Notes under the pieces: model-generated | What the model was told of the DNA's origin: nothing | What the model saw: the letters and a program-made list of their open reading frames with translations, nothing else | Database searches by the model: none | Assembly (NCBI GenBank): GCA_951406725.2 | Contig: OX597830.1 | Location: 21,886,001-21,950,000, forward strand | From: Octopus vulgaris | Lineage: Eukaryota | Reading direction: 5' to 3' | DNA: 64,000 nucleotides | Program-made: the position numbers and the translations under genes | Shown: positions 1 to 64,000 of the stretch, piece after piece | Layout of the letters: the number at the start of each line of letters is the position of its first letter | How positions within the stretch are numbered: position 1 is the stretch's first letter

Positions 1-1218
1 AGAAATATAGTTTCATGTCGCAAAGAACAAATCTTATTCTGAGAGTATTATTCGGTCGAGCAGACAAAGACATCTGTTGCGAGACGTATTCTTTGGCTTG
101 GCAACAACTTGTATCTGCCACTAAAAATATAACTTGCCCTACCAACAGCATACATCTATTTGGAATATAGTTCAGTTTAGAAATAGTAGAAACCTGTTGC
201 TAGAAATATTGTTTAAGCTACCAACAGCATACATTCGTTGCTAGAAATTGAGCCTTGTCAAGTAATATCTAACATCCGTTGCGAGGGAAATAGCTTGGTC
301 TTCCAATAATACACATCACTTTCTAGGAATATTGTTTGGCTAAGCTAAACAGGTATCTCATTTGGGCTTGGGATAGTGTACACATGTTACTAGGAATATA
401 CACACACACACGCGCGCATGCATACATACACATACACACACACGCACATACACACATAGCTACAGTTTATTCCTACTCGAGCCATGCCTGGCTCATAAGG
501 GCCGGTTTCCCGGTTTCCTTGGCGTATAGGTTCCCCACCTGGACGGGACGCCGGTCCGTCGCAGTTGAGCTGCAAGATGCAGGAGGAAAGAGTGAGAGAA
601 AGTTGTGGCGAAAGAGTCAGCAGAAGTTCGCCATTACCTTCTGATGGAGCCGCGTGGAGCTTAGGTGTTTTGCTCATAAACACACACTTCGCCAGGTCTG
701 AGATTCGAACCCGCGATCCCTCGACCGCGAGTCCGCTGCTCTAACCACTAGGCCATGTACTACAATATATACCTCTGTTAACAGAAATTGAGTTTCATCT
801 CTAAATTTGACATCTGTTGCTACCTTGGCCCAGCCGACATCTGTCGCCAGAAATATATTTTGGCTCAGTAACTGTGGACGTTTGTTGCAAAGAATATAGT
901 TAGTATTAGCAACAGTAGATATCTGTTGCTAATAATATGGTTTGGGTTAGCAACAGCAGGCATCTGTAGTTAAGAATGTGGCCTGGACTAGCAACATCGG
1001 ACAACTGTTTCCAAGAATATAGTTTAAGCCAACAACAGCAGACATCTGTTGCTAAGAATGTAGTATGGGTTAGCAACAACTAACATCTGTTGCTAGAAAT
1101 ATAACTTGGCGTAGAAACAACTGACATCCGTTGCTAGTTATACAGTTTGGTCTAACAACGGCTGACATTTGTTGCAACAGTTATAGTTTGGCCTAGCAAC
1201 AGCAGGCATCTATTGCTG
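1..1218. repeat. Degenerate ~41-bp minisatellite (consensus ~AGAAATATAGTTTGGCTTAGCAACAGCAGACATCTGTTGCT), interrupted by (CA)n plus a SINE
   Basis: About 20 diverged units are visible at 1-395 and 780-1218, with recurring ACATCTGTTGCT and AGAATATAGTTT motifs at ~41-bp spacing. Confidence 0.85.
476..758 (-). mobile_element. tRNA-derived SINE (head family A, tail type 1)
   Basis: The minus strand has A-box-like TGGCCTAGTGG and B-box-like GGTTCGAATCT. Near-identical to 14668-14951. Confidence 0.85.
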
Positions 1219-1495
1219 TATAAACGTATGTGTATCACAATGTTAAGAAGATGTAATTTGTCAAAATAATTAATAAAGCATTTATCTTCTTAACTCCAGT
1301 CTTTTAATTTGAACTGTATTCCGAGTAGAAGGAACATTGTGTGTGCGTGTGTGTGTGAGTGTGTATGTGTGTGCTTGAGTGTGTCTTATACACATACATA
1401 CGTCAGTGCGTTTCTGCGTGTCGTATTTTCATATACTACCTCAACACATACACACGCGGACACAAATACATACACACACATACATGCGTGAGTAT

Positions 1496-1536
<41 letters not shown>

Positions 1537-1672
1537 TGTGCATGTGTGTACAGCAAATGTACGTAGGTGTGACACAAGTATGAGAATGTATGTGTAGGTG
1601 AGTGTGTGCGTGTCTGCGTACGTGTGTGTATGTGTGGCGGGATAGCTGTGTTTGTTTGAGCGGGTGTGTGAT

Positions 1673-1703
<31 letters not shown>

Positions 1704-1866
1704 GCACGCGTGTATATATGTATATATGTATATATATTATATGCATGGATGTGCGTGAGGTATAGGCGATAAGAAGCGTAGCAATCAATAAGTAATGCGT
1801 GTACATATTCATATAAATATTCACACGTATATATGTACATATGTGTATGCATATGTGTGTATATAA

Positions 1867-1919
<53 letters not shown>

Positions 1920-2041
1920 TGTGCTTGTGTGTGTATATATATATATACATACATGCATACATACATATATATATATATACATGTATATATATATATACAC
2001 ACAAGTTCATATATATACATATACATATATGTATGAATGTG

Positions 2042-2084
<43 letters not shown>

Positions 2085-2179
2085 GTTCATATATGTATGT
2101 GTATGTATATATATATGTATGTATGTATGTATATATATATATATATACATGTATATATCTGAATGTATGTATGTATGTA

Positions 2180-2264
<85 letters not shown>

Positions 2265-2275
2265 ATATATATATG

Positions 2276-2308
<33 letters not shown>

Positions 2309-2677
2309 ACACGATATATGCATCTACGTATGTGAGGGTGTATATATATTTCTCAATAATATTTATGTGTTATTTACAGCTTCGATGTATAACATTGTGA
2401 GTGTATAGATATGTACGTATGTATATGTATAGTCGTGTGAGGAATGTGTGTGTGTGTGTGCGAATCGGTGTATGTGTGTATGTATGATCTTAGATGTAAC
2501 TGACAACATGAAAGGTCCACCAGAAGATGATAAATACATTTTGAATATCTCTGGCTTGCCGTGCATTAAATATCCAAACATATCATTCAAATAAACTTAC
2601 ATATGTATACACATACATACACATGTAGAAACATCTGAATATGTACAGATATAAATATTATTTGTACACACACATAT

Positions 2678-2716
<39 letters not shown>

Positions 2717-2752
2717 AATGTAGGTGTATACAAATATATGTACATACATGTG

Positions 2753-2802
<50 letters not shown>

Positions 2803-2936
2803 TATGTATGTAGATATATGTGTTTGTGTGTATTTATATACACATGTATATATGTATACGTATGTATTCATATATGGTCATATATATGTATCTAGAGGCG
2901 TATATCTCAATAGTAATGAGGTGCGAGTTAAGCATA

Positions 2937-3008
<72 letters not shown>

Positions 3009-3063
3009 TATGTACATATATATATATATATATGTACATATGTACATATATATATATATATAC

Positions 3064-3146
<83 letters not shown>

Positions 3147-3771
3147 TGTGTATGTGTGTTTGTATATGTGTGTGTCATAAATACATATATACAAATATGC
3201 ATATGTGTGTCTGTGAGGGAGAGAAAGGAGAGAGAGAGAGGGGAGAGTGGGGGGTAGTATGTGTGAGAATTTCGATATTCATGTGTGTATATGGAAGGGT
3301 ACCAAAACTAAAGTCATTAGAAGATGCGTTATTACAACTGTTTCTCAAACGAACAGGTGTGTGTGAGTAAGTAATAATGTACGTGAGTATGCGTGCGTGC
3401 GTGTGTAAGCGTTTGTGTGTTTGCGTGTGTGTGTGTGTGCGCGCGCGTGTGTGTGTGCGCGTGTGTGTATGATAGTCTGTAATATACTGTCTACTAATTT
3501 TTCGCTTAGGTACGTGGGTGTTTGCTTCAAATGTCCTGTATGTATACACACATACACACGCACACACACACGCACATACACACACACATACACACACACA
3601 CATACACATACACACACACACATATATATGAATCTACATATGTATGTATGTATAATGCATTTATGTGTGTTTATGAAATTAGGAGGTATGTGCACGTTTT
3701 GGGGTATATGTGCATGTCTGTGTGTGCCCGTGTGTGAGTGTGTGTGTGTGTGCACGTGTGTGTGTGTGTGT

Positions 3772-3808
<37 letters not shown>

Positions 3809-3915
3809 CTTGCGTCTGTCTGTTCCAATGTATATACTGTCTACAAATTCAACGCTTATGTACGTGGGTGTTTGTTTCGGATGTGTTTTTGTATGTATAT
3901 GTATATATATGTATA

Positions 3916-4063
<148 letters not shown>

Positions 4064-4187
4064 TGTACATATGAATGTATAATGCATTTATGTGTGTTCA
4101 TGAAATTAGCAGGTATGTGCACGTTTTGGGGTATATGTGCATGTCTGTGTGTGTCCGTGCGAATGTGTGTGTGTCCGTGTGTGTGTG

Positions 4188-4266
<79 letters not shown>

Positions 4267-4358
4267 CCGTGTGTGTGTTGACTTGCGTCTGTCTGTTCCA
4301 ATGTATAAATGGGTGTCATGACACTGAGTGAAACATCATGTTTCATTACATATGTATG

Positions 4359-4400
<42 letters not shown>

Positions 4401-4437
4401 CGTGGGTTTATTCCTGCGTATATGAATTCATCTATGG

Positions 4438-4477
<40 letters not shown>

Positions 4478-4559
4478 TATGTTAATATACATACATACAT
4501 ACATACATACATACATACATACATACATACATACATACATACATACATACATACATACA

Positions 4560-5115
4560 TGTTATGTTATTTGTCAACTCATCGCTAATTATGACGACTT
4601 GGAACTTTTTTCTTGAGTCTCTTTTCTTACATGGTTTCGTAAATGTTTCTTCATGCCAGCTTTCGTCTTCATCCCTTTGCTACACATGTTGTACTTGAAA
4701 CCAAGTTTCTGGGGTCATTACCCCTGCTTCATATCATCATGCCCTCTCGGGTGGCTCTTGGAACCAGCAAGAGAAGGACAAAAGTTTTATGACAAAAGTT
4801 TCCAACAGCTTAGTATCTGCGTCAAATCTCCTGATGTTAAACAATCTTCTCATGGATCTGAATTTGATGTGGGTCTCTTAGTGTTACCTTTAAATGCTAC
4901 CATGAATAAAGCTGTAAAGTAACGAGCGAATAACATTTGTGCAAGAATGCTTCCTTGCCTTACTCCATCAAGGAAAGTTGCAGATAAATTACACTTAAAG
5001 AACACGCTATTCTTTATGTTGTCATGCAATGATTGTATTATGTCTGGAAACTTGTGAGGACAACCAGACTTCTTCTTTAACACATTTCACAGCTTAGATC
5101 TGTTACCCCTACATA
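4560..5115 (-). mobile_element. Degenerate RTE-clade LINE reverse-transcriptase fragment
   Basis: ORF 4850-5083(-) reads GCPHKF..IIQSLHD..GVRQGSILAQMLF, matching the RTE/BovB-type RT motifs GCP.KF..II..LH and GV(K/R)QG..LAP.LF. Confidence 0.8.
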
Positions 5116-5159
5116 CTCCGACTCTCTCATATACACACATACACACATACACACACGAG

Positions 5160-5310
5160 GTCAAAGCAACATCACTCTCCACGAAAATCTGGAAATTAAA
5201 AAACAAATATGTTGGTTTCCATTTAACGTGGAGCGTTATGAGACACACTAAACCTTTTGTTAGTGATAGATATAGCTGTAATTTCTACTGTTTGGAATTG
5301 TGAGATCGTT
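5160..5310 (+). mobile_element. Penelope-like element, GIY-YIG endonuclease C-terminal relic
   Basis: Manual translation ATSLSTKIWKLKNKYVGFHLTWSVMRHTKPF resembles the PLE motif T.LS..IW.LK......I.W.I...A.PY. Confidence 0.6.
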
Positions 5311-5658
5311 GATAGATCGGATGAACTAAGGATCAAATTGTTGTACTCTATACGAAAAACGTTTTTTTATACTTGAAACCGATAGCATAGGTTTTTCTTG
5401 AATGATGTATATGTATTTATGGACCGATAGCATAGCCCTTAATTACTTAATAATAAGATTTTTGAAATATTTTTATGGAGCTCAGCGTACCTTTCAACCA
5501 TTATCGTGGTAACAGATCATATTCAAACAACCCTTGCCAATCCTTGCACTAAGAACTGCTACAGATGACTGTAGGCTATTTGGTAACTTTTTCCGCCTTG
5601 TAATGGTAATAATACCCAATTTTTCTGCTGTTTTAACGGCGATTCTGCGTTCAAAATA

Positions 5659-6048
5659 AAGGGAAGGAAGCACTCCGTCGGTTACGACGACGAGGGTTCC
5701 GGTTGATCCGAATCAACGGAACAGCCTGCTCGTTAAATTAACGTGTAAGTGGCTGAGCACTCCACAGACACGTGTACCCTTAACGTAGTTCTCGGGGATA
5801 TTCAGCGTGACACAGAGAGTGACAAGGCCGGCCCCTTGAAATACAGGTACAACAGAAACAGGAAGTAAGAGTGAGAGAAAGTTGTGGTGAAAGAGTACAG
5901 CAGGAATCACCACCATCCCCTGCCGGAGCCTCGTGGAGCTTTAGGTGTTTTCGCTCAATAAACACTCACAACGCCCGGTCTGGGAATTGAAACCGCGATC
6001 CTATGACCGCGAGTCCGCTGCCCTAACCACTGGGCCATTGCGCCTCCA
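5659..6048 (-). mobile_element. Full-length tRNA-derived SINE (head A, tail type 2) with 14-bp TSD
   Basis: Direct repeat CTGCGTTCAAAATA at 5645-5658 and 6049-6062. tRNA-like head GGAGGCGCAATGGCCCAGTGGTTAGGG...GTTTCAATTCC. Confidence 0.9.
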
Positions 6049-6989
6049 CTGCGTTCAAAATATCACTTTCTTGTCTGTATCGTACGATTCACTTTCAACG
6101 CGTCTAAAAAAAAAAACAACAAATATAAGTTTGTTGATATACACACTTGGTTGTTATGTTTTATACCATTTATAATTTCTATTTTAATTCTAGCATTGCG
6201 ATATATTTTATAATAACTGCGTCATCATCTTTAACCACTGGTATTATAATGCTTTTTAAAGTTTTATAATACTATATAAACTTTCTGAACACTGATCCCT
6301 TTTAGTTCCTATAAACTCTGTTAAGATTTATTTATTTATTACCCACCCAAGGAAATTTTTTAATCATTAGATAATTGGACCTGTATTGGTTTAATTGATT
6401 TATTCTGTTTTAAGTAATATTGTAGCAATTGTGGCCGATATAAATATTTGGTTAACGTTTTTCTTCCTATTTATTGAGTTATTGGTTTTATTTTTCTTTC
6501 TCAAGAAGCGTGACCTTTCAATTGATAGACTCTTTGCAAATAATTAACAGATAGCGACAAATTTCGCCAAACAACATACATATATTCATATATTCATAAA
6601 TTCATAAATTTATTAATTCATTAAATTAGCACGGTATATGAAATATGCAAATTTTAAGGCGGCAATTTGACAGAATCATTAGCACAGCGGTCTAAATTCT
6701 TATTGGAATTTCGTCCATCTTCATATTTTGAGTTCAAATTTCGCCAAGGTTCGCTTTGCCCTTCATCCTTTCGGGGTCGATAAAATAAGTACCAGTTGTG
6801 CACTGGTGTCGATGTAATCGACTAGCCTCCTCCCCAAAAATTTTCAGGCCTTGTTCCTAGAGCAGAAAGGATTATTTTTGGGCGGAAGTGTATTTATTTA
6901 TTTGTCTATGCCGATCAGTCTTCCAGTCATCGTATGGACCAATTCTCTCTCTATATTTTCCTCTCAATTTTTCCTTTCTCTAAGCGCAT

Positions 6990-7495
6990 GCGTGGTTGTG
7001 TGGTGAGAAGTTTGCTTCCCAGCCACATGGTTCCCGGTTCAGTCCCACAGCGTGGCACCTCGGGCATGTGTCTTCTACAGCAGCCACGGGCTGACCAAAG
7101 TCTTGTGAGTGGATTTGGTAGAGAAAACTGAAAGAAGCCCGTTGTATGTGTGTGTTTGTGTGTTTGTGTATTTGTGTGTGTGTGTTTGTGCGCGTGTGTG
7201 TGTTTGTACGCGTGTGTGTGTTTGTGTTTGTACGTATGTGCGTGTGTGCTTGTGTGTGTATGTGAGCGCGCATGTGTGTGTCTGTGTTTGTCCCCCACCC
7301 CACCCGCCATCACTTGACAACCGGTGCGGGTGAGTTTATGTCCCCGTAACCTAGCAGTTCGGCGAAAGAGACCGATAAAACAAGTACTAGGCTTACAAAG
7401 AATAAATCCAGGGGGTCGATTTTTTCCGACTAAAACCCTTCAAGGCGGTGCTCCAGCATGGCCGCAGTCAAATGACTGTAACAAATAAAAGAGCA
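6990..7495 (+). mobile_element. SINE with internal (GT)n tract (head GTGGCTGTGTGGTAAG family)
   Basis: Same layout as 30422-30846. Tail GGCGGTGCTCCAGCATGGCCGCAGTCAAATGACTG recurs many times in the window. Confidence 0.8.
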
Positions 7496-8078
7496 AAAAA
7501 AATCAAAGAATATATTTTCCTCGCTTTTTTCCTTTCTTTTTTCCTCTCTTTACTTCATTCATCTCCTTGTCCTATTATTTTCCCCCCTTTTCTCCATCTC
7601 TCCTTTCATCATCATTAATTAAGAAAATAATAAACTAACGCCGATTAAAAATAATATTGTTCAATAAATATCATTTTAGGGCATTGTCAGCGACTGCCTT
7701 TGAACTCGTCTCGATAGGGTTAAATGTTCGATTGGCACTTACTATCTGTTGTATTTAGATAAATTCTGCCACTACTGGCCTCTCTGGAAGAGACAACGAA
7801 GTTTAATGACCTCTTATAGATCTCAATACCACTAGCTGTCTTATTTACGATCTTAATCCACGATCTACTCCTCTTCATTGACAATTTAGACACACTCACC
7901 TTAAATTTCTTAAATGTTGTTATTCTGATAAGAAATTTCACATGTTGATAATCTACTAATTAACCAACAAGTCATTGGTCACCTGTTTACCTGATTGCCT
8001 GATGAGTTGGGAATTATGTAACGTATTACATAATCTAATTTTATTTGGAAAACCCGTCGTGCGTGTGTGTGTGTGTGT

Positions 8079-8135
<57 letters not shown>

Positions 8136-8494
8136 GGAAATAGTGAACGCCCTGAGAAACATTTTTTGAAAAGGGAAAAGATAGAAAAAAAAACACTCCA
8201 CTCTTTTGAACGTCCATGCAGGAAAAGAAAGATGGTAACGTGAGGAAAAGAAAGATGGACGATGGTCGCATGCGAGGAAAGGAAGAGAAAGAGAGAGAGA
8301 AAAAGAGAAAGGGGAGGAGAGAGAGACAGATAGAAAACAGGGAAGGAGGGTGAGAGAGAGGAAGGGAACTAGAGAAGGATGGAGGAAGAAAACAGTATAG
8401 AGTAAAGAGTCGCATCAAAAAGGTGAAGAAAACTTACTTGGAAACGGATGCGTCACATTCAATTAAATAATAAATAGTAAATAATATTATAGAC

Positions 8495-9022
<528 letters not shown>

Positions 9023-9390
9023 TGGTATCTTATCTGTTTCTTTATTGGATTATTGAATAAATATGTGTAACTATATAGCGATATATCACAATACTATGTA
9101 TTGTGCGCGTAAGATAAGAAACAATATGATGGAGTTGATAGAATTAAGAGCTCACACACTCTCAGTAATAATGAATTTGTCGATCGCCAGAACAACGTAA
9201 CCCTGCGAGAAAATGCTGGTCTGGATTGAACTGTATGAACTAAAATAACGTTCTTTTGACACAGACAGTATTTTCCAATAAGGAGAGGTCATTGTTTAAC
9301 AAAATATGTGAAGAGTCTGGAAACACAGGTTGGTGGTGGGGAGGGGTACTTGTGCTGTGAGGGTGCTGCTGATGCTGTTGCTGTTGCTGT

Positions 9391-9789
9391 TGATCTGTTG
9401 CTGTTGAGCGAAGCGGTCTTCGTCCCAGAACTCGCAAGATCGCGCCTCTGTAGTGGGAGAAGTCCGAAACGTGGTCCTTTGCTATTCGTAAGACCCGCAG
9501 AAGAGAAAGCAGGTCAACCCCCGACACCGAGAGCATCGACGGATGGATGAATGCGCATCCAGGCTCAGCTATTGTGTAGGAAGTCGGGGACAAGAAACAG
9601 GAAGAAAGAGTGAGAGAAAGTTGAGGCGAAAGAATACAACAGGGGTCGCCATTACCCCCTGCCGGAGCCTCGTGGAGCTTTAGGTGTTTTCGCTCAATAA
9701 ACACACACAACGCCCGGTCTGGGAATCGAAACCGCGATCCTCCGACCGCGAGTTCGCTGCTCTAACCATTGGGCCATTACACCTCCACA
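9391..9789 (-). mobile_element. tRNA-derived SINE (head A, tail type 3) with (CAA/CAG)n tail
   Basis: The head matches 5659-6048. GCTGCTGATG occurs on both flanks (TSD-like). Confidence 0.85.
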
Positions 9790-10304
9790 AGCTGCTGATG
9801 TTGGGTTCTCCGTCAGACAGGGGACGATTATTTATCTGACTGATTTTCCCATCTTCAAATTAATTATAGGGATTCCACAAACAATGTAATTCTCATGTTT
9901 CGAATCAGCGTGACACAATGTGACTAAGAACTTAGCGTTTTAAGTACATTCTATAGAATGAAAAATGTAAGGGAGAGAGAGAGAAGTGGGGAGAGATTCC
10001 CCCACGGCTTTGACAAAAGTAATTTAAACCATAGATGAGACCCTTTTGGCATCTGACGAGATTGTGACTCCTAGGTAGGTGAACTAGTTGACTCCCTTTA
10101 GTTCAGTCATCCCGATAGTGATGTGATGGGGATAGTATTCTTGCTGTGGTGTGGGTTTATGGAGCACTACTACCGTTCAGGGTCAGAACAGGCCTGGGAG
10201 TAATAGTAGATAAGGGGTCACTCCTTGCTCCCAACAACACCAGAACTCCCGAACTGAAGCCTCACCAATGGATGCAGTTTCATGTCATACTCGGGACATA
10301 CGTA

Positions 10305-10690
10305 CCATCATAGGGGTCAACCGTCCTGCTGATGTGAATATCTCTTTGAAAATCAAAGAGAAAGAGGATAACGATGGACAGCTGTTTCGAAACCTCCAGT
10401 TTCTATATCCGGATTATACATTCACGTTTATTCCAATAATAATCAGAGCACTTGGTTTTGCGAGGAAATGCTTAACAGTCAGTCTGGATAATCTAAGGTC
10501 TTTAGAAATAAGAAACTCGAACATTACAAATACAATCTGCAAGTGGAGCAACAAAAATAGGCGATACTTTTCTTAAATCCAAACGTGACATTGCTTTCGT
10601 TATCTACTGTAAAAACGATGGAACTTTGTGTCTTTGTTAGAAACCAGCTCCTTCCTCGGAGGAGGAATTTAAATAAAAACAGAAGAGAGC
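10305..10690 (+). mobile_element. 3' fragment of an RLE-endonuclease non-LTR retrotransposon (R2/R4-like)
   Basis: The ORF reads P.DVNISLKIKEKEDN...LQFLYP..FIPIIIRALG, the E-K..K..Y and P..IGALG signature of restriction-like endonucleases. Confidence 0.65.
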
Positions 10691-11105
10691 ATACATTCAT
10701 ACATACATACATACATGCATACATACATGCATACATACATGCGTACGTACGTACATACATACATACATACATACATACATACATACATACATACATACAT
10801 ACATACATACATACACACATGCATACACATACACACATGCATATATATATACATACATATATTCATACCTGCATACATACATACATTCATACCTTCATAC
10901 ACACATATATATACATACATACAAACATATATACATACATGCATTCATACATACATACGTACATACATACATACATGAATACATACCTTCATACACACAC
11001 ATATATATATACATACATACAAACATACATACATACACGCATACATGCATACATGCATGCATACATGCATGCATGCATACATACATACATACATACATAC
11101 ATACA

Positions 11106-11136
<31 letters not shown>

Positions 11137-11304
11137 TAATAGTGACTTCGAAATTTCGGCCAGCTAAGCCCTATTCGAAGTCACCGTAAATACTGGTGTT
11201 GCAATCTTCATATGATAATTTTGGTACTCAGCAAAATATATTGAGTAATCGCTCAGTTTGATATAAAATTGATTTTATTATAACATAAAACCAAACATAA
11301 ATAC

Positions 11305-11385
<81 letters not shown>

Positions 11386-11553
11386 GTAAAAAATATATGC
11401 AAACTGGGACAAGAACGTGAAACACCTAGAAGGTATGTTTGTATGAAGGTATGTATGTATGTATGTATGTATGTATGTCTGTATGTATGTATGAAAGTAT
11501 GTATGTATGTATGTATGTATGTATGTATGCATGTATGTATGTATGTATGTATG

Positions 11554-11610
<57 letters not shown>

Positions 11611-12318
11611 CATGTTTAAAAAGAAATATATATGTGTGTATGTATGTATGTATGTATTACATACGTTAATATGTATGTATGCATTTTATGCATGTATATA
11701 ATACTAGCAAGCATGTTCCGATATTAGTATAGTTATGAATATATGATCACCATGGTGGAATGGCGTGTGTACGTGTGTGTTTGTGGTTGAGAAAAAGTGT
11801 GTTCCTCTATAATTATTCCAATAAATCATAAACTGTGACTCATTTCACGTGATATCAATGATACCAATTTAGAAGAGGTTCTTCATAAATATTGGCATTG
11901 CTGCTTCGCTTGGAACTGTCTTAGATTTCGGATATGGCCGCTGAAGTTATTAGCATTTAGCGTAGCAGTACTGACCTACATGTAGGTCGCTGGTAATACA
12001 GCTAATCCCTCATGTTTGTGCGTATGCGTGCGTGTGTATGCGTGCGTGTGCGTGTGTGTGTGCGTGTGTGTGTGCATGTGCGCGTGTGTGTGTGTGTGTG
12101 TGTGTGCTGGTATGAGTGTGTTTGTGTGTGTGTGTGTGTGTAGACAGATGTACAGATGTGTAAGTATATGTTCTATATGCATATATATATATATATATAT
12201 ATACATTCACACACACATATATATACATACGTAAATATAGAAATACATATATACACACACACATATATATGTATATACATATTATACATATATACACACA
12301 TTATATATATATATGTGT

Positions 12319-12355
<37 letters not shown>

Positions 12356-12406
12356 CATACAGACATGTATCTACGCACACACTTTCATGTATGTATACAC
12401 ACATTC

Positions 12407-12505
<99 letters not shown>

Positions 12506-13649
12506 CATATTATACATATATACACACATTATATATATAAGGCGGTGCTCCAGCATGGCCGCAGTCAAATGACTGAAACAAGTAAAAGAGAGTAAAAGAG
12601 AGTATATGTGTGTGTGTGTGTGTGTGTGTATACATACATACATGTATCTACGCACACACTTTCATGTATGTATACACACATTCGTGTATATATATATATA
12701 TATATATGAAGTTCTACAGTCTGTTGCAGTACACTGTCATATCAAGTTCTACACTAAATTTATGCATTAATTAGCATTAAAAATAATCAAATTAAGTACT
12801 TGTAATTAAAATAAGCATAATAAAACATATATACGTGTTTGTGTGTATGTTTATGCTTGTGTGTGTGTGTAAACATGTTTAAGGTATAGACATACACACA
12901 GACTTACAAAACTACATACATGCACGCAAACACACACACACATACACGCATACACACATACACACAGATGCGCAAGGTATTAGTGGAATTAGAACAAACT
13001 AGAATGATAACTTTAATTTGCACTAATATTTAAAAAGATATATACTTATTAATCCGTTTGTGTATGTGTGAGTGTGTCTGCGAGTGTGAGCGAGTGTGCG
13101 CGCGCGCGCGTCTTTGGAGCTATGTACAGGAGCAACGGACCTCGAAACGCAAGCCAAGTGGTTTATGAAGTTCTGTCCTGCTGCGTGGGGCTTTTGGCAG
13201 GTACCCTGTCCTGCAGCTCCGAGCCGACCGATGCCCTATAGGTGATTTTTGTGAATGGAGATTGTGCAGAAACCCGGCAAACATACATACAACTATATAT
13301 ATATAGGTCAAATTTATAGAAGAACAAAAGACGAAGACAGGTGTAGGAACAACAAGTAAATGGATGATTTGAACACTCGGGAAGAATGGAAAAGTCTTTT
13401 ACGTTTCGTGCCTTCGCTCTTCGACAGAAAGGAATAAGAGGAAATAGATAGAGAGAGAATGAAAATAACGCATTGAGTTCAGTGGTCACGGCGAGTTTCT
13501 TTCAGTTTCCGTTAACCAAATCCACTCACAAGGTTCGATCGGCCCCAGGTTATAGAAGAATACATTTGATCAAGGTTCTACTCCGTGGAATTGAACATGG
13601 AATCATGTGGTTGGGAACCAAACTTCTTACCACACAGCCACACTAGGGT

Positions 13650-14611
13650 ACGAGAAGCAACAGCAGCCTTCAGTGAAACTACAGTGTAGTGAGGATGTCG
13701 TTTAGTGATCCTTTGAACACGTTCATGGGATTTACATCCCATCGACAGCTACGTTTGTTTCAAGGCCAAAAGTTTCGTGATACATTATCACAAAGATTGT
13801 TTGGCAGCTATTTTTAAGTTACGTGGGTTTTGTGAGAAGGCGCTGAGTCCTGTTGAAATTTGTTGCGTACTTCATCCATCTAGAACCTACGACAACTATC
13901 TTCAGATGGTTGCATTAGTTCTAAGACCTTGTGCGAAAATGTCAGGTGGCATGACACGACCTTCGTTACTTACTACTGCAAATTTGGCGTAAATCATCCC
14001 GAGGACATCAGAAAGATCCGCACATAACCATCTATTAAAGCTCTTCTCAGACTTTTGGTCTTGGTCGAAGTTTTTCATATCAGAGGAGAATCAAAGCCTA
14101 CCATGTTCATCAAGGTTTTAAACCTCTTTCACTAACCGCTGAATACGGATTAAACGGTTTTCCTGTCTCTTTACAGATATGAATTCGCTTCTCTTCAATA
14201 TATACATGTATCGAATATCCTCGGGCAACGAAATACTGATCGTCCATTCCAACAACAGAAACATTTTTGGTGAAACCGTTCGCTAATGTACAGGTCATCA
14301 TTGATAATGTTTTGAACCCGTTGGGAGAATCGCGGTATAGACATACACACAAAAATAATGAGACCCTCCTCTGCCTCTGAAAAATCTATTTAACCCATAG
14401 ATGAAACCCTGACAGCAGGAATGTCCGAACGTTTAGGGTGTTTTTTTCTCTCTGATACATTTAAAACAATTCCATCAGAAGCTTCAAATTCCACCCGAAC
14501 TTTGTGTACAAAAGATCTTGCAACATTTAGAAAGCTGGTAACTTCTAAATCACTGTGTTCCGCACATACCACAACAATGACTGCGTGTCTTTTCATTTCT
14601 TGTGTAAGCAT
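13650..14611 (-). pseudogene. Decayed Tc1/mariner-superfamily transposase (maT/DD37D-like)
   Basis: Minus-strand pieces read EMKRHAVIV..HSDLEVTSFLNVARSFVHKVR (HTH), FSSDMKNFDQDQK, VVSNEGRVMPP.IF.QGLR and QQDSAPSHK..NFWP, with many stops. Confidence 0.75.
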
Positions 14612-14667
14612 TTTATCTACGATATGGTTTGAAAAGAGTAATATACTGATAACTTCTTCTTCTTAAT

Positions 14668-14951
14668 CCTTTTTGCCCCTTGTGGAGCATAGGGCCGGTT
14701 TCCTTGGCGTATAGGTTCCCCACCTGAACGGGACGCTGGTCCGTTGCAGGTGAGCTGCAAGATGCAGGAGGAAAGAGTGAGAGAAAGTTATGGCGAAAGA
14801 GTCAGGAGAAGTTCGCCATTACCTTCTGCCGGAGCCGCGTGGAGCTTAGGTGTTACGCTCATAAACACACACATCGCCCGGTCTGAGATTCGAACCCGCT
14901 ATCCCTCGACCGCGAATCCGCTGCTCTAACCACTAGGCCATGTGCCTCCAC
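14668..14951 (-). mobile_element. tRNA-derived SINE (head A, tail type 1)
   Basis: Near-identical to 476-758. Confidence 0.85.
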
Positions 14952-15014
14952 TATACTGATAACTAATAGTTTCAAATACCCCTCCTCCCCTGTATCTGTA
15001 TATGTATGTGTATG

Positions 15015-15088
<74 letters not shown>

Positions 15089-15759
15089 TGTATGTATGTA
15101 TGTATGTATGTATGTATGTATGTATGTATGTATGTATGTATGAATGTATGTATATTCTGAGTCACATTAGTAGCAACATGGATTTTCTCCATTTTCTTGC
15201 TCTATTAGAGAATTTGAGTAAAATTATATTTATTTATGCAGCTGAGGATAGTCCTGCATTTAAATTGATGTAATGATTGCATTGTTCAATTAAATGGAGC
15301 CGCTTGAAACGGTTATATTACATCACCTCTTGATATCCAGTTGCTTATTTTGATTTTATTCATCTTACTTTGAGTTGTACTGATGATACCGCACTAACTT
15401 GGTGCTTCAACATAAGTACCTAATTCAACTGAATCTCAATTATTTCTTTTATATATGTGTGTATGTATATATGTATGTATGTGCGTGTGTATGTATGTAT
15501 GTATGTATGTATGTATGTATGTATGTATGTATGTATGTATGTATGTATGCATGTATGTGTGCATGCATGCATGCATGCATGTATGTCTGTATGTATGTAT
15601 GTATGTATGTATGTATGTATGTATGCATGTATGTATGCGTGTATGTGTGTATGTATGTATGTATGTATGTATGTATGTATGTATGTATGTATGCATTATG
15701 TATGGGACATCGATCTTCTGGTATCGATATGCTAGGTATCTTTTCAACCGCGTCGATTT

Positions 15760-16765
15760 GCTGCGAGTTCAAAAGTTTTCCAGTCTCTTGTTCGTGACCT
15801 CCTTTATACAGATGACTGTGACTTAGGCACTCATACAGCGGATGATATGCAAATACTTGGGAATCATATTTCTGCTTCTTGCAAGGCATTTGGACTCAGC
15901 ATTAGCCTAGACAAGACTGTTGTAATGTTCCAGCCTGCACCAGGAAACCCATATGTGGAACCAGCTATCTTGGTTGAAGGAACAATACTGAAAGTAGTAA
16001 ACAAGTTTGTTTACCTGGGCAGCACACTTAGCCGTTCTTGCTCCCTGGATGCAGAGAGCAAATGATTCCTTCAGGTCTTTTGAGTCTCGTGTCTGGTCCC
16101 AACATGGCATCGCAAGGCGAACAAAAATTGCTGTGTACCGTGCAAGTGTACTGACATCGCTCCTTTACTCATATGAGACATTGACCCTTTACAAACGTCA
16201 TGTAAAGGTCCTTGAAAGCTTCCATCAGAGATATCTGAAACACATTCTGAATGTTGGTTGGACCTTAAAAACTCCAGATACACAGGTCCTGAGGAAAGCC
16301 GATATCTTGAGTATTGAGGCGATGGTGCACAAACACCGGATACGTTGGACTGGACACCGTGTTAGAATAAATGATATCAGGATCCCCAAACAGAAGCTAT
16401 ATAGGGAACTTGTTAGTGGAAAGCGACCCCGACAGAGGCCAAGACTGCGATTTAAGGACTGTGTGAAGTCCTCATTAAAGGCTTATGAAATGAGGGAGGC
16501 TGACTGGGAGGGCAATGCTTGTCATCACTACGGACCTTTGAAAGAACGCGTATTCTTCATGAAGGATTTAAGCGTGCTGCTCGAAAACGCACTGCTAGTG
16601 TAATGAATAAAGAAAGCTTGGTCTGCAATGTTTGCAGTCGTGTATGTTTGTCAAGAGCAGGGCTAATTAGTCACCGACGGAGTGTTAAGTATAAGGTAGT
16701 CTTCAGCGCACAATGTTCCTAAAGGTCAATAATGGTTTTCGTCGATCACGAATGGACGGCTATCA
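15760..16765 (+). mobile_element. 5'-truncated RTE LINE (RT end, C-terminal domain, zinc finger), frameshifted
   Basis: FGLSISLDKTVVM, FVYLGS, KIAVYRASVLTSLLYSYET, RIRWTGH..RIPKQ.LY.EL and C..C.R.CLSRAGLISH. Confidence 0.9.
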
Positions 16766-16789
16766 TGCATGTTTGTATGCATCCAGCTG

Positions 16790-17997
16790 CATGAAAACTA
16801 ACAAGGTCAGGTTATGAACCCTTCCCTGTTGGCAACCGTTTGAGGCAAGGATGTATCTTCGCATCGATGTTTTTACCGTCTTCAGTATGATGCTCCAGCA
16901 GGACCCTGAAGATTCTGATAATGAAGATGACATCTACATATGGTACCGTACTTATGGCAACCTCTTCGATCTAAGACACCTGCAAGGCCACACCAAAACA
17001 CTGGAACAACGCACCTGTGAGTTACATTTCGAAGACGATGCAGCCCTTGTTGGTCACACAGGGTCAGCGTTGCAATGCCTCGCCTCTTGCTTTGCAGAAA
17101 CTGCCGGGCACTTTGGCGGAGACGTCTGCTTAACGAAAACAGAAATTCTCCATAAACCCACACTACAGCAAGAATACTATCCCCATCACATCCCTATCGG
17201 GATGAAGGAAATAAAGAGAGTCAACTAGTTCACCTATCGAGGGGTCACAATCTCGTCAGATGCCAAAATTGACAAGGAAGTTGATAAGAAACTGCTCAAA
17301 GCAATCAGTGCATTCGGAAAACTGTACAAAAGAGTCTGGAGTAATAACCATCCGAAGAAAGAGACCAAGACCAATGTATACAGAGCTGTCGTTCTGACCA
17401 CCCACTTGTAGGCTCAGAATCGTGGGTTATCTATCGGCACCGCCAACAACTCCTTGAGCGGTTCCTTCAGCGCTGCCTCCGCATCGTCCTCAGCATCCAC
17501 TGGAGTAACTTTGTCTCTAACATCGCGGTCCTAGTGCAGGCGAAGGTCACCAACATCGAAGCAACTCTACTGGAGATTCAGCTTGGTTGGACAGGGCACG
17601 TCATCAAGTCAGAGTATCAGCGATTTTCCAAGATCTCGCTGTATAGCAAACCCTCCTCTAGTCATTGTGATGGAGGAGCACCAAAGAAGAGGAACAAGGA
17701 GTCTCTAAAGGAATCCTTTATTGCCTACCACATTGATCACCACCAGTGTTCTGTTTCTTGCCGTGAAGTCTGGCGTCTCACTAATCACCTAGCAACGGCC
17801 TCGTTTGAAGACAACCGCAGGACCATCCTTGCAGATATGAGAAAAAGGAGGAAACACAAGAACTATTCCACCAACTTGATCAGCCTACCTTTCCATGCAA
17901 CCTCTACGGTCGTCCCTATTTTTCTGAATAAGACTCGTCTGGTATCAGCAAGCTTGTAACAGACGTGGACATCCACTTTCGTAAATCTTCGCTCGCC

Positions 17998-17999
<2 letters not shown>
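16790..17999 (+). mobile_element. Second 5'-truncated RTE/BovB-like LINE, degenerate
   Basis: YRTYGNLFDLRHLQGHTKT..ELHFEDDAALV and QLGWTGHVIK..GGAPKKR.KESLK. The 3' end abuts (GATA)n. Confidence 0.9.
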
Positions 18000-18058
<59 letters not shown>

Positions 18059-18546
18059 AGACAATTATGGCCGGTTGAAAGGATTACACAGGGTTTCGCA
18101 TCCATACTATATATTTATTTATATGTATGTATATGTATAAGTATGTATATGTGTGTGTATTTATATTTATAACTTAACCTTATGTACTTTCTAAAATCTC
18201 TGAGAAGCCTAGAGAAACAGCCAAGTACCTCAATTTCATCTACTAATTACTTCAGTCTACTGGAATGATAAAGGTAGAATGAGGTATTTTTGCCTCTTGG
18301 ATGAAACAACTGTAAGATATTTTCCCAATTTCTATTCCTGTATGTTATATATTTTAATATTTACTGATATCTTTGTATATTATATATGTAAAGCATAATA
18401 TGTTATACATGTATGTATATTGTTGTAATTGTCATTTTAGTAAATAAATAAATAAATTGACATAATATAATGTCGAAAAGTTGATGAATACCACCTATTG
18501 ATCCCCTCCATTTTCTTATTGCTCCCCTCTCTCTCTCTCTCTCTCT

Positions 18547-18588
<42 letters not shown>

Positions 18589-18589
18589 T

Positions 18590-18846
18590 AAAGAAAAAAT
18601 AGAGTGAAGAAACAACAGAAGACTTGTGTTATATGTTTAAAAAATATATTTAAATTGCCATGTTAGAAAAATGTTATAAAATTTTATCGGTAAAAAAATT
18701 TGTGTAACTTGAAAAGAAAACGCGAAGCCGGTTATTTCTCCCCAAATAATGTCACTACACACAAAATTTTATAACATTTTTCTAACATGGCGATTTAAAT
18801 ATATTCTTTAACCTTCTACAGTTTTTTCACTCTATTTTTTTCTTTT
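18590..18846. mobile_element. Fold-back/MITE-like element with ~90-bp terminal inverted repeats
   Basis: AAAAAATAGAGTGAA...AATATATTTAAATTGCCATGTTAGAAAAATGTTATAAAATTTT is mirrored by AAAATTTTATAACATTTTTCTAACATGGCGATTTAAATATATT...TTCACTCTATTTTTT. Confidence 0.75.
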
Positions 18847-18965
18847 ATACATCCAACCACATAATTTCACATACCAATTCTCTCACCCATATATATATAT
18901 GTATATATATATATATTTTTTTTTTTCCTCTGTCTTCCCTTCTCGGGATCTTTCCTTCTCCTTTG

Positions 18966-18998
18966 TTTCCGACGAAGAGCTCCACTCGAAACGTTAAG
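18966..18998 (+). ncRNA. Minimal hammerhead-like motif, U4C core variant (CCGACGA...GAAAC GUU)
   Basis: TTT CCGACGA A GAG ctcca CTC GAAACGTT AAG, with a short stem II and palindromic AACGTT. Confidence 0.45.
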
Positions 18999-19113
18999 CC
19001 TCCTTCCCTTCTTTCCTGAACGTCAAATAATACTTTAATTGTTCCACGTCCTCGCGTTGCTGTGTTTTTTTCTGTGTTTTTCTGTGTTTTCTTGTTTGGA
19101 TTAACTTTATATG

Positions 19114-19158
<45 letters not shown>

Positions 19159-19192
19159 TATATATAAACATACATATATGTATGTATATATA

Positions 19193-19238
<46 letters not shown>

Positions 19239-19289
19239 TACAAAGGTGAGGACAGACAGAGAGAACTGTAACGCTTCATTATATGTATA

Positions 19290-19608
19290 GTAACAGGGAA
19301 TGACCACGAGTTAGCACCTGGAAAGTTACCTCGCGAAGCACAAGTCTGGGCAAGGTTGTTTTATGGAAGACCAGCAGCCGCCCATGCATACCAGTCTCCT
19401 CTCTCCATGCCACTGATGTTATCCAAGAGAAAGGCAAAAGGGCCGATACAGCTTGGCACCTGTGACGTCGCAACTCATTTGTACAGCTGAGTGAACTGGA
19501 GCAACGTGAAAAAGAGTGTCTTGCTCAAGAACACAATACGCAGCTCTATCTGGGAATCGAACTCACTACCTCATGATTGTGATCCCAACGTTCTAACCAC
19601 TAAGCCAA
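19290..19608 (-). mobile_element. tRNA-derived SINE (head B, tail type 5)
   Basis: Reverse complement of 58868-59197. The tail also occurs at ~54110-54325. Confidence 0.8.
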
Positions 19609-20852
19609 GTAACTTATAAATGATGGGAACACTTTCAGTCAGCAGGAAAGGCCGTGTAGTTGGCAGTTTTACAGGACCTCCGAGACTAGTGACATTGAGG
19701 CAGGAATATAACCTCAAAACAGGGACCTTGACCAAATGTCTGCAAGAAGCAACTTAACGCTAAAAGCACCCAAGGCCCATATGATGCTACTAAACCGGAC
19801 GAGGGGTTAAGTTTACCCAAATAAGGCGCGGTGGGATTTGAACTCAGAGGGCAAAGATCCGGAACAAACATCGCAGGATAACCGGTCTAATGCTCTACCG
19901 ATTCTGCCAGTCCATAGCGCTGGACCCGTACTTTATTTAATGGCTCCATAAAGAGAAAAGTCAAAGTTAACCTTGACGCAATTTGAACTGACAACACAAG
20001 AAGCGGGAACAAATGCTGTGAAGTATTTCGTCCAATTCCCTAACGACTCTGCCTGTTCGTCACTAGTGTGTGTGTGTATGTGTGTGTGTGTATGTGTGTG
20101 TATGTGTGTGTGTGTGCGTGTGTGCACGTGCGTATGTGCACGTGTGTGCACGTGCGTGCTTGTGTATGTGTATGTGTGCTTGAATACCTGCGCATGTGTA
20201 CGTGGCGTGTGTGTGTATGTGTGTGCATGTGAGCGCGTCTGTGTTTGTGTGTGTGTGTGCGTGCCTGCGTGCCTGCGTGTGTGTGTGCGTGTGCGTGCAC
20301 GTGCGTGCTCATGTATGTGTATGCGTGCCTGAATAACTGCGCATGTGTGCGTGGCGTGTGTGTGTGTGTGTGCATGTATGCACGTCTGTGTTTGTGTGCG
20401 TGTGTGTGTGCGTGCGTGTGTGTGTGTGCACGTCTGTGTGTGTGCGTGTGAGTGTGTGTGTGTATGTGTGTGTGTGTACGTGTGCGTGTGTTCGTGTATC
20501 TATGTGTGTGTGCTCACATTTTACTCAGGAGAGGAAATATAGTCGTGACCTTCGCAGACCCCTCTCCCACAGGGATCGTTGAGACCTATGCGGATATAAT
20601 CTCAACTTAAAAATCTAAAGGTCGACGCATGTTAAAACAGACAGACATGGACATAGGCACTTAACTAGAGTTTATCTAGAGTTGAATATATTCCCAAGCC
20701 TGACAGAAACAGTTCCGTTCAGTCATACTGAAAATTATAAAATTATGTTTATTTAAGTTGGAAGTAAACGAAAAAGACGACAGTTAATTCAAGGGAGGTA
20801 ACTTTATCAAGGGACATTATCAAGATTTATCTTCCATCGTCTTTCTCAATAA

Positions 20853-20884
<32 letters not shown>

Positions 20885-21174
20885 GTGTGTTATTAATTGA
20901 TTGGTTCCAAATTTTGGCACACGGCCAGCCATTTCGGGGGAGGGGGATATGTCGATTACATTGACCCCATTCACTAGCGTAGCTAGAGTGTGTGCCGCCC
21001 GGGGTGGCCCTTCCGTTTTTCGCCCCCCCACCCCACCCCACCCATGGAGCCCACAGAAAATAAATATTGCCTACAACAGACCCAAAAGCGGTGCCCCTTT
21101 AAAAGTGCCACCTCTATGTGTGTGGATGTGTGTGTGTGTGTGTGTTTGTGTGTATACAGCTATGCATATGAAAG

Positions 21175-21215
<41 letters not shown>

Positions 21216-21266
21216 ATATATATGTGTGAGCGTGTGTATGTGTAGGAATGTATGTACACACGCACG

Positions 21267-21312
<46 letters not shown>

Positions 21313-21926
21313 TATTTTTAATCGGTGAACGTTACAGAGGTAACCCAGAGGCCGAAGCTTTTGTGCTTATCAAACTTTGATAAGTTCTACCAATTAAAAA
21401 GAAAAATAATAGTAATGGCTTCTAATTTTGGTACAAGGGCAGCAGATTTAATGGGAGAAGGAAGTCGATTACATCGACCCAAATGATTAATTAACTACTA
21501 CTTAATTTATAGTCCACGAAAAAATGAAAAGCGGAGTCGTCCCCGACTGCATTCGATCTTACAACGTAGCCAAATTAAACACCATTCGATGCCGCGAGGT
21601 AACGACGCTACCAGTTGTCCTCTCTCAACTGTATAAAAGTAATGAGACAGATATAGGGTGTTCATAAATTATCTTTACAACTTCCATAATTAATTGTATC
21701 TATTAATCAACTTTTTACAACCAGTAGAACCCATGTGGAAGTGTTCCGATATTTCTAATAAAACTTTATTTGTTTGCTTATGTTTTTCCATTAAACTCTG
21801 CTGATTTTTCATTTCCTTTTTCTTTTCGTTCTAAATTTTTCAAATTTATGGACAACCTGCATATTCATGTACTGAGTTCAGTTTATCTTGCTTGTTCTAC
21901 CATCACTCCTGTACCGACTCATTCAA

Positions 21927-21963
<37 letters not shown>

Positions 21964-22289
21964 TTATGTATGCTGGAGACAAATAACCATCCCTTATCGT
22001 CTGGAGGGACAACCATCGATCATTGACGATATCCACAAAACGCATTTTTTAATAAACAACCTATGAAAGAGAACCAGTTGATTTCGTCATTAGTTAACCA
22101 AGAATAATACTTCACCAGAGATGGACATGGTATTAGTTAAGCTTGGCTTAGTAGGTTTGCCAACTCCTTATCAATGTTCCATAGGCATTTTCTTTCACCT
22201 GTGTATGTATGTATGTATGTATGTATGTATGTATGTATGTATGTATGAATGTATGTATGTATGTGTGTGTGTATGTATGTATGTATGTA

Positions 22290-22320
<31 letters not shown>

Positions 22321-23440
22321 ATGTATGTATGTATGTATGTATGCATGTATGTATGTATGTATGTATGAGTGAGTGAGAGAGAGCAGTGTATGCCATCAAA
22401 GTGACACTGGGGTAAAATATACGAAGCCCAGTATACCCATCATGACTACCCATCTGATAAGGGTACATCAGGTACATGCATCCCAACCACATGTGCGCAA
22501 CATAGTGATCTCATATCAAGATAAACAGCGCATGACCTTGCGGGTGGGGCCCAGTTAGAATTTTCTTCAGGTCGAGTAGCCCATCCCGCTCAAAAGGTCC
22601 CTGAATAAGGGTTGTTTAAGGATGTTGAACGAAACACCCATATTTCCAAAGGTGAATTATCCAAACCCCAAAGAATTCCTTTCAACACATGGCTATGATA
22701 CTGCCTCCACTATTCCTGCTTGTGATCAGAGATGCACATATCGTCAGCCACAAAGGGACATGCTCAACTGGTTAAGGTCAAACAACTGACAAGCAAATCT
22801 GTGGTATTGAGCAGAATATTTGCTGTAGCCCATCTTTTATACCAAGACAAAACAATGTACATGATAACACTTCCAATCAGTTAAGATCAGCAGCCATGAG
22901 AGCCACTGCCTGGTACTGCATCAAAGCAATATGCCTGTCTGTCTGTCCGCATGTATGTATTTTATTGTATTGGATCTTTATGTCTGTCTCTACGTTGACA
23001 CTCTTTTCATCTGTAGGAAGAACAATCACTCGTTAATGACATCTTCTAAACGTATTCTTTAACAAAACAACGTATGAAAGAGAATGGACAGTAAACCAGT
23101 TAATCATGAAATTAGTTGACCAAGGATAATACTACAACATAGATGGATATGGTATTGGTTAAGCTCGGCTAATGTTGCATCATAGCTAATCATGGCAATT
23201 GCTAACCTTTGATATTATTCAGGTTTGTGCATAGCTGATAACAGTCCGAACCCATGTGTGAGATGTTGTCTCTATTTGAAATGGCCCGGCGCTATTTCAA
23301 CTGGTTTAAAACACAGACTAGATGCGAAACGTAAGCGACATTTGAAACAACTAATTAAATATTTAAGAAATAAGTTCTAAATGCATATGATTTACGTATA
23401 AGCTAGGTGTTTGTGTATGTGTGCATGTGTACGCACACAT

Positions 23441-23498
<58 letters not shown>

Positions 23499-23502
23499 AT
23501 GT

Positions 23503-23566
<64 letters not shown>

Positions 23567-24288
23567 CTATATGAATAAGGATAAGATCGATATTTAAAAT
23601 ACCGATCTTATCAGGTGGCCAGCATGGGAATAAAAACCTTTCAATGGATATGATTATTTAAAATTATAATTTAGGAATCTAAGAGATACCTCCACGCTGG
23701 AATTAGCAGTCAAAACTTGACTCTAAAACCACATTAAATGTTCAGACAGCATATGTATATAAATACATATATATATGTATATATATACATATATATATGC
23801 ATATATACATATATATGCATATATATATGTATGTATATGAGTGTATGTGTATATATTTCATACATATATATATACATATGTACATACAATTTTATTCCAG
23901 TGGGTAACAAGTTCAAAAGAAGCTATGTCTGGTCTAAGATCAGTCTAGGAGTGAATAAAATATATTTTGTCGGATTAATGATAATGGGTTAAATATATTC
24001 TATATACATACATACATACATACATACATACATACATACATACAAAAATACTCTGTTCTTGATGTTGAAATTCCAATGAAGGATCCTTGTATCTAGGTTA
24101 GAAACCGTTTCTTTCTCTATTGGCAAGAAATCTTGAAATAAAACTGAAAAATGACATATATATACACATACACACTTAGCACGCGCGCGCTCGTTTGTGT
24201 GTGTGTGGGATGTGTGCATATCTTAGATGTACTTAAAGAGCACAAGGAAGAACTAGAACGATGTATAAACCAATAATAATAATAATAA

Positions 24289-24390
<102 letters not shown>

Positions 24391-24410
24391 CAGTAATGAT
24401 AATGATAATC

Positions 24411-24456
<46 letters not shown>

Positions 24457-24462
24457 TAATAA

Positions 24463-24521
<59 letters not shown>

Positions 24522-24530
24522 ATGATAATG

Positions 24531-24566
<36 letters not shown>

Positions 24567-25542
24567 TGGCACAAATATATGGCACACTAGGCATAACAAC
24601 AACATGAACTTCCAACCCTGTTGTCTCTTGAGGTCTCTGGGTGAGACTTGGAGCCAACTTGTACAAATATAAAGCAAAAGTCAAACATAGAATAATAATA
24701 ATAAAGGAAGGAAGGAAACATTGATAATTATTAACTTAAAGGTTCTGTCTACCTTTGTCCCCAAACCGGAGAGGAAAAGGAAAGGCATCACCAAAATGGT
24801 AAGGCCCCATTACCAACGATTTTAGTTCAGCTTGAAACTTTCCCTCTACGCAGAACGACAACCAACAATGCCACAAGTATAAACTGGACACGGCCATTAT
24901 TAGTGAAGCTAGGACAAATGTAGATGATCGTTATCCAAGGTAATTAATTAATCTAGATAAACACAACATGGCATTCAATTACCTCGGATAAGAGAACATC
25001 ATAGCTATCCTTGGTAAACTATCAGCCAGTTATGATAACGGTTACGGCAGCTTGGCCGGACGTGGTGGTGTCGGCTTACCTATGGCGTTCCTATAATGAC
25101 AACCTCATTAGATGTAGATATTTTCTACGTGGAATCTTAATTAGTGGTTCCAATTAGAACATAAATGTTCTAATTAAGTGAACCTATATTTACTCCGTGT
25201 TATTTTTAGCATGACCTTTATGATGACATTAATGAGCTTTGTTTGACAATTATCCTTTTTATCATTTATCTTTAGTTTTGTTACCGTTACACACGCTAGA
25301 CTGCGGCCATGCTGGAGCGCCTACCTTGAATGGGTTTTTTTTTTCCTGTTTTTTGTTTTTTAGTCGAACAAACCGACTGTTTTTTTGTTTTTGTTTTTGT
25401 TTTGTTTTTTTTACAAAGTCTGGTAATTATGCTATCGACCTCTTTAGACGAACCGCTAAGTTACGGGGACATAGAAAAAAAAACTGATTGTCATGCGGTT
25501 TTCGATTACTAATTTTTCCACCTTGTTTTACATTTGTGCTTA

Positions 25543-25601
<59 letters not shown>

Positions 25602-25775
25602 AATGTAATGGCCTCTGCCGTCGCTTTCGACGTATGAGAATCCGACAACCTACTCTTTCTTTCTTATTCCATCGGTGTCTTTGGCCAAACCGCTAGGTTA
25701 CGGGGAAGTAAACACATCAACATACACACACACACACACATACACACACACATACGCACACATACATACACACAC

Positions 25776-25843
<68 letters not shown>

Positions 25844-27126
25844 CACATCATCAAAGTAGGCTCCACCCTTGGCGCAACCCATTGTCTATCAAGACAGACG
25901 GGGATAAAGAAAGATATATATATATATATATATATATGTATACGACGGGCTTCTTTCAGTTTCCGTCTACCTAATCCACTCACAAACCATTGGTCGGCCC
26001 GAGGGTGTAGTAGAAGGCTCTTACTCAACATACTGTACAGTGGTGCCGAACCCGAAGCCACGTGGTTGCAAAACGGGCTTCTTTACCACACAACCTTGAC
26101 TGCACTTCGAAAGATTTCAATAAGGATAGAGAAAACTACTCCATCTCTGACCATCAGCTTTAACACCTTTTCATCACAAGCTTCATAAGTGACCTGGGGA
26201 CTAAACAAGAACGACAACAGCAACAGTGGAGGCGCAATGGCCCGGTGGTTAGGGCAGCGGACTCGCGGTCGTAAGAACGCGGTTTCGATTCCCAGACAGG
26301 ACATTGTGAGTGTTTATTGAGCAAAAACACCTAAATTCCACGAGGCTCCGGCGGTGGGAGGGATGAACCCCGCTGTACTCTTTCACCACAACTTTCTCTC
26401 ACTCTTTCTTCCTACTTCTGCCACAAAGCCGAGGAACCATGGTGTAACCCACTATGGTGTGGTAAACTTTCAGACTTTGCGAATCACCTGCACCCCAGGA
26501 TGGTTCAGCTCTCCACCCGTTAAAAGCCACCGTTTACGGAATGAGGATAACAACGTAGCAGTCTATTGCGTCTGGTGGGTGGATCTTCAAGTTGCCACAT
26601 GCATTCTTAGTAGCTTAGAGTAGGCTCGAATTAGAGATTATTCTTTGTGGCTAATGGCGTGAGTCCTGATTAGAAGAAGAAGAAGAAGAAGAAGAAGAAG
26701 AAGAAGAAGAAGAAGAAGAAGAAGAAGAAGAAGAAGAAGAAGAAGAAGAAGAAGAAGAAGAAGAAGAAGAAGAAGAAACAGACAGACAGACAGACAGACA
26801 GACAGACTGAGAGTAGGCTGGGAAGAGATCGATTTAGTGTAAAAAAAGGATGATTGGTGTCGGCTTGTAAACTTCCTAGTTGTTCGCTTGGTCATGACTT
26901 ACAAAACTGGATGGGAGGAAAAAATACCCGGATGCATGAATTTATGAATATATATTGTATTAATATTATTCAGAGTGAGAGGGAATTTTTCAATTATGCC
27001 TTTCTGAAAATTAAAAAGAAAATATTTCCTGGTGCAAATTCTTCTACCATATGAATTAGCAATTATTAATAATTATTACTAATTATTAGTTGTGGGAATG
27101 AGGACACACACACAGATATATATGTT

Positions 27127-27173
<47 letters not shown>

Positions 27174-27390
27174 GTATATGTATATGTGTGTATGTGTGTA
27201 GAAATATAAATGTATGTGTATGTGTATATATATATGTGTGCGTGTGCGTATGCGTCTATATATATATGTGTGTGTGAGTGTACATGTATGTATATACATG
27301 TATACATATGTACACACATACACACATACACACACGTATATATATATGCATGTCTGTGTGTGTGTATCTGTGTGTGTTTGTGTGTGTGTG

Positions 27391-27692
27391 TGTGGAGGCT
27401 CTATGGCCCAGTGGTTAGGGCAGCGGACTCGCGGTCGTAGGATCGCGGTTTCGATTCCCAGACCGGGCGTTGTGAGTGTTTATTGAGCGAAAACACCTAA
27501 AAGATCCACGAGGCTCCAGCAGGGGGTGTTGGCGATCCCTGCTGTACTCTTTCGCCACAACTTTCTCTCACTCTTTCTTCTATTGGTCTGCTCGCTTAGC
27601 CAGCGGGGTGGCGTCATTTAAAGGCTAAAACAATGCGAAACGCATTGTGACCAGCGATGTGTAGCAACATCTGATAGCCTTGTCGGTCACGG
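27391..27692 (+). mobile_element. tRNA-derived SINE (head A, tail type 4)
   Basis: The head matches 5659-6048 and 26226-26418, followed by a different tail (GCTCGCTTAGCCAGCGGGGTGGCG...). Confidence 0.85.
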
Positions 27693-27708
27693 CGCTGCTG
27701 CGGTGCTG

Positions 27709-27792
<84 letters not shown>

Positions 27793-27948
27793 TGTAGAAT
27801 TTATAGGAAAGATCCAGGGGAATAAGTACAAGGTATCTAAATGTTGCTTAAGTGTCACAGGAAACAATGGACACTCTTATGTGGGATTTAATTCCGCGGA
27901 GAAGCGAGACGTATTTAGGAGACAAAAGCTCAAGATGTTATATATATA

Positions 27949-29210
27949 CAGGGGTGGACAAAATAATGGAAACACCTTAAAATTTCTAACAGATTTATTT
28001 TAATATCGGGTAGGACCGCCTTTGGCAGTAATTACAGCTTGAATTCTACGAGGTATGGACTCGTAGAAAGTTTGAATTGTTTCCGAAGGAATTTTTGTCG
28101 ATTCTTCAGCTAAAACACTCTCCAGTTTTTGTAGTGATGATGTCGGAGGATATCGACTCCTTACTTGTTTTTCTAAAATGCACCATAAATGTTGAATAAT
28201 ATTGAAATCTGGGGACTGTGGATTAGATGTTCAACTTTACTAGAATGTTCCTCGTGCCATTCAGTAACAACTTTAGCTGTGTGAATTGATGCATTATCAT
28301 CCTGAAAGATTGCATTTCCCTCCGGAAACAGTTCCACAACCATAGGATGAATTTTATCAGATAAAATGCTTAAATGGTCTTGACTATTAATTCGGGCATG
28401 AAGGGAAACCATTGGACCGGCGGATTTCCAAGATATTGTCCCCCAGATCATCACATATCCTCCTCCATGTTTAACAGTTGGAAGAAGGCAGTCTGGGTCA
28501 AATGCTTCTTTTGGCTGTCTCCACACGTATACTTGGCCGGTGGTCGGAAATAAGGTAAAGGATGACTCGTCCGAGAAAATAACATTCTTACACTGCTTTA
28601 GGGACCAATTCTGTAGGTTTTTACTCCACTCTAAACACTTTGCAACGTTTGTTTTTGAAAGTAGTGGTTTTCTGATTGCAGCCCTCCTGTGAAATCCGGC
28701 TTTGTGCAGCTCCCGGCGAACAGTTTTTGTGGAAACTGGGTTCTCGAGGTGGTCATTCAGTTCTGCAGTAATTTTGGGAACTGTACTTTTGTGATCCTTT
28801 CTAACAGTTCGAATAAGAGTCCGACGGTCCCTATCTGAAAGGATTGGTTTTCTTCTGGAGTTTTGTTTCGACGAGGGGTTTTTTCCCTCTTTCTCAAAGG
28901 CTGTGATTACTTTCGAGACAGTACTTCTTGACACACCAAACATTTCAGCTGTTTTCATTACGCTAGCACCTGCCATGCGAGCACTAGCAATTTGACCTCT
29001 TTGAAAGTTCGATAGATTTGTCATTTTAATGAATTTTAATTACCTGTTTCTGATGATATCTGAAAAGAAAGAGCAATTTTAGCAAAACATATTATGCAAC
29101 ACTAATAATAAATAAAAAAAAACAAAAATAAACAAGATTTTGACGGTTTTAGAGATATTTCAAAATTATGATGCTATGATGCCAGGTGTTTCCATTATTT
29201 TGTCCAACCC

Positions 29211-29213
<3 letters not shown>
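27949..29213 (-). mobile_element. Full-length Tc1 DNA transposon (~1265 bp) with TIRs and TA target
   Basis: TIR CAGGGGT(T)GGACAAAATAATGGAAACACCT at both ends, flanked by TA. Encloses a transposase ORF. Confidence 0.95.
28173..29024 (-). pseudogene. Tc1 (DD34E-type) transposase, inactivated near the C-terminus
   Basis: Paired-like HTH, FSDES, TVKHGGG..IWG and FQDDNA are present. The W.PQSPDLN motif is frameshifted, and the shifted frame reads QSPDFNIIQHLW (catalytic E replaced by Q). Confidence 0.9.
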
Positions 29214-29267
<54 letters not shown>

Positions 29268-29403
29268 CATATATACAGATATATACATATGTACATATTT
29301 ATATATATATAGGGAGAGTTTACGAAAAAAACAAAAGACGAAGACACGTGGTGTACAAAACAAACAAATGTATTAGTATAACGCGCTCAGGAATAGAAAA
29401 AGT

Positions 29404-29439
29404 CTTTTACGTTTCGAGCCTACGCTCTTCTACAGAAAG
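29404..29439 (-). ncRNA. Minimal hammerhead-like motif with non-canonical CUGUAGA core, in a ~170-bp dispersed repeat
   Basis: Minus strand: CTTT CTGTAGA A GAGC gtag GCTC GAAAC GTA AAAG; stems I and II pair perfectly. Homologues at 13396-13431 and 47978-48013. Confidence 0.55.
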
Positions 29440-29750
29440 GGACACAGAAAAAAACAAGGAGAGAAAAAAATGTGTGTAGTGGCTAATGATCTATCACGGC
29501 GTGTGAATAATATTTATATATGTGTGCGTCCGTGTGTGTGTGTATACATATATTTATAAATATTTGTGTATATATATATATATATATGTGTGTATATACA
29601 TATATAGAAAGAAAAAGAGACACACAGAGAGAAGGGGAGAAGAGAGAGAGGTTGTCAGGCATGATACATAGCTGTTTTTGTCTTACAGCCGAGCAGTCGG
29701 CCGGTCATAATAAACTCAAAAATTCCAGTCAGGAAGAGAGAATAAAACAC

Positions 29751-29789
<39 letters not shown>

Positions 29790-29928
29790 CACTTTTAGTT
29801 GATAATGAATACATCTGTATACTAATGATAAAAAAATGTTTAAACATTTAAAAAAAACAGAAGTCCTACTACTAAGTCGCTAATCTTATCCAGTGATGTA
29901 AAACGCAGAAACAAACACATTCACTCTT

Positions 29929-30015
<87 letters not shown>

Positions 30016-30235
30016 CACATGCAGGCGCGCTGGCAGAATCGTTAGCACGCCGGGCAAAATGTTTTGCAGCATTTCGTCTGCCGTTACGTTCTCAGTTCAA
30101 ATTCCGCCGAGGTCGACTTTGCCTTTCATCCTTTCAGGATCGATAAAGTAAGTACCAGTGAAACAGTGAAGTCAACGTAATCGACTTAAACCCTTCTCCC
30201 GAAATTACTGGCCTTGTGTCAACATTTGAAACCAA

Positions 30236-30266
<31 letters not shown>

Positions 30267-30304
30267 AAACATAGGCAACTTTAACTTCCGTATTATTTGC
30301 TAGC

Positions 30305-30342
<38 letters not shown>

Positions 30343-32321
30343 GTATGCACACATACACAAATTCAAATTTACTTCTATAATAACTATACTTATAAACACG
30401 GATCTTGTTAAATTTTCACAAGGCATAGAAGTGGCTGTGTGGTAAGTAGCTTGCTTACCAATCACATGGTTCCGGGTTCAATCCCACTACGTGACACCTT
30501 GGGCAAGTCTCTTCTATTATAGCTTCAGGCCGACCAAAGCCATTTGAGTGTATTTAGTAGACGGAAACTGAAAGAAGCCCGTCGTATATATGTTTATATG
30601 TATGTGTATATATGTATGTGTGTGTATATGTTTGTGTGTCTGTGTTGTCCCCCCAACATCGCTTGACAACCGATTCTGGTGTATTTACGTCCCCGTAACT
30701 TAGCGGTTCGGCAACAGAGACTGATAAAATAAGTACTAAGCTTACAAAGAAGAAGTCCTGGGGTCGATTTGCTCGACTAAAGGCGGTGTTCCAGTATGGC
30801 CACAATCAAATGGCTGAAACAAGTAAAAGAGTAAAGAGTAAAGAGAGATTATTTCTATAAAAAAAATGTAATTTTGCATGCAGATTCTTTTAATTCTTTT
30901 TTTTTTTTCTTTATGTTTTTCTCTAGAAATTAATTATTATTGAACATTCGAAAAAAAAAATCCCGTGAAAATTAGAAATATTTCAAGTTGTAAGAATTTT
31001 AACAAAATCCCACAGCAACCGTTAGCAGCATATCTGACGCCCTTCACAATAAGCAACTCCTCCCTTCCCTCCCTTCTTGCATGTCACCAATCTAAGGGAA
31101 GTTACTTGCACACATACAAAATAAGGTAACGTAAGGTGTGATGTGAGATAAGGTGTTCACAGTTTGTCTGAAGTAATGTCCCCTTGTTTTAAACACTGCG
31201 TCGAAGTGCTTCTGAAATATTAATAGAAGCCGTCGCTTGGTTTAAATGTTAAAATATTGAGGCGACAACGAGAGAAGATGAATCGTGTTGAGAGAGAGAG
31301 AGAGGTTGTCTTTTGTATATTTGTTTACGGTTTAGTGAAATACAACAGCAATTGTCTTCTACTATAGCTCCGAGCCGACCGACTTGGGAACGGACTTGGG
31401 AGACGGAAACCGAAAGAGTGCTGTCGTGTGTGTGTGTGTGTAACATATATGTAATGTGTGTGTGTGTGTGTATATATATGTAATGTGTATGCATGTGCAA
31501 TATATATGTAATGTATGTGTGTAATATATATGTAATGTGTATGTGTGTGTAATATATATGTAATGTGTATGTGTGTGTAATATATATGTAATGTGTGTGA
31601 GCGTGTGTAATATACATGTATTGTGTGTGAGTATGTGTAATATATCTGTAATGTGTGTGTGTGTAATATATAGGTAATGTACGTGTGTGTGTATATGTAT
31701 GTAATGTGTGCATGTGTGTGTAATGTATATGTAGCGTGTGCGTGTGTAATATATACGTAATATGTGTGTGTGTATAATATATATGTAATGTGTGCGTGTG
31801 TACATATGTATTGTGTTTGTGTGTGAGTGTGTGTGTGTGTGTGTGTGAATGTATATACTTCCTTTATCTTTTACTCGTTTGAGTATGTCTGCGGCCATAC
31901 TGGTGCACTGCGTTGAAAAATGTTTTAGTCGAGAGAAGCAACCGTAGTACAAAATTTTTTTTAAGCCTGGTACTTATCATATCGGTCTCTTTGCCGAACC
32001 GTTAAGTTACGAGAACGTTTGTGTGCGTGTGTGTGTGCGCGCGCGCGTACGTGCGTGTGTGTGTGCGCGCGCGCGTACGTGCGTGTGTGTGTGCGCGCGC
32101 GCGTGCGTGCGTGTATGCATATATTTAAATATGCATGCATATATGTATGTATGTGTGTATGTATGTTTGTATGTATGTATGTATGTATGTGTGTGTGTGT
32201 ATGTATGTATGTATGTATGTGTGTGTGTGTGTGTATGTATGTGTGTGTGTGTATGTATGTATGTATGTATGTATGTATGTATGTATGTATGTGTGTATGT
32301 ATGTATGTATGTATGTATGTA

Positions 32322-32354
<33 letters not shown>

Positions 32355-32425
32355 GTGTGTGTATGTATGTATGTATGCATGCATGCATGCATGCATGTAT
32401 GTATGTATGTATGTATGTATGTATG

Positions 32426-32592
32426 TACGAGGGAGCTGCTGGAAAATTCCTGGCTTTAAGGGTATCGCGAAAGGATTGGCTGGAAACCCAGCCTTCCAAG
32501 TTCTTTTATAGGGTTCAATGAAATCATAATTAACTGATCCTCCTGTATTTTCTTTTACCCAAAGCCAGGAACTTTTCAGCACCCACCTCATG
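32426..32592. mobile_element. Mariner-type MITE
   Basis: TACGAGGGAGCTGCTGGAAAATTCCTGGCTTT is inversely repeated as AAAGCCAGGAACTTTTCAGCACCCACCTCATG. Confidence 0.7.
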
Positions 32593-32937
32593 TGCATCAT
32601 CGTGTTTGTGTGTGTGCGTTTGTGAGGTGGGGTACATATACATATATACACGCACATATAGACACAGTTAATAAAAAAGTGAAAAGAGCAGTTTATACTT
32701 GATGTCGAATTGGTAAACAGCCAACTCAAATCTATAAATATACACATATGTAACTCGCATATAAAGACATATATACATATATGTGTGCGTGCATATATGT
32801 ATCGGACATGTGGATATCGGTCCCTCGATTTCTGATGTGTATACATGTATCTATGGATGATTTGTGGAGGCGTGTGGCTTAGTGGTCAGGGTTCTATGAT
32901 GTTAGGTACAAACGAGAATTCACTGTCAGGGTGCATG

Positions 32938-33640
32938 TACGTGGTCTGATTGATAAGTATCCGGACTGTTGCTATAGTAACGAAGCTAAAGCACAGAGAG
33001 TAAAACCGCTTGACACAGGTTGACCCTAAACTCTGTGCATATGCACTAAGTTTTAACGTTCTAGCTCACTTCCGCTGTTTACAGCAGTGCTTGGAAGGAA
33101 GGTGTCTAGCATGTGATCGTCGCATTGACCATGGCAGAGCAAGTTGAACAGAGAATCTGCATCAAATTTTCCCAAAAGATTGGTTATACCTGATCAGAGG
33201 CCCACGCAAAGTTTTCAAAAAGTTTTCATCGTTCTCGGCAAAATCAAGATATTGTGCAACTGAAACCCTAGTGTCTCTTTGGTCAGTTGAAAGCAGTTTG
33301 GGTACGAACTTGGCAGACATGCGTCTCGTACCCAAATCTTCATTGATAATGGACTGAACTAAACCGTAACTAATCTGCACATCCTCTGATAACTCAGAAC
33401 TGCACACACATCTTTCCTCACAGCTGCATGCACATCTTTCCTCACAGCTGCATGCACATCTTTGATGTTTTTCTCAGTTTTGCTAGTTGTAAGTCTCCCA
33501 GAACATTCGTCAATATCGACATTTTTTCGGCCATTTCGGAAACGTCTGAACCACTCGTACACTTCCGTACGGCTCATACACTCCTCTCAATACACTTTCT
33601 GCAACGTTGCGTAGACCTCTGAGCAGATATCACCATGAGA
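32938..33640. mobile_element. Mariner transposon relics, two 5' fragments in opposite orientation
   Basis: The + strand has a putative terminus and MAEQVEQRICIKF. The - strand reads MSRTEVYEWFRRFRNGR..D...SGR and ISYGLVQSIINEDLG.RRMSAKFVPKLL. Confidence 0.85.
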
Positions 33641-35289
33641 ACTTTCTCTATCATGATCACTGCGACGATCAGACCTCGTATGTGTGCCTGTATGTTCTTT
33701 CCCTTTTTAATTTACAGTAAATTTTGACCGGCCACCGACTTGTAAAGGAAAGTATCATGATTTAACAGTCATCCTTTAAATCTGAAGAAGGACTTGCAAA
33801 TTCTTATAATGCCAGAGTTCATGATCATTTCTAGTGTATGAGTTAGATCTCGAGATCCCCAAGTTCAGCCTTACTTTGCTCCAGACAGGTTGGTATGTAT
33901 CCTGTATGTATGTATGTATGTATGTATGTATGTATGTATGTATGTATGTATGTATGTATGTATGCATGTATGTATGTATGTATGTATATGTATGTAATTG
34001 TGTGTGCATTATGTATTATGTATGTAGGTATGCATGTATGTATGCATGTATGTATGCATGTATGTATGTGTATATGTATGTATGTATGTATGTATGTATG
34101 AATGTATGTATGTGTATATGTATGTAATTGTGTATGTGTATAATGTATTTATGTATGTTTGTGTATGTATGTATGTATGTGTATATTTATATGTAATTGT
34201 GTATGTGTATAATGTATTATGTATGTATGTTTGTGTATGTATGTGTATATGTATGTAATTGTGTATGTGTATAATGTATTTATGTATGTATGTTTGTGTA
34301 TGTATGTATGTATGTGTATATTTATATGTAATTGTGTATGTGTATAATGTATTATGTATGTATGTTTGTGTATGTATGTATATATGTATGTAATTATGTA
34401 TGTGTATAATGTATTTATGTATGTATGTTTCTGTATGTATTTATGTATGTATGTATGTATGTATGTATGTATGTATGTATGTATGTATGTATGTATGTAT
34501 GTATGCATGTATGTGCTAAAAAAAAACCTCTATAAGCATTAAAAAAAAAAACAGTAAAACCTAACCGAATATAGAACTCATTACAAGAGCAAAAGAATCG
34601 GGTCGTTTCAGTAGCGTTATTAACAGTCGACATGCAAGTTAATGCCGGTCATCGACCTCACAATTTCTGACGAGGCTGACGACCGATGAATCTTCGAAGT
34701 CAGTATCAATGAAATTATGCAATTCTGGTCTACGTATGCTCTTTTTACGCTTTACTCTTTTACTTGTTTCAGTCATTTTGACTGCGGCCATGCTGGAGCA
34801 CCGCCTGTTAGTCGAGCAAATCGACCCCAATACTTATTATTTGTAAGCCTAGTACTTATTCTATCGGTCTCTTTTACCGAACCACTAAGTTACGGGGACG
34901 TATTTGTGTATATGTGTGTGTGTGTGTGCGTGCGCGCGCGTGGCAGTGAGCCCCTTTAGACCACTTTTAAAGTTCATATTATGGTCGCATTTTAACTTCT
35001 GGAAATAACACTCAATTTAAACGAAAGTTGATGCATCGGTTACGCATGTCCTACAAATGGAGGAGCGAATTTTAAATCCCCCCCTGACTAAACTTTAGGT
35101 TGCTTAGTTAACTTCAGGATGTTTGAATTTAATTTTGCACCCGGTTGTCTCCCCTGTGTAATTTCACCATAATTAAGTGTGGAATGGGGAGTTAAATTTT
35201 TTGTCTTGAACTTTGGCGTCATTTCACACTCCTAGCCAAGAAAGCACGATTTAACCCAGGTGTAAATGTTAACGCTTACTGTATGTGGG

Positions 35290-35706
35290 TTGTTAATTAC
35301 CCCACAGAATTTCTTAACACCCGAGAGCCTCCTGGATTGCCACCACACTTATTACTCCTCAGGAATTTGGAACTCGTCTGGTCGTCCAAAACACGATGCC
35401 TCATGTTATTGAGGCAGCAATACTTACAGGATGTGGTATGGGGGATACTGTCTTCATACCAAGGATACCTCTCATTCCATCCGGTAAAGACAATCCTTTC
35501 ACATTCAGAAGGCTGCAATTCCCCTCTCCGGCTCAGTTTCGCCATGTCGATTAACAAACCACAGGGTCAGACACTGACGGTCGTAGGGCTTAATTTAGAA
35601 GAACCGTGCTTCTCCCATGGTCAACTATATGCTGGTTGCTCTCGGGTGGGAAACCGACATAACCTTGCGAGAAAATCCAAAATATAATCTATAAGGAAGT
35701 TTATAG
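35290..35706 (+). mobile_element. Helitron Pif1-family helicase C-terminal fragment
   Basis: EFLNT.EPPGLPPH, VFIPRIPLIPS (shifted frame) and PLRLSFAMSINK.QGQTL..VGLNLEEPCFSHGQLY.GCSRVG. Confidence 0.9.
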
Positions 35707-36423
35707 GCGCCCTATTCGCCAACAAGTAATCATTGTTTTTTTTTGTTTTTTGTTTTTATAAGTGCTTACATTTGCTGTATCCGTGTGCTATCTTTATCCT
35801 TTTGACAATACCACGTACGCATGTGAGGTTGCTTTTGCTATACGTTATAAATAAATGTTCACTGTCTCCATTTTCCGCATTTATATGTTGCTATCACGCT
35901 TTGCTATCGATGTTCCGCAGTTTTAACTTAATTAATCTACTTTTCCCTACATCTTATTTACACATTTTTTGACATTCCAGCGTGATCTTGCCAAGGCCAT
36001 TTTTGTGGCCACCAACTTTTACATGCATTTTTAGGTTACAATCTCAAATAACAAGCAAAGCAAATACGACACACCAAAGTGGTGTAAAGGACTTCTTAAG
36101 GGCCACCATCTCTAATCGGAGTCGTCTTTGCAGACAGCTCCGCCGCTGGGACTTTTTAGAATGAACTATCCAATGCCTTCTTCAGGGTAAGATTAAATTG
36201 TTACCATCGGATTCATCTTTGTTGGCAGCACCACCGCAGAGGTATTTCATAGAGAACGTTCAAAGGCCCTCTTTAGGGCCAACACCTGTAAATTGTTACT
36301 CCTATAGTCGTGTTTGACGGAAGTTTTTCGGTTCATTTGAACGACTACTCCATTGAGTAGGCCTCTGCTAGTGCCAAATAAAAGAGCAGTCAATCTGTTT
36401 ACACACATATTAAATCTAGTAGT

Positions 36424-36750
36424 GTGTGAAGATGCGTGACTTAGTGGTTAGGATAATCGGCTCACGATCGTAAGGTCGTGAGTTCAATTCCTGGGGTCGT
36501 GTTGTGTCCTTGAGCAAGACACTTTATTTCACATTGCCCCAGTCCACCCAGCTGGCAAAAAGGAGTAGTACCTGTATTTCAAAAGACCAGCCTTGTCACA
36601 TTCTGTGTCACGCTGAATCTCCCCGAGAACTATGTTAAGGGTACACGTGTCTGTGGATTGCTCAGTCACTTGCACGTTAATTTCACGAGCAGGCTGTCCC
36701 CGTTGATCGAATCAACTGGAACCCTCGTCGTCGTAATCGACGGGGTGCCG
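36424..36750 (+). mobile_element. tRNA-derived SINE (head B, tail type 2)
   Basis: Matches 60163-60488. The tail matches the reverse complement of 5665-5850. Confidence 0.85.
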
Positions 36751-36912
36751 TTCTCTTCTCAAATCTTGTAGCTCCTGAAAACTGATTCTACTAATTTACA
36801 TACCATCAGTGTCAACTCTTTATTTAATATCAAGGGGGATCTCGGTCCACACAATATTAATGTATGATATATAGGCGCAGGAGTGGCTGTGTGGTAAGTA
36901 GCTTGCTTACCA

Positions 36913-37141
36913 CAGGCGGTGAGCTGGCAGAAACGTTAGCACGCTGGACGAACTGCTTAGCGGTATTTCGTCTGCCGTTACGTTCTGAGTTTAAATTCCG
37001 CTGGGGTCGACTTTGCCTTTCATCCTTTCGAGGTCGATAAATCAAGTACCAGTTACGTACTGGGGTCGATATAATCGACTTAATTCCTTTGTCTATCCTT
37101 GTTCGTCCCCTCTTGTTGCCCCCTTGTGGGCAATAAAGAAA
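36913..37141 (+). mobile_element. SINE nested inside another SINE head, 18-bp TSD
   Basis: TAAGTAGCTTGCTTACCA at 36895-36912 and 37142-37159. Confidence 0.9.
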
Positions 37142-37706
37142 TAAGTAGCTTGCTTACCAACCACATGGTTCTGGGTTCATTCCCACTGCGTAACACCTTG
37201 GGCAAGTGTCTACTATTATGGCCTCAGGCCGACCAAAGCCATCTGAGTGGATTTGGTATACGGAAACTGAAAGAAGCCTGTTATATGTGTGTGTGTGTGT
37301 GTGTGTGTGTCTGTCTGTCTGTTTGTCCCCACAGCATTGCTTGTCAACCGATGGTGGTGTGTTTACATCCCCGTAACTTCATCCTTTCAGGATCGATAAA
37401 ATAAGTACCAGTTGAGTACTAGGTTCGATGTAATTGACAATCTCCCTCTCCCAAATTTGCCGGCCTTGTGCCAAAATTTGAAACCAATATATGTTAAAAA
37501 AATATATGTATGGAAACGTACAAACATGGAAAATTTAACTGTCTACATAGATTAGAAAAAAAAATTAAAGAGCTTTAATCGATTTTTGACTCTCACTGGA
37601 GTCTCATCAGTGATGTCCACACAATTTGATCAATCCCAGAGAAATAAGCTACCAGCGCATTTAAATAAACATTAAACCTCATAGCTTCAGTGACATTTTA
37701 TTTTAA

Positions 37707-38150
37707 TACAAGCAAAACGCCCCCCGTCCAATGGACGGTGCTGAGTTGTAAAACATTTAAACCAAATTTTCTCAAAACTTGTCCGACCGTCCCATAGGCC
37801 TCCCCTTTGAGAAACACTGATTTAACCTAAATTTGAGACACCAGCAAAAGAAGAAATAAAGAGACTTTTTTTCTATTCCAAAGAAAAACGATTTTATTCA
37901 CACAACGCGTAGTATCGATTGCAACAGCTGATGTACTTGCGCATACAAATTCACGTTTCCACGGCTTTATCGATCGCATTCTCACCTGGAATCGATTTTT
38001 GTAATTTTTTCAAGACTTATACACGCCCTGATACCGTCGGTATCTACATATCAAATTTGAGCGCAATCGGATGGAGGATGCCCGAGATCCTAGAAGACAC
38101 ACACACACACACACATACACACAGAACGGATTTTATAAAATAGATTAGAT
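37707..38150 (-). mobile_element. Probable non-autonomous Helitron
   Basis: The minus strand begins ATCTA.., contains a (GT)n tract and ends with a CCGTCCA-T-TGGACGG hairpin just before CTTGT (CTRR-like). Confidence 0.5.
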
Positions 38151-39473
38151 GACTGCCAACAGAGAACCCAGTTCACATGGTATAAGGGTATAATATAATA
38201 TAATATATGTAAGCTTATGGTAGTAGACATAAAAACGTGTCAAAGTAACTGGCTTCTGATAGACACACGCATACAAATATCTAGTTCTACAGACACATAA
38301 ACAATAACGTTTTCTCTAACTCTTGAGATTTCAGATTAATAACAAGACGAAAATCTATAGACGTTCTTAAACTAAACGTTAAGAAGTGAGAGGTTAAGTT
38401 AAGCTTTCTGCTTCTTCGGCAGCGATCACTACACATCAAATCTGGTTGGAGTCAGCTTCATCTTCTCCTCTTCCCGCAGTCGATAAAATAAGCCAAAATT
38501 TCATTTTGGCATTTTACCAAAGCAAGGAAATATTGCTGGGCCATAAATAATTTAAACTGTATTGTAGTTCTTTGTGGTTTTACTATATGAAAATAATCTT
38601 GATTCTTTTTGGCTTGGCACAAGACCAATTTTAGTAGGAAATGGAATATGTTCGACTGACTTGAAATATGGTAAGATAACTTAAATTTGTCATGAGCCCT
38701 AGGATTCATAAATCCGGAGCTTAACCTAATTTCCGTATCGCATAAGTGTCTGAGATTACAACACTCTCTGCTCTCTGAACGGGACGTCGATCTGTTCACA
38801 GGGTTAACTTCCCAGCTATTGCTGGAGCTTATTTACAGCTCAGTGGACTGAGGCAACGTGGAATGAAGTGTTTTGTTCAAGAACACAACGTACAGCACGG
38901 TCCAGAATTCGAAACTGTGATCTCACAATCGTGAGTGTGGCACACTAAACACTGGCCCACACACTTTCACGTGATAAGATTACTGGTATAAAATTTCATC
39001 CACACTACAATGGCCTAGCGTGGAGTACACAGGGTGAGCGACCGCAAAGTGAGGGCAACTGTAAAGAGCGACCACAAAAGGCAACAGCAGACGACAACAG
39101 CAAAGGGCGACCACACAGGGGAGGCCACTCTGTATATGTGTGTTCGCTTCCGTCGAAGGTATGTTTCGTTTAAGTAAAGGGGCAGGCAATTTGGCTCCCG
39201 TACGGAGGTTGTTGGTGGAGAACCCACTCTATGCCTCAGTTGCACCAGTTGACTTCGTTGCTTGTGATTCTGGTTTATGTGGGAGTAAAATTTAAGGACA
39301 ACTCATTATTTATTTGCCTTACCTTACCTTACCGTGCGTTGCTTGGAGGCTGTATAGATAAGAAGCTCACTTTACAGCCGCATGGTTTCGAGTTCAGTTC
39401 CGCTATGCATCACCTAGGGCAAGTGACTTCTATAGAAGATACTTGGTAGAGAGAAAGTGTGTGGAATCCCATC

Positions 39474-39540
<67 letters not shown>

Positions 39541-39779
39541 ACGGGCTTCTTTCAGTTTCCGTCTACCAAAGCCACCCACAAGATTTTGATCGGCCCGAGG
39601 CTATAGTAGAAGACACTTGCCCATGGTTCCACGCAGTGGGACTGAACCCGGAACCATGTGGTTGGTAAACAAGCTACTTACCACACAGCCACTGTGAATT
39701 TTTTTCCTTAGCGAAGTTGAAAAATTATTCTATATTTCACGGTTGGCAGCCAGGGTTGCTGTGTATGTGAACAAATATC

Positions 39780-40016
39780 CAAGAGTTAAGGAGTGGAGTA
39801 GATAAAATCCGGGCTGCATATGTTTTATAGCGAACAGAACCTCGGAAGTAGTAAATATTCAAGCGTGGTGTGTACCGCAGGCTACTCTTCAAGCCAAAGG
39901 TAGCCTGAAGGGTACCCTGCGGTATACACCTCGCTTGGATATTTACCACTTCCGAGGTTCCGCTCGCTATGAAACATATGTAGCCCGGATCTATCTACCC
40001 CATTCCTTAATTCTTG
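39780..40016. repeat. Long hairpin: ~115-bp inverted arms with an 8-nt loop
   Basis: 39780-39894 is the reverse complement of 39903-40016, with mostly transition mismatches. Confidence 0.9.
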
Positions 40017-40313
40017 TGAATGTGTGTGTGTGTGTGTGTGTGCACGCGCGCCTTTGTGCCTATGCCTATGTCCCCGTATCTTAGCTGTTCGGCAACACAG
40101 ATCGATGGAATAATTAGCAGATTTTTAAAAAGAAACACGAGGATCGATAAATTTTTTTAAAAATTAGGATAAAGAGAATAAGTAGAGGAGGACATAAGGT
40201 TTCGAACAGAACTCATCAGAATGATAGAACTCTCTTTTATATATTAGCAAACGAGAAGGACTCTACGTGGTCTGCTAGAAATAGCAACTAGATCAATTTC
40301 GAATGACTCTCTT

Positions 40314-40552
40314 CAGTAGTTCTCAACCTCCTTTTTTTTTCTTTTGCTTATGGACCCCTTTGATTCCTATTTTATCTCCTAGACCCTGAGAAACATTCAG
40401 CGTTTAAAAAAGTACCATTATATTTTTTTTATTAGATATTAAGAACTGTATTTTTTAAAATTCTTGAAATATTTCGTGATTTGTAGAAGTATACCCATTT
40501 TATTGCAGATAAATTTTAGCAGCAAAATCAGGACCCCAGTGGGGAACTACTG
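40314..40552. mobile_element. hAT-like MITE
   Basis: Short TIRs CAGTAGTTCTC and GGGAACTACTG, with internal GGACCCC motifs. No clear TSD. Confidence 0.55.
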
Positions 40553-40809
40553 TCTTAAATAAAGGAAATGACGCATGGGAAAAGACAAGGTGGCCACGGT
40601 TGGAATGCTTTTAATCATAAATCAAACTGACCAAGGTTTACAACAACGGAATATAAAAAAAATGAATGGTAAGAGTTGAGGGCGGGTGGACGAATGTAAA
40701 TGAGATCAATGGTAATAATTAATAAGTCTATATAAAACAGGTCTTGTATTGGACATGAACTGGACAACACACACTCACACACACACACACACACGCACAC
40801 ACACACACA

Positions 40810-40869
<60 letters not shown>

Positions 40870-41113
40870 GAAACACACACACTTTGTTTTTTGTTTTGTT
40901 TTGGGGGGTTTTTTTGGTGGGGGGTTTCACACATACATTAGATATTTACCACTTCCAAGATTTCGCTCACTATACAACTATATACTATATACTTTATACT
41001 ATACAACTTTCTGTCCTCCCCCACCTTCCCCCCCTCTCTCTCTCATTGTAAATATACACATGCATGCATGTATAAATACATACATACATACTTAGACAGT
41101 CAGACAGACAGAC

Positions 41114-41182
<69 letters not shown>

Positions 41183-41286
41183 CATACATACATACATACA
41201 TACATACATACATACATACGGGGAGACAGACAAACAGACAGATACACAGACAGACAGATACATACATGCATATATAGATATAAATA

Positions 41287-41332
<46 letters not shown>

Positions 41333-44273
41333 GATACATACACACACATTCATACAGCCTTACTCACACACACAAACACACACATCCATTTATTTCCTAA
41401 TACAACATACATTCATCAGATACACCAACGAAGAAGCCTCTGTTGGTTATTTTGATATGCTAAAAATAGCAGTCAAATTTCTTTTTCCACCGTCTAAAAA
41501 ATGAGACATTCCGGATAATGTGGTACTGGCTTCTTTGCACATAGGAAAAGTGATAGTCACCGCTGGAATGTCTTATCATATGTATCCTCAATCAGGGCTG
41601 ACCTAGGGTTAAACAACAACCACCGATACATAAAAAGGCCATCAACATCGACACCATCTCCAACAACAACGCCACCACCATCTCCACTACCATCATCACC
41701 ACCACCACCATTGTAAATGAATTGTCATGTCCCTACCACGATACCTCACGAAACACCAGCAGTGGATTTGATCTCAGAAACCTGGAAATGCTAGATGACA
41801 GCTTTATCCTCTCCCCTAGTTTTGCCACTCCATAGACACACACACACATACACACACACATACACAAAGACGCATATACACATACAACACACTCACACAC
41901 GAAGACACATACACACAAATACAACACACTCGCGCACCCCATATAAATTCACTCATACTCTGACACCGACAGAAAGACTTCACTCAACATTGGCACTCAA
42001 AGAGTTACCTCCCCTACGAAAAGTGATTTTCCTTCGTCGAAGTGAAGAAAATTTTTTGGTCGTTTCCCGGTTCATTTGGTCTCCGTTTCTGCAACCTGAT
42101 TGATTCCTACCAACTTCTTGCAGCGATTTTTACTTTGTTTGTATTGTGTTTGGTTTAATTGCTTACATTTGATGACAACAACAGTAAGTAATGTCTTGTC
42201 ATCACTTTCTCTTTTCTCTTCGTTGAAAAAAAAAAAAGAAATGAAGGTTTCTAATTTTTAACCAGTGCCGAGTACTAAAATGGAACAAGAGGTGAACTCT
42301 GAAAATTGAATGCGTCAATCTAGTTTCGGTTCCCGGTTGAAGTCAATTCACTTCATTTAACATCTTTGTTTTTAATAATGCCTTTGTAAAAAAAAAAGTT
42401 ATTGTGGACTTGGCTACCGGTTCGCCCTTAAGGACAATATATGTATATATATTTTGTATTTGCGAAACCCGGAAAAATAAAGTATTATTTATTGCTATTG
42501 AAGGCAGTCGGATTTTGGTTCGCCTTTCAACAATTGTATGTGGCAAGATAAGACAGACACCCCTCAAGTGTTCCTGAGACCTTCATTTTGTTACATTATA
42601 AACGTCACAAAATCCGCCAACTTGTGTCTTCGTAAAATAAGAAGAATTGTTTCCAAAATAAGTAAAACTAATTTCGTAAGACACTCGTCTGAATTTTCAT
42701 ATTTCATAATGGTTCATATTTCGTTGTTGTAATGATATCGTATGGTAGCAGGCGCTAGCAGATTCTGGCCAAGATACTCTATGAAGCAAACAAATGTTCT
42801 ACCTTGCGGTTCTTTTTTTATTTTCATGCTTATAATCTCACCCAAGTTTTTGTTTTTTCTCTCTCTCTCCTCCATCCTTCCTTTTGACTACTATCGAAAA
42901 TAGGACTCGGAATTCCAAGGAAATGTTACCAGCAACTATTCGAGTTCTGTCGCCAAATGTAGAGGAATTTTTCATTTATCTGCTTAACGTCACAAAACCA
43001 GACCTCAGCACCGGTCTTTATTCGCTTAATAATTCCTTAATCCCTACACTAACCCTGTTATGTTGAATGTAAATGCATTAACAGTAGTATCCGATCGATT
43101 CGATTAACTATTTTTCCCTCTAAAAAATGTATTTATTATATTATTTTTGGTGAATATATGACAGCGAGATATTGTAACCTCCTTAACCGTGCACCCACCC
43201 TCTTTTGAATATTTTTCTTTAAAAAGGGAAAACTATAAAATGCAGAGGTTTTGTTTGGCTGCTTGTTTTTCCTAAAGGTTCAACGTTAAAAAGTTTGTAA
43301 CATCAATTAATCTAAAGATTAAAGAGGGCGCCTGTAGCTTTTTGTCAGGCAGTCTCGGATAACAGTCTACGAGAGGATTGCAGAAATTGAGTGAGGATAG
43401 CATAGTTGATGTTTAGTACGAATTACTACAATGAGGGGGTGAAGAAGGGTGGATTCGGGAAATTCAGTTCTTATGAAGAAAAATCAAGTCTATCATTTGT
43501 CTTCGTAACAATCGCGATTGGTAACGACTTCACCAAACTGCCCCCATCAATCATTTCGTTAAGATGTGCAACATTTGGAATAAAAGGAAAAAATGATAAT
43601 TATATTTTTTCGTTTGCATCAAGATAATGATGATAAAAACATTTTTTTTTTTTCTTAAGGGAGTATGTTACCTTATGTAGCAAGTAGGGTGCGATGTCAT
43701 TTGCCTCGGGTACCCAGCCCTACATGACACTCAAGCCAAGGGAACGAACTTAAATCGGAAACCCTGTACTTTATGCAATTAGGTCATTAGAGCTCGATAA
43801 TCGTGGCGGCAATGGTGATGGTGTTGGCTACTACACATTGATGATGATGATGATGATGATAGTAGCGGTCTTCCAAATGATAGCGATGACAGTGATGTAG
43901 GCGAAGGGGGTTTATCGATGAAAATGGGTCCACCTTGTGACTATCGACATCTCAAATCACATGACAATTGTTACGAACCATTCCTTGTTTTATTCGATTA
44001 TTACGCTCAATGACGATGACAACGGTGATGACGATGGTAGTGATGGTGATGACAACTATAGTTGTAGATGGTTTCACGTCGAAAACTACCCTGCCACTCG
44101 CCGTCATATGATTATCAACCAGTGGCAGTCAAGGATTATAAAAGACTAATTAATGAATGAATAAAAATGAATAGATGGTGTTGAAGTTTTCCGGATGTGT
44201 CTGTATGTCATTCTCTGTCTGTCTGGTTGATTCTCTCTCCCCATCTCTTTCTCTCTCTATCTATCTATTTCCC

Positions 44274-44315
<42 letters not shown>

Positions 44316-44709
44316 CCCAGTGCAGTTGCTTGACCTTTTGTGATCAGATGTATTCATCAATGGGTGATTAGTCTTCTGGCATCAGAGAAAGTCATTGAAG
44401 GAGTAAATGAAATTAGCCATAGCTACTTATCTCACCCAGACTATTGCCTAAGCCATACAAGGATTATACACATGCAGAACAATGCTAAACAAATGCCAAC
44501 CAAGCCACCTCCACACAGTTATTCTTATTCACCATCTAAAATAACTGTAGGCCATAGCAACTGATGGAGCTTTTATGTGATCTCTCAACTTGCTAGAAAT
44601 AGCAGTCAAATCTCTCAACTTACTATAATCTTTTTAAAAAATAACCCTAACCAGCTCTAAAAATTAAATATAGTTTTTACTGATTAGGCTTGTCTATGAG
44701 GGGCACTAG

Positions 44710-45685
44710 TGCTACATAAAAAGCGCTGGTGATGGTGCCACATTAAAAAGCGCTGGTGATGGTGTCACATTAAAAAGCGCTGGTGATGGTGCTACATTAA
44801 AAAGCGCTGGTGATGGTGCCACATTAAAAAGCCCTGGTGATGGTGCCACATTAAAAAGTGCTGGTGATGGTGCCACATTAAAAAGCGCTGGTGATGGTGC
44901 CTATTAAAAAGCCCTGGTGATGGTGCCACATTAAAAAGCGCTGGTGACGGTACCACATTAAAAAGCGCTGGTGACGGTACCACATTAAAAAGTACTGGTG
45001 ATGGTGCCACATTAAAAAGCGCTGGTGATGGTGCCACATTAAAAAGCGCTGGTGATAGTTCCACATTAAAAAGCGCTGGTGATAGTTCCACATTAAAAAG
45101 TACTGGTGATGGTGCCACATTAAAAAGCTCTGGTGATGGTGCCACATTAAAAAGCGCTGGTGATGGTGCCACATTAAAAAGTGCTGGTGATGGTGCCACA
45201 TTAAAAAGTGCTGGTGATGGTGTCACATTAAAGAGTGCTGGTGATGGTTCCACATTAAAAAGCGCTGGTGATCGTGCCACATTAAAAAGCGCTGGTGATG
45301 GTGCCACATTAAAAAGCGCTGGTGATGGTGCCACATTAAAAAGCGCTGGTGACGGTACCACATTAAAAAGCGCTGGTGACGGTACCACATTAAAAAGCGC
45401 TGGTGACGGTTCCACATTAAAAAGCGCTGGTGACGGTACCACATTAAAAAGCGCTGGTGACGGTGCCACATTAAAAAGCGCTGGTGACGGTACCACATTA
45501 AAAAGCGCTGGTGACGGTGCCACATTAAAGAGCGCTGGTGATGATGCCACATTAAAAAGTGCTGGTGATGGTACCACATTAAAAAGCGCTGGAGACGGTA
45601 CCACATTAAAAAGCGCTGGTGATGGTGCCACATTAAAGAGCGCTGGTGATGGTACCACATTAAAAAGTGCTGGTGCCACATAAAA
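44710..45685. repeat. 27-bp minisatellite, ~36 copies (GTGCCACATTAAAAAGCGCTGGTGATG)
   Basis: Head-to-tail units with no spacers. The array runs into a SINE/LINE-type tail beginning GTGCCATGTAAAAAAGCAC. Confidence 0.95.
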
Positions 45686-46118
45686 GCTGTTGTGAATGTG
45701 CCATGTAAAAAAGCACCCACTACACTCTGTAAAGGGGTTGGCATTAGGAAGATCATCCAGCTGTGCAAACCAACCCAAAACAGACTTTGGGATTTGGTGC
45801 AGCTCCTATCAAGCCATCCAACCCATGTCAGCATGGAAAATAGACGTTTGATGTTGCTGCTGGTGATATTGATGAAGGCATCACATTTATAAAGGGTGGC
45901 TATGAGTGGAAAGGATGAGAATAACATATGTAATGTTTGTGCTTTTATCAAGAGCATTATAAAGCAATTGTCAGAATGATGAACAAAATACTTTACAGCA
46001 TTTAGTCATTTTGGCTCTGTACATTCTGGGTTCAAGCCCTACTAAGGTCAGCTCTACTTCCCATTAATTCCAGTGCCAATAAAATAAAGACTCAATCAAG
46101 TACATTGATTTAATTATT

Positions 46119-46929
46119 AGGCAGCGAGCTGGCAGAATCGTTAGCACGCCGGGCGAAATGCGTAGCCGTATTTCATCTGCCATTATGTTCTGAGTTCAAA
46201 TTCCGCCGAGGTTAACTTTGCCTTTCATCCTTTCGGGGTCGATAAATTAAGTACCAGTTACGCACTGGGGTCGATTTAATTGACTTAATCCATTTGCCTG
46301 TCCTTGGTATGTCTTCTCTGTGTTTAGGCCCTTGTGGGTAGTAAAGAAATAGGTATTTGTCTGCCGTTACGTTCTGAGTTCAAATTCCGCTGGGGCCGAC
46401 TTTGCCTTTCATCTTTTCGGGGTCAATAAATTAAGTACCAGTTATGCACTGGGGTCGATGTAATTGACTTAATCCATTTGTCTGTCCTTGTTTGTCCTCT
46501 GTGTTTAGCCCCTTGTAGGTAGTAAAGAAATAGGTATTTTGTCTGCTGCTACATTCTGAGTTCAAATTCCGCTGGGGTTGACTTTGCCTTTCATCCTTTC
46601 GGGGTCGATAAATTAAGTACTAGTTATGCACTGGGGTCGAGGTATTCAACTTAATCCCTTTGTCCTTGTTTGTCCCCTCTATGTTTAGCCCCTTGTGGGC
46701 AATAAAGAAATAAGAAACATTAGCACACCGGGCAAAATGCTTAGCGGTATTTCGTCTGCCGTTATGTTCTGAGTTCAAATTCCGCCGAGGTTGATTTGCC
46801 TTTCATTCTTTCGGGGTCGAAAAATTAAGTACCAGTTACACACTGGGGTCAATCTAATTGACTTAATCCGTTTGTCTGTCCTTGTTTGTCCCCTTTATAT
46901 TTAGCCCCTTGTGGGCAATAAAGAAATAA
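46119..46929 (+). repeat. Tandem array of four SINE units (~180-230 bp each)
   Basis: GTTCTGAGTTCAAATTCCG...CTTTCATCCTTTCGGGGTC...AAAGAAATA occurs four times head-to-tail. Confidence 0.9.
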
Positions 46930-47158
46930 CATTGATTTAATTATCTGTACACCCTCTCAAATTTGTGACTTTATACTCCTATGTTAGAAATCAATATATT
47001 ATTTATGGGTGTCACAATTAGTGGGGCTCCAGAGAGAAGGCTTGCAATATTTAGTTGTATCCCTGTTTTATGATCAAATCCTTCCAAAATTGATTTTTGA
47101 CTTTTGTTCTTCTTGGGTTGATAAAAGGATTACCTGTGAAGTACTGGAGATGATTTAA

Positions 47159-47372
47159 CCCTGTGGCATTTAAACCAGCCATGCCCAACCCAAACAGTCT
47201 ACGTGTTCTATATTCAAGCCGGCCAGATCTAGCCTCTCACACCTACCCTACAATATCATTCTAAAAACAGTCACATCATTGAAATCTCAAAGCTACGAGA
47301 TAATGAATGATTAATTTAAAACAATGTAAATAAATTAGTATTACATTTGACAGATTAATCAGTGTTAAAGGG
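47159..47372. mobile_element. piggyBac-like MITE
   Basis: TTAA-CCCT...AGGG-TTAA termini. Confidence 0.6.
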
Positions 47373-47560
47373 TTAATTGAAAGTAATCTCACCAAATAAA
47401 TGTTTTTAAGGCCTTATGGTTAAAAAACAAGTTTACTTAACAACAATGGGGTTTCAAGTTTGATTCCATTTTGTTGTACTTTGGCTAAATATCTGCTGTT
47501 ATAGTTTCAGCTCAACCAGTGCCTTGTGAGTGAAATTTGCAAAAAGTAGACAAGTGCCCA

Positions 47561-47596
<36 letters not shown>

Positions 47597-47674
47597 ATTG
47601 ATAGAAATGGTAAGACAACAAAAGAATGAAAGATCTCAATATTATGTAAATAGAGGAATTTATCTGTAAATATA

Positions 47675-47852
47675 ATATGTGACAATTATTCGGTAGCCAT
47701 GATAAAACTCTGAGTTTCGGATATCGGAATGGAAACCCACACCACCATCTCCACAGTTATCAAGCCATCAATGGCCCAATAACTGAAGAGATGGCGGCAT
47801 GGGTTTCTGCCCCGACATCCGAAACTCAGTTTTATCATGGCTGAATAACTGT

Positions 47853-47859
<7 letters not shown>
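47675..47859. mobile_element. Palindromic element with a hammerhead-like motif in each arm
   Basis: Arms 47675-47760 and 47779-47859 are inverted. + strand: ATAA CTGAAGA GATG..CATC C GAAAC tcaGTT TTAT. The - strand arm has CTGTGGA...GAAAC tcaga GTT TTAT. Confidence 0.65.
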
Positions 47860-47901
<42 letters not shown>

Positions 47902-48150
47902 CAAATTTACAGAAAACATAAGATGTAGGAAGAACAAGCAGGTGTATTACTTTAACACTTGGGAAGACTGGAAACATCTTTTCCGTTTCAAGCCTATGCT
48001 CTTTGACAGAAAGGATTAAAAGGAATAAAAAAAGAAGAGAGAATGAAAAAAAAAAAAATCTGCATCATGATTTGAAATGTAAGATTTTTTTCTACACTGA
48101 TGATGGAGGCTCGATTTATCCTCTGTTTATTTGCTTCCACTCTCACCCAG

Positions 48151-48189
<39 letters not shown>

Positions 48190-49051
48190 TTGGAAAAGGA
48201 TGCGTAGCATTCAATCATATAATAATAATATAAATAATATATATATATATGCATCGTACTTCGTATTTTTTGTTGATTGTTTTGTCATGTCCTGTGCCCA
48301 CATATGCATATGTATATGCATATGTATATATATATATATGCATATGTATATATATATATATACATACATACATTGCCACCATGGAAAAACAAATGTTAAA
48401 TGATGATATATCTTTGTATGTTTGTGTCCCACATGACCAAAAAGTCCCAAAACTCAGTAGTTCCAACATACTAACTCCAGTGCAATAAAATGTACCTTAT
48501 TTGAAAACAAGTAAGGCATCAGGAAGGCTATCTCACCATTCTATGGTTAGATACCATAGAATTTTACCTCGAGAATTCTCACCCAATTCATGCCAGCATG
48601 GAAAAAAGGGGACATTAAAAGGGTTCTGGTGAAAATACTGATGACAGCAGCGGCTGTTGCTGCTGCAATATCAGGGAAGGGAATAGCTGGTAGTAATGAC
48701 GGTGTGTACGCCCCTGGGAGAAATCAATATTATTAAGTGTCAGTCATTAACATTTTTTCCTGTTATATTTCTATAAGGCGGCGAGCTGACAGAACCGTTA
48801 GCACACCAGGCGAAATGTGTAGCCGTATTTCGTCTGCCGTTACGTTCTGAGTTCAAATTCCGCCAAGGTCGACTTTGCCTTTCATCCTTTAGGGGTCAAT
48901 AAAATTAAGTACCAGTTACACACTGGGGTTGATGTAATCAACTTAATCCATTTGTCTGTCCTTGCTTGTCCCCTCTATATTTAGCCCCTTGTGGGTAATA
49001 AAGAAACATATAGTTATATTTCTTTTTTTTTTTCCAGGTGAGGCTATCACT

Positions 49052-50578
49052 ATGACAACCAGAGAGGAAGCTTCAGACATCCTCAAGTCTCACATCCCAG
49101 ATAACAAAGAGGATTTACTAGATCAAATACTTGACCGACAGTCACTTGATCCTGCCTTTGATCACCTTCTAAATAAATGTGTCGATAGCCTATACAATGG
49201 CCATTACTATGACTGCCTAGCACAGAGTTCCATCCTGCTGGACAGAATATGGGAAATGCTTAATAAGGGTCATTGGAAAACTGTATCCATGCATTGGCGT
49301 ATCTCATATTCAGTTGTCTCCCTTTGTAAAGCCTGTTCCCAGCTGGCCTTGTGGCTTACGTCAGACCAAGAGTCCAGCATTTCTGCCACTGATGTCCTTA
49401 AATCTTGTGATATGGGCTTACTGATGGGTTCACCTCTTGAAGGAAATAACTTAACAAATTTAGCCTCTTCTGTTCATAGATTGTTCTGTTCTACAAAACA
49501 AAACCAAGGAACGCAGAAATTAAGTAGAAATCAGCCGGCCATGTTATCTGTGGCTCCCGAAGAAGAAGAAGAAGGTAACGCCAACACTGTTATGGTGTCT
49601 CAGGATAAGAGATTAAATAGTGTTGATGAATCTGTTCACAACCATGCTGTAGAAAACTGCTTGGAAAAAGTCTCGACTAACAGATTGATCCTAGAAAAAC
49701 CTAGCGATGTTTGCAACAACATTGTGGACAAAACAAAGGAGATGGAGACTAATAGCATATTATCATCTTCATCGTTGAGAAGTGAGAATGGTGTGACATG
49801 TGTTAGAACTATTGAGAATAATAACAGTGAACCATTTCTGACCAAAGTCAGCACTTTCAACTTACCAATCACCAAAGTTAAATGTCCATCTTTAGAACAC
49901 TTCCATAAGAATTTCTACAACATGAATTGTCCAGTCATCATAACTAACGCCATTAACTACTGGCCGGCCATGAGCAGCCGGCCATGGAATTTAGATTACA
50001 TCAAAAGTGTTGCAGGCGCCCGTCTGGTTCCTGTTGAAATTGGCTCAAAGTACACTGAGGATTCTTGGAGCCAGAAATTAATGACAATCTCCAGTTTCAT
50101 TGATGAGTTTATCATCGATCCCAAACAAGGAACTGATAATGTTGGGTATTTAGCCCAGCACCAGCTTTTTGACCAAATCCAAGAACTGAGGAACGATATA
50201 AGTATTCCTATATATTGTTGTCTGGGAACGTGTGAAGATGTTGATGTAAACGCTTGGTTTGGACCGAAAGGAACAGTCTCGCCCCTACATAACGACCCTA
50301 AACATAATTTTCTGTGTCAAGTGTTTGGAAAGAAACTCATCCGCCTTTATTCCCCTCAAGACACTGAATCACTCTATCCGTATGACAGCCACCTTCTTGA
50401 CAACACAAGTCAAGTAGATGTGGAAAATCCAAACTTGGAGAAATTCCCATGTTTTAAAAACCTCAATTATAATGAATTTATATTAGAGCCGGGTGAAATG
50501 TTGTATCTTCCTCCGAAGTATTGGCATTTTGTAAAATCCCTGTCAGTTAGCTTTTCTGTTAGTTTTTGGTGGGAGTAA
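49052..50578 (+). CDS. KDM8: JmjC-domain protein JMJD5/KDM8 (Fe(II)/2-oxoglutarate oxygenase), 508 aa, coding region in one exon
   Basis: The N-terminal [11 protein letters not shown]...WR..Y and CDMGLLMG motifs are present, as are [48 protein letters not shown] and the terminal [18 protein letters not shown] polypyrimidine tract and CAG acceptor (AG 49036-37) precede the ATG. The first 30 aa of the tracked ORF come from SINE/intron sequence. Confidence 0.95.
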
Positions 50579-50724
50579 GCTCACCGTCTCACCTCATGCA
50601 CATACGCACACACACATAATATGCTTGCTTCAACCATCTGAGTTGTAATGATAAGTACAGTACCTCAGAAGGTGTCTCTGGTTCTGTGTTGGTCAAGTCT
50701 GCAAGTGTTTGGTGATGTTTAGTC

Positions 50725-50970
50725 ATATCTAGTCCTGTATGGTTATATCCAGTGTCTGGTACAGCTCAAACTATGTCTGTCCATGCTTAGTTCCATTTGG
50801 CCGTGCATGGTCTCTCTGGTCTGAAGGAACTCTTCAGTATTTCTGGTCGTGTCTAGTTCTGTATGGTTATATACAGTGATTGTGTGGTACAACACAAACC
50901 ATCTCTGTCCATGCTTAGTTCTGTTTGGTCATAAATGAACTCGTTGGTCCGAAGAAATATTCCTCAGCAT
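50725..50970 (+). repeat. Diverged ~125-bp tandem duplication in the presumptive JMJD5 3' UTR
   Basis: TCTAGT.CTGTATGGTTATAT.CAGTG...TCTGTCCATGCTTAGTTC occurs twice. Confidence 0.75.
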
Positions 50971-53900
50971 CTATAATTCATCAATCGTGGAGAGAAAGGG
51001 GAAGAGAAAATACCAACCTAACAATTTCAACTCAACACCACCAAAATGGCCTTTATATCAAAATAGAAAAGAATGACATGAAATTTTTTGAAAAAAAAGT
51101 AATGATGATAAAAAGCAATGATATGAAGAACAAAAGAAATTCAAGTGTCATAACCGAGTCATTAAACTGCGCATTTATTTTTAATATTCCAGAAATATAT
51201 TGTGAGTTATAACCCTCCCACATGCTTTTCCTTGTGTAGCCTTAAAGCAATAATGCCATAACTACAATGCTTTCCTCAGGTCTAATCTAACCAGATTGTA
51301 AACTTAATCCATCATCTTCTTCAACATCACAATCTGGTGTCAAACCATCTGACCCTTGAGGTGCCTTCAGCAATGTCTATGTTGTAAGTAATCAAGTGAA
51401 GTCTCTTGTCTGAGGATAACTTCTTCCTTTTGTCCCACCAAATCCCAAATGACCCTGAAAAAGGGTCGTTGATGCTGCATTGCTTCTTCTGAATAATTCA
51501 TCAAGAATTTTAAAATAACAAAACACTGCTACTTGTTGTGCTGCCTGCTGCCCAGAAGTAATGGTTCCCCAATTACACAGCTCTTTACCTTTGTAAAAAC
51601 CAGCTCTACAGATGGATATCAAGCAACTTGTCCAAAGGTTCAAACAAAAGGAAACTCCAAGATGAAATATAACTGTCATAATCATAAAGGAAGGGTATGA
51701 ATGGAAAGGAGGAGAATAACGTATGTAATGTTTGTGTTTTTTTATCAAGAGCATTCTAAACCAATTGTCAGAATGATGGACAAAATGCCTTACAGTGTTT
51801 AGTAATTATGGCCCTGTACATTCTGGGTTCAAACCCTACCAAGGTCAGCTCTATTGTAGATCACTCAATCTCAATCATGCAGTGATAAGCACCACTTACA
51901 AAGTATACATTCTGGGTTCAAACCCTAATATCATCATTCTAATGTGGATCACTCAATCTCAATCTCACAGTGATAAGCGCAACTTACAAAGAGATAAACT
52001 GCTTACCCTCTGACAGGCTGAGTATGCAAGACTTTTTTTTTTTTTGTGGGGTATTTTTATTTTTTATTTTTATATTATTATTTTTTTTGCTGCTGAAGCT
52101 TTTTTTTTTTTCATTGGACCTTGACAATGAAAATGACATGAATGTCACATGAATGATCTCACTTCCTTTCTCCTAACATGCCTTGTGTCAAAGTACAAAA
52201 CTGCACTCAGTATTTAAATATTTAACACCTGTTCAACCCACACTGGCTTCTATTAACTGACAGAATAATTTTCAAGAAAAAAAAATTTTATGAATTGAAT
52301 AGTTAAATTATATTTATTTTATTTATTTATTTATTGGGGCAAAAATCTATAAACACGATGACCTCTCTACAAAACAGCTTTAGAACCTGATTCAGATTCC
52401 TGGTTGTAGCTGTTAATTCATTTCATTGACATTACTGATGTCGTTGGGAAGGGCCATGAATGAAGATCACTAAATCTCATTCCCTTGTTTCATCCTAAAA
52501 GTGTCAACTCATGTCCCCTGCTAAAAAGACAGAAACTCAATTAATATCTATTTGTCAGAATATATATATATATATATATATAATATCTATATCATATATT
52601 AAATAAATAAATAAATATACATTTATTATATATATATTATAGATATATAGAATTATATCATCATCGTTTAACGTCTGTGATGATATAATAATATATATAT
52701 CTATATATAATATATATATATATAAATAAATCTATATATATATATAAATCAATAAATATAAATAAATCTATATATAAATCAATAAATATAAATAAATCTA
52801 TATATATATAAATCAATAAATATAAATAAATCTATATATATATAAATCAATAAATATAAATAAATCTATATATATATAAATCAATAAATATAAATAAATC
52901 TCTATATATATATATCTATATATAATAAATGTATATCTATTTATTTATTTAATATATATATAGAGAGATTTATATTATATATATATGTATTAGAGATTTA
53001 TATATATATAGTTTTATATGTGTGTATGTATGTGATGTGTATATATATATATATGCACATACACCCCACACTGCCACAGAAATCTCATGCAAATATTTAA
53101 ATGTTGAAGATCTCATGCAACTGGAGACTGGGTGGGTGTGAGACAAACTTTTTTAAATAAAATTTATTTAAAAAATATAACTTTTATTTTTATTTCCAAT
53201 TTTTTAAAAAATGGAATTTTATCTCACAACATTTTGACTTTTTAATTACAAAACTGTATGTATTCTTGTTGTCTTTGTTGTTTTGCTGCTGTGTGTTCTA
53301 AGGAGGTTAATGACCAGACGTTCCAGTCATGACCCTCCCTACAAGCCCTGTCTTCTAGGACATTGCACACCTGGATCTGCATTATTTGTTGTCCCCTTTC
53401 TGTGTATGTCTGTGTGGTAAAGGAGTTCACTTCACAACTTCATAATTTCAGGTTCAATCCCTCTGCTCTGCTTCATGAATAAATATTATTTTTTTTTTTA
53501 CTGTAGTCTTTAAGAGTGAAATTTGATTAATGAAAACTGTGCAAAAAGCTTATTGAAGAGGTTGTTCCTGTTCTTGAAAGGTAGGCTTAATCCACTTGGC
53601 CCTTGGATTCAAGACTCCAGTGTGAGGACAACAATCCCACCCGTCTACTACCACCACCAGTCATGGAAGCCCTGAAACTTATCATGGCTGCTGTCCTTCA
53701 TCCACTGACTAAAATGTAAGGAGAGAAGATGAAGCTTATATGTGGCTTGATGGAAATCTAGTTGCTATTTCTAGCGGATTGAGTGACCTCTCAGAAACTT
53801 CTTAGTTAGTTCCTGCTTTGTATGTAGGTGAGTATGTGTGCGTGTATGTATATGTTGGTATTTTAAAATGATGGTTTCAGATCAACTGAATTCATAATCC

Positions 53901-54337
53901 AGTGATTGGTAGTTTACATGTCTCTCTGCTTACATTGATAATGTTTATTAAATAGAATGAAATTACCTTCCATTGTATTCCATTCCATTTTCATTGCACC
54001 TCTAGGGTAGATTTTTCAGGTACCTCCTGCACATGATCCTATCAGAATCAACTGTCATTAAACTTACCTGCTGAATTCTCAAACATGACCAACTAATACT
54101 ATGAATGGGCCCCCTTCGGTCATGAATGACCATGGGATTGCACCTGGAAAGTTCCCCTCCGAGGCACAAGTCCAGGCAAGGTTGTTTATAGAAGACCAGA
54201 GGTCGCCCATGCATACCATTCTCCCTTCTCCATGCTACTGATGTTATCCAAGGGAAAAGCTGATACAGCTTGGCACCAATGACGTTGCAGCTTATTTCTA
54301 CTGTTGAGTGAACTGGAGCAAAGTGAATTATATATAT

Positions 54338-54708
54338 AACAAGCACTATGATCCGGCAACGCCGGGTCATAGTGCTAGTGCATGCATATACAGCTGTGTG
54401 CATGCACACATACACGCGAGTACTGTCTAAATCTCCGACCAATCACATACAGCTAGCTGGCATTCAATTGGCGTATCAAGTTTTGGGCATTTTGATTGGG
54501 TTTTGGATAGAAAATTCACAAAAAAAAGTCACTTCTATTGATTTTTTAATGGCTTTGCAGGGTGACTGGAGAAATGTAAAGATGTGCACAACCACCCTTG
54601 GACGGTTTTGAATGACCATAGAAAGTGCGAGCCTTCTAACTGAAAAATTGTGGATTTGTATAAAGGACACACACACAGACAGACATTTTGCCGTTTATAT
54701 ATATAGAG
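54338..54708 (-). mobile_element. Probable non-autonomous Helitron with a long 3' hairpin
   Basis: The minus strand starts TCTATATATATAAAC. The other end is the palindrome AGCACTATGATCCGGC-AAC-GCCGGGTCATAGTGCT, ending CTTG/CTAG. Confidence 0.6.
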
Positions 54709-55182
54709 GTATATATATTTAAATAATGGGGATCAGTAGGTCTCCTTTGGTCATAAATGACTGGGATCGCACATAGGAAGTTCCTCTTCACAGCCAAGAA
54801 TTACCTAACAACATTTCAACTTCCAGCCTACAGATGCTGTTTCCATGAAGAGTTTCTCTCACTGGTGCTTTTTAAATACATTGTTGTTATGGATTACCCC
54901 ACCACCACCAAATTAGAGACTAGCTCTTCTGCTCGCTTGCATTCTTGCTCTATCCCTCTGACTGGTTAACTATGTGTCTCCTCTACAGCAACACACCCAT
55001 CACTGGCTTCAATCTTGATCACTCCATTCTCTTCCCTTCTCTTAGACCGGGTAACCATGTATCTCCATCACAGCAAGACACCTGTTTCTGTCTCTCTGTC
55101 ACACTTTAATCTTTCATCAACTGGTACAAGATCACCTTATTCAAAAGATCTTTGTCTTGCAAGTTACTTGGAGATCCTGCCA

Positions 55183-55223
<41 letters not shown>

Positions 55224-55554
55224 TGTGTGTCTCTGTTTGTCCCCCCCCCCCAACATCGCTTGACAGCTGATGCTGGTGTGTTTACGTCCCCGTAACTTAG
55301 CAGTTCGGCTAGAGAGAACGATAGAATAAGTACTAGGCTTACAAAGAATAAGTCCTGGGGGTCAATTTGTTTGACTAAAAGTGGTGCTCCAGCATGGCCG
55401 CAGTCAAATGACTGAAACAAGTAAATGAGTAACCTTCTACACCAATAAACCTTTATTATTCCTGGAAGCTGTTTTTTTTTTATACCTTCTATAGATTGCT
55501 CAAAGTTTACTATCTTCCTACACCTTGATTATTGGATCTTACCTTTACATACGT

Positions 55555-55588
<34 letters not shown>

Positions 55589-56558
55589 TATGTAGGCAAA
55601 AAAGTAGGATGTCTGCTACAAATCAAGTAATGAAAAACTGAAAACATGGAAATGCTCTCATCACCAGTCATGGAGACCAGACTCATCATAGTTTGAGGAC
55701 ATTTAAATTCACAAGGTTTTATATATATTCATATATACAAACACATACACAAAGTGCCAACAGAAATGGTGTAGGTATATTATTGGTTTCATATTTTGGC
55801 ACAAGGCCAGTAATTTCGTGTTAGGGAGTAAACCTATTACATCGAAACCCCCCCCCGTGTCCAACTCGTGCTTACTTTATCAACCCCGGAGGGATGAACA
55901 GCAAAGTTGACCTCAGTGGAATTAGAACTCAGAACATAAAGACAGGCCAAATTTCACTAAGCATTTTGCCCTGCATTCTAACGATTCTGCCAACTCACCA
56001 TGTGAGTGTATTGTTATTATTATTACTGTTAAGGTATTGAGCTGGCAGAATCGTTAGCATGCTGAGCAAAATGCTTAGTGGCATTTCATCTACCTTTACG
56101 TTCTGAGTTCAAATTCTGCCCAGGTCAACTTAACCTTTCGTCCTTTTGGGGTCAATAAATTAAGTACCAGTGAAACACTGGGGTTGATGTAATCGACTAC
56201 TCCCCTCCCGCAAAATTTCTGGCCTTGTGCCTATAGTAGAAAGGATTATTAGTATTATTGTTGTTATTATTACTGTTACGGCAGTGAGCTGGCAGAATCG
56301 TTAGCACACCAGGCAAAATGTTTAGCAGCATTTTATCCATCTGTCCTAAAGACATTGAGTTCAAATCCCACCGATGTCGACTTTACTTTTCATCCTTTTA
56401 GGGTCAATAAACTAAGTACCAGTTAAGTGCTGGGGTCGATGTAATCGACTAGTCCCCTCCCCCAAATTTTCAGGCCTTGTGCCTATAGTAGAAAGGATTA
56501 TTATTATTATTAAGGTGGTGAGCTGGCAAAATCGTTAGTAGGCTGGGCAAAATGCTTG

Positions 56559-56913
56559 ATAATACAGTTCCGTATTTGAGAGATGAGGAATTATATACGT
56601 TATTTGCATTTGATGGATGTTTGTCATCTTGTTTGTTGTTAACACATTTTGGCTCCAGCCTTCATCAGGTGTCCTGGAGGAATTTCGAACCTGGGTTCTC
56701 ATTCCTAAGGTATTTTTCCAACATTGTTATTATTATTATTATTATTATCATTCAGTGACCTGAATAATAACATCGGGAAAATACCTTAGGAATGAGAACC
56801 CAGGTTCGAAATTCCCTCAGAACACCTGAAGAAGGCTGGAGAGTATATCAGCCGAAACATTGTTAACAACAAACAAGACGAGGACAAATATCCATCAAAT
56901 GTAAATAATGTAA
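56559..56913. mobile_element. Palindromic hammerhead-bearing element (copy 1), inserted in a SINE with 10-bp TSD
   Basis: ~160-bp inverted arms centred near 56757. AAAATGCTTG at 56549-58 and 56914-23. CTGAAGA A GGCTG..CAGCC GAAAC at 56826-56858. Confidence 0.85.
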
Positions 56914-58775
56914 AAAATGCTTGGTGGCATTTCGTCCGTCTTCATGTTCTGAGTTCAAATTCCGCCAGAGTTGACTGTTTTTTATCCTTTCAGGACCAAT
57001 AAAATAAAGCACCGGTTGAGTACTAGGGTTCAATGTAATCAACTAGTCTCCTCCCCTAAAAAATTTCAGACCTTGCGCCTTTCATAGAAACATTTATTTT
57101 TATTATTATTATGATAAGGTGAGCGAGCTGGCAGAATCATTAGCACATCAGACAAAATGCTTAGTGGTATTTCATGTTACTACATTCTGAGTTCAAATTC
57201 CACCGAGGTCGACTTTGCCTTTCATCCTTTCAGTGTTGATGGAAAAAGTACCAGTTACACACTGGGGTTGATGTAATTGACTAGCCCCCTCCACCAAAAT
57301 TTCAGGCCTTGTGCCTATAGTAGAAAAGATTATTATTATTATTAATGTTTGTACAATATTATATCGTAGTCTCATGATAGCAAAATTACCAAATGGTTTC
57401 ATGTTAGAAATGGAGATTCAACTCCAGCAATCATCAGAAATGGAATATTAAGTCCTGGGCTCTTTGGCACTGGCGGCCTGAAAGTGTCACATCCAGATTA
57501 TGGGTCATAGAGATGCTGAATAAAATCTAGAATGAGATTTATGGAGAAAACCGCCCAGACCAATTCAAAGGAAAGAAATACTTAGTCCACTGGAGTTATG
57601 TCCCTTGAATTAGGACAAAAAAAAAAGTCTATTCCAGTACATATTTGTTTGTAGGAAGAGGGTGGGATAAGGGCAAGGGGTGAAGGAGGGTTAATTTTTA
57701 AACAATGTATGCTTATATTTTTATGGGTTTATATATATTATAAAAGTTGGGTGTGAGGGGACATTATATAAATTTTTCACATTGCAGTGAGCAGGGGGAG
57801 AACATTGATGGTGGGAAGAGCCAATGTTTATATTTATGTTGCAGCTAACCAGTTCACTAAAGGATGCTTGCACTCAGAAGGGCAGGAGCAAAAAGGACTC
57901 ATTTAAAAAATTTTGTCAGGTGCTCAAGTAAAGAGAGAGTTCTTCAACATGATCCTTTTCTCAGCCAAACATAGTCTGCACCTCCTACTGCTGTTAAAGT
58001 AAGGTTTGAAATCCTCCGGTATCTTCTACTTGATTTTGAAAAATACACTACTTTTCTTCAATGTCCATATGTTTCCCAAGGGTTGTAGTATTATGCCTCT
58101 CCTGAACATTATACGAGGACTCGTGGTTTTTGAACCTGGTTCTCAAGGAACCTTCCATTCATTATTATTTAACATCCATTTTTTCATGCTTGCATGAGTC
58201 AGATAAAATTTTGTCAAAGCAGATTTTCACTGGCCTGATGCCCTTTCTGTTGCCAACCCTCACATTGTTGCCAAGCAAGATAATCTTTTTCCACCACTAT
58301 ACATGTTTTTCAAGGCTGGAAACAAACAACCTCACCTCTGTGGTGATGGTGCTCATTTACAAACATCATGCAATATCTAGACAAGGTTACACACACACAT
58401 CTTCTTTCAGTTTCCGTCTACCACTTGTAAGGTTTTGGTTGACCCAGGGCTATGGTACCATGCAGTGGGACTCAACCAAAGACCACATGGTTGGGAAGCA
58501 AGCTTCTTAACCACACAGCCATACCTGCACCCATCCATTACACTCACAGTGCCACACCTGTGCAGGTGCCATGTAAAAAGCAATCAGTCCATTTTGTAGG
58601 GTGATTGGTGTGAGGAAGGGCATCCACCTATAAAAACCATGCCAAACAGACACAGCCTGGGGTAGTCTTCTACTTGGCCAGCTCCTGTCAAACCGTCCAA
58701 CCCATACCAGCATGGAAGGAAGATATCAAACGATGATGATGATTACTGTCCCACTGGAACAGTAATCATATTATT

Positions 58776-59515
58776 AAGGTGATAAGCTAGCAGAATCGTT
58801 AGTAGGCTGGGCAAAATGCTTGGTAATGCAGTTCTATATTTGAGAGATGAGGAATTATGTACATTATATGGCTCAGTGGTTAGAGCATCAAGCTTACGAT
58901 CATGAGGTTGTGAGCTCGAATCCCGGACCGGGCTGCGTGTTGTGTTCTTGAGCAAGGCACTTTATTTCACGTTGCTCCAGTTCACTCAGCTGTAGAAATG
59001 AGTTGCGACGTCACTGGTGCCAAGCTGTATCGACCTTTGTCTTTCCCTTGGATGACACTGGTGGTGTGGAGAGGGAGGCTGGTATGCATGGGCGACTGCT
59101 GGTCTTCCATAAACAACCTTGCCCGGACTTGTGTCTAGGAGGGTAACTTTCTAGGTGCAATCCCATGGTCATTCATGACCGAAGGGGGTCTTTACCCTAT
59201 ACATTTGATGGATATTTGTCCTCATTTTGTTTGTTGTTAACACAACGTTTTGGCTGTTATACCCTCCAGCCTTCATCAGATGTCTTGGGGAAATTTCAAA
59301 CCTGGGTTCTCATTCCTAAGGTATTTTTCCAACATTATTATTATTATTGTTATTCAGTGGACTGAATAATAACATCGGGAAAATACCTTAGGAATGAGAA
59401 CCGAGGTTCGAAATTCCCCCAGAACACCTGATGAAGGCTGGAGAGTACATCAGATGAAACATTGTGTTAACAACAAAGATGAGAACAAATATCCATCAAA
59501 TGTAAATAATGTAAA
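58776..59515. mobile_element. SINE head plus palindromic hammerhead element (copy 2), with a later SINE inserted at 58868-59197
   Basis: Same GTTAGTAGGCTGGGCAAAATGCTTG junction as copy 1. Arms ~59200-59357 and 59361-59513. CTGATGA cores lie on both strands. Confidence 0.85.
59423..59468 (+). ncRNA. Minimal type-I hammerhead ribozyme motif (partly decayed)
   Basis: AACAC CTGATGA A GGCTG-loop-CAGAT GAAAC ATT GTGTT. Stem I AACAC/GTGTT is intact. Confidence 0.65.
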
Positions 59516-60162
59516 ATACGATTAGTTCCACTTGAACAGTAATTATATATATAGGTTGTGAGAACACTACCTCCACCTCGTATATAACAGTTTTTATATC
59601 ATATTGGCAGTTTAGTTGGCAATGGAGTTAACTCAGCATGAACAATCTGCCTCTGTTCTACATTTGGGCCAATTTACTAATATTTTCTTTATGTTAGATG
59701 CACAGCCAAAAGTGACTAACAGTATGTCTTAAATATTTTTCTGTATTTATGTTTCGGAGGAATGGTTATCAACTAAACAAAGGAAAATCCCGCCTGCACA
59801 AGTCTTCACATTAAGGGAAAAATGGGTATGTAAGCTATGCAACCTGGCAGTTTGTGTTTTCTCTTAGTGAGGATAGGGTCAGGCATATAACTAATCTTAT
59901 CCTTGACAGCCATGGCCTTCTAGTGAGGCACAATCCAACTCAAGGGACATAACTCCAGTGAACGAAATATTCATTTTCTCAGTTTTTATACAGCAGCTCC
60001 AAGACCCATAATCTGGATGTGACACTTTCAGGCCGCCAGTGACAAAGAGCCAAGGACATAACTACTCCATTCAGCTATTTCTGATGATGGCTGGATTTGA
60101 ATTTCCACTCCTAACATGAAACCATTTGGTAAGTTTGCTATCATGAGACTATAATATTATAT

Positions 60163-60488
60163 GTGAGGGCGCGTGGCTTAGTGGTTAGGGCATTCGGCTC
60201 ATGATCGTAAGGTTGTGAGTTCGATTCCCGGCGACGCGTTGTGTCCTTGAGCAAGACACTTTATTTCACGTTGCTCCAGTCCACTCAGCTGGCAAAAATG
60301 AGTTGTACTTGTATTTCAAAGGGTCAGCCTTGTCACTCTCTGTGTCACGCTGATTATCCCCGAGAACTACGTTAAGGGTACACGTGTCTGTGGAATGCTC
60401 AGCCATTTGCACGTTAATTTCACGAGCAAGCTGTTCCGTTGATCGTATCAGCTGGGACCCTCGTCGTCGTAACCGGCGGAGTCTTTAG
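60163..60488 (+). mobile_element. Full-length tRNA-derived SINE (head B, tail type 2) with 12-bp TSD
   Basis: ATAATATTATAT at 60151-62 and 60489-500. A box GTGGCTTAGTGG and B box GTTCGATTCC. Confidence 0.9.
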
Positions 60489-61600
60489 ATAATATTATAT
60501 ATAAATAATCCTTTCTACTTAGTGGTATTTCACCCATCGCTGCATCCTGAGTTCAAACCCCACTGAGATCAACTTTACCTTTGATCCTTTCGGGGTCAAT
60601 TAAATAAGTACCAGTTACGCACTGGGGTCGATGTAATCGACTTAATCCCTTCCCCCAAATTTTAGGCCTTGTGCTTTTAGTAGAAACAATTATATTATTC
60701 TTTTATTTGTTTCAGTCATTAGACTGTGACCATGCTGGGGTACCACCTTGATATTTTAGTCGAATGAATCAACTCCAGTACATATTCTGTCAGTCTCCTT
60801 TATGCTGAATCACTAAGTTACAGGGATGCAAACACACCAACACCAGTTGTCAAGCGGTGATAGGGGAAAAACACAAAACAGAAAGACACACACATACATA
60901 CGACGGGCTTATTTGAGTTTCTGTCTACTAAATTCACTTACAAGGCTTTAGTCAAACTGAGGCTATAATAGAAAACACTCACCCGAGGTGCCACACAGTA
61001 GGACTGAACCTAGAACCATGTAGTTGGGAAGCAAACTTCTTACCACACAGCCACAGCTGCACCTACGTATAAATAATTATAGTATATCCATGCTATCTCC
61101 TAATGAGTGACTATTTTTCCAATTCATAGATTTTTAGTCAACTAGATAGATAGTCAGACAGATAGAAAGGTAAGTAGAAGGATAGACATACTAGGGTAGA
61201 CAGATAGATATACTAGTGTAGAACGTGGTATCAAGTTGCATACTAGACTAAAATACTAGTCAATATGATAACTAAAATCGCTTGAAGGTGAGGCTGGTTT
61301 TAGTAAGGCTTCAGTCCCATGAAGCATTTCGCCCAGCATGCTAACAATTCTGCCAGCTTGCTGCCTTAATAATCATAATAATAATCCTTTCTACAAAAGG
61401 CACAAAGCCTGAAATTTTGGGGGAGATGACTCGTCGATTACATTGACCCCAGTGTTTCACTGGTACTTAATTTATTGACCCCAAAAGGATGAATGGCAAA
61501 GTTGACCTCAGCAGAATTTGAACTCAGAACATAGCAATGGGTGAAATACTGCTGTGGACTTCATCCGGCATGCTAACAACTCTGCCAACTCACTGCTTTT

Positions 61601-61636
<36 letters not shown>

Positions 61637-61859
61637 TTTCAAATTCTGGCTCAAGGCCAGTAATTTGGAGGGAGGGAGTAAGTCAATTACATCGAACCCA
61701 GTACTTATCTGGTACTCATTTTATCAACACCGAAAGGATGAAAGTCAAAGTCGACTTCAGTGGAATTTGAACTCAGAATGTAAAGACATGAAATGCCACT
61801 AAGCATTTTGCCCGGTGTGCTAACAGTTCTGCCAGCTTGCTGCCTTAATAATAATAATT

Positions 61860-62195
61860 GCTGGATAATTGACATTGCTATCCCAGAAAGAGAAGGACAA
61901 AGCAGATAGATACCAATTTTTGAAGCATGAGAAAGTATGATTGTGGGAACTGAGAAAAGTGGAGGTTATACCTGATGTTATAGGGGCACTTGGAACGACA
62001 ATAAATCAATTTCAGAAGTGGCTTGGAATCACTATCAACACTGATATGCTCCAGAAAACAGCACAACTCAGAATAGCCAGGATTTTGAGAAGATTAATGT
62101 CGATATAACTGGAATGAGAAAGCTAACAGGATCCATAGTCGTTAGTTATGACCCACTCCTGATCAAAAAATATCGACATACATTCAATCTGAGAA
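61860..62195 (+). mobile_element. RLE-type non-LTR retrotransposon 3' relic (R4-like)
   Basis: Manual translation gives WIIDIAIP and LWELRKVEVIPDVIGALGT. Confidence 0.65.
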
Positions 62196-62219
62196 ATTTG
62201 ACAATAATACTCATTATCA

Positions 62220-63060
62220 TCATTAATGTCCGTTGTCCACGCTGGCATGGATTGGATGGTTTGACAAGGGCTGGCAAGCTGGAAGGCTGCACCAGACTCC
62301 AGTCTGATTTGGCATGGTTTCTACACCTGCATGCCCTTCCTAATGCCAACCACTCCAAGAATGTAATGGGTGCTTTTACATGCCACCAGCATGGGTGCCA
62401 TTTGCATGACACCAGCATCTGCCACGACTGTGATTTTATTTGGCTTGATGGGTCTTCTCAAGCACGGCAATAATTCCAAAGGCCTTGGTCATTCGTCATT
62501 GCCTCCATGAGACCCAACACTCAAAAGGTGCTTTTCATGAAACACCAGCATCGGCTACTTTGAAGGCCCAATGCTTTTTTTTACATGCCACCGGCAGGGG
62601 TGCCAGTTACGTGACACCAGCATCGGCCACAACAACGATTTCACTTAGCTTGACAGGTCTTCTCAAGCACAGCATAATCGCCAATGGTCTTGGTCACTAG
62701 TCATCACCTCTGTGAGGCCCAAAATTCAAAGATCATGCTTCACCAGATCTTTGAATTTTGGTCGGGACGAGGTGGTGAAGCATGATCTTTGAATTTTGGG
62801 CCTCACAGAGGTGATGACTAGTGACCAAGACCTTTGGCGATTTTTTCCTGGGTCTGCTTCTACCACGGGTTCTCTCCACAGTTAGAGAATGGCACTTCTT
62901 TACACAGCTGTCCTCGTCCATACGCATCATACGACCACACCAGAGCAGTCATCTCTCTTGCACACCACATCTGATGCCTCTTATGCCAAACTTTTCTCTC
63001 AAGATGTTTACAATCTGTCATACATAACCACTGACATTGCACATCCATCAAAGCATAATG
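62220..63060 (-). mobile_element. RTE-like LINE 3' end with an internal fold-back inversion
   Basis: RMDEDSCVKKCHSLTVE..RGRSRPRK is a typical RTE C-terminus. A 70-bp inverted repeat lies at 62676-62842. Confidence 0.75.
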
Positions 63061-63082
63061 GCTTCATTTTATGAAGATGATG

Positions 63083-63134
<52 letters not shown>

Positions 63135-63276
63135 GAAAGTAGTGTGTGGATAAAATTTACTTCCCTTATATCACACAAAGGACACTGAGATTTCAACATC
63201 AAACTCAAAACAGATTAAAAATTGATGGTGCTGATGGGAACTATGGATTAAAAAAAAAAAAAAAAGAGAGACAGAC

Positions 63277-63311
<35 letters not shown>

Positions 63312-63370
63312 TGCAGGTGTTCTGCCACTAAGACTGTTTCCAATCTCAGCATCGGCATGTGTTTCCAATC

Positions 63371-63792
63371 TCAGAACCGACGCATGTTTGTGTAGCTCTC
63401 ATAATGTGAATCCCTCATCTGCCCTCCCATGCCCCCACCACCTCCGCCTCCGCCGCCGCCGCCACCTCCGCCACCGCCACCACCACCACCACTCATCATT
63501 CCGCTGTGGTGCGAGTATGAAAATACATTGCCAGGTCCTGTGTTCAACATCAGCCCGCCACTGCCACTACCACCAATCCCTCCGCCGCTGCTGCCACCGC
63601 CACCCATGCCGCTGCCTCTACCAAGATAACCGGAACTGTTCATACTGCTGCTTCCTCCCGCTTGATGGTCATGGTTGGCACTCATACTGCTGCTTATCCA
63701 CCGGTCACTCTGTCGAGATCCTCCACCGCCGCCGCCACCACTGCCCACATTTCCAGACATATTTGACCACTCATCCATTTTCCAGTCAAGAT
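63371..63792 (-). CDS. Last coding exon of a Gly/Ser-rich low-complexity protein, possibly SAFB/SLTM-like RNA-binding protein; gene continues beyond the window
   Basis: Minus-strand acceptor TTTATTTTTTTCTTTCTAG, then an open frame (LDWKMDEWSNMSG...poly-Gly...DRW...HYESYTNMRRF*). A Gly-rich tail ending RR-aromatic recalls SAFB-family C-termini. The family call is inference. Confidence 0.7.
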
Positions 63793-64000
63793 CTAGAAAG
63801 AAAAAAATAAATCATCATCATCATCATCATCATCGTTTAACGTCCGTTTTCCATGCTGGCATCGGTTGGACAATTCGACTGGTGTCTGGGAGGCCAGGAG
63901 GCTGCACCAGGCCCCAATCTGATCTGGCAGGGTTTCTACAGCTGGATACCCTTCCTAACACCAATCACTCCGAGTGTAGTGGGTGCTTTTTACATGCCGC

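What the first reader, a model, noticed from the sequence alone, without database searches (positions are those of the whole stretch)
56549..59548. Mobile palindromic element carrying a hammerhead motif on each strand, apparently re-copied with a SINE head
Seen: a ~355-bp fold-back (arms ~160 bp) sits inside a SINE between 10-bp direct repeats (AAAATGCTTG). A second copy 2.3 kb away includes the same SINE 5' head but not the rest of that SINE. It is flanked by an imperfect ~30-bp direct repeat (GATTA..GTyCCACTkGAACAGTAATyATAT at 58741-71 and 59520-48). Each of the four arms has a different lesion, but their consensus is a complete minimal type-I hammerhead: AACAC CUGAUGA A GGCUG-loop-CAGCC GAAAC GUU GUGUU. 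Known: minimal hammerheads with a palindromic stem III (AACGUU) occur in Penelope-like element termini and can cleave as dimers; PLEs often leave inverted termini. Inference: this is a non-autonomous ribozyme retroelement in which either strand's transcript carries a hammerhead, and a SINE-head/ribozyme chimera moved as a unit.
Basis: partly seen in the sequence, partly recalled or inferred. Interest (0 to 1): 0.85.

Follow-up and report, generated by a model that had tools for sequence, protein, structure and literature searches.

The report
Penelope retrotransposon with captured tRNA promoter
The palindrome is two truncated, broken ends of an abundant octopus Penelope-type jumping gene lying head to head; the unusual part is that this element's end repeat starts with a tRNA-like sequence that likely serves as its promoter.

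Summary
The fold-back, its 10-bp target duplication and the hammerhead consensus are real. It is not a stand-alone palindromic ribozyme element. Each arm is a 5'-truncated end repeat (pLTR) of a Penelope/Poseidon-type retrotransposon with roughly 10^4 loci. I found the coding parent: the arm runs in frame into an RT + GIY-YIG-type ORF. Pairs lie head to head with variable junctions, and 45 of 53 have the 34-nt tail on one arm only, both known Penelope traits. All four window hammerheads are broken, and a through-transcript would bury them in a long duplex. The SINE-head chimera exists only in these two copies.

What seems new: the pLTR begins with a 75-nt tRNA-like head with A and B boxes, directly behind the ORF stop (41 of 44 loci). 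Of 146 copies reaching the head, 88 end at its 5' edge, and the ORF frames tested lack T4 runs. This suggests a Pol III-driven Penelope that sheds SINE-like copies of itself. That is untested, and I could not check Repbase or Dfam.

The parts
56512..56558 (+). 5' part of the host SINE (unrelated tRNA-type SINE in a local tandem array); it resumes at 56914
56549..56558 (+). left target-site duplication, 10 bp
56559..56592 (-). copy 1 left arm: PLE 'tail' (long 3' end; ORF codons ..SSSLKYRTV in coding copies)
56593..56755 (-). copy 1 left arm: pLTR body and (AAT)n, 5'-truncated at the end of the tRNA-like head
56641..56673 (-). broken minimal hammerhead: 10-nt deletion of loop II, G12->A, stem III lost
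56753..56913 (+). copy 1 right arm: last 10 nt of the tRNA-like head, short (AAT)n, pLTR body ending at the short 3' site (no tail); about 3-nt microhomology with the left arm at 56753-55
56821..56864 (+). broken minimal hammerhead: G16.2->A and a 2-nt deletion at the cleavage site
56914..56923 (+). right target-site duplication, 10 bp
58741..58771 (+). left copy of the imperfect ~30-bp repeat flanking copy 2; a short hairpin
58776..58822 (+). duplicated 5' part of the host SINE, with the same private variants as 56512-58
58823..58869 (-). copy 2 left arm, tail and 3' end
58870..59197 (+). later insertion of an unrelated tRNA SINE (~330 bp; other copies elsewhere in the window) into the left arm
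59198..59357 (-). copy 2 left arm, remainder; hammerhead at 59239-59284 broken by G12->A
59355..59515 (+). copy 2 right arm; hammerhead at 59423-59468 broken in stem II and at G16.2
59520..59548 (+). right copy of the imperfect ~30-bp repeat

Best explanation
The fold-back is two 5'-truncated end repeats (pLTRs) of a Penelope/Poseidon-type retrotransposon lying head to head between one target duplication, likely made in a single insertion by that element's own reverse transcriptase-endonuclease.

Shown by sequence: the full element is about 2.75 kb. It runs tRNA-like head (75 nt), (AAT)n, ATG, minimal hammerhead, short end site, 34-nt tail, rest of the ORF (RT, GIY-YIG-type endonuclease), stop, then ~30 nt and the head again.

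Inferred from published work on Anolis Poseidon: the enzyme nicks both target strands 7-16 bp apart. It primes cDNA at two fixed sites in the ORF start, the long site on one strand and the short site on the other. The two cDNAs run towards the RNA 5' end, stop at variable points and join in the middle.

Inferred here: the RNA usually starts at the tRNA-like head, most likely from its A/B boxes (Pol III). Most insertions are therefore short SINE-like head+pLTR units or fragments.

The window copies are dead. Copy 2 is most likely an old local DNA-level duplicate of copy 1 (about 60%), later hit by another SINE.
For: Parent element. The head lies directly behind the ORF end in 41 of 44 ORF-end-seeded loci. 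The body lies in sense just upstream of the ORF start in 17 of 30 ORF-start-seeded loci, query included. One natural copy reads from the body ATG through the tail into HLTFL..R without a stop (L390). The ORF has DKG, AMGSPLSP, YVDD and CVYSIPCSCG..Y..E..H..H motifs. It is 53-68% identical to RT proteins with PF00078. Intact 847-aa P0154 carries the same hammerhead-coding peptide at its N-terminus.

Insertion signature. Of 53 head-to-head pairs, 45 are long+short, 3 short+short, 5 long+truncated and 0 long+long. TSD score >=9 in 32 of 53 pairs versus 6 of 265 mismatched controls. 3' ends are bimodal: 62 at body positions 138-161, 1 at 162-175, 65 at 176-184. Junctions vary.

Head. Best matches among 27 tRNA genes from this genome are tRNA-Arg (z 8.4, 7.7, 7.3). 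The A box matches, the spacer is 33 nt, and the B box matches 10 of 11 positions (against the consensus in PMC8969392). Of 146 copies reaching the head, 88 end between -30 and +4. The stop rate is 0.047-0.049/nt at -12..+4, versus 0.001-0.002 upstream and 0.002-0.012 downstream.

Copy 2. It shares private variants with copy 1, is 7.6% diverged from it, and its junction is unique in the genome.
Against: No intact ORF was seen in G000: the longest open frame was 442 aa among 150 scored hits, so the enzyme is inferred from decayed copies.

Pfam GIY-YIG does not score on the octopus frames and is weak on relatives (E 0.017 and 0.23). ARAGORN called 0 tRNAs in 18 loci and Rfam tRNA missed 14 loci.

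The pile-up could be an RT stall or processing at the hairpin and tRNA fold at the head boundary. The stops at -7 to -17 are partly an alignment artefact of that hairpin.

In a wider set of 92 pairs, two show a tail on both arms (L216, a three-part insertion, and L277).

Arms within a pair are more alike than shuffled pairs (66 of 76 versus 0.61 at site 58; 60 versus 14 shared rare changes). This also fits fold-back self-priming or gene conversion.

Both breakpoints of copy 2 lie within ~5 nt of a SINE start and of the short RT site, which a random duplication does not predict.
Confidence: 0.85

Rival explanations
1. The palindrome is itself the mobile unit: a non-autonomous ribozyme element whose transcript from either strand carries a working hammerhead.
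For: Head-to-head pairs with a TSD around the whole unit are common: 37 of 68 hammerhead-seeded loci are inverted. Arms within a pair are correlated.
Against: Junctions and arm lengths differ at nearly every locus. 29 of 68 loci are single copies. The arms are ends of a coding element. The duplex buries the motifs. Only 15 of 100 unselected copies have an intact motif, and the core mutates like the rest of the body (3.8% versus 4.2%).
Confidence: 0.04
2. Same element, but the inverted arm is made by fold-back self-priming of one cDNA, which is then cut at the short site, rather than by two priming events.
For: It explains one tail per pair directly. Arm concordance exceeds all 500 shuffles at sites 48, 58, 70 and 127. 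Both arms can extend into the ORF (L306, L336). There is a hairpin at the head boundary.
Against: 9 of 76 pairs differ A/T at site 58 and 7 of 67 at site 129, more than the background rate suggests, though these sites may be mutation hot spots. The Anolis protein extends both strands in vitro (PMC11167929).
Confidence: 0.35
3. The head is a fossil SINE or tRNA insertion in the pLTR with no promoter role. Transcription is by Pol II from about the same place, or the 5' pile-up is an RT stall or RNase P-like cut.
For: D. virilis Penelope uses Inr/DPE-type core promoter elements in its pLTR (PMC2377424, passages). An mRNA must be translated. There is a hairpin at the boundary. The T4 test is weak (P 0.03-0.10) and the copies tested are not independent.
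Against: The boxes match at the right spacing in the family majority. The stop is sharp at the tRNA 5' end. 0 T4 runs in the ORF frames versus 8 in each of two other PLE families of the same genome.
Confidence: 0.4
4. Copy 2 is a one-off retrocopy of a chimeric RNA that began at the host SINE start and was primed at the short site.
For: Both breakpoints fall within ~5 nt of those two sites, and a direct repeat flanks it.
Against: T4 and T5 runs on the + strand of the left arm should stop Pol III. The priming region would be double-stranded. The ~30-bp repeat is longer than the 7-16-bp TSDs seen. The copy landed only 2.3 kb away. There is no third copy.
Confidence: 0.3

Closest known systems
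Penelope/Poseidon clade of Penelope-like elements (D. virilis Penelope; Anolis PAc)
   Same: Single ORF with RT and C-terminal GIY-YIG-type domain, no linker zinc finger. Hammerhead in the pLTR at the ORF start. Optional ~34-nt tail that is ORF sequence. Inverted 5'-truncated partner. Tail at one end only (PMC8557442, PMC11167929, PMC2377424).
   Different: Here the pLTR starts with a tRNA-like head with A/B boxes followed by (AAT)n, and most copies are head+pLTR only. D. virilis Penelope has Inr/DPE promoter elements.
Minimal hammerheads of metazoan PLEs (Cervera and de la Pena 2014, PMC4209133)
   Same: Extra base between A9 and stem II, G10.1-C11.1, palindromic stem III without loop. That paper already reports pairs 100-700 bp apart on opposite strands.
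   Different: No new ribozyme feature. The cleavage triplet is GUU. Activity was not tested.
Schistosoma SINE-like hammerhead repeats (Sm-alpha/Sj-alpha) and animal non-LTR retrozymes
   Same: Short non-coding units joining a Pol III-type promoter to a type-I hammerhead (PMC6765202 passages). Retrozymes are proposed to derive from pLTRs (bioRxiv 10.64898/2026.07.22.740005).
   Different: Those are head-to-tail arrays with no coding parent shown to hold the same head. These are dispersed singles or head-to-head pairs, and the parent carries the head.
TRIMp3 elements (Cassandra, Helenus, Ajax; PMC10886601)
   Same: A small-RNA-derived Pol III promoter inside the terminal repeat of a retroelement.
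   Different: Those are non-autonomous LTR elements. This is the pLTR of a coding PLE.
Classical tRNA SINEs (SINEBase definition, PMC3531059)
   Same: tRNA-like head, <700 bp, 3' part recognised by a partner RT.
   Different: The partner is a PLE, not a LINE. No simple-repeat 3' tail. The head is part of the parent. A tRNA-like stretch inside an autonomous LINE (RTE-1_DAn) is mentioned in PMC5786205.

Membership tests
Penelope/Poseidon PLE | Single ORF with PLE-type reverse transcriptase | tested here: met
   DKG, AMGSPLSP, YVDD motifs in decayed copies. 68, 62, 53, 51% identity to the four best relatives; PF00078 above cut-off in 9 of 9 relatives scanned.
Penelope/Poseidon PLE | [quoted passage not shown] | tested here: met
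   By motif inspection: CVYSIPCSCG.LYKGETC..EEH..ADH. Pfam PF01541 does not score on the octopus frames and is weak on relatives. No structure was computed.
Penelope/Poseidon PLE | No CX2-5CxxC linker finger (it marks Neptune/Nematis; PMC8557442) | tested here: met
   Absent before the GIY motif; present in the other, 781-aa family. No tree with named references was built.
Penelope/Poseidon PLE | pLTRs from partial tandems; inverted 5'-truncated copy | tested here: met
   ORF end-head-body-ORF start in L374 and L388; 53 inverted pairs.
Penelope/Poseidon PLE | Optional 30-40-nt tail that continues into the ORF, usually at one end | tested here: met
   Bimodal 3' ends; 45 of 53 pairs long+short; tail in frame with the ORF.
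minimal type-I hammerhead | CUGAnGA / GAAA core, stems I and II, palindromic stem III, NUH | tested here: met
   Met in the family majority and in the MFE fold of one natural copy. Not met in any of the four window arms.
minimal type-I hammerhead | Stem covariation | tested here: inconclusive
   Nearly none within the family. One T-A to C-G pair change is inferred from peptides of a second family; both changes are CpG-type, and no DNA was obtained.
minimal type-I hammerhead | Self-cleavage (as dimer or protein-assisted) | not testable with these tools
   Needs an in vitro assay.
SINE (SINEBase definition) | Head from a Pol III RNA with A and B boxes | tested here: met
   tRNA-Arg best of 27 tRNA genes; boxes and 33-nt spacer. 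ARAGORN and Rfam do not call it. The isotype is tentative.
SINE (SINEBase definition) | Transcribed by Pol III from the internal promoter | tested here: inconclusive
   5' pile-up and T4 depletion are indirect.
SINE (SINEBase definition) | Depends on a partner LINE; simple-repeat 3' tail | tested here: not met
   The partner is a PLE. 3' ends are fixed sites followed by unrelated flank.
non-LTR retrozyme | Head-to-tail tandem units each with a hammerhead | tested here: not met
   119 loci classified: 67 inverted, 50 single-strand, 2 other; no long array seen.
MITE / fold-back DNA element | Fixed terminal inverted repeats and fixed-length TSD | tested here: not met
   Unequal ends, variable junctions, TSD 7-16 bp.

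The most novel reading that the evidence does not exclude
A Penelope retrotransposon captured a tRNA-Arg-derived sequence as the start of its pLTR and is driven by RNA polymerase III. PLE reverse transcriptase primes near the ORF start, so short Pol III transcripts are complete substrates: the element generates tens of thousands of SINE-like copies of its own promoter end, a SINE-like family born inside its parent and mobilised by a PLE rather than a LINE. The lack of T4 runs allows the stronger version (about 0.2) that Pol III reads through the whole 2.4-kb ORF. The head-to-head pairs would then seed the octopus transcriptome with ~150-bp duplexes for A-to-I editing.
Probability: 0.45. Interest if true: 0.7.

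Novelty: new variant of a known kind. Interest (0 to 1): 0.5.

Why it matters
As reported, the palindrome with two hammerheads is a known by-product of Penelope insertion. The tRNA-like head inside a coding PLE's pLTR is what matters. If it is the promoter, it gives a direct route from PLE to SINE-like or retrozyme-like elements, a link proposed but not shown with a parent in the papers I read. It would also be a PLE counterpart of Cassandra/Helenus. The ~10^4 loci, with one long and one short end in most pairs, are a large natural data set for the open question of how PLEs make inverted ends and tails. The pairs are also candidate double-stranded substrates for RNA editing in cephalopods.

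Tried and rejected
Rfam scans gave no hammerhead or useful hit, only microRNA-hairpin noise and one weak tRNA hit on another SINE.

The young 781-aa PLE family, first found with PF01541, was rejected as parent. It shares no DNA with the arm, has a linker finger (Neptune type), targets (TA)n and is 28% identical to P0154.

Octopus OR1/OR2 SINEs were considered. Papers list them as CORE-SINEs. The original paper is not held and the SINEBase supplements could not be read, so identity with OK, OR1 or OR2 was not tested by sequence.

DNA of the second family was not found in G000 (best 62% identity), nor in metagenome, prokaryote or viral collections.

No empty site for copy 2 was found.

RNA: no RNA holder was listed by the run finder. 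In one raw RNA run, 6,529 of 12.9 million reads lay on the body, equally on both strands, with no place where many molecules begin or end. The head was skipped by the repeat filter. This is uninformative on cleavage or start sites.

A dimer-hammerhead energy could not be evaluated (zero-loop structure).

A copy-number extrapolation of 145,000 from 1 of 58 exact matches was dropped. Unselected DNA gave 0 hits in 339 kb, and flanks gave about 1 independent cluster in 165 kb. With 39,839 first-look candidates, this suggests about 10^4 loci.

Three look-ups of earlier findings returned nothing.
Full report
OBSERVATION. The fold-back at 56559-56913, the exact 10-bp repeat at 56549-58 / 56914-23 inside a host SINE, the second copy, and its ~30-bp flanking repeat are all present. 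The arms are unequal, since the left carries a tail. Copy 2 holds an unmentioned ~330-bp SINE in its left arm. Against the family majority all four hammerheads are broken; the left arms share G12->A and the right arms share G16.2->A. Rfam finds no hammerhead.

THE FAMILY. The genome (2.8 Gb; a source label on a matching protein names Octopus) holds 2,507 exact hits of a 34-nt hammerhead pattern, 1,394 of a 33-nt head pattern and 1,783 of a 26-nt tail pattern, with 0 for the reversed controls. I estimate about 10^4 loci. The unit is a 75-nt head, (AAT)n(AAC)n, and a 184-nt body. The column majority of 187 body alignments is a complete minimal type-I hammerhead with an extra A before stem II, ACGU stem III and GUU triplet. 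Copies decay neutrally: 15 of 100 unselected copies are fully intact, and substitution is 3.8% in the core versus 4.2% elsewhere.

ARCHITECTURE. I classified 119 non-redundant loci, taken as the first matches along contig 1 (100 listed per pattern; I used 70, 30 and 30 and dropped 11 duplicates). Of these, 53 are head-to-head pairs with both bodies, 14 are inverted with one body, 50 are single and 2 other. Among the 53 pairs, 45 have one long and one short 3' end, 3 two short, 5 long plus truncated, and none two long. Thirteen of these pairs were seeded by the tail, and two (L126, L213) share a TSD and may be one event. In a wider set of 92 pairs, two show a tail on both arms. TSDs of 7-16 bp enclose the pair (32 of 53 versus 6 of 265 controls). 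Central junctions vary, so the palindrome is made anew at insertion and is not copied from a master.

THE PARENT. Many loci shared the same DNA upstream of the head, and it encodes the end of a PLE ORF. In 41 of 44 ORF-end-seeded loci the head follows the ORF directly. In 17 of 30 ORF-start-seeded loci the body lies in sense just upstream, and in L390 the body ATG reads through hammerhead and tail into the conserved N-terminus. L335 spans both pLTRs, about 2.75 kb. RT motifs, a GIY-YIG-type end with CCHH and no linker finger place it in Penelope/Poseidon by the criteria in PMC8557442 (passages); no tree was built. An intact 847-aa relative begins with the same hammerhead-coding peptide. No intact ORF was seen in G000.

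MECHANISM. Anolis Poseidon protein cuts and extends both strands and starts cDNA at two sites inside the ORF start, which define the tail. Its hammerhead needs protein and is not required for insertion (PMC11167929, parts 1-2 of 4). Inverted truncated partners and a tail at one end are described (PMC8557442), as are minimal hammerheads paired on opposite strands (PMC4209133, parts 1-2 of 4). The data here fit priming at the long site on one strand and the short site on the other (inferred). Arms are more alike than chance, so fold-back of one cDNA remains open. A transcript through the pair folds as one duplex (-199 kcal/mol), so 'a ribozyme on each strand' is not a working design.

THE HEAD. 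It aligns best to tRNA-Arg among 27 tRNA genes of this genome. It has an A box, a 33-nt spacer and a B box (consensus from PMC8969392, passage), though ARAGORN and Rfam do not call it. Of 146 copies that reach it, 88 end at -30..+4 and 20 continue into the ORF; the stop rate per base at -12..+4 is roughly 30 times that upstream. ORF frames of three copies hold 0 T4 runs against 2.6, 2.9 and 1.8 expected (P 0.04, 0.03, 0.10), while two other PLE families hold 8 each. Whole-element scans found one T4 run in three of four copies. This points to Pol III but does not prove it; a stall at the boundary hairpin or a Pol II start at the same place would look similar.

COPY 2. It shares the insertion point, junction and private variants with copy 1 and is 7.6% diverged from it (29 of 384). 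The junction occurs only twice in the genome. It sits inside an old inverted-repeat element. Local DNA copying is favoured. A one-off retrocopy is possible because both breakpoints lie near biologically meaningful sites.

NOVELTY. Ten full-text searches returned no paper whose listing, or whose passages that I read, describes a tRNA-derived head in a PLE pLTR. I read passages of 14 papers and none in full. Beyond those cited above: PMC10886601, PMC4758252, PMC5804259, PMC3531059, PMC6765202, PMC7229834, PMC2377424, PMC5786205 and PMC4824008 as keyword passages, and the bioRxiv preprint 10.64898/2026.07.22.740005 as part 1 of 5 plus passages. Repbase, Dfam, the 1994 octopus SINE paper and the SINEBase supplements were not available and may already hold this family. 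Precedents exist for each piece: Pol III SINE-like hammerhead repeats in Schistosoma, TRIMp3 elements, and a tRNA-like stretch in an RTE LINE.

VERDICT. The reported feature is a known PLE signature. The family behind it is a new variant worth moderate interest (0.5).

Noticed in passing
proteins P0002-P0151 (unnamed contigs): A second repeat family in another organism encodes a related peptide over hammerhead and tail. It has the same two end points (52 with tail, 41 without, of 93 motifs), antisense-then-sense reads in 14 proteins, some head-to-tail tandems, and an inferred compensatory change in stem II. Two peptides hint at A/B-box-like sequence upstream. This is a lead only; no DNA was obtained.
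   Followed up: partly
L235:1342-1525, RNA run X24: 29 of 52 listed variant sites are A>G or T>C (at least 5 are private to the reference copy), against 6 of 32 variant columns in genomic copies. This fits A-to-I editing of fold-backs, but the run is unstranded in effect, may be another species, and has no matched DNA.
   Followed up: partly
L161-L172, e.g. G000:C16:20835000-20840500: A young Neptune-type PLE family: many copies with a 781-aa open frame, 98-100% identical, an upstream second ORF, (TA)n targets, and a hammerhead-like motif with U at position 3 in its pLTR.
   Followed up: partly
P0001: A predicted Octopus sinensis protein with cysteine-rich, TNF-receptor-like repeats (recalled resemblance) starts with about 37 residues from this pLTR: an exonised copy or a gene-model error.
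   Followed up: no
window 57356-57528 and 59981-60162: About 170-bp terminal inverted repeats of an old low-copy DNA element (70-80% identical relatives) that enclose copy 2 and about 1.4 kb of later insertions.
   Followed up: partly
window 56009-57344 and 61317-61858: Tandem arrays of the host SINE, in opposite orientation about 4-5 kb apart.
   Followed up: no
L321:2060-2096 (head boundary in coding copies): The ~18 nt before the head are a degenerate inverted copy of the head's first bases and form a hairpin. The head may have entered the pLTR through the element's own inversion mechanism.
   Followed up: no
window 44709-45675 and 46188-46712: A 27-bp minisatellite (36 copies, 92% matches) and a 182-bp tandem of SINE sequence.
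   Followed up: no
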